Of a stretch of 64,000 bases of DNA, positions 1-64,000 are shown piece after piece. The notes below the pieces were generated by a model. That model saw only the letters and a list, made by a program, of their open reading frames with translations, made no database searches and was not told where the DNA came from. The position numbers were made by a program, and so were the translations under genes. Source of the stretch: a virus (taxonomy: Duplodnaviria > Caudoviricetes); IMG/VR virus record IMGVR_UViG_3300010355_000898, positions 128,001 to 192,000 of that record; one strand, written 5' to 3'. The first letter of the stretch is position 1; each line of letters begins with the position of its first letter.

Positions 1-77
1 ACAAATTTTCACCCGTGAACAGAAAAAATTGTTTTTTGTTGAGTGAAAACCACAAAAAACCATGGTATTATAAGATC

Positions 78-542
78 ATGATGGCAAATCAGAGTGGCGC
101 AATTCAGGGACTCATTCAGAAGCTCGATCTCTTGCGAGATTTGCAAATCTATGATGTAAGGACAAATCTCAAGGATTACCTTACAGACAATGATGTCCAT
201 GTGGACCTCAACCATCCAATGGCATATGGTGAAAAGATTGTGCTTGAATGTCTCCTTGATTTGCTCAGTGTTTGCCGTGACATGTTTGAGGAAGAAATTG
301 GTGCAATTGTGCGTTTTCGTTCTCAAACGAATTTTGTCAACAATTTTGGCCAAGAATTGGCATACAAATTCACCAGCGCAAAGTGTGAAATGCTTTCACA
401 AACCATTAATCACGTATCAAAGATGATCAAGCTCATTCCTGAAACCAATGAATCCTTTGGGGAAGAGAAGGTTTGCACTCAGAAGGGTTCTTGTGTGAAC
501 TCTTGTGTTCCCACCCGAATTGTTGGAGTTTTCATCATTTGA
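78..542 (+). CDS. hypothetical protein, leaderless start
   Basis: ORF 15..542; GTGAAA(43)-N17-TATTAT(66)-N6-ATG(78) supports start at 78. Confidence 0.75.
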   Translation: MMANQSGAIQGLIQKLDLLRDLQIYDVRTNLKDYLTDNDVHVDLNHPMAYGEKIVLECLLDLLSVCRDMFEEEIGAIVRFRSQTNFVNNFGQELAYKFTSAKCEMLSQTINHVSKMIKLIPETNESFGEEKVCTQKGSCVNSCVPTRIVGVFII

Positions 543-635
543 AAAAGTTCTTGAGACTGTGAAAATGGTCTCCTGTTAGTTTAGAGTTGAACAAGATAGC
601 GACAGAGTCGCACTGAAGGTAAAAGGAAAAACAGT

Positions 636-1289
636 ATGTCCACGAAGTCGAAGATTGATGCTGCAATTGCAGCTGCACAGAGTGCAAAGCGTGATGAGAA
701 GGAGAAGCCTGTGAAGGAGCGGGTTCAGAAGCCCAAGGGAACTGGGCGGGTGAAGCTCACTGATGAGGAGCGCGCTGAGCGCAAGCAGAAGCTTGAGTCT
801 GAACGTGCAGAGAGGAAGCAGAAGCGAGATCAGGAGCGTGCAGAGAAGCAGGCCAAGAAGGCTGCCGAGCGCCCTTCTGCTCACATGAAGAAGATTCAGA
901 AGGCTTTTGCTGCACTTCCCAAGCTCTCTGAGGATGCCCTCACTGAGTTCAATACGATCACTGCGACCCTCACAGCAGACCAGATTGGTGCGCTGGCTCA
1001 GCACTTGCTCCACTTCAACAGGGTGAATGCCACTGAGCGTGCTCGTGATGTGAAGATTGAGGTTGGTGACACTGTCAAGATTGTTGGCGGTGACGCAAGG
1101 TGGGTTGGCAAGGTTGGCACTGTTGATCAGGCCGCAAAGATCAGGTGCTTTGTCAACTTTGAGATCGAGAACAGCAAGGGTGAGCTGGTGAACAAGCGTG
1201 TGTATCTCTTCACCTCTGATGTTGAGAAGGTTGAGAGCCGTGAGGATGAGGTCACTGAGACCTCTGAGGCAACCGGCACAGACGAGTGA
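636..1289 (+). CDS. basic coiled-coil protein with C-terminal KOW-like motif
   Basis: AAGGA SD; Lys/Arg/Glu-rich N-half; IEVGDTVKIVGGDARWVGKVGTV resembles KOW. Confidence 0.8.
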   Translation: MSTKSKIDAAIAAAQSAKRDEKEKPVKERVQKPKGTGRVKLTDEERAERKQKLESERAERKQKRDQERAEKQAKKAAERPSAHMKKIQKAFAALPKLSEDALTEFNTITATLTADQIGALAQHLLHFNRVNATERARDVKIEVGDTVKIVGGDARWVGKVGTVDQAAKIRCFVNFEIENSKGELVNKRVYLFTSDVEKVESREDEVTETSEATGTDE

Positions 1290-1450
1290 TCCAATTCCCA
1301 ATTTGGGTCACATTGAATACTGAGTGAGAGTTTGAACCATCTCCTGATGATGAAATCAGGATCAATTCATTACAAGAATTGATCAAAAACTGATCTAATA
1401 TATAGTTAGTTGAACGGTGCAATCAGGATGCCCAAGTAAACATGTTCGCT

Positions 1451-1485
1451 ATAAATTGATAAATATAAATTGATAAATTGATATG
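1451..1485. repeat. AT-rich tandem ATAAATTG repeat
   Basis: ataaattgataaatataaattgataaattgatat in intergenic DNA. Confidence 0.6.
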
Positions 1486-1544
1486 TTGATGGCCTGTTCA
1501 AGTGTATTGAATGGGCCATCAGTTTTTGGAAAGGACGTTAAAGA

Positions 1545-1841
1545 GTGTTCACAGATTGGGTCAATGGTAAGGTTACATTTTGGGGTTGGATGTGGAATTG
1601 GTATTGCAGTGTTTGGTCATTGCCACACTCAGGATTTGAAACCATTGTTTGGATTGCATGGTTGCTCCTGCACCTCACAATCTTATCTCTGATCTCAATC
1701 ATGTTCTTGGCAGCAAAAGAGTATGGAATCATTGCCGCGATTGCACTCATTGTTCTTGGGATTGTTGCACTCACACTTGGACCAATTTGGGCATTCACTC
1801 TGCTGGGACTTTGCACCCTTGGCACAACATTTTTGCGGTGA
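1545..1841 (+). CDS. small multi-pass membrane protein
   Basis: Trp-rich and hydrophobic; AAGGA SD. Confidence 0.7.
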   Translation: MFTDWVNGKVTFWGWMWNWYCSVWSLPHSGFETIVWIAWLLLHLTILSLISIMFLAAKEYGIIAAIALIVLGIVALTLGPIWAFTLLGLCTLGTTFLR

Positions 1842-1875
1842 AAAGTTTGTGAATGGATGATAGGATCAGATCAGG

Positions 1876-2067
1876 ATGGAAAACATATTGCATCCAGGAA
1901 CACCATGCATCGTCTGGTTCAACAGCGGTGCAACGCTTGATGCAGTTGTCATCCATGCAACAGAGAATCTTGTTGTTGTGAAGTTGGATGGCGGCGTAAG
2001 AATGTCATTCAGCAGAGAAACATGGCGTGATGGTACTCTGAGTGCACAACTCCAATTTGTGAACTGA
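1876..2067 (+). CDS. small beta-rich hypothetical protein
   Basis: promoter GTGAAA(1838)-N17-TAGGAT(1861) directly upstream. Confidence 0.7.
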   Translation: MENILHPGTPCIVWFNSGATLDAVVIHATENLVVVKLDGGVRMSFSRETWRDGTLSAQLQFVN

Positions 2068-2068
2068 C

Positions 2069-2191
2069 ATGGCAAAGTTCAGGAATCCATTTGTTGTTGG
2101 CATGATCCTCACCAAGAGGCACAGGGTTATGAAGGATCGCAGACAGCGCAGATGCAAGGAACGCAAGGATCCAATGCAGGATGGATGGTGA
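2069..2191 (+). CDS. 40-aa basic peptide MAKFRNPFVVGMILTKRHRVMKDRRQRRCKERKDPMQDGW
   Basis: starts 1 nt after the upstream stop; below ORF-track cutoff. Confidence 0.55.
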   Translation: MAKFRNPFVVGMILTKRHRVMKDRRQRRCKERKDPMQDGW

Positions 2192-2349
2192 TCTGTGAGC
2201 AGATATTTGAGGACAGCAATTGCAATCAAACGTCTAACCAGACTGAAACTGACAGTTTGGGGAAGTGCAGACAGCAACCTGACTTTTCTTAAATAGGGTG
2301 CTCACCGATGACAGTGCAAACTGTCACCAGTGTGTGTTATCATAACAGT

Positions 2350-3402
2350 ATGTTCAAAACAGTTCACACTTCAAAAGGTTTGGATCACCTATTCAAGAGC
2401 AGCGCAGTCAAGGGAACAGTGTTGGAGCCGATCATCAGTGTCGCATTGAAAATGGGTAGTTTTCTTGCTGGTGGTTTGGCACGAAATATTTGGCTGAACT
2501 ATGATTACCCAATTGATGATCGTATTGCTGTCGCCAAGAAGTATCGCAATGCTGCTAATGTTGAATTGCACAAAGCTCTGAGCAAATACAGATCACGGTG
2601 GGACTCTACTCCTGAATATTACAGGACTCACTTCAGCGCATACAGAAAAGTGTTGCGTGAAAATCCTGTCAGCATTAGGACAATTTTTGGTGTCAGGCCT
2701 GTTGACTTCTATTTGGGATACTATGGCTATTGCAGTCATATGGCAGGTGATGTTGACATCTTCTTTCCTGATGCCAACGTTGCAAAAGTTTTCTTGAATG
2801 ATGTCAAGACTTGGACAGTTCCGGTGAAAGTAACTGATACCCCTTCCGGGGCAGCAACAGAGCTTGTGTACAAGCCATGGCAGTCAAATCAGTCTGTGAA
2901 AGTTCAGGTTGTGTCAGGTTGTGCAGGGTCTCCTGAGGAGGTGATGAGTCAATTTGATCTGACCAACAGCATGGTTGCATACACCAGTGATCGTCTCATC
3001 CTGAATGAAAAGTGCCCTCCCCTTGAGGAGGGAAGAGAACTGCACGTTGACCATGTGACTCAGTATACCCTCAGCAGGGCAATGAAATATATTCAACGGG
3101 AACGTTTCAAACATGTTGGATATGAATCCCTCCAATTGTTGAAGGGTGAACTGCCAGAATATCTTGACAGAATTCGTGAGGATGTCCCCAAAAAGAAGGA
3201 CAAATACTACAATTTTCGCAGAGAAACAAATTTGCGAACTGTGAAACAGTTCCTCGCAATGCTCAATGGAAGAGCGCAATCAGCAGAGGAATTGATTGAC
3301 ATCTCAGCAACATGGCCAGGAGATCTCTTGGTGTATGATGCAGCTTTTGGTCTTATGCACAGGAAGTTTGGAGTTGGAGGATTTGCAAATGGAAAACAGT
3401 GA
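2350..3402 (+). CDS. nucleotidyltransferase (CCA-adding/poly(A) polymerase head-like)
   Basis: FLAGGLARN, AGDVDIFF, SQFDLTNSMVA motifs; leaderless promoter GTGCAA(2314)-N18-TATCAT-N6-ATG. Confidence 0.75.
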   Translation: MFKTVHTSKGLDHLFKSSAVKGTVLEPIISVALKMGSFLAGGLARNIWLNYDYPIDDRIAVAKKYRNAANVELHKALSKYRSRWDSTPEYYRTHFSAYRKVLRENPVSIRTIFGVRPVDFYLGYYGYCSHMAGDVDIFFPDANVAKVFLNDVKTWTVPVKVTDTPSGAATELVYKPWQSNQSVKVQVVSGCAGSPEEVMSQFDLTNSMVAYTSDRLILNEKCPPLEEGRELHVDHVTQYTLSRAMKYIQRERFKHVGYESLQLLKGELPEYLDRIREDVPKKKDKYYNFRRETNLRTVKQFLAMLNGRAQSAEELIDISATWPGDLLVYDAAFGLMHRKFGVGGFANGKQ

Positions 3403-3691
3403 AGAGGAATTGAAGGATTTTGGGTTGGACAACTTTGAGATCAATGCTGTTGCAATTGCATCCACAATCCTGAATGGTGACATTGATGGCAGCAGAGCAC
3501 ATATTGAAGACATCAAGCGACTGAAGGATATTTTTGCACTGATTCATGAAAAGAGGTTGCAACAGAACGCTGCCAAAACAGTGGACAAAGTTGACAATAG
3601 TGGTGAAAAGTCTCCCGTTGGCTTCAATGTCAAGTATAAGAGGATTCGTCCTGATTGGATGCGGGTTATTGAGGGCAGAAGACCTTGGTGA
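3389..3691 (+). CDS. hypothetical protein
   Basis: GGAGG SD; overlaps upstream stop. Confidence 0.65.
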   Translation: MENSEEELKDFGLDNFEINAVAIASTILNGDIDGSRAHIEDIKRLKDIFALIHEKRLQQNAAKTVDKVDNSGEKSPVGFNVKYKRIRPDWMRVIEGRRPW

Positions 3692-4091
3692 TCGGTTCCT
3701 CATCCCCAAGACCCTCAGGATGGGTTCCTGCGTTGTGAGTGATGGTCAACCAATCATTTGCTGAAAGCCCACCAGAGGGCATTCTGGAACTGTTTGACTG
3801 AATGTTATGAATGTGTGAAAAGTCTGTGAGGTCATGATATAGTGGTCATACAAGGTTGGAAAAACCTGGTGTAAACAGTAACCTTCAACAACAAGAATAC
3901 AATCTGATACTGTGACTGACGTGGGTTGCCCCCACTGTGAATTAAAATGTACACCTGAGCATGTGTCTAAACTGCGGCGTGTATTTGGTATATTGATTGG
4001 GATTAACGTTCAACTGGATGAAATCTGATGATTCGTGATGGGCCGTGAACATATGGACACCTGGGAAAGTGTATAAACGACCCAACGATTT

Positions 4092-4167
4092 GGGACTATA
4101 GCTCAGTTGGTAGAGCTGCGGGCTTTTAACCCGTAGGTCGAGGGTTCAAGTCCCTCTGGTCCCACCA
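4092..4167 (+). tRNA. tRNA-Lys(TTT)
   Basis: canonical cloverleaf; gcggg-ct TTT aa-cccgt; CCA. Confidence 0.97.
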
Positions 4168-4293
4168 ACCAAAGATGTACAGTATACATGTACTCCTTTG
4201 GAAAGCTTTGAGTTGTGGTCAACCCAGAACGCCGTAGGTTCACGGAAGGGTTCGATTCCCTTGAAAAGCCCAAATAGTAGGAAAGAATTGAGA

Positions 4294-4497
4294 ATGCAAC
4301 TGTTCATCACATACAGCGCAATTGCGTTCCTTGCGATTGCAAACATTTGTGGATTGACAAAAACTGTGATCAATTTCAAGAAGGATCGCCTGTTCAATGA
4401 CAGCCAATTGCTCAATGTTGGGTATGAGGTTTCACTAATTGTGGGTGCATTGCTCACTGTTGCATCAGTGGCCATCCTGGTGATTGGAGCATTCTGA
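4294..4497 (+). CDS. small two-TM membrane protein
   Basis: two hydrophobic segments; AGGA upstream. Confidence 0.65.
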   Translation: MQLFITYSAIAFLAIANICGLTKTVINFKKDRLFNDSQLLNVGYEVSLIVGALLTVASVAILVIGAF

Positions 4498-4787
4498 TGA
4501 AAATCAGCACAGCATTGGTCATCATGTTGGCATCTGTGTTGACCATCGCTGTGTGCAGTGGGATCATTGTGCTGATTGGTGTTGAGAACATTGCAGACAA
4601 GATTGGGGATGATGCAGGCACTGTCAAATCTGTCATCATCCCTGAAGTCAATTGTGTTCTCAAGAGAGCAGACATGAGGAACAGAGCAGAGGATGGGTGC
4701 AGGGATGATACGGGTGTTCTGAGGGGCGCATGTGTTGACAGAGAGTTTGCAAGGATTGATGCTGAATTGAATTGTGAAGGACAGTGA
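4497..4787 (+). CDS. membrane-anchored hypothetical protein
   Basis: N-terminal hydrophobic helix; TGATG coupling. Confidence 0.65.
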   Translation: MKISTALVIMLASVLTIAVCSGIIVLIGVENIADKIGDDAGTVKSVIIPEVNCVLKRADMRNRAEDGCRDDTGVLRGACVDREFARIDAELNCEGQ

Positions 4788-5023
4788 TGCTGAAACGAAA
4801 AGAGATTGAGAAGTCATTGACACATGAACAGAGATCAACAATTCCTGTTGATCTGTTGCAGTGTGCAGAAGGGTGTGCAGACCAGTTCAAAGTGTGGACA
4901 GATGACAACTGTCCACTGAACAGTGAATTGAGGAAGGAAGCAATCAGGTTGTTGAAGATTGTGAAAAGGTTCAGGACTGTTGCAGAATCTGTCAAGAACA
5001 GAGCAGTGAATAGTCAGGCATGA
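4787..5023 (+). CDS. hypothetical protein
   Basis: TGATG coupling; AAGGA SD. Confidence 0.65.
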   Translation: MLKRKEIEKSLTHEQRSTIPVDLLQCAEGCADQFKVWTDDNCPLNSELRKEAIRLLKIVKRFRTVAESVKNRAVNSQA

Positions 5024-5042
5024 CCTGTTACAATCAGAACAT

Positions 5043-5291
5043 ATGGCGAGGACTGACAGATCTCTACGTCGTGGCGGTTCTGATTGGCAGCCCAAATGGG
5101 CTGAGCCAACGCAATGGCATCGTGGCACTCAATGGTGGCGTTGGATGTACGTCAGCGCTGAGATATTGGAAGGTCCCATGAAAGGATATTGCACAGTCAG
5201 CACTCAGAGTGCAAAGCGTGCAGCGAAGCGTTCAATGGCAAAGTGGGTGCGAAGGCAGGCTCGCAAAGAGATTGCATTGTGTGATCAGTGA
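5043..5291 (+). CDS. small basic Arg/Trp-rich protein
   Basis: promoter GTGAAT(5006)-N17-TACAAT; AKRAAKRSMAKWVRRQARKE. Confidence 0.7.
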   Translation: MARTDRSLRRGGSDWQPKWAEPTQWHRGTQWWRWMYVSAEILEGPMKGYCTVSTQSAKRAAKRSMAKWVRRQARKEIALCDQ

Positions 5292-5572
5292 TGATATTTG
5301 ATAGGTGTAATATTGTCCCACAAGTCTGTGGTGAACGTGTTCTGCAATTGTGGGAAAATGGTGAAGCCTGTTTTCTCAAGGCAATCCTTGAAACAGAATG
5401 GGTAGAACTTCAAGGAAAGATTCAGAATGTTGACAGATTGATGTGGGTTCTGCATAGGATTGGTGGACCCGCTGTCATCTCATCTGCGGGACAACACTTT
5501 TACTATCTTGATGATCTTGAGTATGATAGGATGTGTTACCAACACATGTTGGAAGAACTGGGTATCATATGA
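5288..5572 (+). CDS. HRxxGPA-motif protein
   Basis: LHRIGGPAVI. Confidence 0.7.
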   Translation: MMIFDRCNIVPQVCGERVLQLWENGEACFLKAILETEWVELQGKIQNVDRLMWVLHRIGGPAVISSAGQHFYYLDDLEYDRMCYQHMLEELGII

Positions 5573-5765
5573 CACAAGAACAGTTCAGGAATATTGGCAA
5601 AATCCTTAATGAGAGGCGCCAAGACAGATGGCTCTATCCTGAATGGGGCATCCATATTGACAGAGTTGTATTGAAAATCCACAATAGTGGATATGCAACA
5701 AGATCATTGATCAACAAGAGTAGAGGACACAAGAACATTACTCAGTTTTAAACGTCTAAACACTG

Positions 5766-5972
5766 ATGACTCGTAAACAATATGAACGTATCCATCACAT
5801 CCTGCACACAATGAGGCCAGCAGATGGTAAGGGATGTGCTTGTTATGGTATGGGTCCACAATACAGAACTTCTAAAAAGTACAAAATACGGGTGAGGTTG
5901 TCTGGTATTACAAACATTGCTCGTACTGATCAGTATGGAATTACATGGGTGAGTGAATATCCTCACAATTGA
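5766..5972 (+). CDS. hypothetical protein, paralogue of 5569..5751
   Basis: MTRKQYERIHHIL versus MTQEQFRNIGKIL. Confidence 0.6.
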   Translation: MTRKQYERIHHILHTMRPADGKGCACYGMGPQYRTSKKYKIRVRLSGITNIARTDQYGITWVSEYPHN

Positions 5973-5987
5973 TGGTAAGATCAGTAT

Positions 5988-6446
5988 ATGATCAGCGATG
6001 TATATGGTGTTTGTGTTCTCATTGTCAAGAATGGAACAGATAAAATCCTTGGTGTGACAAGGAAGAATGATCACAATGATTGGGGTCTTCCTGGCGGGAA
6101 GGTTGAGCTGGGAGAGGACCCAAAGATTGCAGCCACAAGAGAACTCAAGGAAGAGACCGGATTGACAATTGATCCAGGGCTCTTGCTACCGTTGTACAGT
6201 GCATATGCTCAGAATCCTGCTCATCCAGGTGTATGGCGGAGGGTTGTCACATACGGCGCAAGTTTTGAATCCTGCACTGGTGAAATGTACAGTGATGGCA
6301 CAATCCCAGAAGGCGAAGGATTGGTTGGATGGATTGAATGGGATGACATTCTGAAGGGTTCTTTTGGCGATTACAATGCTGGCGTTCAGTTGACATACAA
6401 TTGTGTTGTTGAAGCTGTCAATGCAACTGTTGACCTTTTGGGTTGA
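5988..6446 (+). CDS. NUDIX hydrolase
   Basis: Nudix box GGKVELGEDPKIAATRELKEETG; leaderless promoter at 5953. Confidence 0.92.
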   Translation: MISDVYGVCVLIVKNGTDKILGVTRKNDHNDWGLPGGKVELGEDPKIAATRELKEETGLTIDPGLLLPLYSAYAQNPAHPGVWRRVVTYGASFESCTGEMYSDGTIPEGEGLVGWIEWDDILKGSFGDYNAGVQLTYNCVVEAVNATVDLLG

Positions 6447-6467
6447 CAGATTGGTGATGTCCACACA

Positions 6468-6830
6468 ATGAAATTGTTGAGAATTTTCACAGATGGTGAT
6501 TCATGCAGTTTTCAATATGACAGGAATGGTTTGAGGCACTGCACAACTGGGCCTGCACAAGTTGAAATAATCAAAGTCAGTGGGCCAAGTGTGCTTGATG
6601 AATGGATTCCTGGATATGTTGTCAACAGAACATATTGGCATCATGGTGTTTGGTGTGTCAACAGGGATGCCGTGCACAGTGCTCATGTTGCTGAACAGAT
6701 GCAAATGTTGGATGCAATGCGAAAATTGGGCAACGCTGAACAGAAGCGATTCTGCAAAGTGGTTGACAAGTTGCACTGCATGATTGAGAGTGTGTTCGAA
6801 CAGAATAGACTCACCCTACCAAATGGTTGA
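6468..6830 (+). CDS. HRxxGPA-motif protein
   Basis: LRHCTTGPAQV...YWHHG. Confidence 0.7.
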   Translation: MKLLRIFTDGDSCSFQYDRNGLRHCTTGPAQVEIIKVSGPSVLDEWIPGYVVNRTYWHHGVWCVNRDAVHSAHVAEQMQMLDAMRKLGNAEQKRFCKVVDKLHCMIESVFEQNRLTLPNG

Positions 6831-6836
6831 ACGCTG

Positions 6837-7103
6837 ATGACTGTGCGAGTTGACAAACTTTCCATTTGGAATTCAGGGCAGTTTGCACTTGACAATCCTG
6901 ATGATGAGAATGATCTGTTTGTACTATCAACTGTGTATAGTGATGGTCGTGAAATGGTGTACAGTGTCAATATGACAACTGATCCACCAAGCTTGGCAGA
7001 TGACCTAATCATAATCATAGGGAGGAGTGAATTCATCCGCCTGTTCAGGTTGTGGAAAAGTTTGGGCCTGATTGTGTGCAATGTTTCCCCAGACAGGATA
7101 TAG
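6837..7103 (+). CDS. hypothetical protein
   Basis: LSIWNSGQFAL N-terminal motif shared with neighbours. Confidence 0.65.
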   Translation: MTVRVDKLSIWNSGQFALDNPDDENDLFVLSTVYSDGREMVYSVNMTTDPPSLADDLIIIIGRSEFIRLFRLWKSLGLIVCNVSPDRI

Positions 7104-7110
7104 TCAAATC

Positions 7111-7413
7111 ATGATCAAGTTGAATCCTGCAACGATCGATCTCATTGCGAAGTACTTCACTGCTGCCAATGTTGGCACCATGCCACAGGATTTGTACATT
7201 GTCTCCTCTGGAAATGTTCCGACACCAGAGAATGATCTGAAGAGGTATTGCACTCTCTACTACACCTTGGCTGAGGACAATCACAACTGTGAAGGAATTT
7301 CACTCCTCAGTGAACTGAGGATGTGGACTCGTGAGGTTTCCAAGAATCCCAAAAAGTGGGTAGAAGAGTTCACCAAGGAATTTGGTGCGGATGCTGTTGA
7401 TCGCATTCAGTGA
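7111..7413 (+). CDS. hypothetical protein, leaderless
   Basis: GTGCAA(7076)-N17-TATAGT-N6-ATG(7111). Confidence 0.7.
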   Translation: MIKLNPATIDLIAKYFTAANVGTMPQDLYIVSSGNVPTPENDLKRYCTLYYTLAEDNHNCEGISLLSELRMWTREVSKNPKKWVEEFTKEFGADAVDRIQ

Positions 7414-7422
7414 GGTGTAAAA

Positions 7423-7642
7423 CCCTGGGTCAAAATCCTGGGTCAACAGAACATCATCATGACCACGAGATCCAATATTAGCAGGGGTGTCCAAGACCAC
7501 AGCGAACTGGATTTGAGTGGGACGGCCAGTGGTAACCAACCCATGGCACTCTCCGTGGGAGATGTTCTGTTGACCCAGGATGGGCTTTCTGTCCTGATGG
7601 ATTGGACCAATTGATGATGTCACAAAGCCCACCCTGGGTCAA
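7423..7642. repeat. nested/competing inverted repeats built on CCTGGGTCAA
   Basis: perfect 21-bp IR 7435-7455/7561-7581; 19-bp IR with 1 mismatch 7570-7588/7624-7642. Confidence 0.85.
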
Positions 7643-7660
7643 TTTGGAGACATCTGCAGT

Positions 7661-7867
7661 ATGCTTTACAGTCGGTTGAAGAACCTTTGCACAAAGTTGG
7701 GAACTGATTGCCCACCTGAAACTGTTCAGATCAGTGAACATCCTGATTTGTTGGGAAGATTGCATGTGGGTGGTTTCAAACTTTGTGTTCATGATGATAG
7801 CCAATTGATACTCTTCAACAGTGATGTGAATCCAAAATACACAGTCTGGGTAAACAGTGGAACGTGA
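7661..7867 (+). CDS. hypothetical protein
   Basis: GGAG SD. Confidence 0.55.
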   Translation: MLYSRLKNLCTKLGTDCPPETVQISEHPDLLGRLHVGGFKLCVHDDSQLILFNSDVNPKYTVWVNSGT

Positions 7868-8171
7868 ACACAGACTAACAATTGACAATAATGGCGGATT
7901 TGCTTTCCGGGGCAAACAGATTGGCCCAAAATCTGGGCCAACTCAGTGTTGGTATGTGAAGCATGACGGTCAGGACATATTCACATTTTTTTGGACAAAT
8001 GATTGTGATAAATTGCACAATCCATATGGGCCGGCAGAGGTCAGAATGATGAGGGATGGTACCATCATACAGGAGCTCTATTGGATCAATGGAAGGAACT
8101 TTGATGAAGAAGAGTTCAACAGAGTTTGTACAAGGTACAGGACAGCTCCACTATGCTCTTGCAATCTCTGA
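7857..8171 (+). CDS. HRxxGPA-motif protein
   Basis: LHNPYGPAEV...YWING. Confidence 0.7.
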   Translation: MEREHRLTIDNNGGFAFRGKQIGPKSGPTQCWYVKHDGQDIFTFFWTNDCDKLHNPYGPAEVRMMRDGTIIQELYWINGRNFDEEEFNRVCTRYRTAPLCSCNL

Positions 8172-8430
8172 AAAGTTGTGTCAGTTCAGCCTCACTGTAA
8201 CGGCACAATGCAGAGGGAGTTTGCAAACACTCAGATTGAAGACAGTGCAAACAGTTCTGAAACGTGATCCATGGCTGCGACCCATATTGCATCGTATGCG
8301 GAGTTTTTACTGTCAGCACAAAGATTGCACACATTCAAATGATGAATGGTGGCAAATGTGGGTTGAATGGTACACTAAGGATTAGTTGTGAATAGTCACC
8401 CACAATGGGATACTATCATTTGAGAGGTTG

Positions 8431-8760
8431 ATGGCAATGCGAGTACTCTGTGTTAACGCTGACAACAATTCTGAACTGTATGAACTTGAATTTGTCAGTT
8501 ATGATGGTGCATATCCCAACCTGTGCAGTGGTACACTCAGGTTGAGACTGAATGGCAAGGTTGTTGTGTTCCCATCACACAGTCTCATGTCTGGAGGTTC
8601 TGTCAGTTTTGATGATGATTGGAGTGAAATTGTTACGGATGGACCTTGGTCCATCACCAAATATCCAGATGATTTTCCTGACAGTTTGCAATTGAGATTG
8701 GCAGTCAACCGGTTAGTGAATGACAACGTTCCCTGTGGCTGTTGTGGTGGGTGTGTTTAG
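8431..8760 (+). CDS. phage hypothetical protein ending CGCCGGCV
   Basis: promoter at 8388; GAGG SD; YDGAYPNLCSG motif. Confidence 0.75.
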   Translation: MAMRVLCVNADNNSELYELEFVSYDGAYPNLCSGTLRLRLNGKVVVFPSHSLMSGGSVSFDDDWSEIVTDGPWSITKYPDDFPDSLQLRLAVNRLVNDNVPCGCCGGCV

Positions 8761-8781
8761 TGAGCCGTGATCTGCCCAAAA

Positions 8782-9002
8782 TGATGTCTGTTGGTGCTGA
8801 TGGCTTCATCAGTTTTTGGGGAATGCACTCAAGACATGTTTGGATCCTGCACAGGTGGGGAGGCCCATCAATCATATCATCTGACAGATTGGGTGCAGAA
8901 TATCATCTGTTTGGTCAACGCTATGGTGAAAAGTATTATTGGGAACAGATCGCAACTTGGGAAGGTGCTGAAAAACAGGAACACACTCAAATTCATGAGT
9001 GA
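8782..9002 (+). CDS. HRxxGPA-motif protein
   Basis: LHRWGGPSII; start uncertain. Confidence 0.6.
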
Positions 9003-9033
9003 AAAGTCCTGTTCTGTGTGGTACAGTCTGATC

Positions 9034-9342
9034 ATGATGAAGGCTGATGTGATCAGAATCCTGATGGCAGTTCTCATGTTTGGCGGGCTTGCAGTGACCG
9101 GCGGGATTGCACGCAGTGAGCAACGTTGCACTGTTCAGTTCTTCAAATCTGAATGCCCCCACGTTGCCCTCAGGAGTGTTCAGACACCAACCATTAATGT
9201 TCCCCGGCTGACTGTGAAAAGGACCAACGTGGGTCATCCTGTGAAGAAGCAGGAGGTCAACAGGGATTGTGGGCTGCAACTCCTGAAGATGGGCCCTCGC
9301 GAGCATGCGAGCGAAGCGCGGTTTGTGATCATTTGCGGGTGA
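9034..9342 (+). CDS. secreted or membrane-anchored protein, leaderless
   Basis: GTGAAA(8999)-N17-TACAGT-N6-ATG; signal-like N-terminus. Confidence 0.7.
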   Translation: MMKADVIRILMAVLMFGGLAVTGGIARSEQRCTVQFFKSECPHVALRSVQTPTINVPRLTVKRTNVGHPVKKQEVNRDCGLQLLKMGPREHASEARFVIICG

Positions 9343-9343
9343 A

Positions 9344-9502
9344 ATGATGACACTTGAGATATACAGTACGGGGGAATATAAGTTCCGGGACGATGTCGAG
9401 TGTTTTCATCGACTCAATGGCCCAGCAATACTGTATGAATGGGGAGCTAGATATTGGATACATGGTGTTCAGTACACTGAGGAAGAGTACTGGAAACGGT
9501 GA
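9344..9502 (+). CDS. 52-aa HRxxGPA-motif protein
   Basis: MMTLEIYSTGEYKF...FHRLNGPAIL...YWIHG; not in ORF track. Confidence 0.7.
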   Translation: MMTLEIYSTGEYKFRDDVECFHRLNGPAILYEWGARYWIHGVQYTEEEYWKR

Positions 9503-9539
9503 AATCTCTCTGAGTTCCTGTTAGAATTGATTCAAGAGG
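9499..9539 (+). promoter_or_regulatory. promoter+SD cassette; near-identical copy at 9919-9959
   Basis: gtgaaatctctctgagttcctg(tt/ac)agaattgattcaagagg; related copies at 10298, 10787, 11137. Confidence 0.85.
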
Positions 9540-9547
9540 ATTGAAGT

Positions 9548-9853
9548 ATGAAACCTGAACAGGTGATATTACAAATCTATTCGTGTGGATCATTTTCATT
9601 TCTTTTTGAGAAAGATTACACTACGCTTCATTCTCCGCTTCAATCTTCCCCTCGAGGAGCTCCAAGGGTGAATAAACGTCCTGATGCAGTAAGGGTTCGA
9701 ACTGATCCAAGACCATATCTCGATTTGTTTTGGCATGATAAGTATGGAAAGCCAATTGCCGCAATGAATACGTACAATTACGTAAAATGTTACTTTAAAC
9801 GTAATGGCGGCCACAAAAGTATGGAAACACTCCCACCTGGGAACTATGTTTAA
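9548..9853 (+). CDS. hypothetical protein
   Basis: follows promoter cassette; GAGG SD. Confidence 0.7.
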   Translation: MKPEQVILQIYSCGSFSFLFEKDYTTLHSPLQSSPRGAPRVNKRPDAVRVRTDPRPYLDLFWHDKYGKPIAAMNTYNYVKCYFKRNGGHKSMETLPPGNYV

Positions 9854-9962
9854 GTGTTCCATCATTGTGTGGTGCAATATTGTCAATGACAGCATCAACA
9901 TGTTCCCTTCATTGAAGGGTGAAATCTCTCTGAGTTCCTGACAGAATTGATTCAAGAGGTTG

Positions 9963-10193
9963 ATGAATATGGCCCGTGATTACAACATTGGTGATCTGGT
10001 GTTGATTGTGAAGGGCGCCCGGAAGCACAATGGAACCATTGGCAGGATTGTCCATTTTGGTGCAGGAACTGGGTGTTTCATTGCACCGGAACCCACTGGG
10101 TCAGAAACCCAGCCAGATTTCATCTTTGCGCACCTTCACCATTTGAGGCATTGCAGCGCTGAGCATATGTGTTTGTGCAATGAAACTGATTAA
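9963..10193 (+). CDS. small KOW-motif protein
   Basis: YNIGDLVLIVKGARKHNGTIGRIV. Confidence 0.7.
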   Translation: MNMARDYNIGDLVLIVKGARKHNGTIGRIVHFGAGTGCFIAPEPTGSETQPDFIFAHLHHLRHCSAEHMCLCNETD

Positions 10194-10506
10194 ACTGATC
10201 CTGTTCAGTGATGGGCACAGAAAATTCAAAACAGCACAGTGAACATGTTGTCAAAACCACTCGTAAACATAGAATTCGTTCTGGCTTCAAACGCTGAGTG
10301 AACAGTCCAAGAGTTCCTGTTAGAATGGTTCAAGAGGTTGGAAAGACATGGCTAGACATGGCTACTGTTGAATTCATCACTGTTTACGAAGTTCATGACA
10401 CTGACGGCGGAGGGATGGGTGTAAAGCTCACAAAGAGACGGTACAAAAAGTGCGTAAGAGAATGGCTCAAGGGTGAAATGAAGGCTACGGCAGATCGGAT
10501 GCATCG

Positions 10507-10731
10507 ATGATCGATCCAGAAACAAAGAAACGAATGTCACTCTTGATTAAAGGCGGAGAATGTTTCTGGAAGATAAAGATTGGTAAAACTCAATCAACTA
10601 CTATCTTAACAAGACGTCGGATATTGTATCACGCCCAAGTATATTGGGCTTGGGGACCTCTTCCAGAAAGTTTCTCCAGCGCTGTAAGTGATGAGCAATA
10701 TTGCACTGATTTACAGCTAATACCTGGGTGA
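10507..10731 (+). CDS. hypothetical protein
   Basis: coupled to upstream small ORF 10358..10510. Confidence 0.55.
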   Translation: MIDPETKKRMSLLIKGGECFWKIKIGKTQSTTILTRRRILYHAQVYWAWGPLPESFSSAVSDEQYCTDLQLIPG

Positions 10732-10837
10732 CAATTTCACCACCTCCGGGCCCCTCGAGACCCTCAAAATAATTTTTGTGACATGAGTGAATAGTCCCAC
10801 AGCACCAGGTAGAATGGTTCAGGAGGCTGAGGAAAGA

Positions 10838-11119
10838 ATGCATCGATTACTAATTGAACAGGTGACTGCACAATATCCAGATGCGATAGATTATCTTCTT
10901 GATGCAAAGAAGGATCTTGAAGAAGCCGATGGTTTGCCCCAACGTCCCGATTGTGAGCTACTTGTCAGTATTGACAATGAAAACGTCTTCTACTTCGAAG
11001 ACGGCGCACTCAGAAGTCAGTTTAACATGGATGGTGCAATGACCATTGCAACGTGGTTCCCTGCGTCGAAAAAGGGCAGGAGACCTGGTTATTGGGAGGT
11101 TAATGTTTCTGAGTACTGA
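10838..11119 (+). CDS. hypothetical protein
   Basis: promoter at 10787; GAGG SD. Confidence 0.7.
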   Translation: MHRLLIEQVTAQYPDAIDYLLDAKKDLEEADGLPQRPDCELLVSIDNENVFYFEDGALRSQFNMDGAMTIATWFPASKKGRRPGYWEVNVSEY

Positions 11120-11186
11120 ACGTACTGAACTGAACTGTGAATAGTCTCCCAAATCCTGTTAAGATCAGATCAGAGGTTGAGGAGAC

Positions 11187-11474
11187 ATGGCAAAGAAGAT
11201 TGAGAAAAAAGATATGGAGAAAAAAGATATGGAGAAAAAAGATATGTTTGATATCATGAACGTTACCGATGTCGTTAACCAAATTGATGTTGACGATTTG
11301 GTCGCTAATCAGGATGACATTGTCGCTGCGGCAAGAAATATTGTCCAATCTTGTGAAGAGTTGCGAGGATTGTCGCGTCGACTTGACAAGATCCTTAATG
11401 AGGTTGGTCAGTATTTCGATGCCTTCGCTGAGGATGTCAATAACCGCGATGAGAATGGTGAGTGGCAGGGATAG
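11187..11474 (+). CDS. acidic protein with EKKDM tandem repeat
   Basis: promoter at 11137; GAGGAG SD; 3x15-bp repeat 11202-11246. Confidence 0.75.
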   Translation: MAKKIEKKDMEKKDMEKKDMFDIMNVTDVVNQIDVDDLVANQDDIVAAARNIVQSCEELRGLSRRLDKILNEVGQYFDAFAEDVNNRDENGEWQG

Positions 11475-11743
11475 GTAACAATCACCAACGGTGAACAGAG
11501 AGTGTGAGGGGTCCTTCAGACCCCTCTTCCTGTTTGTGGTGTGGGGAACAGAGGCCGGTGGTTTTGGTGTATTCTTGATGGCCTCAAGGGCCCCGAAAAT
11601 GGCCCCATTTTGACCCCATTGCCCCGGGGTAGTTTGGCAACCTTTGTGGGGCTGTTCGGGCGGTGTAAGTGCGCTATACCCACACACAAAACGCGAGATT
11701 TTTTCACGTCCAATTCAGTTTGACCCAGCGATCAAACCCGATG

Positions 11744-11858
11744 ACAGACACACTGACTTTATACAGACACACTGACTTTATTTGGGTAAGCTGAAACCGA
11801 ACATATTGATCCGCTGACACACTGACTCTGTTTGGGACACGCTGACTTTGCTGACTTT
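11744..11858 (+). repeat. iteron-like GACAC(A/G)CTGACT(T/C)T repeats
   Basis: 19-bp tandem pair 11744-11781 plus copies at 11816, 11836 and partial 11850. Confidence 0.85.
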
Positions 11859-12408
11859 ACAGGATAAACAGACACATTCCTGCACATGTGTGATCTCCAG
11901 ACCACTGTCTGTTCCAAAAAACGCGCGAGAATTTTTTTCATGCCGAACACTGAACAGTGCACGTGAGGACAGGAGAGAGAATGTTGTCACAGGTTGGGTG
12001 CAATTGCACAGCGGATGTTGTATGATCTGATCAGTGGTTGATGGATCATGATCAGTGCTGAGAGATTGCGCAGTCTTGTGGCAAAATGTTTGCCGGAGTT
12101 CTCTGACAACAGAGCGCCCACGCCTGCCGTTGCATTAATGCTGGAGGTTCATGTGTTCAAACCTGTTCTCATGATCAGGTTGTGGACGTGCCCCCAATGT
12201 TGAGTGGGTATTGAGGGGAAGAGTTGATGATCAGTCCTGAGAGATTTCATAAACTGTTCATGAAATGTTGGCCGGCATGCAATGTTACGCATGAAGATAT
12301 CTGTCTATTCATGCAGACATCACACGATCCTGTTTTGTGCATATCTCTGCAAAATGACAAATTTTCAGCCTGGGTTGTGATCCATCCCAAGACAGTGTTG
12401 GGTGCACA

Positions 12409-12684
12409 GTGACTCGGGTGGGTGCAGTGTTCAGATTGATGTTGCGGATATCAAGATCTGGCGCGGCGGACTGTGCCATACTGAGTAACACTTCAACAGG
12501 TTGGTTTGTGCTGTTCAGTATTACAAGAATAGGAATGTGCAAAATCTGGACACAATTTACCATATCACCAGAGAACGCTGATGTTGTTGAAATGTTTCCA
12601 GTCAGCCGGGATGCAGTGTTCACAGATTGCACAGCAATGTTGCAAAGGATTCGTATGATCAATTGTGTGCAAAGATTGCAATAG
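12409..12684 (+). CDS. paralogue-array protein
   Basis: LRISRSGAADC...QRIRMINCVQRLQ. Confidence 0.6.
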   Translation: MTRVGAVFRLMLRISRSGAADCAILSNTSTGWFVLFSITRIGMCKIWTQFTISPENADVVEMFPVSRDAVFTDCTAMLQRIRMINCVQRLQ

Positions 12685-12703
12685 TGTAATAGGATCAGAC
12701 TGT

Positions 12704-13024
12704 ATGAATCAAATTGTGGAACCTGAAGACATGCTCATCAGTGCTCAATGGTGTTGGAGGGAAAGGCTGACTGTGATGATTGATTGTGAATTGACATTTG
12801 TTGTGTTCAGAGACCATAAACATTTTGAAGTGCAGGATCAGACTGTGTACATGTTCATTGTGGGACGTGAGTATGAAAGATGCATTGCGTGTGGTTGGGA
12901 GACATCAAATGGTGAGCTTGTGTGGACGCGGCTCGCGAGGGCGATGCTCAACTCTGTGGACATCATTGGGCTCAATGAAGTGAAGAGAACAGTCGCCGCA
13001 GTTAAACATCAGAAAGTTGACTGA
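12704..13024 (+). CDS. hypothetical protein
   Basis: promoter GTGCAA(12667)-N17-TAGGAT. Confidence 0.6.
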   Translation: MNQIVEPEDMLISAQWCWRERLTVMIDCELTFVVFRDHKHFEVQDQTVYMFIVGREYERCIACGWETSNGELVWTRLARAMLNSVDIIGLNEVKRTVAAVKHQKVD

Positions 13025-13307
13025 GCAGGATATGATCAGAACACATATGACAATCTGGGATAGTGGTGTTGCCATGGCGTACATATCATCACAATGGAGA
13101 GCACAATTGCCAAATAAACCTGCTTCTGTGCACATTTGTGGTGTTGATTGTCAGAATAGATTCATGATCATCTCAAGATGCGTAGCAGGTCCATTGCGAA
13201 GTCGGAGAGCTTGGATCACCGTTGACAGAGATCGTGCAATTGCGCATCTCAGGAGAGTGCAAAGGTTGACACAACACATGAATGGGATTTTGGTTGGAAC
13301 ATGTTGA
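13017..13307 (+). CDS. paralogue-array protein
   Basis: MTIWDSG...RRVQRLTQHMN. Confidence 0.65.
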   Translation: MTEQDMIRTHMTIWDSGVAMAYISSQWRAQLPNKPASVHICGVDCQNRFMIISRCVAGPLRSRRAWITVDRDRAIAHLRRVQRLTQHMNGILVGTC

Positions 13308-13630
13308 ACGTTGTATTGCGGCTGTATGATGATTTGGGTGGCCACTATCTGAAATGGGAATTCATCATTGTCAACAATGAACAAGAGCGATTGCCTGCAG
13401 AGTTGTTGGATCCAATACAACATCCCAATTGGTTACGATTGGGAGGTTTACGAGACAAAGATTGTGTTGAGGACCGGTTTGAATACTTCAAATCAGCTCA
13501 TATCAATTTTGTGCGTGGCAGGCCCAGAACACAGAGCATCAGCAAAACAGAATTCAAGAGATTATTTATCAGAGCAAAGAGTCACGCAGCGCACATCAAC
13601 AGGCTAATGGTGATGAACTGTGCAGAATGA
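13301..13630 (+). CDS. paralogue-array protein
   Basis: LRLYDDLGG...RAKSHAAHIN. Confidence 0.65.
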   Translation: MLNVVLRLYDDLGGHYLKWEFIIVNNEQERLPAELLDPIQHPNWLRLGGLRDKDCVEDRFEYFKSAHINFVRGRPRTQSISKTEFKRLFIRAKSHAAHINRLMVMNCAE

Positions 13631-13958
13631 TGATGCAGTTGTGAAAAGGAATGCAATCATGTTGCAACTTGAACTGTCAGTGTACAATTGTGGTTACAGT
13701 TGTCTTGTTCTGTTGTCAGACGCAAAGCCAAATTTTGAGACTGTCATTGTTCAGAGCACATTTGGATCTGTTCTCATTCCACCCAAATTGCAGACTGAAT
13801 TGTACATTCAGGGATACACATTGAGTGCCAATGACAGACGCTCAACCCCGCTCGCCCCGGCCAACATGTTGTCTGTTCACAAACGCATTGCGAGAGTCAA
13901 GAAACTTATAAACTTTATGAACAGAGCATTCAGGAATTGTGAAGGTGAACAGTGTTGA
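13620..13958 (+). CDS. paralogue-array protein
   Basis: LSVYNCG...RVKKLINFMN. Confidence 0.65.
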   Translation: MQNDDAVVKRNAIMLQLELSVYNCGYSCLVLLSDAKPNFETVIVQSTFGSVLIPPKLQTELYIQGYTLSANDRRSTPLAPANMLSVHKRIARVKKLINFMNRAFRNCEGEQC

Positions 13959-14269
13959 GTCTACATTTGTCAATCTATTGGATGGGTGGCTCTGAATTCT
14001 GCGTTGATGACAGCAATATTGCAGACATTGACTACAGAAAACATTGGTTCATGTACATCTATACTCCGGCGGAGATATATGACTATGAAACAGGTCAATA
14101 TATGGAAACTGTTAAGAAAACTTTCATTCAGATTAGATTTCATCAAAAACAATCCCCAATCAAAAAGCACAATGGAATTGTTTTTGACAGCTCCAGTAGG
14201 TTGTTCTTGCAAAAGAGACTCAACAGATTGCGCAGACTGATTGCCGTGCTGAATGGAGAAACATTGTGA
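13952..14269 (+). CDS. paralogue-array protein
   Basis: LSIYWMGG...RLRRLIAVLN. Confidence 0.65.
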   Translation: MLSLHLSIYWMGGSEFCVDDSNIADIDYRKHWFMYIYTPAEIYDYETGQYMETVKKTFIQIRFHQKQSPIKKHNGIVFDSSSRLFLQKRLNRLRRLIAVLNGETL

Positions 14270-14619
14270 CAACCAAACCAAAACTTGTTCTCAGACTGTT
14301 TAGAGCACATGCTGGATATCGTGTAGATCCTCAATTTGTTCTGAGATGTGATGTTGGTAATGATGCAGTGGCAGTCTATGTCTGCACAATGCATCTGTAC
14401 TCTGACCGGTCTGGCTTGCAAGTGGTTGAATTGTATGAAGGCAGTGAATTCTGTCTTGATCGTGAATCGGTTCATCAGTTCATCCTCGGCATGAGGATGA
14501 AATGTTCTGAGACAAAGTTTTTTGGGTTTGATCTGAACTTTCAATTTCTCAAAGAAATGATCCACAGTGATCTGAAAGAATTGAGACGTGTATTGTCAGA
14601 GAAATGGTTGAGGATGTGA
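14266..14619 (+). CDS. hypothetical array protein
   Basis: GTGA overlap; GGAG SD. Confidence 0.6.
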   Translation: MTTKPKLVLRLFRAHAGYRVDPQFVLRCDVGNDAVAVYVCTMHLYSDRSGLQVVELYEGSEFCLDRESVHQFILGMRMKCSETKFFGFDLNFQFLKEMIHSDLKELRRVLSEKWLRM

Positions 14620-14631
14620 TTGTGAGTTGAC

Positions 14632-14946
14632 ATGCATATGCAAGCTCAATTGAGAATATTTTGTTATGAAAAATTGCAAATGTGTGGAGTACGCACAATT
14701 GTCACTGATCTTGAGATCAGCGGATCAGCAGAACACAGTGAACAGTTGGAGATTGAACACACTGCAATAGTCAACCAATCTTGTGTGCTCACTGAACACA
14801 TAGTTGATGTGTTTAGACATGATTATAATGGAAATTTGTTGTTGAAATTTTCAGCACATTGTCACAGTGAAGAGCATGCTGTCAGGTTGATCAACAGAGC
14901 ATGCAGGATGGTAAAGTTCATCAATAGTGTGCAAAGATTGCAATGA
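14632..14946 (+). CDS. paralogue-array protein
   Basis: RACRMVKFINSVQRLQ. Confidence 0.65.
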   Translation: MHMQAQLRIFCYEKLQMCGVRTIVTDLEISGSAEHSEQLEIEHTAIVNQSCVLTEHIVDVFRHDYNGNLLLKFSAHCHSEEHAVRLINRACRMVKFINSVQRLQ

Positions 14947-14963
14947 AAATGGTAGTGTGTTGA

Positions 14964-15299
14964 ATGTGTGTTCATGAATTCACAATGCAAATTTTTGATG
15001 CAGAACAATTCAAAGGTAAAGATGCAAGATTTTCTATGTCAATTGTGCAAACAGAACATCCAAATTTTGGAAAATTGTGTGTATTCATTGGTTTTGTTGA
15101 CAATGATCAGTGGTGTATTGAATTATCAACAGGCACTGTGAAAATTTTGAACAGACAAGAATTGCACCAGCTGATTGGTGAATGCAATAAATTCATCACA
15201 TTATGTTGTCCAGATAATTTGATACTTTCAATCAAATGTTGGAATACATTGAAAGAAATTGAAAAAATCTTTGCAAAATATGGAAATTGTCAATGCTAA
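14964..15299 (+). CDS. hypothetical array protein
   Basis: same size and orientation as neighbours. Confidence 0.6.
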   Translation: MCVHEFTMQIFDAEQFKGKDARFSMSIVQTEHPNFGKLCVFIGFVDNDQWCIELSTGTVKILNRQELHQLIGECNKFITLCCPDNLILSIKCWNTLKEIEKIFAKYGNCQC

Positions 15300-15550
15300 A
15301 ATGTATGATATTCCTGTACCAAGATGGCATTAGTGAACTCTGTGTTGGTGATAAAAGGTATGAACCATCAGTTGGCTGGGGTCGGGCGCTCTGGTATGTG
15401 ATGTTTTTTGAGAAACGTATTCAGCTCAGAAAACGCAATCATCCACATGATCATATTGAATTCACAAATTGTGCACAATCATTGCAATTCATCCACAAAA
15501 AGCGGGTAAGAATTGTGAGACTTGTCGCTACAATCAATGGCATATCATGA
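15293..15550 (+). CDS. paralogue-array protein
   Basis: IFLYQDG...RVRIVRLVATIN. Confidence 0.65.
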   Translation: MLKCMIFLYQDGISELCVGDKRYEPSVGWGRALWYVMFFEKRIQLRKRNHPHDHIEFTNCAQSLQFIHKKRVRIVRLVATINGIS

Positions 15551-15828
15551 AATGGGAACAATTTGTGAAAATTGGTTTGCGATTATTCAATCAGTGTGTC
15601 ATGACACACTTCATAATTGAAGAATTTCCAGATGTTCCCAATACACATATACGCATATATCCACGGCAAAAAGAAATGTATAGTGCCACAGATTGTCAAT
15701 GTTCAGTCTATGAACACAGGCAAATTGGACATATTGAATATTGTTATCCCATGAAACATAGCGGTACAATTTCAGAGTGTTTAAACAAATACAGAGAATT
15801 GATGAAAAGGTTCAGCGTTCAACAGTAA
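15547..15828 (+). CDS. hypothetical array protein
   Basis: ATGA coupling. Confidence 0.6.
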   Translation: MKWEQFVKIGLRLFNQCVMTHFIIEEFPDVPNTHIRIYPRQKEMYSATDCQCSVYEHRQIGHIEYCYPMKHSGTISECLNKYRELMKRFSVQQ

Positions 15829-15846
15829 AACTGTGTAGGTTTACAG

Positions 15847-16143
15847 ATGATCTTGATGACAGTATTCAAAAAGGGTGATACGACACTTACATTCATACTT
15901 CCACATGAAGATGAACAATACTATGATGATTTGATCAATGATAATTGTATATCTGTGAATGCGATGCATTATTCATTTGCTGGGTGCAAGGTGAGTGATA
16001 TGGTCACAAATGATCCACTGAACATTTTTGAAAAGTTTGTATCTGAAACTGGTGAATGGATACCTACGAAAATGGGTGAGTTGAGATCAACAATGACAAT
16101 TTGGCGTGCAATTGATATTGGCACAAAACATATGGAAGGTTGA
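15847..16143 (+). CDS. paralogue-array protein
   Basis: MTVFKKG; resembles 17486..17758 (EKF..GEW versus KRYFGGEW). Confidence 0.6.
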   Translation: MILMTVFKKGDTTLTFILPHEDEQYYDDLINDNCISVNAMHYSFAGCKVSDMVTNDPLNIFEKFVSETGEWIPTKMGELRSTMTIWRAIDIGTKHMEG

Positions 16144-16150
16144 TTGTGTG

Positions 16151-16408
16151 ATGGTGATGATTGTCAACAGCATTGTGAGGAACATAACTGAAAATAGGTG
16201 GATGTATGTCAGTAAAGGTGGTACTGTTCAGTTCAGATTTGAATTGAATACTGGGGATGAAATCAATTTTGTGAGAGACAATCGTTACACAAATATCATT
16301 TCCAGGTTTGGTAATTTTAACTCAACGCCAATGACAATCAATGAATTTCATCGTTGGTTCACATACATGAATGGACACAAAGATTTGCAGGTTTGTGATG
16401 ATCATTAG
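16151..16408 (+). CDS. hypothetical array protein
   Basis: MYVSKGG...INEFHRW. Confidence 0.55.
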   Translation: MVMIVNSIVRNITENRWMYVSKGGTVQFRFELNTGDEINFVRDNRYTNIISRFGNFNSTPMTINEFHRWFTYMNGHKDLQVCDDH

Positions 16409-16634
16409 AAATTTGAGCAGTATAAAAATTCCAAGAACAGGATTGCATGTTGTCTGTTTCCCCTCAGACAATGAGCAATCCACACTTTTTGTAAAAAATG
16501 CAAATGGTGATGACAATTTTACTGTGATAATTCAAACACCATGTTCACTTCAGCTCGCCGGCGTGTGTTCAATTGACAATTTGCACAGATGGGTTGATGA
16601 AAATGGTTGTATGAAGGCAATTGCAAGATCATGA
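16398..16634 (+). CDS. hypothetical array protein
   Basis: IDNLHRW, like the upstream gene. Confidence 0.55.
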   Translation: MIIRNLSSIKIPRTGLHVVCFPSDNEQSTLFVKNANGDDNFTVIIQTPCSLQLAGVCSIDNLHRWVDENGCMKAIARS

Positions 16635-16868
16635 TTATGCAAGATCATAATTGCATTTTTCAGTGTTCACAATATGGAACACACAAATTTATTTTTCAAC
16701 GTTGTGGTTTTTGGCATCATATCACAAGAAGATTTTGTAGCCAAAATTGGGTCATCAATGTCAACAAAAATTTTCAATCAGTGCAAAAATTTGCAGTGTT
16801 CACTGGGCATGATTTGCACACAGTGTTGCATCTGTTGAGAACTGATCAGTTCAATATTGATATTCAGT

Positions 16869-17345
16869 TCACACCAAATTCAACAGTGCCTCAATGCTGT
16901 AGATGGCCGTAATCCCATTGACAGGTCTTCTGTTAATACGCACATTGATGTGATCAGGATATCCTCCATTGTGTGGACCCTGGTTTCCATCAACAGATGT
17001 GACAATATCACCAACCTGTTCAACAAAGATTGCATGATGTTGATATGGCGCATCAATGTACACAATGTCACCTGGAAGTGGATGGGCAGTCTGTTTGAGA
17101 CCCAATGGCCCAATGAAGCCCTTTCCAAATTTCCAATATGCATCCTTTGCCAATCCTGACTGTTTCAGTACAGACAGACAGAATGCACCACACCAACTCA
17201 ATTTTGCATCAGTGGCTGCCCTTGCCTCAGCATCAGTTGGAAGAACAGTGCACCAAAATTGGTATGGATCTCTGCTACCTTCTGATTCTGCAGCAATCCT
17301 GACAATCTGATCTCTGATATCAATGTTCAACTTTTGATCACCCAT
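16869..17345 (-). CDS. CHAP/NlpC-P60-like peptidoglycan hydrolase
   Basis: WCGAF Cys, PGDIV, HHAIF His, VDGNQG; ATATGTA-N5-ATG late-type motif. Confidence 0.85.
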   Translation of the reverse strand: MGDQKLNIDIRDQIVRIAAESEGSRDPYQFWCTVLPTDAEARAATDAKLSWCGAFCLSVLKQSGLAKDAYWKFGKGFIGPLGLKQTAHPLPGDIVYIDAPYQHHAIFVEQVGDIVTSVDGNQGPHNGGYPDHINVRINRRPVNGITAIYSIEALLNLV

Positions 17346-17485
17346 GATTATACATATTGTCACCAGATCACTGCAGGATTTCTGCACACAAACTTTGCTG
17401 TGGAAACTGCATCAATATGATGAAAACTTTTTCTGCAATCACAGAGAGTGTGCAATGTATACACATTGTGTTATATTGTTAACAT

Positions 17486-17758
17486 ATGATCTGTTTTAGT
17501 GTTCATTGTGACGGTATGGTGATGTTTGAATTTATTGCACCAATTGATGACAGTGCATACTGTGAACATTTAAACGTCCCCGCGAGCAGATCAGACAGAG
17601 GTTGGTATACGGCAAAAGTTGATGCGTTTTCTTATTCAGGAAGCAATCACAATCCAAGAATTTGGAAACGATATTTTGGGGGTGAATGGCATATAGCTGA
17701 TTGGAACAGAACAGGACAGATGTTGAAATCATGGAGAAAAATTTGTGCACAAAATTGA
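17486..17758 (+). CDS. paralogue-array protein, leaderless
   Basis: GTGCAA(17450)-N18-TATTGT-N6-ATG. Confidence 0.65.
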   Translation: MICFSVHCDGMVMFEFIAPIDDSAYCEHLNVPASRSDRGWYTAKVDAFSYSGSNHNPRIWKRYFGGEWHIADWNRTGQMLKSWRKICAQN

Positions 17759-17948
17759 TAAAGTGTGCATATACATATCAGGTCTGATTGCAGTGCATAC
17801 TGCGATGTGTGAACACATTTTTGCGTTGTCTGGATGTGAGGATCATTGGGTTAGGTATGATAATTTTGTATGCATAAATTTTCACAATCTGTTCAGTGAA
17901 CCAATTGATGACATGTTCAATATCAAGTTTGATCTGTGATTAACTGTT

Positions 17949-18242
17949 ATGAAAAAGTTATTGATTCAAGATTACCGCAGTTGTTTTGTGTTCAATTTCA
18001 GTTGTGGATGTGAATACAGATTTGGTGTGAGCTCAATTGTGCACCAATTTGGATTTGACAGAAGCTGTGAAGATTGTGAACATTGCAGGAAGATATTCAG
18101 TGATATCATTGCACAATTGATCCCATCTTCAAAAAACGTTAAACATCTTGAGCCCAAAACAGACTATGTGAATGTTGAAATCAGTTCATTCAGAAGGATG
18201 TTGCACGTTTGTAATCGTTATGAGGAGTCAGAACAGTGTTGA
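17949..18242 (+). CDS. Cys-rich hypothetical protein
   Basis: CGC...CEDCEHC. Confidence 0.6.
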   Translation: MKKLLIQDYRSCFVFNFSCGCEYRFGVSSIVHQFGFDRSCEDCEHCRKIFSDIIAQLIPSSKNVKHLEPKTDYVNVEISSFRRMLHVCNRYEESEQC

Positions 18243-18520
18243 AAATTGGTGTTGATATCAATCGTAATGGTGGTGGCAAATTTTATGTCACTCAGATTGG
18301 TTCTAAAACAACACGAATTCTGATGTTCTATGAAAATAGTCATAAACACAGATTTATGTTGTCACATTGCATCATACTGATTAATCATGATGAATCAGCA
18401 ATGATTAATTGTGGTCACAATCGTATTCAAGTTGACTGCAGACGCATCTTGTCATATGACAAGATGCACAAACTGATCATTAGGTTGAAGAGAATTGTCA
18501 AATATGCAAACCAAATGTAG
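18236..18520 (+). CDS. paralogue-array protein
   Basis: VDINRNGG...RLKRIVKYAN; GAGGAG SD. Confidence 0.65.
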   Translation: MLKIGVDINRNGGGKFYVTQIGSKTTRILMFYENSHKHRFMLSHCIILINHDESAMINCGHNRIQVDCRRILSYDKMHKLIIRLKRIVKYANQM

Positions 18521-18788
18521 CAATTACAAGATGATCATCTGGAGAAAAGATCTTGGATGGTATCAATTTATTCAAACAGATGTGAATGGCCTGCATTCAG
18601 ATGGTGCATATGCAGCACTGTTTACACATGGTGATGACATCATGATTGATTTGGGTACATTGGGACAAAAAGTTTACAAAAAGTGTGCGGGAAATCCCAA
18701 CAGAATGAAATCTGTTATGAACATATTCATTGCATCAAAACACAAAATATTTGCATATCACAATGTTAAACATCACAATTTACAATAG
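18504..18788 (+). CDS. hypothetical array protein
   Basis: overlapping ORF in the array; start uncertain. Confidence 0.5.
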   Translation: MQTKCSNYKMIIWRKDLGWYQFIQTDVNGLHSDGAYAALFTHGDDIMIDLGTLGQKVYKKCAGNPNRMKSVMNIFIASKHKIFAYHNVKHHNLQ

Positions 18789-19008
18789 CGGTGTGACAGT
18801 TCTTGTATTCAAGAGCAAAGCTATCTCCTGGGTACGTTTCTTTGAGAATAGGACCAACGGCGGTCGCATCATGTTCAGTGATGGACACTATCATGTTGTT
18901 CCACAATGGTTCATATTTGATACATTGTTGCCCGCATTGCAATCACAACAGCAAACACTTCACATTGAACATATGCTGAATGCACTCATGTACAATTTTC
19001 AGAAATGA
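18763..19008 (+). CDS. paralogue-array protein
   Basis: ITIYNSG. Confidence 0.6.
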   Translation: MLNITIYNSGVTVLVFKSKAISWVRFFENRTNGGRIMFSDGHYHVVPQWFIFDTLLPALQSQQQTLHIEHMLNALMYNFQK

Positions 19009-19304
19009 AAATTTGATGAATTTACATTCACAATGTGTTACAATCAGAATATAAGATGATATCATTACGTCATACTGTGCGAAACATGCAGAGAAGGATG
19101 GCTGCACAAAAACGTGGTGCAAGTGTGAACAATTTGGGATATATGATTGTTCTGAACAGAACAGGTGAAGCCAAATTGTTCATTAGAGAACAGCATAAAT
19201 TTTCAGAATTCACAAAATTGCCCTCATGGACAATGATAAACAATCGTTTTGTTGGAACGTGGTCATACTGCTATAAATGTTGGCTATCATGAATAGTTAA
19301 CAGT

Positions 19305-19808
19305 ATGAAAATTTCTCAAAAATTGTTGAGAATGCTGATTGAACAGATCATCATCGAGGATGCAGTGACAATGCAACTTGGCTTTTGGATCTCGCCAGAT
19401 GACGTTGTTCACAAATTGGTTGTCAATCAATTGCACAATGATGCTGCAGCCGAATTGTTGGGTTGGAATAGAAAGTACAAGAACAGTTTTGGTATACCAC
19501 TCTTCAGACACAAGGGAGGTCCTGAAGGATTGAATGCAGAGCAAACATATCTCGGTATGGGTGCAATCAAATTGCGCATATACAATGGTACGCTGTATGC
19601 AACAATGAGAACAGTCAACACCAAAAATCTTGACAAGATAATTGAATTCATGTCTGAAAGAAATTTCAATCCTGAGGGTGATATCATCATTGTCAAATCT
19701 GTTGATGCTGATGATGAAATGTACACAAGGATGAAAATATCACATTTTGTTGAATTGGCAGACAAACCAAAAAAGATTGAGAACATGATGGAACCATTCG
19801 TTGGTTGA
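19305..19808 (+). CDS. MKIS..LR..I.E leader protein (putative internal head protein)
   Basis: MKISQKLLRMLIEQII; ATAGTTA-N5-ATG. Confidence 0.75.
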   Translation: MKISQKLLRMLIEQIIIEDAVTMQLGFWISPDDVVHKLVVNQLHNDAAAELLGWNRKYKNSFGIPLFRHKGGPEGLNAEQTYLGMGAIKLRIYNGTLYATMRTVNTKNLDKIIEFMSERNFNPEGDIIIVKSVDADDEMYTRMKISHFVELADKPKKIENMMEPFVG

Positions 19809-19825
19809 TGTCAATATTTACTCAT

Positions 19826-20092
19826 ATGAAAAACAGATTTGTGATCACAGAAGCCAATCTCAGAAAGATCATCAGGAGTGTATTGAAAGAAACTGCTGAT
19901 GCGCAATTTGGTGCGCTCCAAGGATGGATTGACAGAGCTGAGGGTGAAAATTGGCAGGATGACAGATTGACAAATGTGATCATCAGTGCAATCAGGAATA
20001 ATCGTGGTCAGCGCAGGAATGAAATCAACAGCATGCTGAGTGCTGTCAAGAACAGTGAAATGAAGAAGCAATTGTCTTCTGCACTGAATTGA
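19826..20092 (+). CDS. leader-motif protein (putative internal head protein)
   Basis: ITEANLRKIIRSVLKE; ATATTTA-N5-ATG. Confidence 0.75.
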   Translation: MKNRFVITEANLRKIIRSVLKETADAQFGALQGWIDRAEGENWQDDRLTNVIISAIRNNRGQRRNEINSMLSAVKNSEMKKQLSSALN

Positions 20093-20145
20093 GTGATGAC
20101 TTTGCAGTGTACTGTGCACTGAGTGTGTGCTATAGTTAAAGGTCT

Positions 20146-20784
20146 ATGACCTATTATGCCATTGTGTTCAAGGCGATTGTTTTGTGGATGATGTCACTCA
20201 AGCCTTGCTACTCAGACACAGAAACATACTCTGAAAGACAGGAAAGAATTGAAATCATCGCTGAAGCTGTAATCAGCGCAGCAGAGTGGGGCACAACTGT
20301 GTGCAGAGATGGTTCAGGTGCAACAATTTTTGAAAAGGATTGCAAACCAATCTGGCCAGGTAAGCAGGAAGAACTGATTGCGCACCTTGTGAACATTGGA
20401 GCTTGGGAAAGTGCATTCTCTGAAAGGGTTCACAAAGGTGAATGCAACATCAAGAAGGGTGAGTGTGATGGTGGACTTGCAAAGGGTATTTGGCAGGTTC
20501 ATGCAGATCATCACCAATTCAAGAGCATATACTATGTGCAAGAACAGGAATGGATGGAAATGGATGGTGCTGATGCTGTGCACACATTGAATGCAGCAGT
20601 TGGTGCAGTGAAAAAATTGTCTGCATCAGCAAGAATGTGTGGAAAGAACATGGCTGCACAAGTGTACACAGCATATGCAACAGGAAAGTGCACTGCAAAA
20701 TTCAATCTTGCATATGACAGATCAAGATCATACAAGTACATTCTGCAACGTATCAATTCTGATCTGAGTGAACAGATGAACTAA
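20146..20784 (+). CDS. secreted lytic transglycosylase/lysozyme-like protein
   Basis: signal-like N-terminus; WESAF catalytic Glu; GLAKGIWQV; AYATG. Confidence 0.7.
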   Translation: MTYYAIVFKAIVLWMMSLKPCYSDTETYSERQERIEIIAEAVISAAEWGTTVCRDGSGATIFEKDCKPIWPGKQEELIAHLVNIGAWESAFSERVHKGECNIKKGECDGGLAKGIWQVHADHHQFKSIYYVQEQEWMEMDGADAVHTLNAAVGAVKKLSASARMCGKNMAAQVYTAYATGKCTAKFNLAYDRSRSYKYILQRINSDLSEQMN

Positions 20785-20892
20785 AAATATGTACAAATTG
20801 GTAATCATGAATAGGCAATGTGAAATTGATAGAATTGTTCAGTTCACAACGTTTAAACAATTGACAAAATTTTTCAACAAATTTGGCATAAA

Positions 20893-21741
20893 ATGAAAAC
20901 AGTACAGAATGTTAAGATTGGTGCAGACAACATTGCGTGGATTACAGATCCACACATAAATTTCATTTGCAATGTCAATGGTTCTGTTAAACAATTGGGC
21001 AGTTATCTTCAACAAGAGCTCAATTGTGATACACTCGTCATAACTGGTGATATTTCAGAAGGAAACAGAATCATTGCAGATGTTACAGAATTGCACAATG
21101 GGTGGGTGTCAAAGGGTGGCAAGAATACATTTTTTGTCACAGGTAACCATGACTATTACAGGAGTTCATGGAATAAATTGGACAGTGATCTGGCATTCTT
21201 GAATGGCACCATTGGGGGTCCTGTTTGTCTCAATGGTTGCAATGTCATAATTGATGACAAGACTGCAATTGTTGGGAACAGTGGATGGTATGATGCTGAT
21301 TGTGGAAATCCATACAAACTTGGAATGTCAGATTGGTCACTTGTTGAAGAGTATGCGCAGACAGGTGGTGTAAAAGATCTGATCATTGAAACATCAAGAG
21401 CGCATGCAAACGTTCAGAATGTGCAACTGATCACAAGGGTTCAGGAACTGTACAATACAGGTATCAGAAAGATCACATTGTTGACACATGTTCCACCATG
21501 GCGTGAGGCTGCTTGGCATATGAACAGTCATAGTGATGACACTTGGGCGCCCTGGATGACAAATCTTCAATTGGGAAGAATGCTGTGTGCTGTTGTTGAT
21601 CAATTACCAGAACTGAATGTACAAGTTCTCTGTGGACATACACACAGCTCAGGAAGATGTCAACCTCATCCAAGAATTGTTTGTCTCACAGGACGAGCTG
21701 ATTATGGAAATGTTGTCATGAGTGGTTTTGTGTCATTGTGA
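20893..21741 (+). CDS. calcineurin-like metallophosphoesterase
   Basis: TDPH, TGD, GNHD, THVPP, GHTH motifs. Confidence 0.9.
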   Translation: MKTVQNVKIGADNIAWITDPHINFICNVNGSVKQLGSYLQQELNCDTLVITGDISEGNRIIADVTELHNGWVSKGGKNTFFVTGNHDYYRSSWNKLDSDLAFLNGTIGGPVCLNGCNVIIDDKTAIVGNSGWYDADCGNPYKLGMSDWSLVEEYAQTGGVKDLIIETSRAHANVQNVQLITRVQELYNTGIRKITLLTHVPPWREAAWHMNSHSDDTWAPWMTNLQLGRMLCAVVDQLPELNVQVLCGHTHSSGRCQPHPRIVCLTGRADYGNVVMSGFVSL

Positions 21742-21752
21742 TATTTAGTGTC

Positions 21753-21989
21753 ATGAAAATCAAAATATCACAACTTAAACAGATCATCAAAGAAGAGATG
21801 AATGTATCATTTAATGATGATAATCAATTTATTGCTGATCTTGAAGAGTTGTTTGAAATTTATGATGAATATTGGTATGAACGTGCGGAAAATATGCGCG
21901 ATGAAGATTCATACAGGGATATCAGCGATTTTCAGAATAAATTTGAGGCATTCAAAAGACGCTTTATAGAAAAGTATGGGCAAAAATGA
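21753..21989 (+). CDS. leader-motif protein
   Basis: MKIKISQLKQIIKEE; ATATTTA-N5-ATG. Confidence 0.75.
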   Translation: MKIKISQLKQIIKEEMNVSFNDDNQFIADLEELFEIYDEYWYERAENMRDEDSYRDISDFQNKFEAFKRRFIEKYGQK

Positions 21990-22759
21990 AACTTTCAGCA
22001 AAACAATTGAGAACATTGATTAGAGAAGCTCTTGAACCAAAAACTCAAGGTGTACTAAAAAGTTACAATCAATTGATTGGTGAAGACATCATCTATTCAA
22101 AAATACTTGATGGTAAGAATTTTTTCAAAATCAATATTCTCAATCCAAAAGATCAATCAAACATAAATCTTTATGACAATAAATGTATTCTCATTCCCGG
22201 TGGTGTTGTTCTGAAACCAAAAGAATATATCACAAATGGTTACGTTGCAGATGTTTACAATTTGGATGGAACAAGAACACATTCTAAATTGTCAGTGTCT
22301 GGTGATGATATGAAAACATTGATCAGCGCGCTGAATGGTGAGTTCTATTATCTGAAAAAATCTTGGCTTCAGCGTGGCGCAAATTTTCATGAGGCGTTTA
22401 ATCATAAATCATCATATGTTTTCGATTCAATTCGAGAGCGTGAAGATGGCACACCATGGGCAGAAGTGAAAATTGTTTATGATGACAATGATGGACCACC
22501 ACATTTTGAAGTGCTCATTGATTACATAGAGGAAGACGAATCCGCTGACGATAAAATGAATGCACGTGGTGAGATTACTTGGGATAGAGATTTGAAAACA
22601 GGCTCACCAGGTGAAAGGTCTAAAACAGGTAATCTCATAATTCCAATTAAAATGTACACAAATACAGGTGTTATTGATGATGAATTTGAACTCAGCGATG
22701 AAGAACAACGTTGGGTTATGAACACAGTTGGTAGTGAATTGGGAATTTTTGGTGGCTAA
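21986..22759 (+). CDS. leader-motif protein
   Basis: MKLSAKQLRTLIREAL; ATGA coupling. Confidence 0.75.
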   Translation: MKLSAKQLRTLIREALEPKTQGVLKSYNQLIGEDIIYSKILDGKNFFKINILNPKDQSNINLYDNKCILIPGGVVLKPKEYITNGYVADVYNLDGTRTHSKLSVSGDDMKTLISALNGEFYYLKKSWLQRGANFHEAFNHKSSYVFDSIREREDGTPWAEVKIVYDDNDGPPHFEVLIDYIEEDESADDKMNARGEITWDRDLKTGSPGERSKTGNLIIPIKMYTNTGVIDDEFELSDEEQRWVMNTVGSELGIFGG

Positions 22760-23092
22760 TTTTCTGATTTTTCACCATTTTGATCAAATTGATCAAAAAA
22801 GTTCGTGTGTGAATTTTTCTGTGAATATTGCAAATCAGTATGGTAAATTGGTCATATCAAGTGGTTAAACAGACCAAAAACAAGATTTGTTGCAAAAAAT
22901 TCACAAAAATAGTGATAAAGCTCTCAAGATAGAATAGATTACTAATATGGCAATTGAACATGTCAAATATCAATCATCAAAGTTCCACAATCAGATTGCG
23001 GGCTTGGCACTTGATAGCATAACATGGAATATGAGACCTGAATATGGGAGTGGTCAGCGGTAGACCAGAGAGTGAACACAGAGAGTTCCTGA

Positions 23093-23133
23093 AGAAGCCG
23101 CAACTGAGATGATGTTAGCGGCTTCAACTGTTT
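23093..23133 (+). terminator. hairpin plus T-tract after a short leader ORF
   Basis: gaagccgc...gcggcttc then aactgtttt. Confidence 0.55.
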
Positions 23134-23167
23134 TGGAGAAAAGAAAATAGCAAAAGAGAAAAAAGTT

Positions 23168-23196
23168 GTGAAAAGGATGTGATGATAGGATAGAAT
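23168..23196 (+). promoter_or_regulatory. promoter of the tRNA array
   Basis: GTGAAA-N17-TAGAAT. Confidence 0.75.
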
Positions 23197-23228
23197 GGTT
23201 GAGTTGGTTCGGTAAACAGGTTGAATAA

Positions 23229-23303
23229 CGATCACAGGTGTTATCTGGCAGCATACCCGGCTCTTAACCGGTGAGGTCGTGGGTTCAAATCCCCGGTGAT
23301 CGA
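23229..23303 (+). tRNA. tRNA-Lys(CTT)
   Basis: cgatcac/gtgatcg; ct CTT aa. Confidence 0.88.
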
Positions 23304-23312
23304 CTGAGATTT

Positions 23313-23386
23313 TGGAAATTAGCACAATGGTAGTGCGGCTCGCTCTGAACGAGTTGATGGGAGTTCGATCCTCTCATTTCCAACCA
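23313..23386 (+). tRNA. tRNA-Gln(CTG)
   Basis: ct CTG aa; CCA. Confidence 0.92.
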
Positions 23387-23413
23387 AGACAATGAGCAGT
23401 GACAGTGCTCTGA

Positions 23414-23425
23414 GTTCTTTGACAA
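23414..23425 (+). promoter_or_regulatory. boxA-like antitermination site
   Basis: GTTCTTTGACAA. Confidence 0.6.
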
Positions 23426-23440
23426 TTGAATAGCAATATT

Positions 23441-23514
23441 GCGTCTATGGTATAATAGCATTATGCAGGCCTTCCAAGCCTTGCGATCTGGGTGCAACTC
23501 CCAGTGGACGCTCC
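23441..23514 (+). tRNA. tRNA-Gly(TCC)
   Basis: ct TCC aa; U73. Confidence 0.9.
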
Positions 23515-23562
23515 GGGGTTTGTTTATGGTGCTTCCCAACAAAAAAATGTGAACCGTACAAT

Positions 23563-23638
23563 GCCCATTTAGCTCAGCAGGTAGAGCAGTAGTTTTGTAA
23601 ACTACCGGTCACTGGTTCAATTCCGGTAATGGGCTCCA
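23563..23638 (+). tRNA. tRNA-Thr(TGT)
   Basis: tt TGT aa; CCA. Confidence 0.95.
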
Positions 23639-23639
23639 C

Positions 23640-23725
23640 AGCGGGGATGTAGTGAAAAGGTGTCACATTAGGCTCATAACCTAATCCTAACGGCGCGAAA
23701 GGTTCAATTCCTTCCCCCGCTACCA
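23640..23725 (+). tRNA. tRNA-Met(CAT), atypical long form
   Basis: agcgggg/ccccgct; ct CAT aa; 12-nt variable region. Confidence 0.8.
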
Positions 23726-23728
23726 AAT

Positions 23729-23803
23729 GGTCGCATCGTCTATTGGCTAGGACATCTGCTTCTCAAGCAGGCAAGCTCAGTTCAACTCTGAGTGCGATCA
23801 CCA
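23729..23803 (+). tRNA. tRNA-Glu(CTC)
   Basis: tt CTC aa; CCA. Confidence 0.92.
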
Positions 23804-23804
23804 T

Positions 23805-23891
23805 GGAGTCAGATCATCTGGAAGGTACCAGAAGCGGTCTGTAAAACCGTTGTCTCTGTGCGGAGTGGTTCAAATCCACCTGGCTCCACCA
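23805..23891 (+). tRNA. tRNA-Tyr(GTA)
   Basis: ct GTA aa; long variable arm; CCA. Confidence 0.85.
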
Positions 23892-23949
23892 AATAAACCT
23901 GCAGTGTTCTGGGGATATCTGCCCATCAAAGAATTGTGTAGGTTTGAAT

Positions 23950-24021
23950 GGGGATGTGTGAAAGATCACTGATGAGTTTTGCATACTTGTCATGCGGGAG
24001 CGTTACCCGACATCTCCACCA
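23950..24021 (+). tRNA. tRNA-Ala(TGC), atypical
   Basis: G3:U70; tt TGC at; T-loop AGCGTTA; CCA. Confidence 0.75.
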
Positions 24022-24037
24022 ATTCATTATTGAATAT

Positions 24038-24121
24038 TGCCAAGTACCCGAGTGGAAGCAGGGGCCCGGCTGTTAACCGGATTGCGAAAGCACGCCGTGG
24101 GTTCGAATCCTACCTTGGCAG
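24038..24121 (+). tRNA. tRNA-Asn(GTT) with long variable arm
   Basis: ct GTT aa; V-arm tgc-gaaa-gca; G73. Confidence 0.88.
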
Positions 24122-24169
24122 CCCAGGAGTTTTTTCAGGTTCTCCAAGAATAAAAAAACCTGAAGGTAC

Positions 24170-24249
24170 CCACTCGTGGTGGAATAGCAGACACGCTGGT
24201 CTCAGAAGCCAGTACCCTGAGTGTGAGAGTGCAAGTCTCTCCGAGTGGA
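24170..24249 (+). tRNA. tRNA-Leu(CAG)
   Basis: ct CAG aa; A73. Confidence 0.88.
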
Positions 24250-24251
24250 CT

Positions 24252-24325
24252 GTGGTCATAGTGTAAAGGTTTGCACGCGAGGCTGTGATCCTCTCAGTAC
24301 GGGTTCGAATCCCGTTGATCACCCA
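24252..24325 (+). tRNA. tRNA-His(GTG)
   Basis: ct GTG at; C73. Confidence 0.92.
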
Positions 24326-24332
24326 AATCTAT

Positions 24333-24407
24333 TGGACGTTGGCGCAGAGGTAGCGCAGTGCTCCTACAAAGCGAAGGTCGTCAGTTCGATCCTGACACGT
24401 CCAACCA
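24333..24407 (+). tRNA. tRNA-Val(TAC)
   Basis: loop cc TAC aa (C33); CCA. Confidence 0.82.
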
Positions 24408-24409
24408 AT

Positions 24410-24483
24410 CTCCCAATGGCGCAGTTGGATAGCGCATACGTTTCCTAAACGTGAGGTCGCAGGTTCGAATCCTGCTTGGGAGG
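24410..24483 (+). tRNA. tRNA-Arg(CCT)
   Basis: tt CCT aa. Confidence 0.95.
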
Positions 24484-24498
24484 CCGAAGAAAGTTTAT

Positions 24499-24572
24499 GC
24501 CCCCGTGGCGCAATGGATTAGCGCGAGTGGCTTCTATCCACAAGGTTGTAGGTTCGAATCCTACCGGGGGTA
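24499..24572 (+). tRNA. tRNA-Arg(TCT)
   Basis: ct TCT at. Confidence 0.93.
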
Positions 24573-24691
24573 CTGTGCCAGTTCAACTGGATGATTTCTG
24601 AGGGTAGCTAATGTCAGAAAGAGAATGAAAAATAACGCTGCCAAAACGGGCAACAGCGTTAATGTATGAAAATATGTTAGACTGAAGATAT

Positions 24692-24763
24692 CTGGATGTA
24701 AGTCAGCGGCAGACATCCTCGCCTGGAACGAGGGAGCCGGGGGTTCGAGTCCCTCCATCCAGA
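24692..24763 (+). tRNA. tRNA-Pro(TGG)
   Basis: C1:G72; loop cc TGG aa (C33). Confidence 0.85.
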
Positions 24764-24768
24764 CAAAT

Positions 24769-24842
24769 ATCCCGGTAGCACAACTGGACTGTGTATTCAG
24801 CTACGAACTGAAAGGTTGGGGGTTCGAATCCCTCTCGGGATG
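24769..24842 (+). tRNA. tRNA-Arg(ACG)
   Basis: ct ACG aa. Confidence 0.92.
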
Positions 24843-24885
24843 CCGAGAGTTTGAATGTTCTTCCAAAAATAAAAACATTCACAAT

Positions 24886-24970
24886 CCACACATGATGGAA
24901 AGGCAGACATGCAAGTTTGAGAGACTTGTGCCCTTGTGGTGTGCAGGTTCAAGTCCTGCTGTGTGGACCA
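24886..24970 (+). tRNA. tRNA-Leu(GAG)
   Basis: tt GAG ag; V-arm; CCA. Confidence 0.92.
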
Positions 24971-24983
24971 ATACTTAACAGTT

Positions 24984-25100
24984 ATGTATGGTGCATTTCC
25001 AAGCTTAATTGTTAATATTGCTGTTGGTTGTTTTGCAGTTTTCAGTCTGCTCATTGTTTTGGGAGCATATGCTCTCTACAAGAGTGGAAAAAAGAAGTGA
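24984..25100 (+). CDS. 38-aa single-TM peptide MYGAFPSLIVNIAVGCFAVFSLLIVLGAYALYKSGKKK
   Basis: ATACTTA-N6-ATG motif; hydrophobic core with basic tail. Confidence 0.65.
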   Translation: MYGAFPSLIVNIAVGCFAVFSLLIVLGAYALYKSGKKK

Positions 25101-25133
25101 ACATTATCCAATAGAAGATTAGAATGGAAACAT

Positions 25134-25207
25134 CGGAGTGTACCTCAATTTGGTAGAGGGCCTGCTTTGGGAGCAGAACGTTGTAGGTTCAAATCCTATC
25201 ACTCCGA
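25134..25207 (+). tRNA. tRNA-Pro(TGG)
   Basis: cggagtg/cactccg; tt TGG ga. Confidence 0.93.
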
Positions 25208-25216
25208 CAAATTAAT

Positions 25217-25291
25217 GCTCTCGTACTCATCTGGTGAGGAGGCCGGCTTGTCACGCCGAGGAGGAGGGTTCGATCCCCTTCGAGAGCGCCA
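25217..25291 (+). tRNA. tRNA-Asp(GTC)
   Basis: tt GTC ac; G73; CCA. Confidence 0.9.
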
Positions 25292-25292
25292 A

Positions 25293-25448
25293 GCCGGTCA
25301 TTTGGGTTCGAGTCCCAATGCAATTTAGTCAGGCCAGTTGAAAGTTTCATGATATAGTTGGACACTCATCATGAAATGAGTAACTGAGAGTGGTCTACCT
25401 CAATAGTCCAACATTGAGTTTGTATCATCTAATTGGCAGGATACCGGC
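25293..25448 (+). ncRNA. circularly permuted tRNA-like RNA 1 with structured insert
   Basis: T-arm precedes D-arm; ends pair gccggt/accggc. Confidence 0.7.
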
Positions 25449-25457
25449 AGTTATTTT

Positions 25458-25536
25458 GGGTCTAATGATGGTTCTGTATGCAATTGAACCCACAAATGGA
25501 AATTGTATACGTTGGGTTCAATTCCCAATAGATCCA
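25458..25536 (+). ncRNA. mini tmRNA-TLD-like RNA
   Basis: acceptor G3:U70 and A73; no D-stem; 10-bp helix; canonical T-arm. Confidence 0.6.
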
Positions 25537-25545
25537 CTAAATAAT

Positions 25546-25621
25546 GGGTTGTTAGCTGATATGGTTATAGCATGCGCCTGAAGAGCGCGGGAATTCAGTT
25601 CGATTCTGAAACAACTCACCA
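25546..25621 (+). tRNA. tRNA-Phe(GAA)
   Basis: ct GAA ga; CCA. Confidence 0.92.
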
Positions 25622-25660
25622 GAGGTTGAGTGGTGTGCCTCTAAGAAAGCACCACACCAA

Positions 25661-25737
25661 CGAAGTCGACAGGCAAGGTCGCCGAAGAATCCTGATAAGA
25701 TTCTGTATGCTGGGTTCGATTCCCAGGACTTCGACCA
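25661..25737 (+). tRNA. tRNA-Ile(GAT)
   Basis: ct GAT aa; CCA. Confidence 0.85.
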
Positions 25738-25837
25738 ATGTGCATGATATCGCGGAGATATCATATTCAGAGTGTTAAAGATCTGAATACCGAATATCAA
25801 ACCTGATCAGTTTATACGGTGCCACTTTAACAGCTAT

Positions 25838-25911
25838 GTCTCATTAGTGTAATGGTAGCACGATGGTTTCCAAGTCCATCTGTCAGGGTTCAAATCCTTG
25901 GTGAGATGCCA
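25838..25911 (+). tRNA. tRNA-Trp(CCA)
   Basis: tt CCA ag; G73; U31:U39 mismatch. Confidence 0.85.
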
Positions 25912-26021
25912 AGTAGACGGTTGTAGCGTTCAACGATTAGTGTCTACTCTGAGTGTAGGTGTGACAGCAGGCCCGCTCAGCGCAAGTAACGCAATGAATT
26001 GTGAAACACTGTTGTCACCAT

Positions 26022-26096
26022 GCGTCAATAACTCAATGGTAGAGTAGCGGGCTTTTAACCCGTTAGTTGAGAGTTCAAGTCTCTCTTGACGCACCA
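26022..26096 (+). tRNA. tRNA-Lys(TTT)
   Basis: ct TTT aa; CCA. Confidence 0.95.
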
Positions 26097-26098
26097 AT

Positions 26099-26173
26099 AT
26101 GCCTGTGGTGAAATGGGATCATATCCGGTTTTTAACCGGTAAGTTGGGGGTTCAAATCCCTTCAGGCGTACCA
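26099..26173 (+). tRNA. tRNA-Lys(TTT)
   Basis: tt TTT aa; CCA. Confidence 0.87.
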
Positions 26174-26175
26174 TC

Positions 26176-26250
26176 GGGAGTGTAGGACCGGTCGACCTAG
26201 GATGTCTTATAAACATCCGTAGCTCAGTTCAACTCTGAGCACTCCCACCA
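26176..26250 (+). tRNA. tRNA-Ile(TAT)
   Basis: gatgt-ct TAT aa-acatc; A73; CCA. Confidence 0.82.
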
Positions 26251-26255
26251 ACAAT

Positions 26256-26339
26256 GCTCACATGGCGGAATGGCAGACGCGGCTGACTCAAAATCAGCTA
26301 CCGAAAGGTGTGGGGGTTCAAGTCCCTCTGTGAGCACCA
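26256..26339 (+). tRNA. tRNA-Leu(CAA)
   Basis: ct CAA aa; V-arm; CCA. Confidence 0.95.
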
Positions 26340-26340
26340 T

Positions 26341-26415
26341 GTTCCACAGCTCTGCGATGAGTAATTGCGTCTGCAAAACGTTGGTGGGTCAGTTCAATTC
26401 TGACGTGGAACTCCA
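26341..26415 (+). tRNA. tRNA-Cys(GCA)
   Basis: ct GCA aa; U73; CCA; atypical D-arm. Confidence 0.8.
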
Positions 26416-26420
26416 AATTT

Positions 26421-26496
26421 GCCCATGTAGTTCAATTGGCAGAACACATGTCTCGTAAACATGAAGTTAACAGTTCAATTCTGTTCTTGGGCTCCA
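26421..26496 (+). tRNA. tRNA-Thr(CGT)
   Basis: ct CGT aa; CCA. Confidence 0.92.
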
Positions 26497-26507
26497 ACAA
26501 AATTAAT

Positions 26508-26583
26508 GGCTCTGTCATCTAACGGCTTAGGATGTTAGACTTTCTATCTGATCATACGGGTTCAAATCCCGTCAGAGTCACCA
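26508..26583 (+). tRNA. tRNA-Glu(TTC)
   Basis: ct TTC ta; CCA. Confidence 0.92.
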
Positions 26584-26584
26584 T

Positions 26585-26656
26585 CGTTACTGCACAAGGT
26601 GTGACCAGAATTTCATAAGTTCTTGGGTGAGGGTTCGATTCCCTCAGTAACGACCA
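26585..26656 (+). tRNA. tRNA-CAT (Met or Ile2), reduced D-arm
   Basis: cgttact/agtaacg; tt CAT aa; CCA. Confidence 0.75.
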
Positions 26657-26964
26657 ACACAATCTGTTCAAGTGACTGAAGTCAAGCCCCTTACTCGGGG
26701 GTGAAGTACCAATGCCAGAAACTGATTGGGTCCAAGGATAGTGAAACAGAACGCAATGTAGTCTCGTTGGACGATCAGGCAGTTTCTTAATCGTCAGCCA
26801 GATGTAATGGTCAAGATAACAATGACTCAGAGTTGCAACCATTTGTGGTGAAAATCCATCATATCAGTAACAGTCAGCGAGGCTAGCTGATTGGATATGT
26901 GACAGAAATGCAGTTTCATGAAAGTAGGTGATAGGGTTGAGATCCTATCCGGGACAGAATGTGT
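26657..26964 (+). ncRNA. ~310-nt structured ncRNA, family unassigned
   Basis: 5'/3' ends pair; many hairpins; 8-bp loop-loop complementarity. Confidence 0.7.
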
Positions 26965-26972
26965 TGATTTAT

Positions 26973-27056
26973 GCTCACGTGGTTGGAATAGCAGACACGG
27001 CAGTCTCAAAAATTGCTGGGAGAAATCTCGTGGGGGTGCAAGTCCCTCCGTGAGCA
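26973..27056 (+). tRNA. tRNA-Leu(CAA)
   Basis: ct CAA aa; V-arm. Confidence 0.9.
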
Positions 27057-27179
27057 CTGATGAAAATGTGTGTGACAGCTAATGAGAACACTGCTCGTTA
27101 AGTTGATGACCGTCAATGGAGAAATCATATCAGTTGGGTTCATAACATCTAATCATACACCAGTAGTCACCGGTTCGAT

Positions 27180-27251
27180 TCTCCGGTAGCTCAGCGGGAG
27201 AGCGGGAAGCTGTTAACTTCTTGGTCGTAGGTTCGATCCCTACCTGGAGAG
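27180..27251 (+). tRNA. tRNA-Asn(GTT)
   Basis: ct GTT aa; G73. Confidence 0.94.
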
Positions 27252-27264
27252 CAATTTTTATCAT

Positions 27265-27352
27265 GGAAGGTCAACCCAATTGGCGATGGGAGCTGTTTTG
27301 AACACAGTCGAGTGTAAGAGCCTTGGGGGTTCAACTCCCTCACCTTCCGCCA
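27265..27352 (+). tRNA. tRNA-Ser(TGA)
   Basis: tt TGA ac; V-arm; GCCA. Confidence 0.92.
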
Positions 27353-27442
27353 AGTTCTGAGTGCACTCAGAGGTGTTCCCAATTGACACCAAGTGGAAAC
27401 TGTATTCCACGCAATTGAATATTCCTGGGTCACCCTGGGGAT

Positions 27443-27514
27443 GCGATCGAGGCCGACTGGTGAGGCGATTGCTTGCCAAGCAATCTTATGTGGGTTCAAT
27501 TCCCATCGATCGCT
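27443..27514 (+). tRNA. tRNA-Gly(GCC)
   Basis: tt GCC aa; U73. Confidence 0.9.
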
Positions 27515-27518
27515 CTAA

Positions 27519-27705
27519 GCTGGAGACATTGGTTCGAATCCAATCAAGATAAAGAGTATCAAATACTGTGAAGTTACCATCACTTGAATGTACATAGCGC
27601 TTAAAGTAATTTTAGAAGAAAATGTTCTAGACAAATATTCTAAAATGATGACATTCTAAATGGTTGAGAAATTTATTTTGTAGCTCAATTGGCAAGAGCA
27701 ACAGC
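27519..27705 (+). ncRNA. circularly permuted tRNA-like RNA 2 with structured insert
   Basis: T-arm attgg-ttcgaat-ccaat precedes D-arm tagctc-aattggcaa-gagc; acceptor caagata/tattttg. Confidence 0.75.
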
Positions 27706-27713
27706 AGATTTTT

Positions 27714-27807
27714 GGAAGACAAATCAGTCAGGGACTGAACCTGTTTGCTAAACAGTGGGCTACCCATGAAGAATGGGAGTGGGTTTCGAGTACTCTGTCT
27801 TCCGCCA
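27714..27807 (+). tRNA. tRNA-Ser(GCT)
   Basis: tt GCT aa; long V-arm; GCCA. Confidence 0.87.
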
Positions 27808-27808
27808 T

Positions 27809-27896
27809 AGAGAGTAAATTAACGAAGCGTTAAGCCTGTCTCGAAAACAGTGCGATGGTTGATGAAATCATTGGGGATCAGGACCTCTGCTCTCTG
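27809..27896 (+). tRNA. tRNA-Ser(CGA)
   Basis: ct CGA aa; V-arm; atypical T-loop. Confidence 0.78.
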
Positions 27897-27901
27897 CAAA
27901 T

Positions 27902-27990
27902 GGAAGGTAAACCGGTTAGGATACCGGGCATGTTTGGAAAACATTGAGAAGGTTAAAAACTTTGTGTTTCGAGTACACTGCTTTCCGCCA
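27902..27990 (+). tRNA. tRNA-Ser(GGA)
   Basis: tt GGA aa; V-arm; GCCA. Confidence 0.87.
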
Positions 27991-27992
27991 AT

Positions 27993-28067
27993 GTCCCAAT
28001 AGTATAGTGGCAATTATGCATCCTTGGTAAGGATGAAACCTGGGTTCGATTCCCAGTTGGGGCTCCA
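27993..28067 (+). tRNA. tRNA-Thr(GGT)
   Basis: tt GGT aa; CCA. Confidence 0.93.
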
Positions 28068-28071
28068 TAAT

Positions 28072-28143
28072 GCGCACAGAGTGTGCTGGGTACACATCAC
28101 CATGACGGGGTGAACAGGTTGAGTTCAATTCTCAATGTGCGCA
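28072..28143 (+). tRNA. tRNA-Val(GAC)
   Basis: tcacc-at GAC gg-ggtga. Confidence 0.85.
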
Positions 28144-28172
28144 CAGATTGTTTCAACACAATATTTAACGTT

Positions 28173-28784
28173 ATGTCTATTGATACAAAACGTTGGGGTA
28201 AAATTGCCGGGATTCTCAAAGAGAATATGTGGGATGCAACAACTGATGCATTGCAACGTGATTGCAGGTGTGAAAGTTGTGGTAAAATCATAACACAGGA
28301 TGATATTGATGAGTATGAGGCAGAAGGTGGAGAAGGTTGTCCTGCTGTTTGCACAGATTGTGCTGATGAAGAGGCAAGATTGCCATCATCGGGTGCAAAA
28401 CATATGTGGGAAAGTTTTTCTGTCAGCATTATGCAGGAAGCACCATACATTTATAAACCATTCAAGAGCACTGCTCCTGCTCCAATGTGTCAAGCTTGTG
28501 GAAATGAATTGACATATAGGGATAGAGTTGAGTATGAGAATGAGGGTGGAGAAGGTTGGCCAGAACTCTGCAGTGATTGCACAGATTACAAAAATCCTAA
28601 ATGGGCTCAAACAAAAAAGTCAATTGAAGAGGTTGACGAACCGGTTGTTGGAGCAGATCCCAATTGCAAAAATTGTGCAGGAACTGGGTGGGAATATGAA
28701 ACCGGTCAGGATGGTGAACGTGAAAAGGTCAATTGTGACTGTATTCACAAACGTAAATCAGATAAATTGGCAATGAAAAAATAA
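28173..28784 (+). CDS. multi-zinc-ribbon protein
   Basis: two CxxC..EYExEGGEG.P..CxxC repeats plus a DnaJ-like CKNCAGTG; ATATTTA-N5-ATG. Confidence 0.8.
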   Translation: MSIDTKRWGKIAGILKENMWDATTDALQRDCRCESCGKIITQDDIDEYEAEGGEGCPAVCTDCADEEARLPSSGAKHMWESFSVSIMQEAPYIYKPFKSTAPAPMCQACGNELTYRDRVEYENEGGEGWPELCSDCTDYKNPKWAQTKKSIEEVDEPVVGADPNCKNCAGTGWEYETGQDGEREKVNCDCIHKRKSDKLAMKK

Positions 28785-28837
28785 CAAATTCTTGGTGCAC
28801 AATCTGACAGCGTACAGTAATATCAGATTGTGAACAT

Positions 28838-28913
28838 GGCTCTGTCATCTAATGGTTTAGGATCACAGACTTTCGATCTGTTTATGCGCGTTCGAATCGC
28901 GTCAGAGTCACCA
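28838..28913 (+). tRNA. tRNA-Glu(TTC)
   Basis: ct TTC ga; CCA; own promoter at 28795. Confidence 0.93.
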
Positions 28914-28916
28914 TAT

Positions 28917-28990
28917 TGGGATATAGCTCAAAGGCAGAGCAACCGGCTTTGAACCGGTGTATGTTGGTTCGATTCCAGCTATCCCAACCA
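28917..28990 (+). tRNA. tRNA-Gln(TTG)
   Basis: ct TTG aa; CCA. Confidence 0.94.
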
Positions 28991-28996
28991 ATCAAA

Positions 28997-29328
28997 GGGG
29001 CGAACAGGTTTCGACGGGTTTGCTCATTCACAGTAAGCATGCAGTGTGAACAACTCTTTGTTCAGAATATTTGCAAACACAAATACACAAGATTTCGCAC
29101 TTGCTGCGTAAATCGCTGTCTGTGCACCATGAGATCTGATGTACAGATGGTTCAATTTTGATCTCAAACTGTTGTCTGATGATTTGGGTCAACAGTGTTC
29201 AGAAATCTGAGATGATAATCGTCGCATAAAAAGTTATCAACCTGCGCACAGGTTATTGCGCTGAAGCATGTGATAGAAAACTGTGAATGTAAAATTCGGA
29301 CATGGGTTCAATTCCCATACGCTCCACA
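28997..29328 (+). ncRNA. ssrA: tmRNA; tag ANTNTQDFALAA at 29073-29111
   Basis: GGGGCGAACAGGTTTCGAC 5' end; G3:U70; T-arm; ALAA-stop tag. Confidence 0.95.
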
Positions 29329-29383
29329 ACATTGCTATTCAATTGTCAACACAATTCAATCAGTAAATTCTGAAAGAAAAATA

Positions 29384-29902
29384 ATGTCAACAAAAGTGCT
29401 CCTCCTAACATCATGGTATTTTCCTCACAAGATTATCACTTGGGAAGCTGCAATCAATCTCATCTTCAATGATAAGGTTGATATCATAGCTTCATATGAT
29501 GAAGATCTCAGATCACCATCAATGGTGATGAAAATGCCTGCAGTTCTCAGATTGAGGAAACAGTTCAAACCTTCAAAGAAGGGTGCAAAATTTTCACGTA
29601 TCAATGTCTTCACAAGGGATGATTGGACATGTCAATATTGTGGAAAACGATTCACAATGAGAGAATTGACGTATGATCATGTCATTCCAAGGAAACATGG
29701 AGGCAGAACTGAATGGGACAACATTGTCACAGCGTGCAAAAATTGTAACGCAAAAAAAGCAAGCCTCCTGCCAGATGAGGCAGGTATGTGGCCTGTGCAT
29801 CAACCCATCAGACCCAAGAGTATGCCTTTCATTCAGCCAAGAATTCATGCTGAGGACATTCCCCCAGAATGGGAAGGTTACATTGTTGCAACACCAGAAT
29901 AG
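29384..29902 (+). CDS. HNH endonuclease (McrA-like)
   Basis: RDDWTCQYCG, TYDHVIP, WDNIVTACKNCN. Confidence 0.92.
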   Translation: MSTKVLLLTSWYFPHKIITWEAAINLIFNDKVDIIASYDEDLRSPSMVMKMPAVLRLRKQFKPSKKGAKFSRINVFTRDDWTCQYCGKRFTMRELTYDHVIPRKHGGRTEWDNIVTACKNCNAKKASLLPDEAGMWPVHQPIRPKSMPFIQPRIHAEDIPPEWEGYIVATPE

Positions 29903-30127
29903 TGCTCAAGATTTGATAATGTACATTCACAATGATGAAATTGTGTCAATAGCATTAATCAATCATACTGATACAACCAGTATAAATTCAAAATCAATGT
30001 TTAGTAAACATATACGAATGTTTTCATTAACAACAGGACACTATTTGTACAAATTGTCATCAAAATCTGAAGTTGTTGATGTCTATCAACAACCAAAATT
30101 TGGTATGATCAGAAAGAAATTTGAAAA

Positions 30128-30337
30128 ATGTTAACGTTTTTTGTGGTGTTCAGTATTGTGCAATTTGTGATTTTGTGTGCAACAATTCACAGATTTTGGA
30201 AATTTTCAAATGCAACAAATGCGTGTTTCAATGATGTTCAAAACATTTTTCAGACACACAATGCAATGTTTACACAAATTGCAAAAATTTTGAACGTTCG
30301 AAAAGATCAGAATGATGAAGGAGAATATTTGAATTAG
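30128..30337 (+). CDS. small membrane protein
   Basis: N-terminal TM segment. Confidence 0.6.
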   Translation: MLTFFVVFSIVQFVILCATIHRFWKFSNATNACFNDVQNIFQTHNAMFTQIAKILNVRKDQNDEGEYLN

Positions 30338-30338
30338 T

Positions 30339-30677
30339 ATGAAAAAGTTTATTGCGTTGAGCACAATTCTGTTGTTGATTGCTTGTTGCAACGTTGGTGC
30401 ACCACAAGGTCCGCTTGGAACTAGCGGAAATGAAACTGAATTGAGGGTCGGTACAACCACAATTGATACACCATCAGAAAAGAATGATAACTGCAATCAG
30501 TGTCCATGCAATGAAGATGAAATTCCAGTATGTGTTGGAGAAGATGTCAAATTGGTCATCAATACAATGGATCAAGTTGAATTAATCCTCACCGGAGAAG
30601 CAGATCTCAATCTTCAGAAAGAAGTGAAAGATAATGATAACACTTATCTAAATTTTGTATACACACATACATGGTGA
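30339..30677 (+). CDS. putative lipoprotein
   Basis: MKKFIALSTILLLIAC lipobox-like signal. Confidence 0.7.
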   Translation: MKKFIALSTILLLIACCNVGAPQGPLGTSGNETELRVGTTTIDTPSEKNDNCNQCPCNEDEIPVCVGEDVKLVINTMDQVELILTGEADLNLQKEVKDNDNTYLNFVYTHTW

Positions 30678-30792
30678 TCTGTTGTGACATTGTTCTGCTA
30701 TCAACAGAATTCCGAAATTCTGTTTGGGTATTGTAACATCAGCATAAAAATCAGTTAAACAGTTTGTGATCTGACACTTATACATAATCTTT

Positions 30793-31341
30793 ATGAAGAT
30801 TGGCTACATAGTGATGGCCGCAAAGCCTTATCATGCAGGACATGATGGGCTTGTTCGCATTGCGGCAGGTGAATGTGATCATGTAAAATTGTACATTTCA
30901 ACATCTGACAGAATCAGGAAGGGTGAAATCAAAATTTCTGGCGCTGCAATGGAATACATTTGGAAAGAATTCATTATCAGAACACTGCCAGATAATGTTG
31001 AACCAATCTATGGTAAAGTCACTGTAAGAAATGTTTATGAAGATCTGCAGGCTGCTGAGAGTGAAGGATCACTTGATGTGCACATTCTGTATGGTGATGA
31101 GCATGATGTTGAGAATGAATTCCCTGATAAGTCACTTGAAAAGTACGTACCAAATCTTTTCAAAAATGGTCAAATCATCAAACGTGGTGTGATGAGAACA
31201 GAAACGGTTCCTGTCTCAGGAACAAAAATGCGGGAATTGATTGCAATGGGTGATGAAGTGAACTTCAAAAAGTTTCTCCCAAAACAGTTGCAAAAGTATG
31301 CAAATCGTATATTCAGTCTGTTAACAAACAGTGAATTGTAA
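30793..31341 (+). CDS. HIGH-family nucleotidyltransferase (cytidylyltransferase/NMNAT-like)
   Basis: KPYHAGH; SGTKMRE. Confidence 0.82.
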   Translation: MKIGYIVMAAKPYHAGHDGLVRIAAGECDHVKLYISTSDRIRKGEIKISGAAMEYIWKEFIIRTLPDNVEPIYGKVTVRNVYEDLQAAESEGSLDVHILYGDEHDVENEFPDKSLEKYVPNLFKNGQIIKRGVMRTETVPVSGTKMRELIAMGDEVNFKKFLPKQLQKYANRIFSLLTNSEL

Positions 31342-31365
31342 TCAATTACGCAATACAATTATGGA

Positions 31366-32298
31366 ATGGGCCTAGGACTTGTTTGTCAATTTGTTGTACA
31401 ACAGAATGGAAAATTGAAAAATATTCTTGATGAGAGACATGTTAAACAGATGTCAATCAAATCAGGAAAATATTCTGACGCTGATCTCATTGAATTGTAC
31501 AGAACCAATGCACAAAATCTCCTGAAACAGATCAGTATGATCTCTTCAAAATATTCGTGCTTCAGGATATCATCTGAACTGTTCCCAATGATGGACGCGG
31601 TCAGCGAACACTTATGGTGCACTGATGAAAACATGAACACATTGAAACAGTGTGGTGATGTGATGCGTAAACATGGCACTCGTTGGGGTATGCATCCAGG
31701 TCAATTCTGTATTCTGTCTTCAGATCATCAACATGTTGTTGACAATGCACTCACATCCCTTCGCGTGCACGCGAAGGTTATGAACATGTTCAGTTCTGAT
31801 GTGAACCCTTTGCATTACATCAATATTCATGGTGGAAAATCTGATCGTGCAGCAAATCTGTCAAAACAGATCAACCTGTTGCCAAGTGACATTAAAAGCA
31901 GATTGACACTTGAAAATTGTGAATTGTGCTATTCTGTTGAAGAACTGCTTCCTGTACATCTTGAAACTGGTGTTCCAATCACATTTGATTTGCATCACCA
32001 CAATATCAATCCTGGACATTTAACTGTTGAAATGGCCATTGATGCATGCATTGAGAGTTGGGGTAACATCAAGCCAGTGATGCACATTTCAAATTCAAAA
32101 CCTGGGATCACTGAAAACAATTCTGTTCCTGAACGTAGGGCCCACAGTGATTACATTGAACATTGTCACCCATACATAATTGAATTGTTGAAATCTGATG
32201 TGATTGATCTTGAAATTGAGGCAAAAGCAAAAAATCTTGCTGTTGACAAGTTTGCAAAAACATTCAATGTCATGAGTCATCCAATGAGTGAACAGTGA
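31366..32298 (+). CDS. uvsE: UV-damage endonuclease
   Basis: FRISSELFP, MHPGQF, NIHGG, LTLEN, FDLHHH, AHSDY, EIEAKAKN. Confidence 0.92.
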   Translation: MGLGLVCQFVVQQNGKLKNILDERHVKQMSIKSGKYSDADLIELYRTNAQNLLKQISMISSKYSCFRISSELFPMMDAVSEHLWCTDENMNTLKQCGDVMRKHGTRWGMHPGQFCILSSDHQHVVDNALTSLRVHAKVMNMFSSDVNPLHYINIHGGKSDRAANLSKQINLLPSDIKSRLTLENCELCYSVEELLPVHLETGVPITFDLHHHNINPGHLTVEMAIDACIESWGNIKPVMHISNSKPGITENNSVPERRAHSDYIEHCHPYIIELLKSDVIDLEIEAKAKNLAVDKFAKTFNVMSHPMSEQ

Positions 32299-32427
32299 AC
32301 AATATGGTGTTAGGATTGATGCCATGCTGTTGAACACAATACTGTTGTTGATTGTACCAATTGGGATAATGATTGATATTGTTGTGTTGAAACAGTCAAT
32401 TATCACAATATTTATCAGACAGTGACA

Positions 32428-32595
32428 ATGAAATTATCTGTAAAACAACTCAGAAAGATCATTTTTGAAGCAATGAATGAAGATGCATGGATGCCAAACA
32501 AATGGATGCCAACATCTGGCGAACCGGTTTCAAAAGATGATGCTGAAAAGTTGGGCGAAGGTGATGAGGACATTGACGCAAATCAGAATGATTAA
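32428..32595 (+). CDS. 55-aa leader-motif protein
   Basis: MKLSVKQLRKIIFEAMNE; ATATTTA upstream; not in ORF track. Confidence 0.7.
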   Translation: MKLSVKQLRKIIFEAMNEDAWMPNKWMPTSGEPVSKDDAEKLGEGDEDIDANQND

Positions 32596-32780
32596 AAAGT
32601 TTTGTACAAAGTCAATAAACGTTGTAATGTCATATTAATGAATTCCTGATTTCAAATAGAAATCTTGTATGCAATGATAGTTTATTGGAAAACATTCCTT
32701 CACAGTGATTGGGAAGAAACAAATTCATAATTTGTTCATTGCACCGCATCCTTTGGATGCCTTAACAAAAGAGAAAAATT

Positions 32781-33125
32781 GTGAAAAAGTCAAATAAGAA
32801 GAGTGTTAAATTCAATCCTCCCACAATGATCAATGTTGATGAATTGGCAAAAATGCAGGAAGAAGATGTGATTGCACTGTATCAATCACTTGATAACGAT
32901 AGAAGTCATGTTGCACAACATCATGGTGACCCAATGCCTTGGGAAACAGAATTGGCATACATTCAAAAAGAATTGCAATATCGTGCACAAAATCGTGCAG
33001 CCCACAGACAATGGGAAGAAAAGGAAAGGATTGCGCAAGATCTTGCAGAAAATAGTTATCCTGAATTTGAACACAACAATTTCAAAATTTTTGAGTTTAT
33101 CATCAAGAGTGGAAAATATAATTGA
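32781..33125 (+). CDS. hypothetical protein
   Basis: 114-aa ORF directly before the sigma gene. Confidence 0.7.
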   Translation: MKKSNKKSVKFNPPTMINVDELAKMQEEDVIALYQSLDNDRSHVAQHHGDPMPWETELAYIQKELQYRAQNRAAHRQWEEKERIAQDLAENSYPEFEHNNFKIFEFIIKSGKYN

Positions 33126-33138
33126 AGGAGGTGTCTAA

Positions 33139-34008
33139 ATGACACAAAAACAGTCAATATTTGATGATAAACAGTTCAAAAATGGTGGAACACTTTCTGC
33201 ATACATCAATGAGATGAAGAAATATCCTCAATTGAAGCATGCAGACACAATTGAACTGTTCAAACTTCTTGAGCAGGGTGGTAAAGAAGCAGAAAAAGCA
33301 AGAAAGAAGATCATAAATTCAAATTTACGTTTGGTCATTTCAATTGCAAAGCAGTACAAAAATCAGAATATTCCACTTGAAGATTTAATTCAAGAAGGAA
33401 ATATTGGATTGATGAAATCAATTGAAAGATTTGAGTGGAAGAAGGGTTTTAGATTTTCAACATATGCAACATGGTGGGTCAAACAGGCAATTGGACAACA
33501 CATGTTGAAGACAAGACGTCTCATCAGATTGCCAGCGCATGCTGTTTCATTGCAAAAGAAGCTGATATCAGCAACTGATGAATACAGAAAACATATGGGT
33601 TGTGAACCAACAATTGAAGAACTTCAGGAATTGGTCAATGCTTCAGAAGCTGTCATAAAAGCAACAATGAACAGTGGTCGTGGCGCAATATCAATGCAAC
33701 AATCAAGTTCATGTAATGAACATGATACAATAGAAAATCATCTTGAAGATCCGGATTATGAATGCAATCCATTTGACAGTGTATCAGAAATTGAATTGAT
33801 ATCAATCACAAAAAAGATATTGTCATCACTCTCTGAAAAGGAAGAAGCAATATTACGACTCAGATTTGGACTCTTTGATGATCCAACAAATCATAAAGAT
33901 TATCCAATAACAGAGGATGAATATGACAGTATTCGTAATAAAGGAATAGGATTACAAAATGTTGATATTGATGCTAACATTGATATTGATGATTCAACTG
34001 TTGAATAG
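33139..34008 (+). CDS. RNA polymerase sigma-70 family factor lacking region 4.2
   Basis: NLRLVISIAKQY, DLIQEGNIGLM, FSTYATWWVKQAI, LSEKEEAILRLRFGL; GGAGG SD. Confidence 0.93.
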   Translation: MTQKQSIFDDKQFKNGGTLSAYINEMKKYPQLKHADTIELFKLLEQGGKEAEKARKKIINSNLRLVISIAKQYKNQNIPLEDLIQEGNIGLMKSIERFEWKKGFRFSTYATWWVKQAIGQHMLKTRRLIRLPAHAVSLQKKLISATDEYRKHMGCEPTIEELQELVNASEAVIKATMNSGRGAISMQQSSSCNEHDTIENHLEDPDYECNPFDSVSEIELISITKKILSSLSEKEEAILRLRFGLFDDPTNHKDYPITEDEYDSIRNKGIGLQNVDIDANIDIDDSTVE

Positions 34009-34157
34009 TGTACTGATATTCAAACTGCATTCAACAATTAACAAAAAATTTGATGATGTTATTGAACAGATCAAAAATGTTGATATGAATGCCAATACAA
34101 CAAAAATTGGTAATACAGATTTCATTGACAAATTGTTTATGGCGCACAGAAAGAATT

Positions 34158-34436
34158 ATGAAAAGAGAACATAAAGAATATTCAACAATTGGCGATATTG
34201 AAGGAGAAAATTTCAGAAATATTGCAGACATATTGTCAAAGATGGGTTACAAAATGAATCATTCATCTGTTCACAATTATGTTTCAAAGATAATGAAAAA
34301 GTTTGCGGGAGGTTTTGCTGAACACTATGGATATAAATGTTCTGAACAAAATCTATCAATGATAGCAAAATCTTCACTGTTCCAAAATGGTTTGGCTGAA
34401 ATATTGCACAAAATTGAAAATGAAAATCGAGAGTAA
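34158..34436 (+). CDS. HTH protein resembling sigma region 4.2
   Basis: FRNIADILSKMGYKMNHSSVHNYVSKIMKKF. Confidence 0.65.
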   Translation: MKREHKEYSTIGDIEGENFRNIADILSKMGYKMNHSSVHNYVSKIMKKFAGGFAEHYGYKCSEQNLSMIAKSSLFQNGLAEILHKIENENRE

Positions 34437-34455
34437 TTAGATTTGAGGTAATTTG

Positions 34456-34830
34456 ATGAAACTTAGAATGAACAATTCTGTACCAAAATTTGGTTTAATG
34501 AATCTTCTCAAGAGAAGGAAGAGTACACTGAAACTGTTTTTATCAGAATTTGGAATAACAACATACGCTGGATTGTGTGAAATGTGCCAAAAAATTGGAG
34601 TTGCTCCGCCAACAGAACAAATATTCAACAATTCATTATCTGTTGACAAAATGAATGTGAACAATCCGAGTGAAGGTGTCGTTGTCATTCAAATTGAACC
34701 TGAACAGATTTCAGACAATGCTGTGCAATATGATGAGCAGATTCAGCCTGAGTTTGAACAGATTACCTCATTTGATGACATCCAAAGACCCCAGAAAAAA
34801 TCAAAGAAACAAAAAGATATTGGACAATGA
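34456..34830 (+). CDS. hypothetical protein
   Basis: GAGGT SD. Confidence 0.65.
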   Translation: MKLRMNNSVPKFGLMNLLKRRKSTLKLFLSEFGITTYAGLCEMCQKIGVAPPTEQIFNNSLSVDKMNVNNPSEGVVVIQIEPEQISDNAVQYDEQIQPEFEQITSFDDIQRPQKKSKKQKDIGQ

Positions 34831-34836
34831 TATCAT

Positions 34837-35205
34837 ATGGAAAATAATTCTGGGTCAATCTCGCATTCAAAACCTGTCATTCTTGATGTGATCACACAAA
34901 ATGGTGGTAATCATCATAACAAAAAGCATAAACGACACAAACAATTCAATCTGAAAAAACAGGAAATTGATCATAAAAATGTTGCAGAAGAGTACACAAA
35001 ATTTCCAATGGAATTGAAACCTCTCTTGATTGAAGCAATCAATTATGGAAAGAAAACAAATGCATTGGGTGCAATGTTGGGGGCTGTAGCTCTTTCCAAA
35101 GTGATCAGTATGATTGATGATATGAATTCACTTGATGAAATAAAACTGTATGCAAATAGTGAAATGAATAGACTGAAACAGATGATGTCTGCATATGATT
35201 TATGA
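34837..35205 (+). CDS. hypothetical protein
   Basis: 122-aa ORF in operon. Confidence 0.65.
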   Translation: MENNSGSISHSKPVILDVITQNGGNHHNKKHKRHKQFNLKKQEIDHKNVAEEYTKFPMELKPLLIEAINYGKKTNALGAMLGAVALSKVISMIDDMNSLDEIKLYANSEMNRLKQMMSAYDL

Positions 35206-35416
35206 TCCAGGAGATATATTGAAAGTTGAATATCCAATTCCACTTTGGGATGTACAAATTGGTTCAGTTGATCTGAAATTGATCAAATTTTTGGATGTTG
35301 ATGAATTGTGTTGTGTAATTTCTGGTGAAAATATGTCAATATATGTTTGTGCTGGTGGGACTGTTGGATATATCAGTGGTGCAGGTGTCAAATTCATTGA
35401 TAAAATGGTTCTTTGA
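35195..35416 (+). CDS. small SH3-like protein
   Basis: PGDILKV...GTVGYI. Confidence 0.55.
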   Translation: MIYDPGDILKVEYPIPLWDVQIGSVDLKLIKFLDVDELCCVISGENMSIYVCAGGTVGYISGAGVKFIDKMVL

Positions 35417-35449
35417 ATAAAGTGGATGGTTTCAAATAGTTAACGTTAG

Positions 35450-36106
35450 ATGACCACAAATTTTGAAATTACCAATCAACAATTGGCGTCAAATTGTGGT
35501 CAGCAAATTTGTTGCAATACAAATATTCAACTTCCAACCAAGACACAACAATTTAATGCGCTGAGATCAGTTGGCATAAAAACAGTTCCATTTGGGATTG
35601 TAAAAAATGTTGTCAATTCATTGCAGCCATTGCAAATTGTTGTCTATACTGATGAATTGAAACATCATGGTGATGGAAAACAATTGGAATATTCTGAAAT
35701 TGCAATTGACAAATATGGTGATCTTCTGTGCTCTGCATACATTCACCCAATAAGTGATCTATCAAAATCAAGAAAGATATTGATGATTGGCGAAAAAAGT
35801 TTCACAATTGATCACTATTCTGATGATTGGCGTACAAATTGTGGATCAAAAGAAGTGATTATTCAGGGTGAAAATTTTGATTATCATGATGTTCTGTACA
35901 AACAGATGATAAATTTGATGCATATGTACAAAAGTCCAACAATTTCAGTTGATTTTGTGCATGTGTTTGCAAATATGTGGTTGGCAACAGATTTGAACAC
36001 AATTCCAAATTTATCAGACATCAATCTTAGTGATTATGTGTCAAATGCTGAGATCAGTGACAATGTCAACAGTATGAACAAGAAATTTCTTGATATCAAT
36101 TTGTGA
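35450..36106 (+). CDS. ATP-grasp-like protein
   Basis: HGDGK, DWRTN, SVDF...ATDLNTIPN; ATAGTTA upstream. Confidence 0.55.
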   Translation: MTTNFEITNQQLASNCGQQICCNTNIQLPTKTQQFNALRSVGIKTVPFGIVKNVVNSLQPLQIVVYTDELKHHGDGKQLEYSEIAIDKYGDLLCSAYIHPISDLSKSRKILMIGEKSFTIDHYSDDWRTNCGSKEVIIQGENFDYHDVLYKQMINLMHMYKSPTISVDFVHVFANMWLATDLNTIPNLSDINLSDYVSNAEISDNVNSMNKKFLDINL

Positions 36107-36330
36107 ATATTTCAACAAATCATTAGTATAATCTAAACCTAATGGAGAAAATTATGTTCAATTCAAAAATTGGTAAGTTTGTTGCTGTTGGAATTGCAGT
36201 TGGCGCAGGAATAGTTGCTTTCAAAATTTTGCGCAACGCATTGAAGAAATATAATCATGATCTGAAAAAAGAAACAACACAACGTGATTGTTGCAATTGC
36301 GTAGAAAATAATTCTTAAACACATAACTTT

Positions 36331-37383
36331 ATGATCACAATACAAAAAGCATATTCATATGATGATGTTTTGCTTGTACCAAGATATTCGGATGTGAATT
36401 CAAGGGTTGATATTGATCTATCAGTTGATATGTGTGGATTGAAATTCAACACACCAATCATACCAGCAAATATGAAAGACATTGTGTCACAAAATTTTGC
36501 TGAAAAAATGTTGCAGCACCAAGGATTGGTAATATTGAACAGATTTGACAATAATCAAGTTCATATTTTTGAATATTTGAGCAAAAAATATGGTACAAAA
36601 TTTGTTGCTGAACATGTTTGTTTCAGTCTTGGTGTCAATGATATAGATTACAACCTTTTTGAAAGTTTCACAAAGATTGGTGGTAAACTGTTTTGTGTTG
36701 ATGTTGCTCATGGGCATAGCAAAAAAGTTGTCCATATGATTGAGAATATCAAAAAAAGTAATAGAGCACAGATCCTGATTGCAGGAAATGTTGCAACACC
36801 TGATGCTGCAATAAAATTATGGAGTGCCGGTGCTGATGTTGTTAAAGTTGGAATTGGTCCTGGTAAGATTTGTACAACACGATTGGAAACAGGATGTGGA
36901 TATCCTCAATTGTCTGCATTGAGTAACATCAATGATGCAAAATCATGTTATAGAGCCAGATTTGGTGATAACCAATTAATTGCTGACGGTGGAATAAAAT
37001 CGCCAGGTGATTGTGTAAAAGCATTATGTTTTGCTGATATGGTCATGGCAGGGAGTATTTTTGCTCATGCTGTTGAAGCAGCTGGTGAAATTGTTGTCAT
37101 TGATGGAATTACGTACAAAAAATATTCAGGATCTTCGACACATAAGAACTCAAGAATTGAGGGAAGAATTGTGTATGAAGAATTGAATGATTGTGTTGAT
37201 GATATTATGAAAAGATATCATGAAAGTATTCAATCAGGATTATCATATCTTGGAGTGCAAGAGTTGTCTAAGTTGAATGCGTCAAAACCTGTTTTTGTTG
37301 AAATCTCAACTTTACAAGGACAAAATGACTTTTCAAAAGAAACTTTACGTTTAACAAGAGAACAAATTCAAAAAAAGATATGA
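36331..37383 (+). CDS. IMP dehydrogenase/GMP reductase family
   Basis: [37 protein letters not shown]. Confidence 0.93.
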
Positions 37384-37411
37384 TAAAGATTAGTTACGAT
37401 TTGAGGCCATA

Positions 37412-37945
37412 ATGACACTGTCTCTTTTGTACAGAACAAACAAGAGTGTATCAATATTTTTCATCATATCTGCAATCATAACAATTGCATTATCAATTGT
37501 TGACATAAGGTTGTCTTTAACTCTTTTGATTCCAATATGTTGTTCATTGTATCTTACGTCAAAATATCTTGAATTGTCAAAATTCAAGATCAATCTTTAC
37601 AATTGCGTTCAGATTAAGTACAATGGTGAAATTTTTGGTATTGAAGATTTCAGAAAAGAGATTGGAAATACAATAACATTGTATGAAAAATTTATGGATG
37701 CAAACCAATTGATCTATGACAATCTTATGTTCATAGAAATGACAAAAGGGTCATTCATTTCTTTTGGCAGAACAGTTAATGGTATATGTTCAGGAAACTA
37801 TTTGAAGGTGTCATATTGGGATGATAGACAATTGGATGCTACAGCACTTTCACATGAAATTGGACACTATTTGTTGAAAATATATCTTGGTACAAATGAT
37901 GAAAATACACATCATAAATTCATGAAAGATAATAAATTGCCATAA
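37412..37945 (+). CDS. membrane-anchored HExxH metallopeptidase-like protein
   Basis: two N-terminal TM segments; ALSHEIGH. Confidence 0.65.
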   Translation: MTLSLLYRTNKSVSIFFIISAIITIALSIVDIRLSLTLLIPICCSLYLTSKYLELSKFKINLYNCVQIKYNGEIFGIEDFRKEIGNTITLYEKFMDANQLIYDNLMFIEMTKGSFISFGRTVNGICSGNYLKVSYWDDRQLDATALSHEIGHYLLKIYLGTNDENTHHKFMKDNKLP

Positions 37946-37947
37946 CT

Positions 37948-38406
37948 ATGAAAGTTGTAATTGATCGATTTGTTGGGGAATTCAGTTTTTTATCAAATTT
38001 TTATTGTTCACCAATCATGTTTGATGGAGTAATGTTCAATTCTGTTGAACATGCATATCAGGCAGCAAAAACTGATGATGTAAATTCAAAAAATTTGATC
38101 AAAAATGCAAAAACACCTGGGATTGCAAAAAAACTTGGTCAAGCAGTTGAATTGAGATCAGATTGGGATGATATCAAATTTGACATTATGAAAAAATTGA
38201 TACATGAAAAATTTCGAAATCCATTTTTGAGAGAAGCGTTGATTGCAACATCACCTGCAGATTTGATTGAATGTAATTATTGGAATGATACGTATTGGGG
38301 CGTATGCAGGGGCACCGGTGCAAACAATTTGGGAAAAATTTTGATGTCTGAACGTCAATCATTAATCAAAGAAATGATGTATGAAAAAGAATATGATGAT
38401 GCTTGA
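37948..38406 (+). CDS. NADAR (YbiA-like) protein
   Basis: FLSNFY, SVEHAYQAAK, WNDTYWG, GANNLGKILM. Confidence 0.92.
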   Translation: MKVVIDRFVGEFSFLSNFYCSPIMFDGVMFNSVEHAYQAAKTDDVNSKNLIKNAKTPGIAKKLGQAVELRSDWDDIKFDIMKKLIHEKFRNPFLREALIATSPADLIECNYWNDTYWGVCRGTGANNLGKILMSERQSLIKEMMYEKEYDDA

Positions 38407-38674
38407 CACAAGCATATACCATAACATTGATGGAAATATAACACAAAATTGGATCAAAATGATCAGTAAGTTGTTTGAACAAAAATTCTTATCACCTTCT
38501 GAAATTGACAATCAACTTCAGGTGATAAGCAAACAATTCAATACGGTGTTGTATGATCTGAATACAGATTTGGGCATTTACAAAAAAATAAATGCTTGGT
38601 CATATTATAAGCAGTTATATCAACAAACAAAGGAACAAACGAATGAAAACCCAACTGATTGTTCTAAAAGCTGA
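38381..38674 (+). CDS. hypothetical protein
   Basis: overlapping ORF in operon. Confidence 0.5.
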   Translation: MKKNMMMLDTSIYHNIDGNITQNWIKMISKLFEQKFLSPSEIDNQLQVISKQFNTVLYDLNTDLGIYKKINAWSYYKQLYQQTKEQTNENPTDCSKS

Positions 38675-39011
38675 TGTTGTTCGAACTAAAATTGACACAG
38701 CAAAAATTTCTGCATTAATATCAACACAATTTTTGGTGCAATGTAATGATGCAAATTCAGCAACAAATTTATCTGTTGATTTGACAATGGATGAAGCTGA
38801 ATGGTTGTTTGGCGATCAGATTCGTTTTGTATGTTTTGCAAAGTCTGCAAACAAAATTGAATATGCTGCCGATAGAGCAGAGTTGGGTTTGCAATTGAAT
38901 GTTGAAAAGTATATTGTCAATGACGAATTGATTGCAATTGCAGTTGGACCTCATGATGAGACTGTAATCAAAGAATTGATGAATGACGTTGGTTTGAAAT
39001 TGGATAATTGA
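38643..39011 (+). CDS. divergent Pth2-type peptidyl-tRNA hydrolase-like protein
   Basis: KTQLIVLKAD...EWL...IAIAVGP...GLKL pattern; AAGGA SD. Confidence 0.6.
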   Translation: MKTQLIVLKADVVRTKIDTAKISALISTQFLVQCNDANSATNLSVDLTMDEAEWLFGDQIRFVCFAKSANKIEYAADRAELGLQLNVEKYIVNDELIAIAVGPHDETVIKELMNDVGLKLDN

Positions 39012-39478
39012 TGAAAATTGTTAACATCAATTCAAACAAACTGATCAGCTTTCAAATTTTTTATTCATTGGAAGCCTTGTATCTTTGGCATTATGATGAT
39101 AAGAATATCATTGATAAATCTGAATATGAATTCATAGAATTGAATTCATATGATCAAAATTTGCAAATTGATTGGTTAGGCTGTGAAACATTTGAACATG
39201 ATGGCACATGGAATAAAGCACATTTCATAAGAGCAATCAAATTGAGAACAGTTGATAATGAACTAAAATGTATGCCATATTATGGTTGGGTTTTTGATGA
39301 AGAAATTGATTTATCAATTGGGATAAAAACGAAACAAAACACTGAATATTGTGTTACGCAATGTCAAGAACCAACAATAAATTTTGATCATGTTTTCAAT
39401 ACACCAGATTTATTACAATTCAATATCGAATTCAGCATACTGAAAGTTGCAACACAAAGCAAACAGATCATTGCTTAA
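39011..39478 (+). CDS. hypothetical protein
   Basis: TGATG coupling. Confidence 0.6.
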   Translation: MKIVNINSNKLISFQIFYSLEALYLWHYDDKNIIDKSEYEFIELNSYDQNLQIDWLGCETFEHDGTWNKAHFIRAIKLRTVDNELKCMPYYGWVFDEEIDLSIGIKTKQNTEYCVTQCQEPTINFDHVFNTPDLLQFNIEFSILKVATQSKQIIA

Positions 39479-39995
39479 TCTGTTTTGCAATGATTTTTAC
39501 ATGTGGAAATTCTTTTGTGAGTGATGCGATTGAATTTACATTGAATTCATTGTCATCATAAAATTCAATGTAATTGATATCATTTGTTTCAATCTGCTCT
39601 CTTACCCAAGATTGTTTTGCCTCAGGATTTTTTGCACCAACAGCCACAACATCAACATCATCAATTCCAAATTGATTCAATAAATCATAAACTGGACCTG
39701 CTTGATCCCTTGCTGTCAAGATGTACAAATTTTGACCACCATACATTTTGTGCAAATTGATAAATTTCTTGAATGTTTTTTGAATTATTTTTGGCTCAAT
39801 CAATTGATTGAATTCACTAAAATCAAATTGATCACCCGTTTTTGGAATGTATACATTGTATTGTGCAGGTGTGAGCATAAATTCTTGATGTGAATTCTGA
39901 TTTTTTACTTTCACATGTGAACTTGTGTGAACTAATGTATCATCAAAGTCAAAAATGAACAATTTGTTCACTGACACAGATTGTTGCTCAACCAT
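39468..39995 (-). CDS. HAD-superfamily phosphatase
   Basis: IFDFDDTL, LTAR, K, FYDD; ATAGTTA-N6-ATG. Confidence 0.88.
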   Translation of the reverse strand: MVEQQSVSVNKLFIFDFDDTLVHTSSHVKVKNQNSHQEFMLTPAQYNVYIPKTGDQFDFSEFNQLIEPKIIQKTFKKFINLHKMYGGQNLYILTARDQAGPVYDLLNQFGIDDVDVVAVGAKNPEAKQSWVREQIETNDINYIEFYDDNEFNVNSIASLTKEFPHVKIIAKQIKQ

Positions 39996-40109
39996 ATGTG
40001 TTAACTATACAATCTGAATGTCAGAATGTCATAGAAATAATTTTTGACAATTTGATGGTGTTACTCCAATCAAAAAATGAAAACATTTTCTATGACATTC
40101 TGATTGGCT

Positions 40110-40508
40110 TCAATAATCTTCCAATCTTTGCATCGCAAGCTTTTCATCAAGATCTTCTTTTGCTTGCGTATACAACAATTTTTCAATATCATTCTGTTCT
40201 GATTGTGTCAATTCAGCAATCCAATCTTTTCCAGTCTGTTCATCAATTGCTGAATAGATTTCAACATCAGAATATTCTGGACTTTCACGTGTTTCATTCT
40301 CAAAATTTGCATTGCCCTCAATTTTGAGTTCAATGGTTTCATGTTCACTGTCATCATCAATTGGTTCGATTGTCACAGATTGATCAGTATTGATCCAACG
40401 TTCAATTTCATAATACACTGTTGCGCTATTTGACCAATCTGTCCCTTCATTCAAGTTCCAAGCACTGAGATGCTGCTCTTTCAACAAATTTTTGAAATTT
40501 TTCATCAT
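40110..40508 (-). CDS. acidic hypothetical protein
   Basis: ATAGTTA plus GAGG SD; MKNFKNLLKEQ. Confidence 0.7.
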   Translation of the reverse strand: MMKNFKNLLKEQHLSAWNLNEGTDWSNSATVYYEIERWINTDQSVTIEPIDDDSEHETIELKIEGNANFENETRESPEYSDVEIYSAIDEQTGKDWIAELTQSEQNDIEKLLYTQAKEDLDEKLAMQRLEDY

Positions 40509-40528
40509 TTCCTCATCAATAACTATTG

Positions 40529-43500
40529 TTATGAAAACCAACCCATTCCTCTGTCATAAACATCTGAAAACCATTTTTCATTTCTGACAGTGTTGTCTAT
40601 TCTGATGTCTGATAATTGCATATCCATCACATTTTCACTATTCTGATCTGTTGCAGGCGCAGTTGAATATCTACTATGATTTCCATAGTCAACTGTTCCA
40701 GGATCTGTCCAACCGCCAGCAAAAACGCCATCAAAATATATGTTGAATGTTGTTCCATCATATGTGAATCCAATATGATGCCAATTTGTATCTTTCACTT
40801 CAATGAGTGGTTTGTCAATGCCATTAAAATTGATCTCAGTTAATGCTCCTGAAGTTATCAATTTGTATGCAAATTTGAATGTTACACCATTGATAATTGA
40901 GAAACTGTATGCAACATATGGTGATGACCATGTTGCATCATTCTGATTGTACCATTTGGCAAAAAATAATCGATTTGTTGTATCGTCTGCAATCAATTTT
41001 TTGAACCATAATGATACAGATATGTTTGTACCATATTCACAAACAGTTGTGTATGGTGTTTTGTATGACAAATATCCACTGCCAGAACTTCCAAGTACTG
41101 CCTTGTATCCAAACAGAGTTTTTGGTGTCACTGACAAATAACCACTATTATAGCCTGTAATGTACATGTTTTCAGATTGTAAACCTAAGCTAAGAGATCG
41201 TTGTGTTCTTCCAGCGTCAGTTGATGTCATAATTCCAGAACCTGTTGTGTTCAACAACCATCTCAATTGTGTGTACTGATCATTCTGTAACAATCTGCCA
41301 CCAATCACCTCAGTACTGAACCATTTTGATAAGAATGCCCCAGATGCATATGCATCTCCACCAAATAGAGATATTTTTGCATTGTTGTCTGAATTATTCA
41401 ATCCTTGCGTTCCACTAACATAAAAATGAATATTTCTTGCTTTGAGATCAGCAGATATATTTTCTTGTCCAGATATTGATACAGAACCGGTTGTTTTCAA
41501 TTTTGCGCCAGAATCTATCCATCCATTTGCATACAAATTTTGTGTCAATGATGGTATTTCAAAAAGTAATTGTGTTCTTGCCATACCAGATGTTTCTGAT
41601 ATGTTGTATGTGCCACCACCATCAACATTTTTTGTGTATGTTATGAATGTATGTATGCCAGGATAACTTGGAACATAGAATGCATTCATTGTTGCTGATT
41701 TGTTTATTGAATTTTCATTTTCATCAGCATAGAATTGATAACCACGTGATGCTGATGAAATATTCGTACCATCAACTTTGATGTTAAAATATCCCTTTGA
41801 TTGTATGCTACTATCTCTGTTTGCATTCAAATTTGCAATCAATACAACGGGATTTTTTACATATATTACATCCTGAAATATCTGATAATCAGATGAACCT
41901 ATATTGAGTGAATTTTTTGCGTATTGAACTTTGTAATTTTGTGGTATTTCCAACACAAGAAGTGAAGGTGTGCTGAATTCATTAACATATACACCAGATG
42001 AACCATATTTTGCGGAAACTGAATATTCTTGTGTCGATACATTGATGCTGTTATCATATGTCATCATCATATTCGACACCATTGAACCAGAACCAGCAGA
42101 ACATGCTGCACTGATTTGATAACCATATGATAATGTATCGGAATTTGGTACCAATTCTGAAGCGCCTTTATAGAAAGTGAATACACCCCAAGAAGCCCCA
42201 ACTGGATGACTAGTTGCACAATTTGTTAACAACAATTTTGCAGAATTTGATGGTGCAATTGAACATGATAATTCAGTAATTTTTTGATATGAACCTTGAA
42301 GATTGTATACATCATTTGTTGTAACAGATGATGTTGCATACAATGTTCCACTTGGAAATTCAATAACTGTTATTGTTGTGGGGGCGACATTCAAACCAAT
42401 GCTACCAGTTCCGTTCAATGATTTTGCACAAATTGTGTAAGTGTATGAACCTGATTGTGGGTGTTCAAAATAGTAGAATGATGCATTATCTCCCGCTGAA
42501 TTAATGGCTGTTGTTGGAAATTTTCCAACTGCGGTTAAACCTTTATTTCCAACTGATACAATATTTCCATTCTTTTGTAATGATAATGTTGCTGCAGCAC
42601 CGGTTGTTGATGAGGAAAAGTATGCATTCACAAGCACCAACACTGGGCCACCAAAAGTTGATATTGATGCAGAATATGGACTTGCAATGAATTGTGTTGC
42701 ATCAGATATTTGCCAATTATTATAACTTGTAAAGTATGCATAATTTGGTGCAGCTGGTATTGATTGTGGAAAATTTGCGTTAATCGTTACATTACCTGAA
42801 GGACCTGCATCATCAATTGTTATATTTGTTCCTGCAGTTAATACACGTTCATTATTGAGAGATCCGGTTGCACTCAATACAACATATGTTGCATCAGGAT
42901 CTCCTCCGCCACCACCTCCTCCACCCCCACCGGTATTTTCAATCAAAATTTGACCACTACTTTGTGAAGTGATTGCTATACCACCACCTGCAACAAGATA
43001 ACTGATTCCATTTGACAACTTCTGAAGTGATCCACTTAAGCCACTCTGCGCAATTACCGGTCCACTGAACGTAGATCCACTCAGAGTGGCAATAACGCTG
43101 TCATTGATTGAAATTGTATAGTTTCCACCAGAACCTGCATCAATAGACTTCAATCCGGTACCCATCACAATTGCTCGTTCATTATTGAGCGAACTTGTCG
43201 TGTTCAACACAATGTATGATGCATCGGGATCACCACCTCCTCCACCTCCAGTTGCGGTTGAATTGATAACAATTTGTCCACTACTTTGTGAAACAATTGT
43301 TATGTTTGTTCCAGCCACAAGATAACTTGTTCCATTAGATAAATTTTGAAGTGATCCAGATAAACCTCCTGATGCTTTTACAGGACCACTGAATGTTGAA
43401 CCTGAAATTGTTGCAACAACACTATCATTTACGTTGATTGTATAATTTCCACCAACACCAGCGTCCGTTGACTTCAACCCAGTTCCCATTGTGAGAACTC

Positions 43501-43630
43501 GTTCATTTGATAATGATCCAGTTGCATTCAACACAATGTATGATGCACTAACATCTGCTTTACTTGTTGGGAAATATTGATTTCCATCAAATACCCAACT
43601 TTCATTATTTCTTGGTTTAAACATTGTCAT
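40529..43630 (-). CDS. tail fibre/receptor-binding-like protein with N-terminal repeats and C-terminal LamG
   Basis: ~110-aa repeats with poly-Gly linkers; WHHIGFTYDG...IYFDG. Confidence 0.8.
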   Translation of the reverse strand: MTMFKPRNNESWVFDGNQYFPTSKADVSASYIVLNATGSLSNERVLTMGTGLKSTDAGVGGNYTINVNDSVVATISGSTFSGPVKASGGLSGSLQNLSNGTSYLVAGTNITIVSQSSGQIVINSTATGGGGGGDPDASYIVLNTTSSLNNERAIVMGTGLKSIDAGSGGNYTISINDSVIATLSGSTFSGPVIAQSGLSGSLQKLSNGISYLVAGGGIAITSQSSGQILIENTGGGGGGGGGGDPDATYVVLSATGSLNNERVLTAGTNITIDDAGPSGNVTINANFPQSIPAAPNYAYFTSYNNWQISDATQFIASPYSASISTFGGPVLVLVNAYFSSSTTGAAATLSLQKNGNIVSVGNKGLTAVGKFPTTAINSAGDNASFYYFEHPQSGSYTYTICAKSLNGTGSIGLNVAPTTITVIEFPSGTLYATSSVTTNDVYNLQGSYQKITELSCSIAPSNSAKLLLTNCATSHPVGASWGVFTFYKGASELVPNSDTLSYGYQISAACSAGSGSMVSNMMMTYDNSINVSTQEYSVSAKYGSSGVYVNEFSTPSLLVLEIPQNYKVQYAKNSLNIGSSDYQIFQDVIYVKNPVVLIANLNANRDSSIQSKGYFNIKVDGTNISSASRGYQFYADENENSINKSATMNAFYVPSYPGIHTFITYTKNVDGGGTYNISETSGMARTQLLFEIPSLTQNLYANGWIDSGAKLKTTGSVSISGQENISADLKARNIHFYVSGTQGLNNSDNNAKISLFGGDAYASGAFLSKWFSTEVIGGRLLQNDQYTQLRWLLNTTGSGIMTSTDAGRTQRSLSLGLQSENMYITGYNSGYLSVTPKTLFGYKAVLGSSGSGYLSYKTPYTTVCEYGTNISVSLWFKKLIADDTTNRLFFAKWYNQNDATWSSPYVAYSFSIINGVTFKFAYKLITSGALTEINFNGIDKPLIEVKDTNWHHIGFTYDGTTFNIYFDGVFAGGWTDPGTVDYGNHSRYSTAPATDQNSENVMDMQLSDIRIDNTVRNEKWFSDVYDRGMGWFS

Positions 43631-46455
43631 ATTGTTCCCGATCTATGATATCTCCAATGAGAAAAACCTACCTGCTGCGTTTTTCCATATGTTGCATATT
43701 CATTTGTGTCAACATAATAACCTTCAAGTGTTTCATAATTCCCAGTTTGTATTTTCTGAATGTTGAGATCATTCAATGGAATTCTGATTTTTCTTCTTCC
43801 AGATCTGTACATTTTTGGTGCTGATTGAACACCACCTTGTGGATATGATGGCCAAGTTATGACATATAAACGTCCATCAGGACCTACCCAACTACAATCA
43901 AATACATTTTGAAAACCAAATGACTGAAAACTGAAAGTTGAATATTCTGGATTTGTTTTGAAAATGAGTGGCGATAGACCAAAAACTGACGTCCAATTTT
44001 TCAATTCTTCATTCTTTTTTGTGTACAAAAGACCCATCATATTTTTACCGCCATCGTATGAATATGAAAAAGTGTACAATTTATTTCCATCAAAATATTG
44101 TAATCCAGGATATTGATTAAAACTTGATCTCATCATTGTACTGAATTTATCACGTCCGGTATTTGTGTATATGTTAAAACTTGATGTTGTTACATTTGTA
44201 TAATTTCCTGACCAAACATTTCCATTACTTGCATTGAATGCAATCACATCTGTGTCAGTTGCTGCTATTGTTGCAAATTGATTTGTTTTTGATGAAAACC
44301 AAGAATAACCATTTGACTTCTCTGTTATATCAGGTGTAATTGGGCCAACTGAAGATGATGTAAATGGCGTTGTGATTTCATCACCAACAATTGTTGAATA
44401 TACAAATGTCCATTTTGATGCATCAGAAGGAAATATCAACATATTATTCAATGCCATTACATCAACTGCCGTTTGTTTGTGTGCAGTTTGTATTGTACTT
44501 GTGTAAGGATGTATTGACACAGATAAGGGTGTATACACTGATGCAGTGTAAATCATATATTTGAAATATCCCTGAAATAGATAGATTTTATTTCCCAATA
44601 TCAATGTTCTGTATGGACCTCGACCATCTCCGGAACTGCCATCATTTGATGATGGAAATGTACCGGCAAATGACCATACAGGATTTTCAGAATATGATGC
44701 TGACCAAATTTTATTTGTGTATGCTATTTGATTTGTGTTTGTACCATTTACATCACCAATTCCTGCAGCTGAACCACTCAATACACCACCATATGCATAC
44801 AATTTATCACCAATTCTTATGACATTGGTTGCTGCAAATGGTACATCAGAAATGTATTCCCAATCTCCAACGTTCAATACTTCTGGCGTCCAATAATCTG
44901 TGTATGATCCAGTACCAAATCTAATACAATTTTCAACTGTTAACGTTCCACTTACAGTTACGTCTCCACCAAAAAGTGCCCTTTTGGGATCTGAAACATC
45001 ACCAACAGTGCCGCTGACATAAAAATATACGTCAGTTTGAACATCTTCTGCAAATCTATTTTGTCCATCAATTGATATTGAACCGGTCGTTTTTTGTTGA
45101 TTTGTACCAACTGTCCAAGCACCATCAATAACTTTACCAAAAATTGTCAAATACTCTCTGCGCTCTGTCAACAAATACATACTGATCATACCAGTTTGCA
45201 TTGTTTCACCATCGAGTGTTGCAACATCCCAAGTGTACGCAGTTCCACCTTGGACTGCATATTGTAAATCAACAATATCACCAGAATTTAATGTAACAAT
45301 TCCTGATAACACTGCATTTGGCTCTCCTGGAACACCTATCCAAGATACATTTTGTAACAATGTTTCTGTTTGTCTTCTCAGCCTAAGACCAAAATATTGA
45401 CTATTTCCATATGCATTGAATTTTGAAAAGAAGATGTATTCACCATCCTGTGATACTGTCAATGATCCCGTTGTGTATGAAATTCCATTACTTATTTCAG
45501 AATTGATATAACATACATTATCAATGTTTGTCCATGTTGTTGCGCTGAATTGGTGTGATCCTGATGTTACACCCATGTATGTATTGATTGATCTTGATGC
45601 CAATGGTGTATCATCAAAACGTATATTGTATGCATTTCCAGGACCCAAATCAGTGTATGTTAATCCTGCACCAACTTGAATATAACGTTCATTATTCAAT
45701 GATGCAGTGGCATTCAGAACAAGATATGATGCATCCTTATCTGAAGCATCTGTGGCAGTTATTTCTATTTGACCATTACTTTGCGTAACAATTTGGATAT
45801 TGTTTCCAGCAACAAGATAACTTGTTCCATCTGCGAGTGTTTGCAATGAGCCACTCAATTGTTCAGAAACGATCTGCTGAGATGTAATATATGATGAAGA
45901 AATCAGTTGTGTGTAAACGTTGCCAGATGTGTATAAACTTCCGGTCAAAAATATATCACCAGTAATTGATCCACCTCCGCCACCTCCACCCGATGTCATC
46001 AATTTATGCCATTGACTATTGAACCAAAATAGAATGACAGAACCATAATTTTCTGTTATTTGTAATGTTGATGATGCATCAATGGTTCCAATGGCGGAGC
46101 TGATGTTGATATTGTAAAGTGCGCTACTGCCACTGACATCTTTCACAACAACCAATTGTCCATCCCTTGGAATTGATGGTAGAATAATGTTTATTGAACC
46201 GCCAAGTGGAATTCCACTGTTTGATACACAAATAATTGTGCAGTGTTCTGGAACATTGAACGTTGATAATGATTCATTTGCTGTGAATTCAATTGTTGAC
46301 AGTGAAAATTTTCCTGTCAATGTAAGTTCTTTAGGTTTTTGTAATATTCCTATCTGAACGTCACTTGTTATTGCAACTCTCAACAATTCATCTGTATTTG
46401 TGTCTTTCACAAACACAAATAGTGAATTTAGTATATCATCATTCTGAGTACGCAT
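43627..46455 (-). CDS. tail fibre-like protein with propeller-like C-terminus
   Basis: shares SGSLQ..GTSYLVAG and YVSGT..FGGD modules; GDKLYAYGG. Confidence 0.75.
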   Translation of the reverse strand: MRTQNDDILNSLFVFVKDTNTDELLRVAITSDVQIGILQKPKELTLTGKFSLSTIEFTANESLSTFNVPEHCTIICVSNSGIPLGGSINIILPSIPRDGQLVVVKDVSGSSALYNINISSAIGTIDASSTLQITENYGSVILFWFNSQWHKLMTSGGGGGGGSITGDIFLTGSLYTSGNVYTQLISSSYITSQQIVSEQLSGSLQTLADGTSYLVAGNNIQIVTQSNGQIEITATDASDKDASYLVLNATASLNNERYIQVGAGLTYTDLGPGNAYNIRFDDTPLASRSINTYMGVTSGSHQFSATTWTNIDNVCYINSEISNGISYTTGSLTVSQDGEYIFFSKFNAYGNSQYFGLRLRRQTETLLQNVSWIGVPGEPNAVLSGIVTLNSGDIVDLQYAVQGGTAYTWDVATLDGETMQTGMISMYLLTERREYLTIFGKVIDGAWTVGTNQQKTTGSISIDGQNRFAEDVQTDVYFYVSGTVGDVSDPKRALFGGDVTVSGTLTVENCIRFGTGSYTDYWTPEVLNVGDWEYISDVPFAATNVIRIGDKLYAYGGVLSGSAAGIGDVNGTNTNQIAYTNKIWSASYSENPVWSFAGTFPSSNDGSSGDGRGPYRTLILGNKIYLFQGYFKYMIYTASVYTPLSVSIHPYTSTIQTAHKQTAVDVMALNNMLIFPSDASKWTFVYSTIVGDEITTPFTSSSVGPITPDITEKSNGYSWFSSKTNQFATIAATDTDVIAFNASNGNVWSGNYTNVTTSSFNIYTNTGRDKFSTMMRSSFNQYPGLQYFDGNKLYTFSYSYDGGKNMMGLLYTKKNEELKNWTSVFGLSPLIFKTNPEYSTFSFQSFGFQNVFDCSWVGPDGRLYVITWPSYPQGGVQSAPKMYRSGRRKIRIPLNDLNIQKIQTGNYETLEGYYVDTNEYATYGKTQQVGFSHWRYHRSGTI

Positions 46456-46476
46456 ACAAATTGGCCAATCTAATTA

Positions 46477-49400
46477 TCATATAGTCAATTGACCATACTT
46501 TGTTGATGAAACATTGACTGTGCCAATGTTCATTATGTTAACATTGATGTCATTTCTATTCCTTGCTATTCCATCAAAAAATGGTAATGAACTGGTTGCA
46601 TACATGCTGAGATTACTTGACCATGTATTTTCTGCCAGTGTTTCTTTCCCGTTTGTGTCAAAAAATTTGATCTGTATTGGAGAATTTTGACTTGAATTTT
46701 TTTTGTTTGGATTTATGTAAGAAACGCTATTTTGAAATTCAAGAAGATCTCTAAATTGTCCAAATTTTCCTCTTCTAAAATGAACTCTTGAATATGTTGG
46801 TAGCGCACTGATGAGACCATATTTCCATCCTCTGATTATTGGTGATAAGCCTGCATAAGAAATTGCATTTCCACCTTCACTACTGTATGAATAGAATTTT
46901 TCAAGTCGTTGAAAATTTGGAAAATGTGTTGTTGTTGAATATTTTGCGCTGTGCAATTGCATATCACCATATCCATACAGACATTTGAGTGTATCTGTTT
47001 CTGTTGCAGATGCTGACATAATTGTTTGAATACCAGACAATTCAGCATCAGATTTATCAATTGGAACAATTGTGATTGAATCATCATAATTTTGTATGCC
47101 ATTGACCGAATTCACATATTCATCAATTTTTACTGCACCATATGTTGTATTGAATGGATTTGTACCTGTGAACCATACGTACAATTTTTGAACATTTATT
47201 GGCTGAATTTCTGCATTCAGATTAAAATCCCAAGATGCAATCAGATTTTGTTTGATTGACAACATTCTTCCAAAAGATGAATATCTATCAAAAATGAATG
47301 ATTTGGTGAATTGATTGTCACTTGCTGATGTAATGTCAAAAAATATGTGTGCTGAATATTTCTTATCATTGTCATCAATGTAACTATTAAATGGTGACCA
47401 ACCAGAATGTACTCCAATTTTTGCACCATCAAATTTTGCAATCTGTGATATTGATGGATAACATGAATCATACAATCTTTCATCATAATTGTAAGACATG
47501 ACAGTATTACGACAATTTCTTGCTCTTTGCCAATTTGGTTGTGCTCTGTATGCTGGGCTGTATGATGCATCTCTTGCATTCATGCCGCCATAAATTTCAG
47601 GAGGTTGACCTGGTATCCAAGAATCAAATGTTGGATCAGTATCTCTGAACACCAAGCCTCTGTTCGCAGACAGTGCCATGGCTGGATCTGGATTCATCTG
47701 ATCCCTCAATTTTTCATCAATAACTGGGTGTCTTATGTAATTGTCATATCCAGAACCTACGTAAGTAAATTTGTTTATGAGTTCAAATTGATCAATAACT
47801 GGTTCATCACCAATAATTGTTGAAACATATCCATTATTTTGTGTTTGGCTTGGAATAAATGTTTGTTTATCATTACTCAAATATGTTCCAAACAGTGTTA
47901 TTGATATGTCACCTTTTCCTATTTTTATATCATGTTCTGTAATTGTGCCGCTAAACTCAGAATTGAGATCATTAATGTACCTGACAAACGTTGCGGATCC
48001 TGATAAACCGGTAACCGGTCCAGCAATTGCTGGGCGATATTTTGATATTCCGATGATCAATTTATCATTTGGATACAAAATGTATGGTGCAGCTCTGTCT
48101 GTTCCTGCATACGTTGCCATGGTGTAATAAACATTGTTGTATGCACTTGATGTGGTTGGTACACTCAAATTTATTGATGAACTGTACAAATTGTTCGTTA
48201 ATTTGTAATGTTTTATTACGTTTTCATTCAATGCAAGATCACCACCCGTCGGACTGTACAGGTTGAAATCACCCATTATTGTAGAATTTTGTGCATACTG
48301 ATTTTTGTACAATCCTATACCAGCTTTTGATCTGCCAATTGATGAATATGCATACACATTTGTAACTTTTGTTTGCTGAATTTCACCATCAAACAATTGT
48401 GTCACATTGTTTTCATTCAAATTGAATGAATCAACATTATTGATTAGAGAATTGACAGTTGAAAATTGTTTTTCTGCAGATGAATTTGTTTTAGTTGTAC
48501 TTGCAAGATTAAACATGTTTGATACAATGCAACCATTGTCAATCTTTGACGTACAAAAAAGATTTACAGAACCTGTAAATTGATTTGAACCATCGTTTTG
48601 TACAACACCTTCAGGATCAATTCCAAATGATTTGAGACCAGTTGCAGATATTGTTGCATAACCCGGTTGGGCTTCACTACCACTCTGCTCAAGTATTATT
48701 GCATTTTTATTGATATCATTACTGTGTGTGAACGTACCTTTCAATATCAATTCTCTAGTTTTGAATTGATCACCAATTTGATTCATTAATGATACTGTTA
48801 CAGCTGGACCTCCTGCAAGATATTGGTGTTGATTTGAACTCATGCCAACACTTCCTGAGTTTGTTCTACAACCAAAACATGTTCCATCAAAAAACCATTT
48901 TTTTCCTGCTTCTATTGGAACTTGTATCAACGCTTTTTCGACCAAAAATGGATGATCAAGATTTACTGTTATTTGTTCACTGTTTGTTGCATTGAATTTT
49001 TGATTTTGAAATATGCTGTTGTCATGATATTTTATCAGATTGTTGAAAATTTTTGCGCCAATTTTATTTGTTGTTGACGTTAATACAGTCACCAATTCAT
49101 TGTTGTCTGCAAAATATTGACTGCTGGAAATGTGTGATGTTCCCAAAAAGCTATAGCCCTTTGCTTCACACCTATTGTTTGTTATTGTGTTTGCATAATA
49201 TGGACTAACAATTGATGATGTCAAATCATTAATTGGCCAATTGAAAGTTTGTGTTTCTTTATTGTAGTAGTAAATGCTTGCAGTGTTTGATAAGAGACTA
49301 ATTTTTGTATTGATTGGGAATTTGAGTTCTATTTTTTCTTTTGATGATAATGGAAGAGAAAATTGTGTCGTTGTGTCAATGAATGATCCGGATCCCCATG

Positions 49401-50811
49401 AACCAACATATTTTGATCCCATATCATTGAATGGTTGAATTGTGTCATACAAATTTGACCAATCATTTATGAATTCATCAGTTGCTGCTTTTGTAACAGA
49501 ACCGGTCAATTCAAAATCGCCAGTGTACAAATTTTGATCAAGTTGTATGTTCTTTTCACCATTTCCATAAAATCTTTGAAGCGTTGTTGGGTAATTTACA
49601 ACAATGTTCTGATCATAATTCAATGTTCTCAAATCATTGAATGGTCCATGATTATTGGTCAATAACTGATCAATCAATTTAATCTGTTTTCTTGGCAATA
49701 TTTTTCTTCTATTGCATGGTGGAATGAACTTCAACACCATCCCTGATTTTGAAGTACCAGGCCAATTTGTGATGTAATCAACGTTTTTATTCCATGGAAT
49801 ATTTGTTGTTATTTGTGTCGCTGAATTTCCATCATAATAGTAATCTATACCAGTTCTGTATCCTGCATCCTGATTGTAGATTGCATTCAGTTGATCATAA
49901 ACAGTTCCACCATATTTGTATCTTTTTCTGAATTGATCAACACCAAATTCTATTGAAAAATCTCTAAATTGTGGAATGCCATTTACGTGAACAACTCTAT
50001 GATATTCATATGTAACCAACCAAACTCCGACACTGACTTGTGTTTGTGTTTCTCCAACAATTTCAGATGTTGATGTGCTATTCAAATTTGAGTTTGTTGT
50101 GTATCTGTATTCAATTATTCCATTTTCATATATTGCACATTCATATGTTATGACACCAAATCCATATCTTGGTGCATCATTTGTATATGTGTTCCATCTG
50201 ATTAGAAGCCTTTTTCCAAATGATGAATGACTATCATAACAATAGTGTACACCATGATATTCAGGATTCCAATAGTTTGGTTTTGCTATCAAACCATTGT
50301 ATATTGGTTGAATTGATTTTTTATCTTCAATGTAAATGTTATCTGCAACAATTGGTGTGCCACTAACATCAACAGTTGGATAACTACTCAATATTGTATC
50401 ATATGTGTTGATTGCGCTATTAACATCACCTGGATACCATACCATCAATGCTATATTCACCAATGTCGATGGTGATGCAATGTTTGAATATCTTGGATTT
50501 GATAATGTGTTCTTATCATTGATTAAAATTGCAACTCCAGCATTGGTTACAAGAAAATTTGAATACTTTTCGCCATTGAATTCAAACGTGAAACCAATTG
50601 GTGTTTTTTGACTGTATGTATTTCCAGTTAAAGAATATTCTCCACCACCACTAACCTGACCGAGCCAAGAACCTGCTGCTGAGTTTGTTACAAATTTTTG
50701 AAATCGATTCCATGGTACAGCACTCAGACCACCGGCATTGTATTCTTTTACAAGAATGTAATCATCAATATTTCTTGTTGGTGCTTCTCTTAAACTTGCC
50801 GGAGTTGTCAT
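46477..50811 (-). CDS. large virion structural protein
   Basis: 1444 aa, S/T/N/G-rich; PIGFTFEFNG; FRRGKFGQFRDLLE. Confidence 0.75.
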   Translation of the reverse strand: MTTPASLREAPTRNIDDYILVKEYNAGGLSAVPWNRFQKFVTNSAAGSWLGQVSGGGEYSLTGNTYSQKTPIGFTFEFNGEKYSNFLVTNAGVAILINDKNTLSNPRYSNIASPSTLVNIALMVWYPGDVNSAINTYDTILSSYPTVDVSGTPIVADNIYIEDKKSIQPIYNGLIAKPNYWNPEYHGVHYCYDSHSSFGKRLLIRWNTYTNDAPRYGFGVITYECAIYENGIIEYRYTTNSNLNSTSTSEIVGETQTQVSVGVWLVTYEYHRVVHVNGIPQFRDFSIEFGVDQFRKRYKYGGTVYDQLNAIYNQDAGYRTGIDYYYDGNSATQITTNIPWNKNVDYITNWPGTSKSGMVLKFIPPCNRRKILPRKQIKLIDQLLTNNHGPFNDLRTLNYDQNIVVNYPTTLQRFYGNGEKNIQLDQNLYTGDFELTGSVTKAATDEFINDWSNLYDTIQPFNDMGSKYVGSWGSGSFIDTTTQFSLPLSSKEKIELKFPINTKISLLSNTASIYYYNKETQTFNWPINDLTSSIVSPYYANTITNNRCEAKGYSFLGTSHISSSQYFADNNELVTVLTSTTNKIGAKIFNNLIKYHDNSIFQNQKFNATNSEQITVNLDHPFLVEKALIQVPIEAGKKWFFDGTCFGCRTNSGSVGMSSNQHQYLAGGPAVTVSLMNQIGDQFKTRELILKGTFTHSNDINKNAIILEQSGSEAQPGYATISATGLKSFGIDPEGVVQNDGSNQFTGSVNLFCTSKIDNGCIVSNMFNLASTTKTNSSAEKQFSTVNSLINNVDSFNLNENNVTQLFDGEIQQTKVTNVYAYSSIGRSKAGIGLYKNQYAQNSTIMGDFNLYSPTGGDLALNENVIKHYKLTNNLYSSSINLSVPTTSSAYNNVYYTMATYAGTDRAAPYILYPNDKLIIGISKYRPAIAGPVTGLSGSATFVRYINDLNSEFSGTITEHDIKIGKGDISITLFGTYLSNDKQTFIPSQTQNNGYVSTIIGDEPVIDQFELINKFTYVGSGYDNYIRHPVIDEKLRDQMNPDPAMALSANRGLVFRDTDPTFDSWIPGQPPEIYGGMNARDASYSPAYRAQPNWQRARNCRNTVMSYNYDERLYDSCYPSISQIAKFDGAKIGVHSGWSPFNSYIDDNDKKYSAHIFFDITSASDNQFTKSFIFDRYSSFGRMLSIKQNLIASWDFNLNAEIQPINVQKLYVWFTGTNPFNTTYGAVKIDEYVNSVNGIQNYDDSITIVPIDKSDAELSGIQTIMSASATETDTLKCLYGYGDMQLHSAKYSTTTHFPNFQRLEKFYSYSSEGGNAISYAGLSPIIRGWKYGLISALPTYSRVHFRRGKFGQFRDLLEFQNSVSYINPNKKNSSQNSPIQIKFFDTNGKETLAENTWSSNLSMYATSSLPFFDGIARNRNDINVNIMNIGTVNVSSTKYGQLTI

Positions 50812-50812
50812 A

Positions 50813-51661
50813 TCAATATCCTATTCCACCAAATGCAATGCTATCGCCAAAAGGTGCATTATCATACATAAAACCTGTTGCAGCCATTTTTTCTCCAATT
50901 GGGACAGAATTTTCGTCACCATATTTGAGTGTACACAATACATTCAACACATCATTTTCAACGTTGATGTATGGAATCATTGATATCAATTTTTCATTGC
51001 ACACATCAATATATGTTTCAACTTTTCCTCTATTTACAAAGTTTTCATACTGTTCAACATCATAAGTTGCAATTCCATTATTCACTTGAATAACATCCAA
51101 AAATGGTTCTTTGTGATTGTGTGGATTGTATGGATAACTGTTCAAAATAAATTCTGATGACCCATATGCATCCGGATTACCATCTTCAAGTACACCAATT
51201 ACCTTGTCTGTTGAACCCACTTTTCTTTGCATATAGAGCTCAATAATGCCATTGAATTGTGCTGAAATTGTTGGAGTTTGTGGATCAGGTATGTATTCAG
51301 GAAAAGTGTGCAAATTTATTGCAGATTTCATTTGTTGTGTTAAGTTTATGATCACTTCTGATTTTGGATTGTTTTCTTCATCAGAATAGTACATTCTGAA
51401 ATCAGCATTCAAATCCTGTCCATACTCACAAATGAAACACTTATGTCCTGGTTCACCTGAAGTTATGTGATATAAACCCATGTCAAAATGTTTCATTAGT
51501 GTCAATTCGACACCCTGTCTGAAACGATCTATGGCTGATGTATCAATTGAAGAACTCATCAATACATTTGGTACAGTTTTATTTTGTAATATGTTGCCAA
51601 ATGAATCATCAAAGCTTGGTGACCAATTTGCATACTTCTGATCAAAGATTTGTTCTGTCAT
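50813..51661 (-). CDS. virion structural protein
   Basis: coupled in operon; C-terminal DSIAFGG. Confidence 0.7.
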   Translation of the reverse strand: MTEQIFDQKYANWSPSFDDSFGNILQNKTVPNVLMSSSIDTSAIDRFRQGVELTLMKHFDMGLYHITSGEPGHKCFICEYGQDLNADFRMYYSDEENNPKSEVIINLTQQMKSAINLHTFPEYIPDPQTPTISAQFNGIIELYMQRKVGSTDKVIGVLEDGNPDAYGSSEFILNSYPYNPHNHKEPFLDVIQVNNGIATYDVEQYENFVNRGKVETYIDVCNEKLISMIPYINVENDVLNVLCTLKYGDENSVPIGEKMAATGFMYDNAPFGDSIAFGGIGY

Positions 51662-54600
51662 AATGTATCATTTCCAATTTCAATGACTTGAATTGCAGAT
51701 TTTATGTCTGACCTTTCATTTTCACTCAAATACATTTCATTTGATGTGTATGCAATTCTATTCCTCTCAAGCATATGTGATTCGACAACAAATCTTATCC
51801 CATTGTACGTTGTCTTTTTGGGTATCAATTGATTTATGAAATTTCCAACAGTTTCATCAAACCATTTGTAGAATTCAAAAAACTCTTTAAACTTCAACCT
51901 ATCTTTTATTCTGTTGAAATATATATCTCTCAAATTTTCAATCATTGGATATTCAGAATTGTACAAATTTTCTGGTGCTCCTAGAGCGTTATCAAAATAA
52001 TCCAATGATGAGAAAATGTTGATGATATCGCGATTTAGACTGTCAATAAGAGAAAAATCTATTGACAATCTTGGATCATCTTTTATGGCTTCATTCAAAG
52101 CAGTTTCATAAATTGGGGCTGGAAGTGCCCATGGTTCATTGATATTCTCTTCAATTGTTCCCATTATTCTTATTCTTGAACCATTTATTGCCTCATCAAA
52201 ACTTGGTGACACAATGTTCTGATACATGATATCAGCGATCAATACATCATTCATATCAGAAAAACCAATACCATAAGATGGTCCAGCTGTCTCTGAAAAA
52301 TCTAAAAATGTAATATTTCCACCAATAGAATTCTTCACATCCTGATTGCATAAAGTATTCAATCTCAACTTTTGAAATGATCCACTTGACGTTGTGTTGT
52401 AATTCCAATTTATGTTTGGATCATTTACGCCAAAAGATAGTGGATTTCTTATGTGTTCAATGAATTCATTATCATCAACAGTCTTTGACCAAAATCTTAT
52501 ATTTCCTTGTCTACCTATAAATTCTGATGTTCTCACGTCTTGTGACAAATTTGCGTCATTCAAATTAGTCCCACCAGACATTTCAACAATGTATTCATTA
52601 CCAATCCTAATGTGTATACCATCAGCATTCTTTTCACTATCAAGTTTTCTGAATGATGATGAGATGTATTGTGTGTCATCATATGGATATTCATCAAAAC
52701 TCGATGATATCAACAGGAGATGTTCAATATCACCGCCAGATTGATTTCCAAGTTTCAAATACACAGATGAAGATTGAATTGGTAAATTTGCTTCATCACT
52801 TCTCACTAATCCAAAAGCATAATTCCAAATTTTTCCGTCATTAAACGTTTCACCAACAGGTGCTGACAATGTCAATGTTAACATATCCGCATTTTGTGAA
52901 TATGCTGATTTTATGTACAGATTGATTGTATCATCATTAACGTTATACACAAGATTTGAATGCAAAATTTCAACATTTGATGATCCACTTGACTGCAATC
53001 TTACTATTGATTGATTATTTTCAACAGAATTTATTGAAAATAGACCTTCTAAACACCATGAACCAGATGTATACATACCATTTGATGTCAAATTTTCTGC
53101 TATTTGTGTATCATAAGGCCAACCTGGTTCGACTTTTTTCCCAATTAGAGATGGTCCCATCATTAATGATCCAGAAATGAAATCAGTCATTGCAACTTGA
53201 ACTGTTTTAAGTTCTCTTGATCTTGAAATTTCTCCACTTGTTTCTCCACCATACTCTTTTATTCTGAGAGTATTGTCTGGATCAATGCCAATTGATCTTA
53301 AGAATGTTTTTATGCAATATTGGGTGCCCTTTGATCTCACAATTGATGGAAGATTTGTCAAAATTCTGCGCATCAATTCATTCTGAATTGATTTTATTGA
53401 CTGTTCATAATTTCCATAATCTTCATCAACGTTTTCAGAAAATAGAAATTGATCAGTTGTTGAATTGTTGAAAATTGAAGGTAAAGTTATGCCAGATGAA
53501 TTTGCATACCATTGCAAAAAATTTGATGGTATCGAACTATTTTTGTCATAATCAACAAAATTGAGTGAATTGAATTTGTCAGCAAACAATTTCAATTCGT
53601 CAAAATACTTTGCCCAAATGTACAAAAATGATAACATTATTTGAACACTTGACATTTTTCCTTGACCGGGAATTCCTTCACCTGAATAGAGATCACCATT
53701 TCCATCGAGTGCATCACTCTTTCCTGATTTGTATGCACCCTCAAGAAGATAATGTTGTGGAACCAATTTTGATATCATGTTTGGATTTGCATCATCATAC
53801 AATGATGCGCTGGTCATCAGCTCAATATTCAAATTTGATACATCTTGATTGTATGGGAACAGTATAACGTTTGACAAATATCTTTCATTGGTAACATTAC
53901 TGTGTTGATCCAATGATGAATTTTGTCTCAATAAACTTTCAGATATTATACCTGACTGATATATTGCATTATCATTTGAAAAAAAGTTTTGAATGGTTGA
54001 ATGTAAAGAATTTCCAGAACTATCAAGTACTATAGCATTTACACTATCATTTCCTGGACCTATTGGCGGTTGAGGTTCATTGAATTTATAGTACAGTTTC
54101 AAATCATCTGTTGCAAAGATATTCTTTTTTTCATAATTTTTCAGTTGTGTAACTGATCTCAAACTGTGAAATATTCTGAATTCATCCAAGGTTGCGTACA
54201 ACGTATCCAATGGTGTTATCACATCAGTTTCTGTTGTGAATGTTGATCCTGATCCAATCAGGAAATCATCAATATCAATATTCAGTTTTCCAAATGTATT
54301 TATCGTCTTGCTATCATACAATTCACAATTGTTCCACAATTCAATTGCATTGTAATTTTGTAATTCTTTATTGATTGCAATGTAAATGTGATTGAATTCA
54401 TTTTTCACAATGGGACATTGCACAGAAAATCTGTATGAACCAGAGTATATTGAAAATTCTGCATTTGTTGTATCAGAAATGTATGAAGATGATCTGATAT
54501 GAAATGTATAACCTTCATTGAGATTTGTGTTCTGTTTCTGAAAAACAATCTGATTGTGCAATGATCCAGTTGATATAAACAGTTGCATTTCAAATGAAAT

Positions 54601-55074
54601 GGATGTATTTGCATTCTGTGGATTAATCACAGATTGTCCAGATTTATCTTTTGAAAACTCAGGATACATTGCGCCTGCGTAATCTTTTACTTGTATGTAA
54701 GAGCCACTCTGAAATAACAGTTGTCCAGAATATTTTGGAAATTGTTCCAATACGTATTTATCATATCCTGTCAAACCATCAATGAATTTTTCAAATTCTT
54801 CCCTCGTTCCATCAAATGGATAATGATTACAGATCTGTTCAAATGCAAGATTTACTTTTGCTTGTGCAGACATAAAGAATGTATGATTTTCAAACTTTGA
54901 CCAATCCAAATCAAGTTGTTGTGTTGATTTTAATGGTGAATTTTGATGTTCATACAAAAATGATGTTGACAAAAAATTGTCAGTATCAGTGATTTGACTT
55001 AGTGACAATTCCAGTGGTTTTGAATTTGCAAATGCAAATTTGATGAAATCAGGGATATATTTTTGAACAGCCAT
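51658..55074 (-). CDS. baseplate wedge-like protein with LamG domains
   Basis: LDEFRIF, LKLYYKFNE, IVRSKGT, VVESHMLER. Confidence 0.75.
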   Translation of the reverse strand: MAVQKYIPDFIKFAFANSKPLELSLSQITDTDNFLSTSFLYEHQNSPLKSTQQLDLDWSKFENHTFFMSAQAKVNLAFEQICNHYPFDGTREEFEKFIDGLTGYDKYVLEQFPKYSGQLLFQSGSYIQVKDYAGAMYPEFSKDKSGQSVINPQNANTSISFEMQLFISTGSLHNQIVFQKQNTNLNEGYTFHIRSSSYISDTTNAEFSIYSGSYRFSVQCPIVKNEFNHIYIAINKELQNYNAIELWNNCELYDSKTINTFGKLNIDIDDFLIGSGSTFTTETDVITPLDTLYATLDEFRIFHSLRSVTQLKNYEKKNIFATDDLKLYYKFNEPQPPIGPGNDSVNAIVLDSSGNSLHSTIQNFFSNDNAIYQSGIISESLLRQNSSLDQHSNVTNERYLSNVILFPYNQDVSNLNIELMTSASLYDDANPNMISKLVPQHYLLEGAYKSGKSDALDGNGDLYSGEGIPGQGKMSSVQIMLSFLYIWAKYFDELKLFADKFNSLNFVDYDKNSSIPSNFLQWYANSSGITLPSIFNNSTTDQFLFSENVDEDYGNYEQSIKSIQNELMRRILTNLPSIVRSKGTQYCIKTFLRSIGIDPDNTLRIKEYGGETSGEISRSRELKTVQVAMTDFISGSLMMGPSLIGKKVEPGWPYDTQIAENLTSNGMYTSGSWCLEGLFSINSVENNQSIVRLQSSGSSNVEILHSNLVYNVNDDTINLYIKSAYSQNADMLTLTLSAPVGETFNDGKIWNYAFGLVRSDEANLPIQSSSVYLKLGNQSGGDIEHLLLISSSFDEYPYDDTQYISSSFRKLDSEKNADGIHIRIGNEYIVEMSGGTNLNDANLSQDVRTSEFIGRQGNIRFWSKTVDDNEFIEHIRNPLSFGVNDPNINWNYNTTSSGSFQKLRLNTLCNQDVKNSIGGNITFLDFSETAGPSYGIGFSDMNDVLIADIMYQNIVSPSFDEAINGSRIRIMGTIEENINEPWALPAPIYETALNEAIKDDPRLSIDFSLIDSLNRDIINIFSSLDYFDNALGAPENLYNSEYPMIENLRDIYFNRIKDRLKFKEFFEFYKWFDETVGNFINQLIPKKTTYNGIRFVVESHMLERNRIAYTSNEMYLSENERSDIKSAIQVIEIGNDTL

Positions 55075-55093
55075 TCTTGGCTCTAGATATCAC

Positions 55094-56560
55094 TCAATGC
55101 TTATCAGATACCTTAAAGAATGTTGAACAATCATTGAATGTTTTTTGCATTGCACCACATAAAATTGCAACATCAATTGTGTATACATTGTCTTTAGGCA
55201 GCGATGCAGGTGAAAACATAAAATAATTTCCATTGACATCTGTGCTCATCAGTGTTGAATTATTTACAAAATCAAATGGGATGATGATATCATTTGTGTA
55301 CACATTCCTAATTCTGTAATGAGCAATTGGTGAAATTCCTGGATCATTGATGTATGTCTTCACAAGATTTGACATGATGTTCTTGTCAACAATGTGTACT
55401 CTAACTTCCACATCATCACAATCACTGTCATACTGTTCATTCAATGAATAAACACTGACAACATATTTTGACATGTCAATTTGTGAATTTGATCTCTGAT
55501 TATCATTGATCGTGACATTTGTTCCAGAAAGATATGTTATTGCTTGATCATTTGAACACCAAATTGGTAGCATTTTTATGCTGCCAGATATCTGTTGCAA
55601 TGTTTTCAATTGTTCTGTTTTTTCAATAATGAATGATGAGGTATAAATTCCAATACGTTCATTAATGCCATCATTGAATTGACTACCAGAAAACAATAAT
55701 GTATACATTCCACCAGAAATTGGCATATCAAATTTTAATGTCAAACAATTTGATCCAGTTAATGTATCATTTCCAAATGTATTTGTTAAGTTTCCATCAC
55801 CATCATAGTTGTAAAAATAGAGAGTATTGATTACATCAAATTTGACGTTATTGATATCATTTCTGACTGCATCATTCCATTGAATATACAATTTTGGATG
55901 TAAATCACCATTATAGGCAGTGCGTGATGCAAATCTTTTTACAAAATAGTTGTGTTGATCACTCTCTTCAATTTCACCTAATGACAATCTGAAACCAGAG
56001 TTTGGTATATCATTTGTCAAAATTCCTGAGACAATTTTTGTAACATCAATCAACAAATTTTCTTCACCAGTTGTGAAGTATTGCGTACATGAATAATCAT
56101 TAACTGCAGATGATGAAATGATATAGTCAACATTTTCATTATTTGATCCGGATGCATTACAACCAGACAATATCCAATTTTCACTCACTGAATTCTGAAC
56201 AAAATTTGCTGCATCATAATCACCATAAAAAACAATATCTCTTCCAAGTCCTTCATCAAATGATCTTGATAGTGGATATACTGTGGTCGTAAAATTTCTT
56301 GGACAAGTTTGACCACCATAAACATCATACAATTTCAAATAACTTTTGAAGTTATTGTTGATATTGAATTGCGTTGTGTCAACATTTGTCAAATCAAAAT
56401 GTAGCAATAATCTTGATAATTCATATCCATTCTTTTCTGAATACAATTTGAACAGATCGAGTGTACCTGCAGATCCAACATTTGATCCTGATTTGATAAC
56501 ATTTCCAATGACTCTATTGGTTATGTATGTATCCTTATCTGCATTGAATATTTTGATCAT
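55094..56560 (-). CDS. virion structural protein (DNRLRE-like)
   Basis: ADKDTYI, SRLLLHFD, SFDEGLG, HPKLYI. Confidence 0.7.
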   Translation of the reverse strand: MIKIFNADKDTYITNRVIGNVIKSGSNVGSAGTLDLFKLYSEKNGYELSRLLLHFDLTNVDTTQFNINNNFKSYLKLYDVYGGQTCPRNFTTTVYPLSRSFDEGLGRDIVFYGDYDAANFVQNSVSENWILSGCNASGSNNENVDYIISSSAVNDYSCTQYFTTGEENLLIDVTKIVSGILTNDIPNSGFRLSLGEIEESDQHNYFVKRFASRTAYNGDLHPKLYIQWNDAVRNDINNVKFDVINTLYFYNYDGDGNLTNTFGNDTLTGSNCLTLKFDMPISGGMYTLLFSGSQFNDGINERIGIYTSSFIIEKTEQLKTLQQISGSIKMLPIWCSNDQAITYLSGTNVTINDNQRSNSQIDMSKYVVSVYSLNEQYDSDCDDVEVRVHIVDKNIMSNLVKTYINDPGISPIAHYRIRNVYTNDIIIPFDFVNNSTLMSTDVNGNYFMFSPASLPKDNVYTIDVAILCGAMQKTFNDCSTFFKVSDKH

Positions 56561-58392
56561 TATGTGACAACCTTTCCAATGATGTCATAATTTGGATATT
56601 TGATTTCAAATATTGATCCAATTGGAGGAACAATTACATTATTGATTGTGTTCATTGGAATATTGAATGATACGTTACTGTATGTTCTGCTCCCAACATT
56701 TGTCACAATATTGTTGATGATCAAACTGTTTATGCTCATAATTCCTTGAACATTTGATATCAAACTCAAGATATCATCTCTAATGATTGGTTGATCAATT
56801 GTGAAATTTTTGATGTTGAAATAATCTTTCAATCTAATCAACACTTGTTGCAACACAAGACTTTTATTCAACAATGGATCAATCATAACTTCAAAATTGC
56901 ATCCAATGTTGATTATTTTTGCATCCAATATATTGAACGTATCTGACAGTTGTCTATAGGGTGTTAGATAGTTTTTCAGATTCTCTTTCAATGTATCAGG
57001 AGATATGACCAATTGTTGAGAATCATTTCTTGATATAACATATATGTTGCTTGCTTGTCTATTATTTGGATCTGGATGTACAGAAGTTCTGAATATTCTA
57101 CCAAATGTTGTTGGTAAAGAATAGATGCGAGCAATAACATCGGGTGCTGTCACCATTCTTTCTTGAGAATTTTTCATTAATGGTATCAATTGTTTCAATT
57201 CATCAATTGTCATCGCATCTTCACCACCAGATGCATCATCAAGATTTGTAACCTCAGTTGAACCTCTAATCGCTGATGCTGTAGCTGATGAAACATCTCC
57301 AGGAAATGTCATATTCAACAACTTAATTGATTTGATTGAATCATTTTTTACAGAATGATTGAGACCTCCACCATATCTGTATGTCACTGTCATTGTTGTG
57401 TTGGTGTTGTAAACACCCAATGTTTTGCTGTTTAACATACTTGATGGATTGATTGCAATTTTTGAAAATGTTTTTGTATATGGTAATGAAATTGCAAAAC
57501 TTGTTGGATCTGGTAATGCATCATCTTCAAAACTTTCTGCATTTCCACCACCTAAGATTATTGTTGTTTGTCTTGTTGCCAATGTTGTGTCTGTAACATA
57601 ACGATATGGTACAAGTTTAGGCTTAATTCTATTCTTTACAAATGCAGCATCAGATTTTGTGTTCAGAACACTCAAATAGATTGTGTCATCTGTCAAATTG
57701 CTTACTTCATAATAGTCATTTCCCAAATCATCCTTCATTGAAATGATTTCAGAAACATTTGGTTGTTCAAGAGATAAACGTTTAAATGGTACAAATTCAT
57801 TACCAATTGTAAACGTTTCTATTTTTTCTTTTCCAGAAATTGCTTCACCCTCTGCAGAAAGAATGTATGATTGTGGAACATTATTGACTGTTTTGTCAAT
57901 AATATATTTTGCTTTTAATGTTCCATCTTGATTTGTATCATTGAAATTGATATCATCTTTCAATATGAATTCAACACCATTATCTGCAGAACAAATTGTA
58001 TTTGCTTGAATTATTGGTAATGAATTCATGTCTGGACCATTACCATTCTGATTTGCTGGGACTCTTACATAAAATGTCAATGGAACAATTGCGGGGGCTG
58101 CTCCCTGAATTTTTACGCCTGCAGTCTTGAGTAAATTTTCAATATTTCCATATTCAACTGCAGTGTCATAACTCAATTCACCAAATTGATGATCAAGATA
58201 GAATGAAAATGTATCACCAACATATGAAGCAAAATCCAACAATAAACCACCAAGTGATGCTTCTGAAAAATCCTTGATCTTGTCTGGATAATAGAGTTTA
58301 GCATATTCCAGAAGCTGTTCTCTGAATGCGTTGAAATCTTTTGCAAGATACTTTCTTTGACGCACTTGAGTTAATCCAGTTTTTGTTGCCAT
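56560..58392 (-). CDS. baseplate wedge protein (gp6/BaseplateJ-like)
   Basis: YLAKDF, ASYVGDTFSFYLD, YRYGGG, ASGGED, QERMVTAPD. Confidence 0.88.
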   Translation of the reverse strand: MATKTGLTQVRQRKYLAKDFNAFREQLLEYAKLYYPDKIKDFSEASLGGLLLDFASYVGDTFSFYLDHQFGELSYDTAVEYGNIENLLKTAGVKIQGAAPAIVPLTFYVRVPANQNGNGPDMNSLPIIQANTICSADNGVEFILKDDINFNDTNQDGTLKAKYIIDKTVNNVPQSYILSAEGEAISGKEKIETFTIGNEFVPFKRLSLEQPNVSEIISMKDDLGNDYYEVSNLTDDTIYLSVLNTKSDAAFVKNRIKPKLVPYRYVTDTTLATRQTTIILGGGNAESFEDDALPDPTSFAISLPYTKTFSKIAINPSSMLNSKTLGVYNTNTTMTVTYRYGGGLNHSVKNDSIKSIKLLNMTFPGDVSSATASAIRGSTEVTNLDDASGGEDAMTIDELKQLIPLMKNSQERMVTAPDVIARIYSLPTTFGRIFRTSVHPDPNNRQASNIYVISRNDSQQLVISPDTLKENLKNYLTPYRQLSDTFNILDAKIINIGCNFEVMIDPLLNKSLVLQQVLIRLKDYFNIKNFTIDQPIIRDDILSLISNVQGIMSINSLIINNIVTNVGSRTYSNVSFNIPMNTINNVIVPPIGSIFEIKYPNYDIIGKVVT

Positions 58393-58428
58393 TTAAGATC
58401 CTCAAATGTAACTATATTCTCTGTGCAA

Positions 58429-58899
58429 TCAAACAACTTTCAATGTTACCTCAATCATTTGATTTGAAGCATTCAACGTTGGCACACTGTAAGTTATAAT
58501 CAATTTTATGTTTGCTGTATTTCCATCATTAAATTGTCTATCAATTGAAGAAACATAATCCTCAAGATTGATATATGGCATCCATTTTGTGACAGCATTC
58601 TTTATTCTAACAACTGCTTCATTATCAAAATTGTCAAGTGAAGTGAATTCAAAAAGTAATTGACGTAAATTTGCGCCAAATGTAAATTGTCCCAATCTTT
58701 CACCCCAATTTGTTAAGATAAGATTTCTGAAATTGTCTCTAACCTGATCTTTCAATGAATAGTTCATCAAAAATAGATCATCAGTTGTGCTCAATTGCAA
58801 AGGGGTCTTTATCCCAATTGGTATTGCAGTTTTTTGAACATCATGTTCAATCTTTTGTTTAATGGTTGTACCAACACTTTTGAAATCAATTGTTGCCAT
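58429..58899 (-). CDS. gp25-like baseplate protein
   Basis: NLILTNWGERL..FGANL...KWMPYI. Confidence 0.88.
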   Translation of the reverse strand: MATIDFKSVGTTIKQKIEHDVQKTAIPIGIKTPLQLSTTDDLFLMNYSLKDQVRDNFRNLILTNWGERLGQFTFGANLRQLLFEFTSLDNFDNEAVVRIKNAVTKWMPYINLEDYVSSIDRQFNDGNTANIKLIITYSVPTLNASNQMIEVTLKVV

Positions 58900-58900
58900 T

Positions 58901-59161
58901 TTACAATTTACGTACCAAAACATTTATCTGACTTTTGATCAGATCATAGATTTCATCATTCAAAGTTTTTTTCAATTCTTCAAGATCATCAAGCCTATCT
59001 TCTCTATCCTGAAAACTTTTTGATGTTGAAAGAATGTGTGTCTGTACACTCTGCGTTAAACTCTTGATGAGAGTTTGTATTGCCATTCTGATTTTGTAAT
59101 CTGGCAAATATGTCATCAATTCTTCAGTCAGAATAAATTCTTTTAACTCATTCTTATTCAT
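58901..59161 (-). CDS. hypothetical protein
   Basis: coupled in operon. Confidence 0.6.
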   Translation of the reverse strand: MNKNELKEFILTEELMTYLPDYKIRMAIQTLIKSLTQSVQTHILSTSKSFQDREDRLDDLEELKKTLNDEIYDLIKSQINVLVRKL

Positions 59162-59480
59162 TATCAATATCTCTCAAAACTGGTTTTTTGTATGCTGCAG
59201 ATGCATAATCACCATTCAACAACTTTTCAAACATTTCTTCATACAACGTGTTAACTTTTTCACTAAACTCATTCAGCGCAGTAATTATCTGGTCTTCCCA
59301 ATATTCACGACCATAACGTATCATTGTTGGATCTGAATCATCAAATTGATCTTCAAGATTTATTTTCATTGCATGACGTAAATTGTCATATTCATCAAAA
59401 TCTTCAAGAGTTGATGCCATTTCTTTCAAGATTTTTTTTGCTTCAATGATAACCTTTTTCTTGTGCTGTACGTTTTTCAT
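59154..59480 (-). CDS. hypothetical protein
   Basis: ATACTTA-N5-ATG. Confidence 0.65.
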   Translation of the reverse strand: MKNVQHKKKVIIEAKKILKEMASTLEDFDEYDNLRHAMKINLEDQFDDSDPTMIRYGREYWEDQIITALNEFSEKVNTLYEEMFEKLLNGDYASAAYKKPVLRDIDNE

Positions 59481-59496
59481 GTATTTAAGTATTTCA

Positions 59497-59664
59497 TCAT
59501 TTTTTTGATAGGTTAACACTTGAAAACGCAAAATGCAATTGTCTAATCAACTCTTCTGCTTTCAATCTGATCTGTTCTTTTTCTTCATCATTCACTGCTC
59601 GTTTAATTGCAGAAATGTATAGTGGATCATTATGCAATATTTTGATCAATTCTTCTGGAGTCAT
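59497..59664 (-). CDS. small hypothetical protein
   Basis: MTPEELIKILHNDPLY. Confidence 0.55.
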   Translation of the reverse strand: MTPEELIKILHNDPLYISAIKRAVNDEEKEQIRLKAEELIRQLHFAFSSVNLSKK

Positions 59665-59674
59665 ATCGTGCCCT

Positions 59675-60616
59675 TTACACAAGAAATAACATTGTTGCTG
59701 CAGTCTGAGCTATAACACCTGGTCCAAGAATGCTTCCAATCAGATCAACTATCATCATGCCAATGATATCTTGCATAAATACAATCATTGTTGCAGATAA
59801 CAATTTTGGCATGATCAGCAGTAAACCAACCTTTTTGAATACATCAAGAAATAGGTTCAAAATGAGATCAATAAACTTTCCAATCAAACCTTTCAAATCA
59901 AGTGTCATGAGTGACGCTGCAAGTGATGGATCAAATATTCCCAAAAATATGTTTGGTAATGATACCAACAATTGTTTCAAAAGATCACCAATAATGATAA
60001 AATCAAAATTTGGTGTTGGAATTTGTGGAATTGTGAATTGAGGAATTGGTGGTAGTGATGGTAATCCTGTTATGAATGATTTCAATAGATCAAGATTGAT
60101 GTCATATTTTTGTGCAAATTTTGGTAACAGAGGAATTGATGGGTAAGCAACACCAAAATCTATCAAAAATTGTGGAATATCACCAATTTGAATGTTGATG
60201 GCAAAATTTGCAGTTGGATCAAAAAATAGTGGTTTTGCAGGTTGACCACCATTTATGTCAAGAAACTTGACAACTGGCTCATATATGTTTTTTATGAAGA
60301 TTTTTACATAATCTCTATCAGCATCTTTCAAATAAGGTAATGACAATGATGCAAATGGTGATGGACTGAACCAAAAAAGTTGACTCATGGCAAATGGATC
60401 TCCTGACAAAAGAATTTTATCAGGGTCAGATAGGAGTGGCCCACCAATTGGTGGAAATTTTGTGACAATACTTGACCACTTTGCTCCACCACCATTTTCA
60501 TTTCCAGATGTCATCAACAGTGCAACCTGTTCTGCAAATGCATTGATTGCAGATTGTGTCAGTTGATCATTTTGCAACATGCCAATTGTTGTCAATATTT
60601 TATCATTTGCACCCAT
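59675..60616 (-). CDS. Pro-rich hydrophobic protein next to the spike gene
   Basis: LPSLPPIPQFTIPQIPTP; hydrophobic C-terminus. Confidence 0.7.
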   Translation of the reverse strand: MGANDKILTTIGMLQNDQLTQSAINAFAEQVALLMTSGNENGGGAKWSSIVTKFPPIGGPLLSDPDKILLSGDPFAMSQLFWFSPSPFASLSLPYLKDADRDYVKIFIKNIYEPVVKFLDINGGQPAKPLFFDPTANFAINIQIGDIPQFLIDFGVAYPSIPLLPKFAQKYDINLDLLKSFITGLPSLPPIPQFTIPQIPTPNFDFIIIGDLLKQLLVSLPNIFLGIFDPSLAASLMTLDLKGLIGKFIDLILNLFLDVFKKVGLLLIMPKLLSATMIVFMQDIIGMMIVDLIGSILGPGVIAQTAATMLFLV

Positions 60617-62097
60617 TATTTGATCAGAACCTTTTTTGAAAATTGTCCATTTTGACCTGCAATACCAATCTGAGCACCCATTGTGTCAACTATTGGTTGT
60701 GCAGAAATATTACCTGAATTTGCTTCTACACCAACCGGTTGACATAATACAGCAAGATTTGCATCATCACCACCAAGTTTCAAATATCCCAAATTTGATG
60801 GTTTAAGAACTATGTCACCATTTGTTTTCATTGCAATAACGCCATAATTTTCAACGTTATCTGATCTGATTTTGTTCTGTTTGTCATCCTTTTCATCCCA
60901 ACCGGTTACAACAAACTCAATATCAGATCTCACTATTATTCTGACTTTATCAGTCATCAATGCAATTGCAGGATCACCCGTTACTTCATCAACAATTTTT
61001 GCCAATTCAATTCTGTCGCCACCTTGAAATTGTCCATTAGAAAGTATACTATTCAATTTTTCAAGATCAAATTTCTTATCAATAGAACATTTTTGTGATG
61101 TCAAAATTCTTGATGCATCATTAATGTAATCCGGATCACCTTCATGTTCATTGATCTGTTCTACGCTCTTATCCAATTCCTCCATACCAATAGAATTTTT
61201 TACAGTTTTTCCGGATGTTGTGGATGTTCTTCCGGCACCAGTTACAATGTCTACTGTTCCTGAATCTTTATTGAATTCATCATCTGGAAAAGAATTGACG
61301 GTCTTTTCACCATCAATGTCATCATATTTTGCAATTGGACCACTTCTGTCCTTTCCAATTACAATTCTTGCATTTCCAGTTCCTTCAATGAGATATTCGC
61401 CAGGGCGCTTTCTGTATCTTGGAATACTTTCAATTGGTGACAATTTTCCTGCATCAGTTTCTGTAATGATCTTTTCAAATATGTTTTCATCCTCTGATGA
61501 TATGACTGCAGAGTTTGCATCAGTATATCTTTCACCATTGTCAACGAATGTTCTGCCATTTCTGAATTCATATTTTGGTTCGTCTGTTCCCTGAAATTTT
61601 TTCTTCAGACTTGGTGAAAATGATTCATCATACATTCTTGGATGATGTGTATGATTTGCATCATCAACATGATGAGGGGCTGTTATTTTGCAAAACCAAT
61701 ATCCAATATCAATTTGTTTCAACCCAAATGCTTCAAACATTACCCAAATTTGTTCACCTGGAAGGGCTGGCATTGATAATTGTGCAGGAAAGAATGGATA
61801 CAGCACCATTGGCAATTCAATTGCTGATGCATTTCCATCCAATGCCCGTGCAGCAATCAATGAATTTCTTGGTGCGCTGTAAAGATATTGTGGATTTGAA
61901 ACGCTATATTTTTCAATTAGAGAAGCTATTTTTTTTTCAGATAATATTGTTGGATCAAACAACGTTTCAAGAATTACAAATCTATAAAAACTTGGTGGTA
62001 CAACATTTGTACCAGCATTCTGTCTATTTTTTGCATCAATGACTTGGGCTGCGTTACCCTCAACAAGATGTTTTGTTAGATCATATTTGTTATTCAT
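60616..62097 (-). CDS. baseplate hub/spike (gp5/VgrG-like)
   Basis: YPFFP..SMPALPGEQIWV, GYWF, PGEYLIEG..NARIVIG. Confidence 0.75.
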   Translation of the reverse strand: MNNKYDLTKHLVEGNAAQVIDAKNRQNAGTNVVPPSFYRFVILETLFDPTILSEKKIASLIEKYSVSNPQYLYSAPRNSLIAARALDGNASAIELPMVLYPFFPAQLSMPALPGEQIWVMFEAFGLKQIDIGYWFCKITAPHHVDDANHTHHPRMYDESFSPSLKKKFQGTDEPKYEFRNGRTFVDNGERYTDANSAVISSEDENIFEKIITETDAGKLSPIESIPRYRKRPGEYLIEGTGNARIVIGKDRSGPIAKYDDIDGEKTVNSFPDDEFNKDSGTVDIVTGAGRTSTTSGKTVKNSIGMEELDKSVEQINEHEGDPDYINDASRILTSQKCSIDKKFDLEKLNSILSNGQFQGGDRIELAKIVDEVTGDPAIALMTDKVRIIVRSDIEFVVTGWDEKDDKQNKIRSDNVENYGVIAMKTNGDIVLKPSNLGYLKLGGDDANLAVLCQPVGVEANSGNISAQPIVDTMGAQIGIAGQNGQFSKKVLIK

Positions 62098-62437
62098 TTA
62101 CTTTTGAGTAAATATCGTCAGGATCAATTTCATTTTCCTTTTCTTGAACCTTAGTAATCAGTTCAGCAAGTTTCAATAATTGATCATTTGCTTTACTCAT
62201 TCTTTCAATGTATGTTGCCAATGTTTTTCCATGTACAGCATGCTCTGTTGACTGATCTTTCACTATTGACATCAAAATTATGAACAAATTGTGTGCATTC
62301 TGCCTGTCCCTAATTGCATTGATGTATATTTCTTTCCACAGACTTTTTTTCTTATCTTCAAGCGTTGATATATCATCCAACAATTTTGAAAAATCATGTA
62401 TTTTTTGTTCTATTTCAGAATTTGTTGCATCACTCAT
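62090..62437 (-). CDS. coiled-coil hypothetical protein
   Basis: GAGGT SD; YIERMSKANDQLLKLAE. Confidence 0.75.
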   Translation of the reverse strand: MSDATNSEIEQKIHDFSKLLDDISTLEDKKKSLWKEIYINAIRDRQNAHNLFIILMSIVKDQSTEHAVHGKTLATYIERMSKANDQLLKLAELITKVQEKENEIDPDDIYSKVNE

Positions 62438-62445
62438 GTGTTACC

Positions 62446-63243
62446 TCAAAATATTCCAAATTGACTATCAATCTTTAAGCGTCTATATGATTTTTTCAAA
62501 TTTTGCAATGTAGTTGTCAACTGCTTTGGTGTTAATCCAGATAGATCTCTCAAATATAACAACAATGCACTCTTATTCAACAGATCAATATTGTCAATGT
62601 TTTCAAATATTGTTATGATTGAATTGATGCAAACCAATTCATTTTCTGTTTTGGATTGATTTCTAACTTCATACATCATTTCAATAATGTTTGATGCAGT
62701 ATTTTTGCTCTCAACTATTACATCCTGAGAAGGAATTATTGAATAGTTTTCAATTGCACGTTGATCTGATAATGATAATGATTCACTGTCATCAATACTA
62801 ACGTTCTTTTTGACTTTTTGAGCACGTTGTTTTGTCTTTATGATCAGCCAATTTTTTGCAACAACGTTAAAATATGAAAATGCATTTGTTCCTCTTGTCG
62901 CATCAAATTTATTCAAAGTTTCAAAAAGAAAATTGACACAATCATCTCTCAAATCATTATATGTGTCATGAAGTGATGTGAATTTATGAATATTGATCAA
63001 ATTTTCAACCAACTTTACAAAAGCTGGCATAACATCTGTTACATAGATTGCATTCTTATCATTTATAGATTGTGTGCCCTGATATTTTACTATTGCAGCT
63101 TGTGTATCCTGATTAAAATACATTCTTGCTTGTCTTGCTTTTTCATCGCCATCTTTTCTTCTGCGACGTTTTTTTATTGGCTTCTGCTCAACATTAGTCA
63201 TTTGTTGTGTCGTTTTGATTTTCATCATTTTCATCACTTTCAA
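62446..63243 (-). CDS. late sigma factor (T4 gp55-like)
   Basis: YFNQDTQAAIVKY, KFDATRGTNAFSYFNVVAKNWLI. Confidence 0.8.
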   Translation of the reverse strand: MKVMKMMKIKTTQQMTNVEQKPIKKRRRRKDGDEKARQARMYFNQDTQAAIVKYQGTQSINDKNAIYVTDVMPAFVKLVENLINIHKFTSLHDTYNDLRDDCVNFLFETLNKFDATRGTNAFSYFNVVAKNWLIIKTKQRAQKVKKNVSIDDSESLSLSDQRAIENYSIIPSQDVIVESKNTASNIIEMMYEVRNQSKTENELVCINSIITIFENIDNIDLLNKSALLLYLRDLSGLTPKQLTTTLQNLKKSYRRLKIDSQFGIF

Positions 63244-63514
63244 CCATTAAATTTGCAACAAGCAATAGGGCATTTATTGATTGTTTCATTTCAAATATGA
63301 ATTTTTTCACAATTGGATCATCTATTAACACAGGTATTTGTGCCATTTCTGACAATATTCTGTATCTATCATTCAAAATATCAAGTGATTTTTCAGTCTG
63401 TTCTGTTACTTCTTCAAGTTTATCAAACAACATTTCAGATTTATGAAAAAACACATATGCAATCAATGATGCAGTGATTAACAAAATTGTTAACAGAATA
63501 ACAACATATATCAT
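63194..63514 (-). CDS. membrane-anchored coiled-coil protein
   Basis: N-terminal TM segment. Confidence 0.7.
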   Translation of the reverse strand: MIYVVILLTILLITASLIAYVFFHKSEMLFDKLEEVTEQTEKSLDILNDRYRILSEMAQIPVLIDDPIVKKFIFEMKQSINALLLVANLMVESDENDENQNDTTND

Positions 63515-64000
63515 AACCATTTACTCAACTTTTCAGAATATTGTGTTTTGATTGCATCAATATTGTACTGCTCTCTAATTTTTTCACCCAATTGCATTGC
63601 CCATTCTTTGGGTATTTGTGGAGATTGTACAAACTTTTTTATTCTCTTTTTGAAATCTTCTTCAGATGCTTGGGCCCATTTAGCATTTGGCATAAACAAT
63701 TTTCCATCAATTCTTGTTTGGTGAATTTGTTGCAATTTGTAATCAATTTGAATGAACTTTCCAATGTTCAAAAATTCAGTATGGGCAGACCAATTTGTTG
63801 CAATTATTGGTAGATCGCATGCAGCGGCTTCCAATAGTGGTAATCCAAATCCTTCACCTCTTGTTAATGATACAAGTGCTTTAATTTTGGGATGTCGATA
63901 CAGGGCTCCAATTTCTTTCTCCGTAGTTGTTCCATGCAAAAGATGAATTTTTGGATATGGACCTTTTCTGACTTCTTTCAAGAGATTTTTGAATATGTTT
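63511..64000 (-). CDS. GT4-like glycosyltransferase, 5' end outside window
   Basis: TRGEGFGLPLLEAAACDLPIIATNWS. Confidence 0.9.
   Translation of the reverse strand, partial: NIFKNLLKEVRKGPYPKIHLLHGTTTEKEIGALYRHPKIKALVSLTRGEGFGLPLLEAAACDLPIIATNWSAHTEFLNIGKFIQIDYKLQQIHQTRIDGKLFMPNAKWAQASEEDFKKRIKKFVQSPQIPKEWAMQLGEKIREQYNIDAIKTQYSEKLSKWL

What the first reader, a model, noticed from the sequence alone, without database searches (positions are those of the whole stretch)
25293..25448. Permuted tRNA-like RNA 1: 3' half first, kissing-loop cargo in the acceptor stem
Seen, in order: anticodon-stem 3' strand gccgg, T-arm ttggg-ttcgagt-cccaa, acceptor strand tgcaa, ~95-nt insert, acceptor strand ttgta, D-arm tcatct-aattggc-aggat (same type as this phage's tRNA-Glu), a-ccggc. 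The RNA ends replace the anticodon loop. The insert folds (aggcca/tggtct, cagtt/aactg, tttcatgat/atcatgaaa, ctcaat/attgag) and its two loops are complementary over 7 nt (gttggac 25357-63; gtccaac 25406-12). Established: YrlA Y RNAs share the T-acceptor-D topology but carry a long Ro-binding stem, and algal/archaeal permuted tRNAs mature through circles. Inference: an undescribed phage tRNA-scaffold RNA acting as a decoy, a circular RNA or a cargo-release device.
Basis: partly seen in the sequence, partly recalled or inferred. Interest (0 to 1): 0.9.

Follow-up and report, generated by a model that had tools for sequence, protein, structure and literature searches.

The report
Rearranged tRNA look-alike in phage
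A jumbo phage carries, among its tRNA genes, a small RNA gene built like a tRNA with its two halves swapped, no anticodon and a 92-base extra domain; it is a variant of the tRNA mimics known from bacterial Y RNAs, and its function is unknown.

Summary
At 25293-25448 a tRNA 3' half (anticodon-stem strand, 4-nt variable loop, canonical T arm, acceptor strand) precedes a 92-nt insert and the matching 5' half (acceptor strand, U8, D arm with G18G19, anticodon-stem strand). None of 3000 shuffles reproduces it.

A second copy with different stems lies at 27519-27705. A third lies in a distant relative, again just after tRNA-Asp. Nine unrelated phage contigs carry the same layout with short acceptor caps, against 0.2 expected by chance. 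This scan had already noted such RNAs on other phage DNA.

It is not a decoding tRNA and not random debris. It has the topology of the tRNA-like domain of YrlA Y RNAs, but fails YrlA membership:
- no Rfam hit;
- no GNCGAA motif;
- only a 5-bp end stem;
- no Ro60-type gene in the 269-kb record, which is 74% complete.

The phage does encode RtcB and an Rnl2-type ligase, but I found no evidence for circles.

The kissing-loop complementarity is real in the sequence. It cannot be tested, because the only close relative is identical there.

Best reading: a non-decoding tRNA mimic matured by the tRNA-processing enzymes. It is a new variant of a known kind, and its function is unresolved.

The parts
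25217..25291 (+). tRNA-Asp(GTC) with encoded CCA. It is the upstream neighbour, and the permuted RNA starts 2 nt after its last base.
   Evidence: ARAGORN; Rfam tRNA 44.9 bits
25293..25297 (+). gccgg: the 3' strand of the anticodon-stem equivalent. It is the 5' part of the end stem.
   Evidence: Sequence. It pairs 5/5 with 25444-25448. This stem is present in the MFE fold.
25302..25318 (+). T arm ttggg-ttcgagt-cccaa (G53, T54, T55, C56, A58, C61 all present), preceded by the 4-nt variable loop tcat (25298-25301).
   Evidence: Sequence. Present in the MFE fold. Orphan T arm 10 nt after tRNA-Asp.
25319..25325 (+). Acceptor 3' strand tgcaatt. No CCA follows it (t-agt instead).
   Evidence: Sequence. 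6 of 7 positions pair with 25418-25424.
25326..25417 (+). 92-nt insert that takes the place of the acceptor cap. It holds two hairpins (25345-25376 and 25399-25418) whose loops carry gttggac and gtccaac.
   Evidence: Sequence. Insert fold -22.0 kcal/mol, z -2.1. No Rfam family. No similarity to the inserts of RNA 2 or of the G009 RNA.
25418..25424 (+). Acceptor 5' strand gtttgta.
   Evidence: Sequence; pairing table.
25425..25443 (+). U8-C9, then D arm atct-aattggca-ggat (A14, A15, G18, G19, A21), then A26.
   Evidence: Sequence. ARAGORN drawing of the rejoined halves.
25444..25448 (+). ccggc: the 5' strand of the anticodon-stem equivalent. It is the 3' part of the end stem.
   Evidence: Sequence.
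25449..25457 (+). Tail agttatttt, running up to the 5' end of the next tRNA-like RNA. That end is the presumed RNase P site that sets the 3' end of RNA 1.
   Evidence: Sequence. The RNase P role is an inference.
25458..25539 (+). Downstream neighbour: a miniature tmRNA-like acceptor/T-arm RNA.
   Evidence: Rfam tmRNA 29.8 bits, below the gathering score of 47.
27519..27705 (+). RNA 2, the paralogous permuted tRNA-like RNA: gctgg | agac | attgg-ttcgaat-ccaat | caagata(aa) | 122-nt insert | (tt)tattttg | ta | gctc-aattggcaa-gagc | a | acagc. It starts 4 nt after the discriminator base of tRNA-Gly.
   Evidence: Sequence. The MFE fold itself is the permuted cloverleaf. 0 of 3000 shuffles. 8 pairs changed on both sides relative to RNA 1.

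Best explanation
RNA 1 is a genuine gene for a small, non-decoding, circularly permuted tRNA mimic. Read 5' to 3' it has an end-stem strand, a T arm, an acceptor helix, a D arm and the other end-stem strand. The RNA's two ends sit where the anticodon loop would be, and the acceptor end is closed by a 92-nt structured expansion instead of being free.

Shown: the architecture, its significance, a second copy in this phage, an analogous copy after tRNA-Asp in a distant relative, and a recurrent class of short-capped versions in unrelated phages.

Inferred: it is co-transcribed with the tRNA array. Its 5' end is made when the 3' end of tRNA-Asp is matured, and its 3' end when RNase P cuts the next tRNA-like RNA. 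All the nucleotides needed for the tRNA elbow are present (U8-A14, A15-U48, G18G19 with T55C56, T54-A58), so it should fold into an L shape.

Inferred function: it is a stable tRNA-shaped RNA that engages tRNA-handling proteins (RNase P, modification enzymes, RNA repair or Ro-type quality control, or host tRNA-targeting defence nucleases) without being chargeable or decodable. That is the same working principle as the tRNA-like module of YrlA Y RNAs. RNase P may also cut at the base of its 7-bp acceptor stem, as in M. smegmatis YrlA, which would free the insert.

My odds: real structured tRNA-mimic RNA about 0.8. Acts as a protein-binding mimic or decoy rather than as a carrier for its insert about 0.4. 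Opened by RNase P at the acceptor about 0.3.
For: - Sequence anatomy.
- 0 of 3000 shuffles meet the strict descriptor for RNA 1, for RNA 2 and for the G009 RNA.
- ARAGORN accepts the rejoined halves as tRNAs.
- Between RNA 1 and RNA 2, 95% of cells are paired, 8 pairs changed on both sides, and slid controls give 27-48%.
- RNA 1 is 0/156 different from a relative whose array spacers differ by 2-4%.
- The G009 RNA (L101:4746-4926) lies 2 nt after tRNA-Asp(GTC), has a 117-nt insert and entirely different stems.
- Of 83 sites with two T loops 24-32 nt apart in IMG/VR, 9 have a full permuted cloverleaf with a 4-24-nt cap, against 0.2 in decoys. Most begin 0-4 nt after a tRNA.
- The Rfam YrlA model weakly recognises two of these (24-25 bits).
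- YrlA features, and RNase P cleavage plus CCA addition in M. smegmatis YrlA, come from PMC4201824.
Against:
- The element is absent from most relatives of the clade, including a 91%-complete genome.
- RNA 2 differs from its close relative at 10 of 187 positions, no less than spacers do, including a 1-nt bulge in the acceptor helix.
- The acceptor of RNA 1 has a U.U and two G.U pairs.
- The nearest-neighbour MFE of RNA 1 prefers another pairing of the insert with the 5' half.
- No partner protein was identified.
Confidence: 0.6

Rival explanations
1. It is a Y RNA in the strict sense: a partner of a Ro60-type ring protein. That protein would be host-encoded, or encoded in the missing 26% of the phage genome. 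The tRNA-like body would tether Ro60 to tRNA-handling or RNA-repair enzymes.
For: - The topology is the same as the YrlA tRNA-like domain.
- Rfam RF02553 gives 24-30-bit hits in three of the class loci; two of them (24.0 and 24.9 bits, L173 and L178) fall on the permuted RNAs themselves.
- 2 of 6 complete class-bearing phages encode a TROVE or DUF2828 protein.
- The phage encodes RtcB, which shares an operon with rsr and yrlA in Salmonella (abstract of PMC7790460).
Against: - No TROVE, DUF2828 or VWA_2 match, and no match to a phage Ro60-like protein, in the 269.5-kb record.
- No RF02553 hit on RNA 1 or RNA 2, even at E<=10 or E<=1.
- No GNCGAAN0-1G motif, and only a 5-bp end stem.
- Four complete phages with the class have no Ro60-type gene. 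In G035 the gene is 52 kb from the RNA.
Confidence: 0.17
2. It is debris: remains of two tandem tRNA genes (or of array recombination) that lost their outer halves. It would have no function, and its helices survive only because the event is recent.
For: - The arrays turn over quickly. Several tRNAs are swapped or missing between 95%-identical genomes.
- Relatives have tandem isoacceptor pairs with spacers of about 120 nt, which mimic a permuted tRNA (L088, two tRNA-Ala).
- The element is sporadic in the clade.
- RNA 2 changes as fast as spacers.
Against: - Four independent deletion end points would all have to fall at the base of the anticodon stem, in two copies.
- All four helices and the canonical T and D loops are intact in RNA 1, RNA 2 and the G009 RNA.
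- The halves are not close copies of any tRNA in the array.
- The same layout recurs 45-fold above chance in unrelated phages.
- RNA 1 is unchanged where about 4 changes are expected.
Confidence: 0.12
3. It is a permuted gene for a working tRNA or for a circular RNA. The 5'-P and 3'-OH ends held together by the end stem would be sealed by the phage Rnl2-type ligase or by RtcB. RNase P and a 3' nuclease would then open the acceptor and discard the insert, as in algal and archaeal permuted tRNAs.
For: - The 3'-half-first order, and the halves rejoin into a tRNA shape.
- RtcB and an Rnl2-type ligase are encoded.
- The ends lie at a 5-bp stem.
Against: - There are no anticodon-loop nucleotides. 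Joining the available leader and tail gives loops of 10-12 nt without U33 or R37 in RNA 1 and RNA 2, and only about 5 nt in the class member L146.
- No CCA is encoded and the acceptor is weak.
- RtcB is absent from 9 of 10 other records that carry such RNAs.
- Several class members cap the acceptor with a tetraloop (TGCG in L164, GAAA in L179), which argues for a closed acceptor.
Confidence: 0.06
4. The tRNA-like halves are only a processing and stabilising scaffold. The functional part is the 92-nt insert (a regulatory or structural RNA), cut out by RNase P and a 3' nuclease.
For: - The insert is flanked exactly by the acceptor strands, where RNase P and 3' trimming act.
- M. smegmatis YrlA is cut there.
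- The insert folds somewhat better than shuffles (z -2.1) and has a 7-nt loop-loop complementarity.
Against: - Class members with 4-nt caps carry no cargo.
- The inserts of RNA 1, RNA 2 and the G009 RNA are unrelated, and that of RNA 2 is not unusually stable (z -1.0).
- An RNA placed simply between two tRNAs would be released just as well.
Confidence: 0.1

Closest known systems
YrlA (Y RNA-like A; Rfam RF02553) of bacteria and mycobacteriophages (Chen et al. 2014, PMC4201824)
   Same: Circular permutation of a tRNA body: T stem-loop, then an acceptor-like stem-loop, then a D stem-loop, with the RNA ends at the place of the anticodon arm. The tRNA tertiary-interaction nucleotides are kept. There is a 7-bp acceptor helix, as in the M. 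smegmatis form that RNase P cleaves.
   Different: No GNCGAAN0-1G motif. The end stem has only 5 bp. No Ro60 gene lies within 4 kb or anywhere in the record. There is no RF02553 hit. It sits inside a tRNA array directly after a tRNA. A 92-nt structured expansion replaces the small acceptor loop.
Circularly permuted tRNA genes of Cyanidioschyzon merolae and some archaea (own knowledge; mentioned in PMC4238349)
   Same: The 3' half is encoded upstream of the 5' half, with an intervening sequence between the acceptor strands.
   Different: Those genes keep a complete anticodon loop and a bulge-helix-bulge junction, and they mature through a circle into decoding tRNAs. Here no anticodon loop exists, and no splicing endonuclease is expected in bacteria.
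Phage T4 stable RNAs rnaC and rnaD (species 1 and 2 RNAs) in the tRNA cluster
   Same: Small stable RNAs of unknown function encoded in the phage tRNA cluster on the tRNA strand. rnaD starts 1 nt after tRNA-Arg. rnaC has a canonical T arm.
   Different: They are not permuted. The T arm of rnaC lies at the 3' end with 5'/3' acceptor-like pairing, and no D arm is evident. They resemble the mini tmRNA-like RNA at 25458-25539 more than RNA 1.
Two-piece (permuted) tmRNA (Rfam RF04321)
   Same: A permuted gene order, with an intervening segment between the acceptor strands that is removed during maturation.
   Different: tmRNA lacks a D stem and has a tag reading frame and pseudoknots. RNA 1 gets no hit from RF04321 or RF00023 beyond its T loop.
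Similar RNAs appear in earlier notes of this scan. Unpublished as far as I could search.
   Same: Same order of arms, same short end stem, same position 0-4 nt after a tRNA, and no anticodon loop.
   Different: Their acceptor helix is closed by 4-24 nt. RNA 1, RNA 2 and the G009 RNA carry 92-122-nt expansions there.

Membership tests
YrlA (RF02553) | T, acceptor-like and D stem-loops in that order, closed by the pairing of the 5' and 3' ends | tested here: met
   Sequence and folds.
YrlA (RF02553) | Score at or above the Rfam gathering threshold (69 bits) | tested here: not met
   No RF02553 hit on RNA 1 at E<=10, nor on RNA 1 or RNA 2 at E<=1.
YrlA (RF02553) | GNCGAAN0-1G motif near the 5' end (the proposed Ro60 contact) | tested here: not met
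   Read directly from the sequence. The 5' end goes straight from AAGCYGG into the variable loop and T arm. Motif as defined in PMC4201824.
YrlA (RF02553) | Encoded within about 4 kb of a Ro60 (TROVE) gene on the same strand | tested here: not met
   No TROVE, DUF2828 or VWA_2 match, and no match to a phage Ro60-like protein, in the 269.5-kb record, which is 74% complete.
tRNA (RF00005) | Standard cloverleaf order with an anticodon loop | tested here: not met
   No RF00005 or ARAGORN call at 25293-25448. It is called a tRNA only after artificial rejoining with an added loop.
Permuted tRNA genes (C. merolae / archaeal type) | 3' half upstream of the 5' half | tested here: met
Permuted tRNA genes (C. 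merolae / archaeal type) | Anticodon-loop nucleotides are present, so that circularisation yields a decoding tRNA | tested here: not met
   The leader plus tail give 10-12 nt without U33 or R37.
Permuted tRNA genes (C. merolae / archaeal type) | Circular RNA intermediate | not testable with these tools
tmRNA / permuted tmRNA (RF00023, RF04321) | Acceptor/T-arm domain without a D stem, plus a tag reading frame | tested here: not met
   Only a 9.6-bit T-loop match to RF00023. A 4-bp D stem is present.
ACAGCAA-handle RNAs beside DUF2828 Ro60-like genes (the scan's own earlier notes; unpublished) | A 7-bp closing stem followed by ACAGCAA after its 5' strand, with a DUF2828 or TROVE gene nearby | tested here: not met
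   The end stem has 5 bp. Nothing like the box follows the 5' strand. RNA 2 has ACAGCAG, but as its 3' strand. No DUF2828 match.

The most novel reading that the evidence does not exclude
The phage makes 'pre-broken' tRNA bodies. The ends of RNA 1 are a 5'-phosphate left by tRNA-Asp 3' maturation and a 3'-OH left by RNase P, held together by a 5-bp stem exactly where an anticodon nuclease would have cut. These ends would be sealed by the phage's own Rnl2-type ligase or RtcB into a covalently closed tRNA-shaped circle. RNase P and a 3' nuclease then might or might not open the acceptor and release the 92-nt kissing-loop domain. That would be the first permuted-tRNA or circular-RNA maturation pathway in a bacterial virus.
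Probability: 0.08. Interest if true: 0.85.

Novelty: new variant of a known kind. Interest (0 to 1): 0.55.

Why it matters
tRNA arrays of large phages are usually read only as codon-supply or counter-defence kits. This locus shows that they also hold tRNA-shaped RNAs that cannot decode.

The working principle, a permuted tRNA body, is known from bacterial Y RNAs. Here it occurs without the Ro60 module, directly fused behind a tRNA gene, and with a large expansion at the acceptor end.

The same layout recurs in unrelated phages, most of them without any Ro60-type gene. The tRNA-like body therefore probably has a function of its own in tRNA processing, repair or the tRNA-centred arms race with the host. 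If a partner were found, it would also bear on the still open question of what the tRNA-like domain of YrlA is for.

Tried and rejected
- Close homologues in public phage records: none. blastn and megablast against INPHARED, and exact 31-mer and 20-mer scans of IMG/VR.
- Relatives through flanking proteins. The 257-aa upstream protein has none. The metallophosphoesterase has only a 95% twin and then cellular proteins at 35%. The in-array Cys-rich protein led to the only close relatives.
- Relatives through RtcB: one unrelated 48-kb phage without tRNAs.
- Covariance model R1, built from RNA 1 and RNA 2: no true homologue in 29 related phage records. Its weak hits were junctions of tandem tRNAs, for example two tRNA-Ala genes in L088 and two tRNA-Glu genes in L091. 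The same false-positive type is noted in PMC4201824.
- Long-insert descriptor hits in the IMG/VR sample are at chance level (4 seen, 4.15 expected), so L130, L145, L155 and L158 were discarded. L130 and L158 overlap real tRNAs.
- Fifteen more arrays, fetched through a conserved tRNA-Asp T-arm/acceptor pattern, held no further permuted element.
- T4 rnaC and rnaD were tested as possible permuted tRNA mimics. They are not.
- The ACAGCAG of RNA 2 was considered as the 'ACAGCAA handle' of earlier notes. I rejected this because it lies on the wrong strand of the stem and no DUF2828 gene is present.
- Known small ribozymes or other Rfam families in the inserts: none at E<=1.
- Own promoter or terminator for RNA 1: nothing convincing. 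The nearest promoter-like site lies upstream of tRNA-Pro at 25098-25125.
- One paper search failed to finish (the call after 80).

Full report
**Setting.** The window is bases 128001-192000 of a 269.5-kb IMG/VR virus record judged 74% complete. It is a jumbo phage with T4-type baseplate genes. The baseplate wedge protein is only about 32% identical to those of cultured phages. On the plus strand, 23229-29327 hold 36 ARAGORN tRNAs and a tmRNA. RNA 1 fills most of the 254-nt gap between tRNA-Asp(GTC) (25217-25291) and tRNA-Phe (25546).

**The observation.**
- gccgg, 25293-25297
- a 4-nt variable loop
- T arm ttggg-ttcgagt-cccaa, 25302-25318
- acceptor strand tgcaatt, 25319-25325
- a 92-nt insert
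- acceptor strand gtttgta, 25418-25424
- U8-C9
- D arm atct-aattggca-ggat
- A26
- ccggc, 25444-25448

The nucleotides that build the tRNA elbow are all in place: U8, A14, A15 with U48, G18G19, T54, T55, C56, A58, G53-C61. The insert hairpins tttcatgat/atcatgaaa and ctcaat/attgag are perfect, and their loops carry the exact 7-nt complements gttggac and gtccaac. The helices aggcca/tggtct and cagtt/aactg share two bases, so they cannot both be complete.

When the two halves are rejoined in normal order with an artificial loop, ARAGORN calls a tRNA. A strict descriptor is met in none of 3000 dinucleotide shuffles of the downstream sequence. The unconstrained MFE fold (-46.5 kcal/mol, z -2.5) keeps the end stem and the T arm. 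However, it uses the loop complementarity as a nested helix that also consumes the D arm. The tRNA-like fold is 8.7 kcal/mol weaker by nearest-neighbour rules, which ignore tertiary and kissing contacts. So the tRNA-like core is well supported by comparison, while the fold of the insert stays open.

**A second copy.** At 27519-27705, 4 nt after the discriminator base of tRNA-Gly, the same architecture recurs with different stems and a 122-nt insert. There the MFE fold itself is the permuted cloverleaf. On the alignment of RNA 1, RNA 2 and the relative's RNA 2:
- 95% of cells pair;
- 8 of 21 pairs changed on both sides;
- slid controls give 27-48%.

The end stem and its flanks are the most similar part of the two copies (AAGCCGG...CCGGCAG and AAGCTGG...ACAGCAG).

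**Relatives.** No public phage record or IMG/VR contig is close. Through the Cys-rich protein inside the array I reached ENA metagenome scaffolds that are about 95% identical. Between these genomes:
- RNA 1 is identical over 156 nt, as is the whole block 25134-25737. Array spacers differ by 2-4%, so about 4 changes would be expected.
- RNA 2 differs at 10 of 187 positions. The changes lie in the T loop, the D loop (GG kept), the insert apex and the tail. In the acceptor, one G.U becomes A-U, with a 1-nt bulge added.

This is weak evidence for constraint on RNA 1 and none for RNA 2.

The baseplate wedge protein showed a large clade of phages at 50-58% identity. A covariance model of RNA 1 and RNA 2 found no homologue in 29 of their records; its weak hits were junctions of tandem tRNAs. 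A descriptor scan of the arrays of six relatives found one more element. In G009 (L101:4746-4926), 2 nt after a tRNA-Asp(GTC), there is a permuted tRNA-like RNA with a 117-nt insert, and all four helices differ in sequence. It also has 0 of 3000 shuffles. The other arrays, including those of a 91%-complete genome and 15 further loci, have none. The three inserts are unrelated. The element is therefore sporadic in the clade, like many of the tRNAs themselves.

**A wider class.** The signature of these elements is a T arm only 10-12 nt after a complete tRNA. Among the 83 sites returned, 9 have a complete permuted cloverleaf with a 4-24-nt acceptor cap, against 0.2 in shuffled decoys. Most start 0-4 nt after a tRNA, and RNAfold recovers the cloverleaf unaided. 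Hits with long inserts in that sample are at chance level and were discarded.

Rfam's YrlA model gives 24-25 bits on two of these RNAs (gathering score 69) and nothing on RNA 1 or RNA 2. Earlier notes of this scan describe similar RNAs in many other phages. I used those notes as leads only.

**Partners.** YrlA is defined by a GNCGAAN0-1G motif, T/AS/D stem-loops and a Ro60 gene within 4 kb. M. smegmatis YrlA is cut by RNase P in its 7-bp acceptor stem and receives CCA (PMC4201824). Here there is no such motif, and the end stem has only 5 bp.

The record has no TROVE, DUF2828 or VWA_2 match and no match to a phage Ro60-like protein. Among six complete phages that carry the class:
- one has a TROVE gene, 52 kb from the RNA;
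- one has a DUF2828 gene;
- four have neither.

The phage does encode RtcB and an Rnl2-type RNA ligase. But RtcB is found in only one of ten other records with such RNAs.

**Interpretation.** The RNA cannot decode. No anticodon loop exists, and joining the leader and the tail would give loops of 10-12 nt without U33 or R37. It cannot be charged as encoded, because the acceptor is closed and there is no CCA.

Random debris is unlikely, for three reasons: the break points are identical in two copies, all helices and loops are intact, and the layout recurs elsewhere.

The best-supported reading is a non-decoding tRNA mimic of YrlA-type topology. It would be matured from the array transcript by the enzymes that process its neighbours, and it would act through its tRNA-shaped body. 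The 92-nt domain would be a lineage-specific expansion of the acceptor cap. The following remain untested:
- whether RNase P opens the acceptor and frees the insert;
- whether the ends are ligated;
- which protein it binds;
- whether the kissing loop forms.

**Verdict.** This is a new variant of a known kind: a YrlA-like tRNA mimic without the Ro60 module, placed in the array and carrying a large acceptor insert. Interest is moderate. The architecture is striking and the class is uncatalogued in Rfam and in the papers I could search. Against that, the principle is known, the scan has met it before, and the function is unresolved.

Noticed in passing
window 25458-25539: A miniature tmRNA-like RNA with a 7-bp acceptor (G3.U70), a T arm, a 10-bp helix in place of the anticodon arm, and no tag frame. 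Rfam tmRNA gives 29.8 bits against a gathering score of 47. It is 100% identical in the 95% relative.
   Followed up: partly
window 23804-23888: A long-arm tRNA-like sequence that ARAGORN does not call. Rfam tRNA-Sec gives 41.9 bits against a gathering score of 47.
   Followed up: no
window 26388-26404 (gap 26340-26420): An orphan T arm gtcag-ttcaatt-ctgac, 48 nt after tRNA-Leu and 16 nt before tRNA-Thr. It is probably an unusual tRNA or tRNA-like RNA missed by ARAGORN.
   Followed up: no
window 25912-26021: The spacer RNA holds gtgacagcag (25961-25970), which can pair over 10 bp with ctgttgtcac further on in the same spacer. It differs at only 1 of 110 positions in the close relative.
   Followed up: no
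window 23563-24573, 27180-27252, 28838-28913: Between 95%-identical genomes, whole tRNA genes are swapped (Thr-TGT, Cys, Arg-CCT, Arg-TCT, one Glu-TTC) or absent (Asn at 27180), while their neighbours are identical. This is cassette-like turnover of the array.
   Followed up: partly
window 28173-28784: A Cys-rich repeat protein inside the tRNA array. It is only 58% identical to its counterpart in the otherwise 95%-identical relative and has no Pfam or PHROG family.
   Followed up: partly
G000:C1:77645-78142 and 83620-84756 (outside the window): An Rnl2-type RNA ligase (PF09414, 50.5 bits) and RtcB (395 bits) lie about 5.5 kb apart. The phage carries two RNA-sealing enzymes of different end chemistry.
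   Followed up: partly
L146:5448-5650 (IMGVR_UViG_3300005821_000002): A 203-nt match to bacterial RNase P RNA class A across the whole model (58.9 bits, gathering score 100), inside the tRNA array of a complete 96-kb phage that also has a permuted tRNA-like RNA and a tmRNA.
   Followed up: no
L088:1459-1728 (IMGVR_UViG_3300032722_000006): Two tRNA-Ala genes separated by 121 nt imitate a permuted tRNA in covariance-model and descriptor searches. The spacer holds a further orphan T arm, gaggg-ttcgact-ccctc.
   Followed up: partly
L226:5054-5172 (phage T4, NC_000866 71053-71171): T4 rnaD starts 1 nt after tRNA-Arg and rnaC follows 6 nt later. This is the same tight packing of non-tRNA stable RNAs behind a tRNA as seen here.
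   Followed up: partly

What the first reader, a model, noticed from the sequence alone, without database searches (positions are those of the whole stretch)
26657..26964. ~310-nt ornate ncRNA wedged between two tRNAs
Seen: ends pair (acaca-a-tctgttc / ggacaga-a-tgtgt); helices tgac/gtca, gcccc/ggggt, ccaat/attgg, tccaa/ttgga, aatggt/accatt, catatc/gatatg, cagtcagc/gctgattg and gatagg/cctatc; loops agaaactg (26717-24) and cagtttct (26780-87) are 8-nt complements; gagttgca/tgcagttt may cross. Established: large GOLLD/ROOL RNAs occur in phage tRNA regions. ACAGAA motifs recall RNase P, but GAGGAAAGTCC is absent.
Basis: partly seen in the sequence, partly recalled or inferred. Interest (0 to 1): 0.75.

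Follow-up and report, generated by a model that had tools for sequence, protein, structure and literature searches.

The report
New folded RNA among phage tRNAs
The 310-base gap between two tRNA genes of this giant sewage-sludge phage encodes a real, conserved and intricately folded non-coding RNA that matches no catalogued RNA family and whose job is still unknown.

Summary
Window 26657-26964 (+) is a discrete, about 308-nt structured RNA that fills the gap between a tRNA(CAT) and a tRNA-Leu. The gap lies in a 37-tRNA plus tmRNA array of a 270-kb uncultured phage.

Rfam 15 gives no match, even at E<=10.

I found homologs in four further phage lineages at 51-57% identity. Each is single copy and fills a gap of about 315 nt between two tRNAs.

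A covariance model built without the window's RNA finds it at 105 bits, against 48 bits for a sequence-only model. On six sequences, 95% of cells pair, and 43 of 87 pairs change on both sides. Shuffled partners give 22 such pairs; partners slid by 1-3 columns give 3-11.

The fold has a 13-19-bp terminal helix, an outer junction, a long irregular stem and a tight five-way junction.

A contig from a metatranscriptome library matches 26662-26963 exactly, and its 5' side is fused to what I recognise as adapter sequence.

The function is unknown. It is most likely a stable trans-acting RNA cut out of the tRNA transcript. It is not RNase P RNA, GOLLD, ROOL, a Y RNA, a tRNA or an intron. This scan has noted other structured RNAs among phage tRNAs, but not this family.

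The parts
26657..26964 (+). The whole RNA, from the first to the last base of the terminal helix (about 308 nt). 26965-26972 is an 8-nt tail before the next tRNA.
   Evidence: CM R2, built without this sequence, matches 26665-26956 at 105 bits; it is the only hit in the window and in the 270-kb genome. An RNA-library contig covers 26662-26963 with no mismatch.
26585..26656 (+). Upstream tRNA(CAT) with encoded CCA. The RNA starts at the next base.
   Evidence: ARAGORN and Rfam tRNA, 29.9 bits. In all five lineages the RNA abuts the 3' end of a tRNA.
26973..27057 (+). Downstream tRNA-Leu(CAA). Cleavage at its 5' end by RNase P would set the RNA's 3' end (inferred).
   Evidence: ARAGORN and Rfam tRNA, 35.4 bits. 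In the homologs the next annotated tRNA follows 5-8 nt after the terminal helix; in L235 no tRNA is called there, but tRNA-like sequence follows.
26657..26669 (+). P1, 5' strand (ACACA-A-UCUGUUC).
   Evidence: Pairs with 26952-26964. The homologs have 18-19 bp of unrelated sequence at the same place, differing again in L235 and L312.
26952..26964 (+). P1, 3' strand (GGACAGA-A-UGUGU).
   Evidence: As above: base-pair probability 0.95-0.99 and compensatory changes.
26673..26684 (+). P2 hairpin UGAC-UGAA-GUCA. CUGAA is invariant.
   Evidence: 92% of cells pair. An alternative long-range pairing with 26823-26836 reaches 82%.
26686..26702 (+). P3 hairpin (GCCCCU / GGGGGU).
   Evidence: 100% paired; 2 of 5 pairs change on both sides.
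26709..26729 (+). P4 hairpin (CCAAU / AUUGG). Its loop holds AGAAACUG (26717-26724), one partner of the loop-loop helix.
   Evidence: 100% paired; 3 of 5 pairs change on both sides. It becomes CUGGC/GUCAG in the other lineages.
26729..26737 (+). Junction motif GGUCCAAGG (GGUCCGA in L102 and all other lineages). Its CC may pair with the GG of GUAGG at 26927-26928.
   Evidence: GGUCC is invariant. The CC/GG pair never varies, so it is untested.
26741..26759 (+). Long irregular stem, 5' strand: P14 (26741-26747), P13b (26753-26755) and P13a (26757-26759).
   Evidence: Pairs with 26902-26919. In the CM alignment P14 has 5 of 7 pairs changed on both sides. In the hand alignment all three P13b pairs are compensatory between the window type and the other type. 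The window's register in P13b and P14 is hand-assigned; the CM alignment leaves P13b 83% and P13a 88% paired.
26902..26919 (+). Long irregular stem, 3' strand (ACA..UGC..GUUUCAU).
26761..26764 (+). P5, 5' strand (GUCU). Pairs with AGAU at 26800-26803 and encloses P6.
   Evidence: 100% paired; GC, GU and AU all occur at the first pair.
26770..26795 (+). P6 hairpin (GACGAU / AUCGUC). Its loop holds CAGUUUCU (26780-26787), the other partner of the loop-loop helix.
   Evidence: The stem sequence differs in every lineage (GUGGGA/UCUCAC, GGUGG/CCAUU, CGGUGG/CCACCG), with 5 of 6 pairs changed on both sides. Loop-loop helix: 96% paired; 2 of 8 pairs switch between AU and GC.
26806..26843 (+). P7 (AAUGGU 26806-26811 with ACCAUU 26838-26843), enclosing the small hairpin P8 (26824-26834, triloop CAG inside the invariant UCAGAG).
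   Evidence: P7 is GUGCACC/GGUGCAU in the other lineages, with 6 of 7 pairs changed on both sides.
26845..26859 (+). P9 hairpin (GUGG / CCAU, loop UGAAAAU).
   Evidence: 100% paired; three different pair types occur at one position.
26860..26899 (+). P10 (CAUAUC / GAUAUG) carrying P11 (CAGUCAGC / GCUGAUUG). The P11 loop ends in the conserved GCUA.
   Evidence: P10 has 5 of 6 and P11 has 4 of 6 pairs changed on both sides; 97-100% paired.
26924..26949 (+). Invariant junction GUAGGU followed by the P12 hairpin (GAUAGGGU / AUCCUAUC, 26930-26949).
   Evidence: P12 is 100% paired, with 3 of 6 pairs changed on both sides. GUAGGU is invariant.

Best explanation
It is the gene of a stable, compactly folded non-coding RNA of about 308 nt and a member of a small, previously uncatalogued family carried in the tRNA arrays of a clade of T4-like giant phages.

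Shown: it is conserved as a structure, not merely as sequence. It has at least 16 helices: a 13-19-bp terminal helix, an outer multi-helix junction, a long irregular stem, a nearly linker-free five-way junction, and an 8-bp loop-loop helix linking a hairpin of the outer junction to one of the inner junction. It is single copy and always fills a whole inter-tRNA gap. A contig in an RNA library covers it from end to end.

Inferred: it is transcribed with the tRNAs as one precursor. It is released by the enzymes that trim its neighbours: RNase P at the 5' end of the downstream tRNA, and 3'-end maturation of the upstream tRNA. The terminal helix then shields it from exonucleases. It acts in trans through its shape, most likely by binding a protein or part of the translation or tRNA machinery, in which these phages invest heavily. 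The partner and the effect are unknown.
For: No known family:
- cmscan of Rfam 15 finds only the flanking tRNAs at gathering score and at E<=10.

Homologs:
- nhmmer found G001.
- CM searches found L235, L244-L247 and L312.
- They are 51-57% identical to the window's RNA and 75-93% identical to one another.
- Each fills a gap of about 315 nt that starts at a tRNA 3' end, and each is single copy in the three records searched.

Structure test that leaves the window out:
- Model R2, built from three other lineages, scores the window at 105.0 bits (E 5e-36).
- The sequence-only model R3, from the same alignment, scores it at 47.9 bits.

Covariation on six sequences:
- 95.3% of cells pair, against 82.1 +/- 1.0 in shuffles (0 of 500 reach the observed value).
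- 43 of 87 pairs change on both sides, against 22.4 in shuffles (0 of 500).
- Sliding the partners by 1-3 columns gives 38-43% pairing and 3-11 such pairs.
- The hand table gives 49 of 107 helix positions compensatory and 8 of 397 cells unpaired.

Selective conservation:
- Of the 13 spacers of 60 nt or more in the window's array, this is the only one with homologs in the distant relatives.

RNA evidence:
- Metatranscriptome run X17 holds a 322-nt contig identical to 26662-26963.
- The 20 nt on its 5' side read as the end of an Illumina adapter (my reading). That marks a defined fragment end 5-9 nt inside the predicted 5' end.
- The other end of the contig lies 1 nt short of the end of P1.
- The phage's tmRNA is the other long perfect X17 contig listed.

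Transcription context:
- No promoter-like or terminator-like site flanks the RNA on the + strand.
Against: Function was not tested at all.

Only five lineages are known, and two of them (L235 and L244) are close, so the pair counts reflect few independent events. The alignment was fitted to the model, which inflates the pairing figures.

The window's register in P13b and P14 was assigned by hand and differs from the one Infernal chose.

The single-sequence folding z-score is weak (-1.73).

The RNA evidence is one contig in one library of one study. Strandedness is unknown, and DNA carry-over in an RNA library is not formally excluded.

The RNA is absent at the syntenic place in several relatives, so it is dispensable for the clade.

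Processing by RNase P and by 3'-end maturation is inferred from position only.
Confidence: 0.75

Rival explanations
1. An RNA-only assembly. The two complementary loops pair between molecules rather than within one, so the RNA forms dimers or larger homo-oligomers, as ROOL and GOLLD do, and works as a particle.
For: GOLLD and ROOL are phage RNAs near tRNA islands. Loop-loop pairs first found there by covariation later proved to be bridges between chains (PMC12286853). Here the 8-bp loop-loop helix is conserved and covaries. No partner protein gene travels with the RNA.
Against: The RNA is half the size of ROOL or less. The lengths of P4 and of P5+P6 roughly add up to the length of the long stem, so an intramolecular contact is geometrically easy (my estimate). 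Nothing here distinguishes pairing within a molecule from pairing between molecules.
Confidence: 0.12
2. A cis-acting spacer. The fold only insulates neighbouring tRNAs so that they fold and are cut correctly, and the excised piece has no function of its own.
For: It always fills exactly one inter-tRNA gap. Related phages carry other, unrelated structured spacers of about 120 nt at the same place. The RNA is dispensable in part of the clade.
Against: Sixteen helices, a five-way junction and a tertiary loop-loop helix kept over 45% sequence divergence are far more than an insulator needs. The invariant unpaired motifs (CUGAA, GGUCC, UCAGAG, GUAGGU) point to contacts beyond secondary structure. 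It keeps its fold while changing tRNA neighbours: Met/Leu, Val/Pro and Pro/Pro. A full-length contig in an RNA library suggests that it accumulates.
Confidence: 0.08
3. A ribozyme, for instance a reduced RNase P-like enzyme that processes the phage's many odd tRNAs.
For: The size of about 300 nt, the terminal helix, two multi-helix junctions, a tertiary contact, the position among tRNAs and the ACAGAA motif all fit.
Against: There is no match to any RNase P, RNase MRP, intron or small-ribozyme model at E<=10. There is no P4-type pseudoknot: the ACAGAA bases are the 3' strand of helix P13a plus an internal loop. The GAGGAAAGUCC element is absent.
Confidence: 0.04
4. A Y-RNA-like partner or decoy of a host Ro60 (Rsr) protein.
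For: The junction motif is GGUCCGA in five of six sequences. That is the heptamer contacted by Xenopus Ro60. Y RNAs occur in phages and have a stem formed by the two ends (PMC4201824).
Against: Neither the window's phage nor the 91%-complete G001 has a TROVE/Ro60 gene. The motif lies at an internal junction, not in the terminal stem. There is no tRNA-like domain and no match to Y RNA models. A 7-nt match is weak evidence when many known motifs could have been matched.
Confidence: 0.03
5. A decayed tRNA gene with a large insert. The order of helices around the outer junction (P1, P2, P3, inserts, P12) recalls acceptor, D, anticodon, variable and T arms.
For: The helix order and some linker lengths resemble a cloverleaf. 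The RNA sits in a tRNA array, where such derivatives can arise.
Against: The tRNA model gives no hit. P2 has a 4-nt loop without the GG of a D loop. The P3 loop varies from 4 to 6 nt. P12 has no T-loop sequence. Strong purifying selection on the 'insert' rules out mere decay. At most this describes its origin, not what it is now.
Confidence: 0.03

Closest known systems
GOLLD and ROOL RNAs (large ornate RNAs of phages and prophages)
   Same: They are phage-encoded and often lie beside tRNA islands. They have many-helix folds with covarying loop-loop contacts, no known protein partner and no known function (PMC12286853).
   Different: There is no match to their Rfam models. The window's RNA is about 308 nt, against more than 800 nt for many GOLLD RNAs (PMC12286853) and roughly 600 nt for ROOL (my recollection). 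The architecture is unrelated. Oligomerisation was not tested. The family is known so far only from one clade of T4-like giant phages in water and sludge metagenomes.
Phage T4 RNAC and RNAD (species 1 and 2 RNAs)
   Same: They are small stable RNAs transcribed from a phage tRNA region, with unknown roles (PMC3014915). As the position suggests here, they are made from the same transcripts as the tRNAs (my recollection).
   Different: They are much smaller (roughly 120-140 nt, from my own knowledge) and simpler. No sequence relation was seen.
Y RNAs / YrlA
   Same: They have a terminal stem made by the two ends. They carry the GGUCCGA heptamer. Examples occur in phages, and they are processed by tRNA enzymes (PMC4201824).
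   Different: They are about three times smaller. Here the motif is not in the terminal stem, there is no tRNA-like module, no Ro60 gene is found in the phage and there is no model match.
Bacterial RNase P RNA
   Same: It is of similar size, has a terminal P1 and multi-helix junctions held by tertiary contacts, has an ACAGAA motif and is linked to tRNAs.
   Different: The window's RNA has no P4 pseudoknot and no GAGGAAAGUCC element. It matches none of the RNase P models.

Membership tests
RNase P RNA (bacterial A/B, archaeal, nuclear, T-type) | Match to the family covariance models | tested here: not met
   cmscan of 26560-27080 at E<=10 lists no RNase P family.
RNase P RNA (bacterial A/B, archaeal, nuclear, T-type) | P4 long-range pseudoknot between GAGGAAAGUCC (CR-I) and ACAGAA-N-CGGCUUA (CR-V) | tested here: not met
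   CR-I is absent. ACAGAA is the 3' strand of nested helix P13a plus an internal loop in the covarying model.
RNase P RNA (bacterial A/B, archaeal, nuclear, T-type) | Cleaves pre-tRNA 5' leaders | not testable with these tools
   Needs an in vitro assay.
GOLLD / ROOL | Match to the Rfam models | tested here: not met
   No hit at gathering score or at E<=10.
GOLLD / ROOL | Location in phage or prophage DNA near tRNA genes | tested here: met
   The RNA lies inside a 37-tRNA array of a 270-kb phage, and likewise in all homologs.
GOLLD / ROOL | Homo-oligomeric RNA-only cage | not testable with these tools
   Needs cryo-EM or a hydrodynamic measurement.
Y RNA / YrlA | Match to the Rfam Y RNA / YrlA models | tested here: not met
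   No hit at E<=10.
Y RNA / YrlA | Ro60-contact motif in the stem formed by the 5' and 3' ends | tested here: not met
   GGUCCGA is present but lies at the junction between P4 and the long stem, not in P1.
Y RNA / YrlA | Encoded next to, or together with, a Ro60/Rsr (TROVE) gene | tested here: not met
   No PF05731 match in G000 or G001, while the controls ring in Deinococcus and Bacteroides. The host genome is unknown.
tRNA / tmRNA | Match to tRNA or tmRNA models, with D-loop and T-loop signatures | tested here: not met
   ARAGORN and Rfam call only the flanking genes. There is no UUCRA T loop and no GG D loop in P12 or P2 (sequence).
Group I / group II introns | Match to intron models; interrupts a host gene | tested here: not met
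   No hit at E<=10. The element lies between two complete tRNA genes, not inside one.

The most novel reading that the evidence does not exclude
The RNA is an autonomous RNA machine of a new class. One version: a compact self-assembling particle whose L4-L6 loop pairs join separate chains, a half-size counterpart of the ROOL/GOLLD cages. The other: a new ribozyme acting on tRNAs or the ribosome during infection by tRNA-rich giant phages.
Probability: 0.15. Interest if true: 0.85.

Novelty: new variant of a known kind. Interest (0 to 1): 0.68.

Why it matters
Large, intricately folded non-coding RNAs without a known job are rare. Past examples turned out to be ribozymes, riboswitches or, recently, RNA-only cages.

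This one adds a new fold of about 300 nt, which is small enough for cryo-EM, chemical probing and mutagenesis. It comes from phages that also carry dozens of tRNAs and a tmRNA, and whose relatives encode release-factor, peptidyl-tRNA hydrolase and EF-Tu genes. It is therefore a direct handle on how giant phages reshape host translation or tRNA metabolism.

It also supports a broader picture: phage tRNA arrays serve as production lines for other structured RNAs, released by the cell's tRNA-processing enzymes.

Tried and rejected
Similarity searches that found nothing:
- blastn of the RNA against GenBank phages.
- BLAST against 25 related IMG/VR records. It missed even the true homolog in G001, which nhmmer later found.

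Neighbour proteins as a route to relatives:
- The 257-aa protein and UvdE found no relatives in IMG/VR.
- In the large protein database, UvdE identity drops from 96% straight to 44%.

Pattern scans built on blocks shared by the window and G001:
- Scans of viral, metagenome and genome contigs returned only chance or protein-coding hits, all rejected by the CM.
- One of the blocks, GATCAGGCAGTT, later proved not to be conserved.
- A scan on three truly invariant blocks then found L312.

First model R1 used an RNAalifold structure that was wrong at the ends. It still worked for searching.

Relatives without the RNA:
- CM searches of 48 records related by major capsid protein, and of loci L232, L234 and L236-L243, were negative.
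- Most of those records are fragments, so absence means little, except where the Val-Pro junction could be read.

Read laying:
- RNA runs X15 and X16 gave only read-length, low-depth pieces on parts of the array and none on 26715-26895.
- X17 gave no cover on ORF 28173-28784.
- Lack of cover is not evidence either way, and contig depths cannot rank the RNA against the tmRNA.

Alternative local hairpins in the long-stem region (GCGY/GCGU) are favoured by G001's single-sequence MFE. I rejected them in favour of the long-range stem, which covaries.

The long-range alternative for P2/P8 is neither excluded nor preferred.

SD-like and let-7-like words in GAGGUAGGU: I judged these to be chance, because the window's own copy reads AAAGUAGGU.

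The scan's earlier notes hold no look-alike of the G-type sequence.

Full report
WHERE IT IS. The window is bases 128001-192000 of a 269,547-bp IMG/VR virus record: GC 37%, an estimated 74% complete, with a T4-type major head protein. Positions 23229-29327 hold 37 tRNA genes and a tmRNA, all on the + strand. The finding is the 316-nt gap between a low-scoring tRNA(CAT), which ends in CCA at 26656, and a tRNA-Leu(CAA) that starts at 26973. No promoter-like or terminator-like site flanks the gap on the + strand.

IS IT A KNOWN RNA? No. cmscan against all 4227 Rfam 15 families finds only the tRNAs and the tmRNA in the window at gathering score. On 26560-27080 it finds nothing but the two flanking tRNAs and noise even at E<=10. 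That excludes recognisable RNase P, GOLLD, ROOL, raiA, Y RNA, 6S, HEARO and intron models. The stretch is not coding: a 97.5%-identical relative has a 1-nt indel inside it, and more distant homologs differ by many indels.

SINGLE-SEQUENCE FOLDING. This is only suggestive. The MFE is -90.2 kcal/mol with z = -1.73, and the reverse strand folds almost as well. The verdict rests on comparison.

FINDING RELATIVES.
- A protein inside the array (28173-28784) led to ENA and Logan contigs L101-L104. They are syntenic and 94-98% identical throughout, so they are too close to be informative. Their eight differences in the RNA are loop changes or AU-to-GU changes.
- Major-capsid relatives in IMG/VR include a 309-kb, 91%-complete record, G001, with 56 tRNAs. 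BLAST saw nothing there.
- nhmmer found a homolog (E 7e-7) that exactly fills a 315-nt gap between tRNA-Val and tRNA-Pro.
- The 257-aa protein upstream of G001's array belongs to a family of 473 proteins. Contigs encoding members of that family, searched with a covariance model, gave two more lineages: L235 and the identical copies L244-L247.
- A pattern made of three invariant blocks gave a fifth lineage, L312, in another IMG/VR record.
- The window's RNA is 51-57% identical to these four. They are 75-93% identical to one another.
- In every case the RNA starts at the base after a tRNA. It ends 5-8 nt before the next annotated tRNA, except in L235, where no tRNA is called there but tRNA-like sequence follows. 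It is single copy in the three records searched whole.
- The neighbouring tRNAs differ: Met/Leu, Val/Pro and Pro/Pro.
- Of the 13 spacers of 60 nt or more in the window's array, this is the only one with detectable homologs in the distant relatives. Only one tRNA is well conserved between the two arrays.

THE FOLD. RNAalifold on the three G-type sequences and hand comparison with the window's sequence agree on one architecture.
- Terminal helix: P1 has 13 bp in the window and 18-19 bp elsewhere.
- Outer junction: it carries hairpins P2 (loop UGAA), P3, P4 and P12.
- Long stem: an irregular stem of three parts, P14, P13b and P13a.
- Inner junction: a five-way junction with almost no unpaired linkers, from which P5-P6, P7-P8, P9 and P10-P11 radiate.
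- Tertiary contact: the loop of P4 (AGAAACUG) pairs with the loop of P6 (CAGUUUCU), tying the two junctions together.
- Energy: the window's sequence threaded on the nested part of this model has -72.7 kcal/mol, before counting the 8-bp loop-loop helix.

IS THE STRUCTURE MORE THAN CHANCE? Two tests say yes.
- Test 1, with the window left out. Model R2 was built from G001, L235 and L244 only, with the hand structure. It finds the window's RNA full length at 105.0 bits (E 5e-36). A sequence-only model from the same alignment gives 47.9 bits. Structure the model never saw in this sequence therefore adds about 57 bits.
- Test 2, pair counts on the six-row alignment. 95.3% of cells form standard pairs, against 82.1 +/- 1.0 after shuffling partners (0 of 500 shuffles reach this). 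43 of 87 pairs change on both sides, against 22.4 (0 of 500). Sliding the 3' partners by 1-3 columns drops pairing to 38-43% and the both-sided changes to 3-11.
- Several helices are rewritten completely. P7 goes from AAUGGU/ACCAUU to GUGCACC/GGUGCAU. P10 goes from CAUAUC/GAUAUG to CCUGGC/GCCAGG or UGGGAU/GUCCUA. P6 differs in every lineage. P1 has at least three unrelated versions.
- The loop-loop helix switches between AU and GC at two of its eight pairs. At the third pair the AU state occurs in the window and in the otherwise G-type L312, which points to more than one event.
- Caveats. There are five lineages, two of them close. The alignment is fitted to the model. The register of P13b and P14 in the window is my assignment. 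P2 and P8 have a competing long-range pairing of similar quality.

Nine of the eleven proposed pairings are retained: the ends, tgac/gtca, gcccc/ggggt, ccaat/attgg, aatggt/accatt, catatc/gatatg, cagtcagc/gctgattg, gatagg/cctatc and the loop-loop complement. tccaa/ttgga and gagttgca/tgcagttt are not conserved and clash with covarying helices.

IS IT MADE?
- The locus occurs in runs from sludge, wastewater, river and groundwater studies. Only runs X8 and X15-X17 were laid on the window.
- In metatranscriptome run X17 a 322-nt contig is identical to 26662-26963.
- The 20 nt on its 5' side read TTCAGACGTGTGCTCTTCCG. I recognise this as the end of an Illumina adapter, whose last four bases, ATCT, coincide with 26662-26665.
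- So a defined fragment end lies 5-9 nt inside the predicted 5' end, and the other end of the contig is 1 nt short of the end of P1.
- The other long perfect X17 contig listed in the 5.4 kb laid is the phage's tmRNA.
- This supports a discrete RNA of the predicted extent. It is still one contig in one library.
- The groundwater DNA run X8 carries the L102-type variant.

WHAT IT DOES. This is unknown, so I state what I think most likely. Its position, with no spacer upstream and 5-8 nt downstream, means that ordinary tRNA maturation would release it. P1 would then protect both ends. T4's RNAC and RNAD are the precedent for stable RNAs from a phage tRNA region (PMC3014915).

The conserved unpaired motifs (CUGAA, GGUCC, UCAGAG, GUAGGU) and the locked two-junction fold argue for a trans-acting shape that binds something. 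These phages also carry a tmRNA, and their relatives carry release-factor fragments, peptidyl-tRNA hydrolase and even EF-Tu next to the arrays. A role in translation or tRNA metabolism is therefore the best guess.

Alternatives:
- Self-assembly through the loop pair, as in ROOL and GOLLD, where covarying kissing loops proved to be intermolecular (PMC12286853).
- A mere processing insulator.
- A ribozyme.
- A Ro60 ligand. The GGUCCGA heptamer is the Ro60 contact motif of Y RNAs (PMC4201824). Against this, the motif lies at an internal junction and neither phage encodes a TROVE protein.
- A tRNA-derived origin, which is possible from the order of helices but is not its present nature.

DISTRIBUTION. 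The family is patchy. Related phages L236, L240 and L239 have unrelated structured spacers of 115-125 nt at the same Val-Pro junction. The arrays therefore exchange RNA cassettes.

NOVELTY. This is a new RNA family with a new fold. It belongs to a context already known to hold enigmatic large RNAs, the phage tRNA islands. Earlier notes of this scan describe other structured RNAs among phage tRNAs in other genomes, but none is a look-alike of this family.

Noticed in passing
L236:11303-11420 and L240:11190-11314: At the tRNA-Val to tRNA-Pro junction, where other relatives carry the 315-nt RNA, these two phages share a different structured spacer of about 120 nt. Its common blocks include GCGUUCCUUGGG and CUAACGGGAUACCGGAUG. 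It may be another ncRNA family.
   Followed up: partly
L239:2811-2925: A 115-nt element closed by a 9-11-bp terminal stem. It contains two T-arm-like hairpins (GUAGGUUCGAUUCCUAC and GUGGUUCGAUUCCAC), so it looks like a tRNA-derived cassette.
   Followed up: no
L235:18462-18513: A weak R2 hit (8 bits) that resembles the P9-P10-P11 sub-domain. It begins with a T-arm-like GGGUGCAAAUCCC.
   Followed up: no
window 28173-28784: An ORF inside the tRNA array encodes a 203-aa protein with repeated CxxC zinc-ribbon-like motifs and no Pfam match. It is only 58% identical in the sister phage, whose DNA is otherwise 94-98% identical, so it is a local hotspot of divergence.
   Followed up: partly
window 26973-27057 and 26256-26339: There are two tRNA-Leu(CAA) paralogs. 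The downstream one, next to the RNA, has a changed T loop (GUGCAAG instead of GUUCAAG), lacks an encoded CCA and scores only 35 bits.
   Followed up: no
window 28997-29329: The phage tmRNA (tag ANTNTQDFALAA) is covered by a perfect 279-nt contig in the same RNA library that holds the new RNA.
   Followed up: partly
L244:7713-8084: Five tRNA-Pro genes stand in a row, overlapping or abutting by 1-2 nt. L236 carries a full EF-Tu gene just after the first tRNAs of its array. Relatives also carry RF-1 fragments, PTH2, YAcAr, NADAR and AlkB-like genes around the arrays.
   Followed up: no
window 25292-25545, 25912-26021, 27516-27713: Other first-stage notes propose permuted tRNA-like and pseudoknotted RNAs in these spacers. 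None of these spacers has an nhmmer homolog in the distant relatives' arrays, unlike the RNA studied here.
   Followed up: partly

What the first reader, a model, noticed from the sequence alone, without database searches (positions are those of the whole stretch)
27519..27705. Permuted tRNA-like RNA 2: same architecture, different cargo
Seen: gctgg-agac-attgg ttcgaat ccaat-caagata, ~120-nt insert, tattttg-tagctc aattggcaa gagc-a-acagc. The acceptor has 7 pairs and extends (aa/tt). The insert folds (agtat/atact, gtga/tcac, gaatgt/acattc, attttagaa/ttctaaaat; possible accat/atggt pseudoknot). Like RNA 1 it starts right after a full tRNA with AA-GC(C/T)GG and ends GC-AG. Two sequence-distinct copies with matching junctions argue for a system rather than debris. 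Inference: tRNA shells already open at the anticodon that carry interchangeable RNA domains.
Basis: partly seen in the sequence, partly recalled or inferred. Interest (0 to 1): 0.9.

Follow-up and report, generated by a model that had tools for sequence, protein, structure and literature searches.

The report
Back-to-front tRNA mimic in phage
A giant wastewater phage carries, inside its tRNA gene cluster, a complete tRNA-shaped RNA gene written back half first, with no anticodon loop and a 121-base insert sealing the acceptor end; it is a real and probably selected relative of the tRNA-like Y RNAs, but what it does is unknown.

Summary
At 27519-27705 a tRNA 3' half comes before its matching 5' half. 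The 3' half is the anticodon-stem strand, a 4-nt variable loop, a canonical T arm and the acceptor strand. The 5' half is the acceptor strand, U8, a canonical D arm and the anticodon-stem strand. A 121-nt insert lies between them.

The element sits flush between tRNA-Gly (4-nt spacer) and a tRNA-like gene (8-nt spacer). A strict scan for this layout finds two cases in the 269.5-kb genome, this one and RNA 1, and none in 100 shuffled genomes. Independent assemblies from river and groundwater samples carry the element.

A distant relative (about 52% identity in a baseplate protein) has the same kind of element, with a 117-nt insert, at RNA 1's position after tRNA-Asp. Its stems are rebuilt by at least 8 two-sided changes. 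No orthologue of RNA 2 itself was found.

Many other phage tRNA arrays hold flush permuted mimics with acceptor loops of only 4-24 nt.

The closest known relative is the tRNA-like domain of YrlA. This element has no Ro-binding module, no Ro60 gene was found, and it gets no Rfam match.

The "open tRNA shell" reading is supported. The "interchangeable cargo" reading is not: the inserts are unrelated in sequence, and this one folds no better than shuffled sequence.

This scan has reported the general class before, on other DNA.

The parts
27443..27514 (+). Upstream neighbour tRNA-Gly(GCC). Its 3' processing would set the 5' end of the element.
   Evidence: ARAGORN; Rfam tRNA 56.2 bits
27515..27518 (+). 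4-nt spacer CTAA. The AA next to the stem matches positions 37-38 of an anticodon loop.
   Evidence: Sequence. AA precedes 11 of 29 elements of the class.
27519..27523 (+). Anticodon-stem 3' strand (GCTGG)
   Evidence: Pairs 4 of 5 with 27701-27705
27524..27527 (+). 4-nt variable loop AGAC. C27527 is T in the river strain, which gives an A15-U48 Levitt pair.
27528..27544 (+). T arm: ATTGG / TTCGAAT / CCAAT, 5 pairs and a canonical T loop
   Evidence: A truncated Rfam tRNA match, model positions 31-71, scores 15.6 bits.
27545..27552 (+). Acceptor 3' strand CAAGATA plus A at the discriminator position. No CCA follows.
27553..27673 (+). 121-nt AT-rich insert (GC 0.28) that closes the acceptor stem. 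Its first A and its last two T's extend the stem by 2 pairs.
   Evidence: Fold z -0.49. No repeat in the genome and no similarity to the other inserts. Strain variation is one 1-nt deletion, at 27623.
27674..27680 (+). Acceptor 5' strand TATTTTG. RNase P is predicted to cut between 27673 and 27674.
   Evidence: 7 of 7 pairs with 27545-27551. The cleavage is inferred from M. smegmatis YrlA (PMC4201824).
27681..27700 (+). U8 A9, the D arm GCTC / AATTGGCAA / GAGC, and A26
   Evidence: The D loop is 8 nt in two other strains (deletion at 27694).
27701..27705 (+). Anticodon-stem 5' strand (ACAGC)
27706..27713 (+). 8-nt spacer AGATTTTT before the next tRNA-like gene. G27707 is C in two other strains.
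27714..27807 (+). Downstream neighbour: a long-armed tRNA-like gene with encoded CCA, called tRNA-Ser(GCT) by ARAGORN only. RNase P cutting at its 5' end would set the 3' end of the element.
   Evidence: ARAGORN. No Rfam tRNA match at E<=1. 8 strain differences in 94 nt.
25293..25448 (+). RNA 1: the second permuted tRNA-like element of this phage, placed after tRNA-Asp(GTC) and carrying a 92-nt insert
   Evidence: A positional homologue lies in a relative at L210:10746-10926.

Best explanation
RNA 2 is a genuine, selected gene for a non-decoding tRNA-body mimic. It has the same back-to-front layout as the tRNA-like domain of the bacterial Y RNA YrlA (T arm, closed acceptor stem, D arm). It lacks the Ro60-binding handle.

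Proposed pathway:
1. It is transcribed as part of the phage tRNA operon.
2. The enzymes that mature its neighbours free it. 3' processing of tRNA-Gly leaves (C)UAA before the stem. RNase P cutting at the next tRNA-like gene leaves AGAUUUUU after it.
3. The two halves fold into an L-shaped tRNA body whose two RNA ends lie where the anticodon loop would be.
4. The acceptor has 7 pairs stacked on a 5-pair T stem, so RNase P most likely also cuts at 27673/27674. The 121-nt insert then becomes a 3' trailer that is trimmed or released. What remains is a two-piece tRNA body with no anticodon.
5. This body cannot decode. It most likely acts as a competitor or docking site for factors that recognise the tRNA elbow and acceptor, such as host tRNA-directed nucleases, processing enzymes or repair enzymes. 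The phage's own RtcB and Rnl2-type ligases may handle it.

Shown: the architecture, that it is not chance, that it persists in other strains, that the architecture is conserved for the sister element RNA 1, and that the class is widespread.

Inferred: transcription and processing, the RNase P cut, and the decoy or docking role.
For: Architecture:
- The canonical permuted cloverleaf has all the tertiary-contact nucleotides.
- Two such elements occur in the genome against 0 in 100 shuffled genomes.
- When the halves are re-joined in silico in normal order, ARAGORN calls them a tRNA.
- The element is flush between two tRNA genes, on the same strand.

Expression hint:
- A contig from an RNA library bridges tRNA-Ser and tRNA-Gly into the first 19 nt of the element (record 6).

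Persistence:
- River and groundwater strains keep the element, with only structure-compatible changes: C48 to U opposite A15, a D loop of 8 instead of 9 nt, and 1 nt lost in the insert.
- In those same strains the next 115 nt carry 10 substitutions.

Conservation of the architecture:
- A relative at about 52% baseplate identity has a flush permuted element with a 117-nt insert at RNA 1's position after tRNA-Asp.
- All four of its stems are intact despite sequence turnover.

The wider class:
- At least 24 short-loop permuted mimics occur in other phage tRNA arrays, several of them flush on both sides.
- RNAalifold independently recovers the permuted cloverleaf from them.
- One of them matches the core of Rfam YrlA, model positions 23-86, at 30.1 bits.

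Precedent:
- M. smegmatis YrlA has a 7-pair acceptor stem-loop. RNase P cuts it in vitro and in vivo, and CCA is then added (PMC4201824).

Ligases:
- The phage encodes RtcB, an Rnl2-type ligase and an MnmA-like tRNA thiolase within 7 kb of one another.
Against: - No orthologue of RNA 2 itself was found, so selection on it is argued by analogy with RNA 1 and from near-identical strains. There, 1 substitution in 187 nt against about 3.5 expected is not significant.
- The energy of the whole element is no better than shuffles (z -0.30).
- No RNA ends, modifications or partner protein are known.
- Contigs from the RNA libraries do not cover the insert and cannot show ends.
- The model does not explain why two elements in this phage, and one in a relative, keep inserts of 92-121 nt when 4-24 nt suffice elsewhere.
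- Three array-bearing relatives lack such elements.
Confidence: 0.55

Rival explanations
1. Cargo bracket. The functional product is the 121-nt insert. The two tRNA halves fold around it only so that RNase P cuts at its 3' end and RNase Z/BN cuts after A27552 at its 5' end. The small RNA is thereby excised precisely. This is essentially the first reader's view.
For: - The 7-pair acceptor with no CCA after the discriminator is the kind of substrate both enzymes accept (inference from established tRNA processing; for RNase P on YrlA).
- Long inserts are kept in three elements of this phage clade: 92, 121 and 117 nt.
- Other long spacers of this array hold expressed structured RNAs (record 13).
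Against: - The inserts share no similarity, even between the positional homologues RNA 1 and G008.
- The insert of RNA 2 folds no better than shuffles, has no Rfam match and is not repeated anywhere.
- The class at large has only 4-24-nt loops, so the shell is conserved without any cargo.
Confidence: 0.15
2. Neutral relic. A tandem tRNA duplication lost the outer half of each copy, leaving 3' half, spacer and 5' half. The element is transcribed and processed by accident and has no function.
For: - In several short-loop members the acceptor loop still reads N-CCA plus a few bases, as expected from head-to-tail tRNA genes.
- Relative G001 has two intact tRNA-Asp genes in tandem where RNA 1 lies.
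- The presence of such elements among relatives is patchy.
- The insert looks like ordinary AT-rich spacer.
Against: - No parent tRNA remains in the array, yet every stem and every tertiary-contact base is intact.
- There are two elements with the same break point in one phage and a third in a relative, with compensated stems.
- The downstream neighbour varies about 10 times more between strains.
- The same architecture recurs in many unrelated phage arrays.
Confidence: 0.12
3. Classical Y RNA. The element is the tRNA-like partner of a Ro60/TROVE-type protein. That protein would be encoded in the missing quarter of the genome, be supplied by the host, or be too divergent to recognise.
For: - The module order is the same as in YrlA (PMC4201824).
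- A short-loop relative of the class hits Rfam YrlA below threshold.
- RtcB is encoded by the phage, and in Salmonella rtcB lies in the same operon as rsr and yrlA (PMC4201824; my own knowledge for the operon).
- The contig is estimated to be only 74% complete.
Against: - No TROVE match in six frames of 269.5 kb.
- There is no GNCGAAN0-1G motif and no room for a Ro-binding helix. Only 4 nt and 8 nt separate the element from its neighbours.
- There is no Rfam YrlA match even at E<=10.
Confidence: 0.08
4. True permuted tRNA gene. The two ends are joined by the phage RtcB or Rnl2 ligase to close an anticodon loop. RNase P and 3' trimming then open the acceptor, giving a working tRNA, as happens for the permuted tRNA genes of the red alga Cyanidioschyzon merolae.
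For: - The order of the halves and the flush position between tRNAs fit this reading.
- Both kinds of RNA ligase are encoded.
- Halves re-joined in silico are recognised as a tRNA.
Against: - The leftover spacers give a 12-nt loop (AGAUUUUU plus CUAA) with no U33 in any 7-nt register. The apparent anticodon changes with each arbitrary trimming.
- One loop base is polymorphic.
- RNA 1 and the G008 element likewise give no consistent loop.
- RNase P and RNase Z leave 5'-phosphate and 3'-OH ends, which RtcB does not join (established enzymology).
Confidence: 0.04

Closest known systems
YrlA, the tRNA-like bacterial and phage Y RNA (Rfam RF02553; Chen et al. 2014, PMC4201824)
   Same: - The module order is the same: variable region, T arm, acceptor-like stem closed at its tip, D arm. 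The RNA ends lie on the anticodon side.
- The tRNA tertiary-contact bases are conserved.
- A 7-pair acceptor stem, as in M. smegmatis YrlA, which RNase P cleaves.
- A short-loop member of the same phage class hits the core of the YrlA model at 30.1 bits.
   Different: - No Ro-binding GNCGAA motif or helix.
- No Ro60/TROVE gene on the contig.
- It is flush between tRNA genes rather than beside rsr.
- The acceptor carries a 121-nt insert instead of a short loop.
- No Rfam match at E<=10.
Circularly permuted tRNA genes of Cyanidioschyzon merolae, some green algae and Thermofilum pendens (recalled from my own knowledge; cited in PMC4238349 and PMC3400036, which the search listed but I did not read)
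   Same: The 3' half is encoded upstream of the 5' half of the same tRNA, and an intervening sequence joins the acceptor ends.
   Different: - Those genes break within a loop and rebuild a complete decoding tRNA through a circular intermediate made by the splicing endonuclease and a ligase.
- Here no 7-nt anticodon loop with U33 can be rebuilt.
- The setting is a bacteriophage.
Two-piece (circularly permuted) tmRNA of alpha-proteobacteria and cyanobacteria (Rfam RF04321)
   Same: The T arm and the 3' acceptor strand are encoded before the 5' acceptor strand. The segment between them is cut out, leaving a two-piece, base-paired tRNA-like domain.
   Different: - No tag reading frame and no pseudoknots.
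- A full D arm and anticodon stem are present.
- The phage has a separate standard tmRNA at 28997-29327.
- No RF04321 match in the element.
Flush permuted tRNA mimics with short loops in other phage tRNA arrays. I found no published name for them; examples are L099:7065-7132, L258:5377-5448, L293:5612-5682 and L301:4675-4744.
   Same: - The same core.
- The same position, butted against neighbouring tRNAs.
- The same tendency for AA before the 5' end.
   Different: - Their acceptor is closed by 4-24 nt (43-63 nt in a few).
- RNA 2, RNA 1 and the G008 element carry 92-121 nt.

Membership tests
YrlA / bacterial Y RNA (RF02553) | A tRNA-like domain in the order T arm, closed acceptor-like stem, D arm, with conserved tRNA tertiary bases | tested here: met
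   The order is as described in PMC4201824.
YrlA / bacterial Y RNA (RF02553) | A Ro60-binding module: the 5' GNCGAAN0-1G motif or helix formed by the RNA ends | tested here: not met
   Only CTAA (4 nt) and AGATTTTT (8 nt) lie outside the anticodon stem before the neighbouring tRNAs. The motif is absent.
YrlA / bacterial Y RNA (RF02553) | Encoded next to a Ro60/TROVE gene | tested here: not met
   No PF05731 match in six frames of the 269.5-kb contig, while the control genomes rang. The contig is estimated to be 74% complete, so absence from the whole phage is not proven.
YrlA / bacterial Y RNA (RF02553) | Reaches Rfam's gathering score (69 bits) | tested here: not met
   No RF02553 match at E<=10 on 27500-27725. 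The long insert may hide it: a short-loop class member scores 30.1 bits on the model core only.
Circularly permuted tRNA gene (C. merolae type) | The 3' half lies upstream of the matching 5' half | tested here: met
Circularly permuted tRNA gene (C. merolae type) | Joining the transcript ends rebuilds a complete tRNA with a 7-nt anticodon loop (U33, purine 37) | tested here: not met
   The spacers give 12 nt with no U33 in any 7-nt register. The anticodon is arbitrary in silico.
Circularly permuted tRNA gene (C. merolae type) | A bulge-helix-bulge motif at the ends and a splicing endonuclease | not tested
   No such enzyme is known in bacteria (my own knowledge). I did not search for one.
Two-piece tmRNA (RF04321) | A tag reading frame with a resume codon, pseudoknots, and an Rfam match | tested here: not met
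   No RF04321 or RF00023 match within 27500-27725. ARAGORN calls no tmRNA there.
Canonical tRNA (RF00005) | A contiguous cloverleaf with an anticodon loop | tested here: not met
   Only a truncated match to model positions 31-71, at 15.6 bits. ARAGORN makes no call there.
Flush permuted tRNA mimics of phage tRNA arrays (model R1 built here) | A complete permuted core lying between two full tRNA genes with spacers of a few bases | tested here: met
   Spacers of 4 nt and 8 nt. The same layout occurs in L099, L258, L293, L301 and L210.
Flush permuted tRNA mimics of phage tRNA arrays (model R1 built here) | A match to the covariance model built from 24 short-loop members | tested here: inconclusive
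   - RNA 1 matches end to end (25293-25448, 22.2 bits).
- RNA 2 matches as two pieces whose outer ends are exactly 27519 and 27705, at 16.8 bits each.
- The model scores ordinary tRNA-tRNA junctions higher, so it is not specific.

The most novel reading that the evidence does not exclude
A self-bracketing 'tRNA punctuation' device. One tRNA-shaped fold, made from two halves that flank an RNA segment, directs RNase P and RNase Z to excise that segment. It leaves a pre-split, anticodon-less tRNA body whose ends (5'-phosphate and 3'-OH, held together by the anticodon stem) are sealed or otherwise used by the phage's own RNA ligases. The product would be a circular or two-piece tRNA decoy that resists anticodon nucleases.
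Probability: 0.12. Interest if true: 0.8.

Novelty: new variant of a known kind. Interest (0 to 1): 0.55.

Why it matters
tRNA-shaped RNAs that cannot decode are known mainly as partners of Ro60 (YrlA). It is cut to size simply by being butted against real tRNAs.

This points to a Ro60-independent use of tRNA mimicry by phages. A plausible setting is the conflict over tRNA cleavage and repair, since this phage also carries RtcB, an Rnl2-type ligase and a tRNA thiolase.

The long inserts in this clade give a natural test of whether RNase P and RNase Z can use a split tRNA fold to excise an enclosed RNA.

These elements are invisible to tRNA finders and to Rfam. They also confuse annotation of phage tRNA arrays, because a covariance model of them hits ordinary tRNA-tRNA junctions as well.

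Tried and rejected
Searches for relatives that found nothing:
- Three neighbouring proteins used as single queries gave no close relatives in IMG/VR.
- An exact 24-mer of the element found nothing.
- The adjacent metallophosphatase has only one close homologue, on a 2-kb contig. All other hits are at most 37% identical.
- The cultured-phage collection has only generic tRNA matches.

RNA reads:
- Contigs from the RNA libraries do not cover 27564-27674.
- No joint linking 27705 back to 27519 was listed.
- Coverage is far too thin to draw anything from either point.

RtcB association:
- RtcB was not found in five other records that carry flush mimics.
- Those records are only 18-47% complete, so nothing follows.

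Covariance model R1:
- It also scores ordinary tRNA-tRNA junctions, up to 35 bits, so it cannot be used to count members.

Inserts:
- No similarity among the three long inserts. An apparent shared 'TGAA..N6..TGAT' motif was post hoc and not significant.
- The inserts are not repeats or mobile elements. A 14-nt antisense match elsewhere in the genome is at chance level, E 0.09.

Origin and neighbours:
- RNA 2 is not derived from the tRNA-Gly(UCC) that follows tRNA-Gly(GCC) in relative G001, nor from any tRNA of the relatives' arrays.
- The zinc-ribbon-like ORF inside the array (28173-28784) has no homologue near the relatives' arrays.

Ideas rejected on the sequence alone:
- A permuted group I intron arrangement: there is no room for intron halves.
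- An integrase attachment-site remnant: that would leave only an orphan 3' half.

Other:
- The 23-codon ORF at 27588-27659 in the insert has no ribosome-binding site. I treat it as chance.
- No promoter-like or terminator-like site lies in the insert.

Full report
**Setting.** The window is bases 128001-192000 of a 269.5-kb IMG/VR virus contig, estimated 74% complete. The phage is a myovirus-like jumbo phage (baseplate wedge protein). It was found in activated sludge, wastewater, river and groundwater samples from several studies. Between 23229 and 29327, all on the + strand, lie 36 tRNA genes called by ARAGORN and a standard tmRNA, plus several tRNA-like genes that ARAGORN or Rfam miss.

**The observation.**
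- In tRNA numbering, the first part holds positions 39-43, a 4-nt variable loop, a canonical T arm (G53-C61, T54-T55-C56-G57-A58), acceptor positions 66-72 and an A at position 73.
- 121 nt follow.
- The last part holds acceptor positions 1-7, U8 A9, a D arm with A14, G18 G19 and A21, position 26, and positions 27-31.
- The acceptor strands form 7 pairs in exact register, plus two extra A-U pairs. The anticodon-stem strands form 4 of 5 pairs.
- RNAfold recovers this permuted cloverleaf as the minimum-energy structure, although the total energy is not better than shuffles (z -0.30).
- A scan that requires the tRNA invariants in permuted order finds two elements in the genome, this one and RNA 1 at 25293-25448. 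Both lie on the tRNA strand inside the array. It finds none in 100 shuffled genomes.
- When the halves are re-joined in normal order in silico, ARAGORN calls them a tRNA.
- The element fills the gap between tRNA-Gly(GCC), which ends at 27514, and a tRNA-like gene that starts at 27714. Neither half can therefore belong to a complete tRNA.
- It is not an assembly artefact. Contigs from a river run and a groundwater run span it, and an independent 269-kb ENA assembly is identical.

**Strain variation.**
- Within the 187 nt, the river strain differs by C27527T and by one base fewer in the D loop. C27527T turns A15-C48 into the standard A15-U48 Levitt pair. The shorter D loop, 8 nt, is the length seen in RNA 1.
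- The groundwater strain has the same D-loop deletion and one base fewer in the insert.
- G27707C, just outside the stem, shows that the 'GC-AG' junction is not fixed.
- The next 115 nt carry 10 substitutions and an insertion.
- With about 2% background divergence these numbers are too small to prove selection. All changes are compatible with the structure.

**Is it debris?**
- No tRNA in the array resembles either half closely, and none in the relatives' arrays does either.
- The key evidence comes from relatives found through the baseplate wedge protein. The clade is large, with hundreds of contigs at 47-58% identity.
- Among 33 of the larger records, one (G008, 88.8 kb) has two T loops 38 nt apart.
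- In G008, directly after tRNA-Asp(GTC), which is the position of RNA 1 in this phage, lies a flush permuted element: GGAGA / CTGGG-TTCAATC-CCCAG / TAGACAA, a 117-nt insert, then GTGTTTA-TG-GTGT-AATGGAA-GCAC-A-TCTCC.
- Compared with RNA 1, at least 8 of its 21 pairs have changed on both sides and still pair. The inserts show no similarity.
- Gene order around it is shared with the relatives: Ala, Asp, [element]..., Trp, Gln.
- Relative G001 has two intact tRNA-Asp genes there and no element. G005 has a 101-nt rod-like RNA ending in a D-arm-like segment.
- So the permuted architecture, including a long insert, is maintained across deep divergence for RNA 1, but it is not universal in the clade.
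- I found no orthologue of RNA 2 itself.

**A wider class.**
- Searching IMG/VR and JGI metagenomes for two T loops 33-45 nt apart recovered many elements. That spacing is the signature of a tRNA 3' half placed directly after a full tRNA, and the search did not require any pairing. I then filtered the hits for a permuted core that does not overlap any tRNA call.
- At least 24 distinct elements have acceptor loops of 4-24 nt.
- Several are flush on both sides: L099 (two elements), L258, L293 and L301.
- A few have 43-63-nt inserts: L219, L266, L269 and L363.
- RNAalifold on the 24 recovers the permuted cloverleaf without being told it. My filter required pairing, so the covariation counts from that alignment are not independent evidence.
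- AA directly before the 5' end is enriched (11 of 29). The 3' side has no motif.
- In some loops the sequence N-CCA survives, which suggests an origin from head-to-tail tRNA genes.

**Comparison with known families.**
- The order T arm, closed acceptor stem, D arm is that of the tRNA-like domain of YrlA (PMC4201824).
- In M. smegmatis, YrlA's 7-pair acceptor stem-loop is cut by RNase P, and CCA is added afterwards.
- Rfam's YrlA model hits one short-loop flush element at 30.1 bits, over model positions 23-86 only. It hits neither RNA 2 nor the G008 element.
- RNA 2 has no Ro-binding motif and no space for one. No TROVE gene is detectable on the contig.
- It is not a C. merolae-type permuted tRNA gene. 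The spacers would give a 12-nt loop without U33, and the apparent anticodon changes with arbitrary trimming.
- It is not a two-piece tmRNA.

**Mechanism.**
- Directly shown: the architecture, its position and its persistence.
- Inferred from established tRNA processing and from the YrlA precedent: the element is released by maturation of its neighbours; it folds into an L shape; RNase P cuts at 27673/27674; the insert is lost or released as a trailer.
- The end product would be a two-piece tRNA body with no anticodon loop.
- Its role is inferred only. I favour a competitor or docking site for factors that read the tRNA elbow and acceptor.
- The phage invests in tRNA repair and modification. 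It encodes an Rnl2-type ligase, an MnmA-like thiolase and RtcB within 7 kb of one another. Jumbo phages commonly carry such ligases to counter tRNA-cleaving defences (PMC7824862).

**The cargo idea.**
- The insert of RNA 2 is AT-rich (GC 0.28, against 0.37 for the genome) and folds no better than shuffles (z -0.49).
- It has no family match, no repeat and no similarity to the other inserts.
- Whole RNA 1 and the whole G008 element fold more stably than shuffled versions of themselves (z -3.2 and -2.8). Part of that stability comes from alternative pairings with the core.
- Why this clade keeps about 100-nt inserts remains unexplained.

**Verdict.** This is a real, probably functional permuted tRNA mimic. 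It is a new variant of the YrlA-like kind: no Ro handle, embedded in a tRNA array, and carrying a long insert. Earlier reports of this scan described the same general class on other DNA, and I did not treat those notes as evidence. What is specific here is the flush, handle-less form with 92-121-nt acceptor inserts and its conservation at a syntenic position in a distant relative.

Noticed in passing
window 26599-26955: A 357-nt contig from an activated-sludge metatranscriptome (depth 16, no differences) covers the roughly 310-nt structured spacer RNA between tRNA-Met and tRNA-Leu. This is the deepest of the long, near-identical RNA-library contigs laid on the array, and Rfam has no family for it.
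   Followed up: partly
window 27893-27983: A tRNA-like gene with encoded CCA, a Ser(GGA)-like long-arm type missed by ARAGORN and Rfam, is precisely absent (91-nt skip) in contigs of three other runs: two DNA and one RNA library. It is therefore a strain-level presence/absence variant.
   Followed up: partly
window 25125-25214, 25738-25831 and 26096/26097: In the river strain, two array segments are replaced by unrelated sequence of similar length. One of them covers tRNA-Pro 25134-25208. In addition, 489 nt are inserted between the two tandem tRNA-Lys genes. The array is being remodelled in cassettes.
   Followed up: no
genome 77588-84759 (L123:1589-8760), outside the window: A cluster of RNA-repair and tRNA-modification genes: an Rnl2-type RNA ligase (286 aa), an MnmA-like tRNA 2-thiouridylase (346 aa) and RtcB (461 aa).
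   Followed up: partly
L210:10746-10926 (IMGVR_UViG_3300014208_000036): The positional homologue of RNA 1: a flush permuted tRNA mimic with a 117-nt insert between two tRNA-Asp(GTC) genes. In its minimum-energy fold the T-stem strand pairs with the end of the insert instead of forming the T arm.
   Followed up: partly
L208:1093-1193 (-): In relative G005, the 101-nt gap after tRNA-Asp folds into a very stable rod (z -3.8) that ends in a D-arm-like TAGCTCAATCGGCAGAAC segment flush with tRNA-Trp. It may be a derived form of the RNA 1 family.
   Followed up: partly
window 25458-25536 and 27714-27807: Both permuted elements are followed, after a T-rich 8-9-nt spacer (AGTTATTTT and AGATTTTT), by non-canonical tRNA-like genes that Rfam's tRNA model does not match at E<=1. 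The one after RNA 1 has a G3-U70 acceptor.
   Followed up: no
window 29270-29902: An HNH endonuclease gene (Pfam HNH and HNH_5, according to the precomputed annotation of the ENA contig) sits directly after the tmRNA at the end of the array.
   Followed up: no
L091:5852-6477 (-): A ROOL RNA (Rfam, 323 bits) lies inside another phage's tRNA array, the one that also holds a short-loop permuted tRNA mimic.
   Followed up: no
L214, L230, L242, L262, L292, L296; also L236, L258, L259, L279, L280, L312: Two recurrent, conserved families of short-loop permuted mimics in IMG/VR. One lies between tRNA-Gln(CTG) and tRNA-Trp and has a 5-nt loop. The other lies 3-4 nt after tRNA-Phe and has a 6-nt loop; in some contigs it abuts tRNA-Asn with no spacer.
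   Followed up: partly
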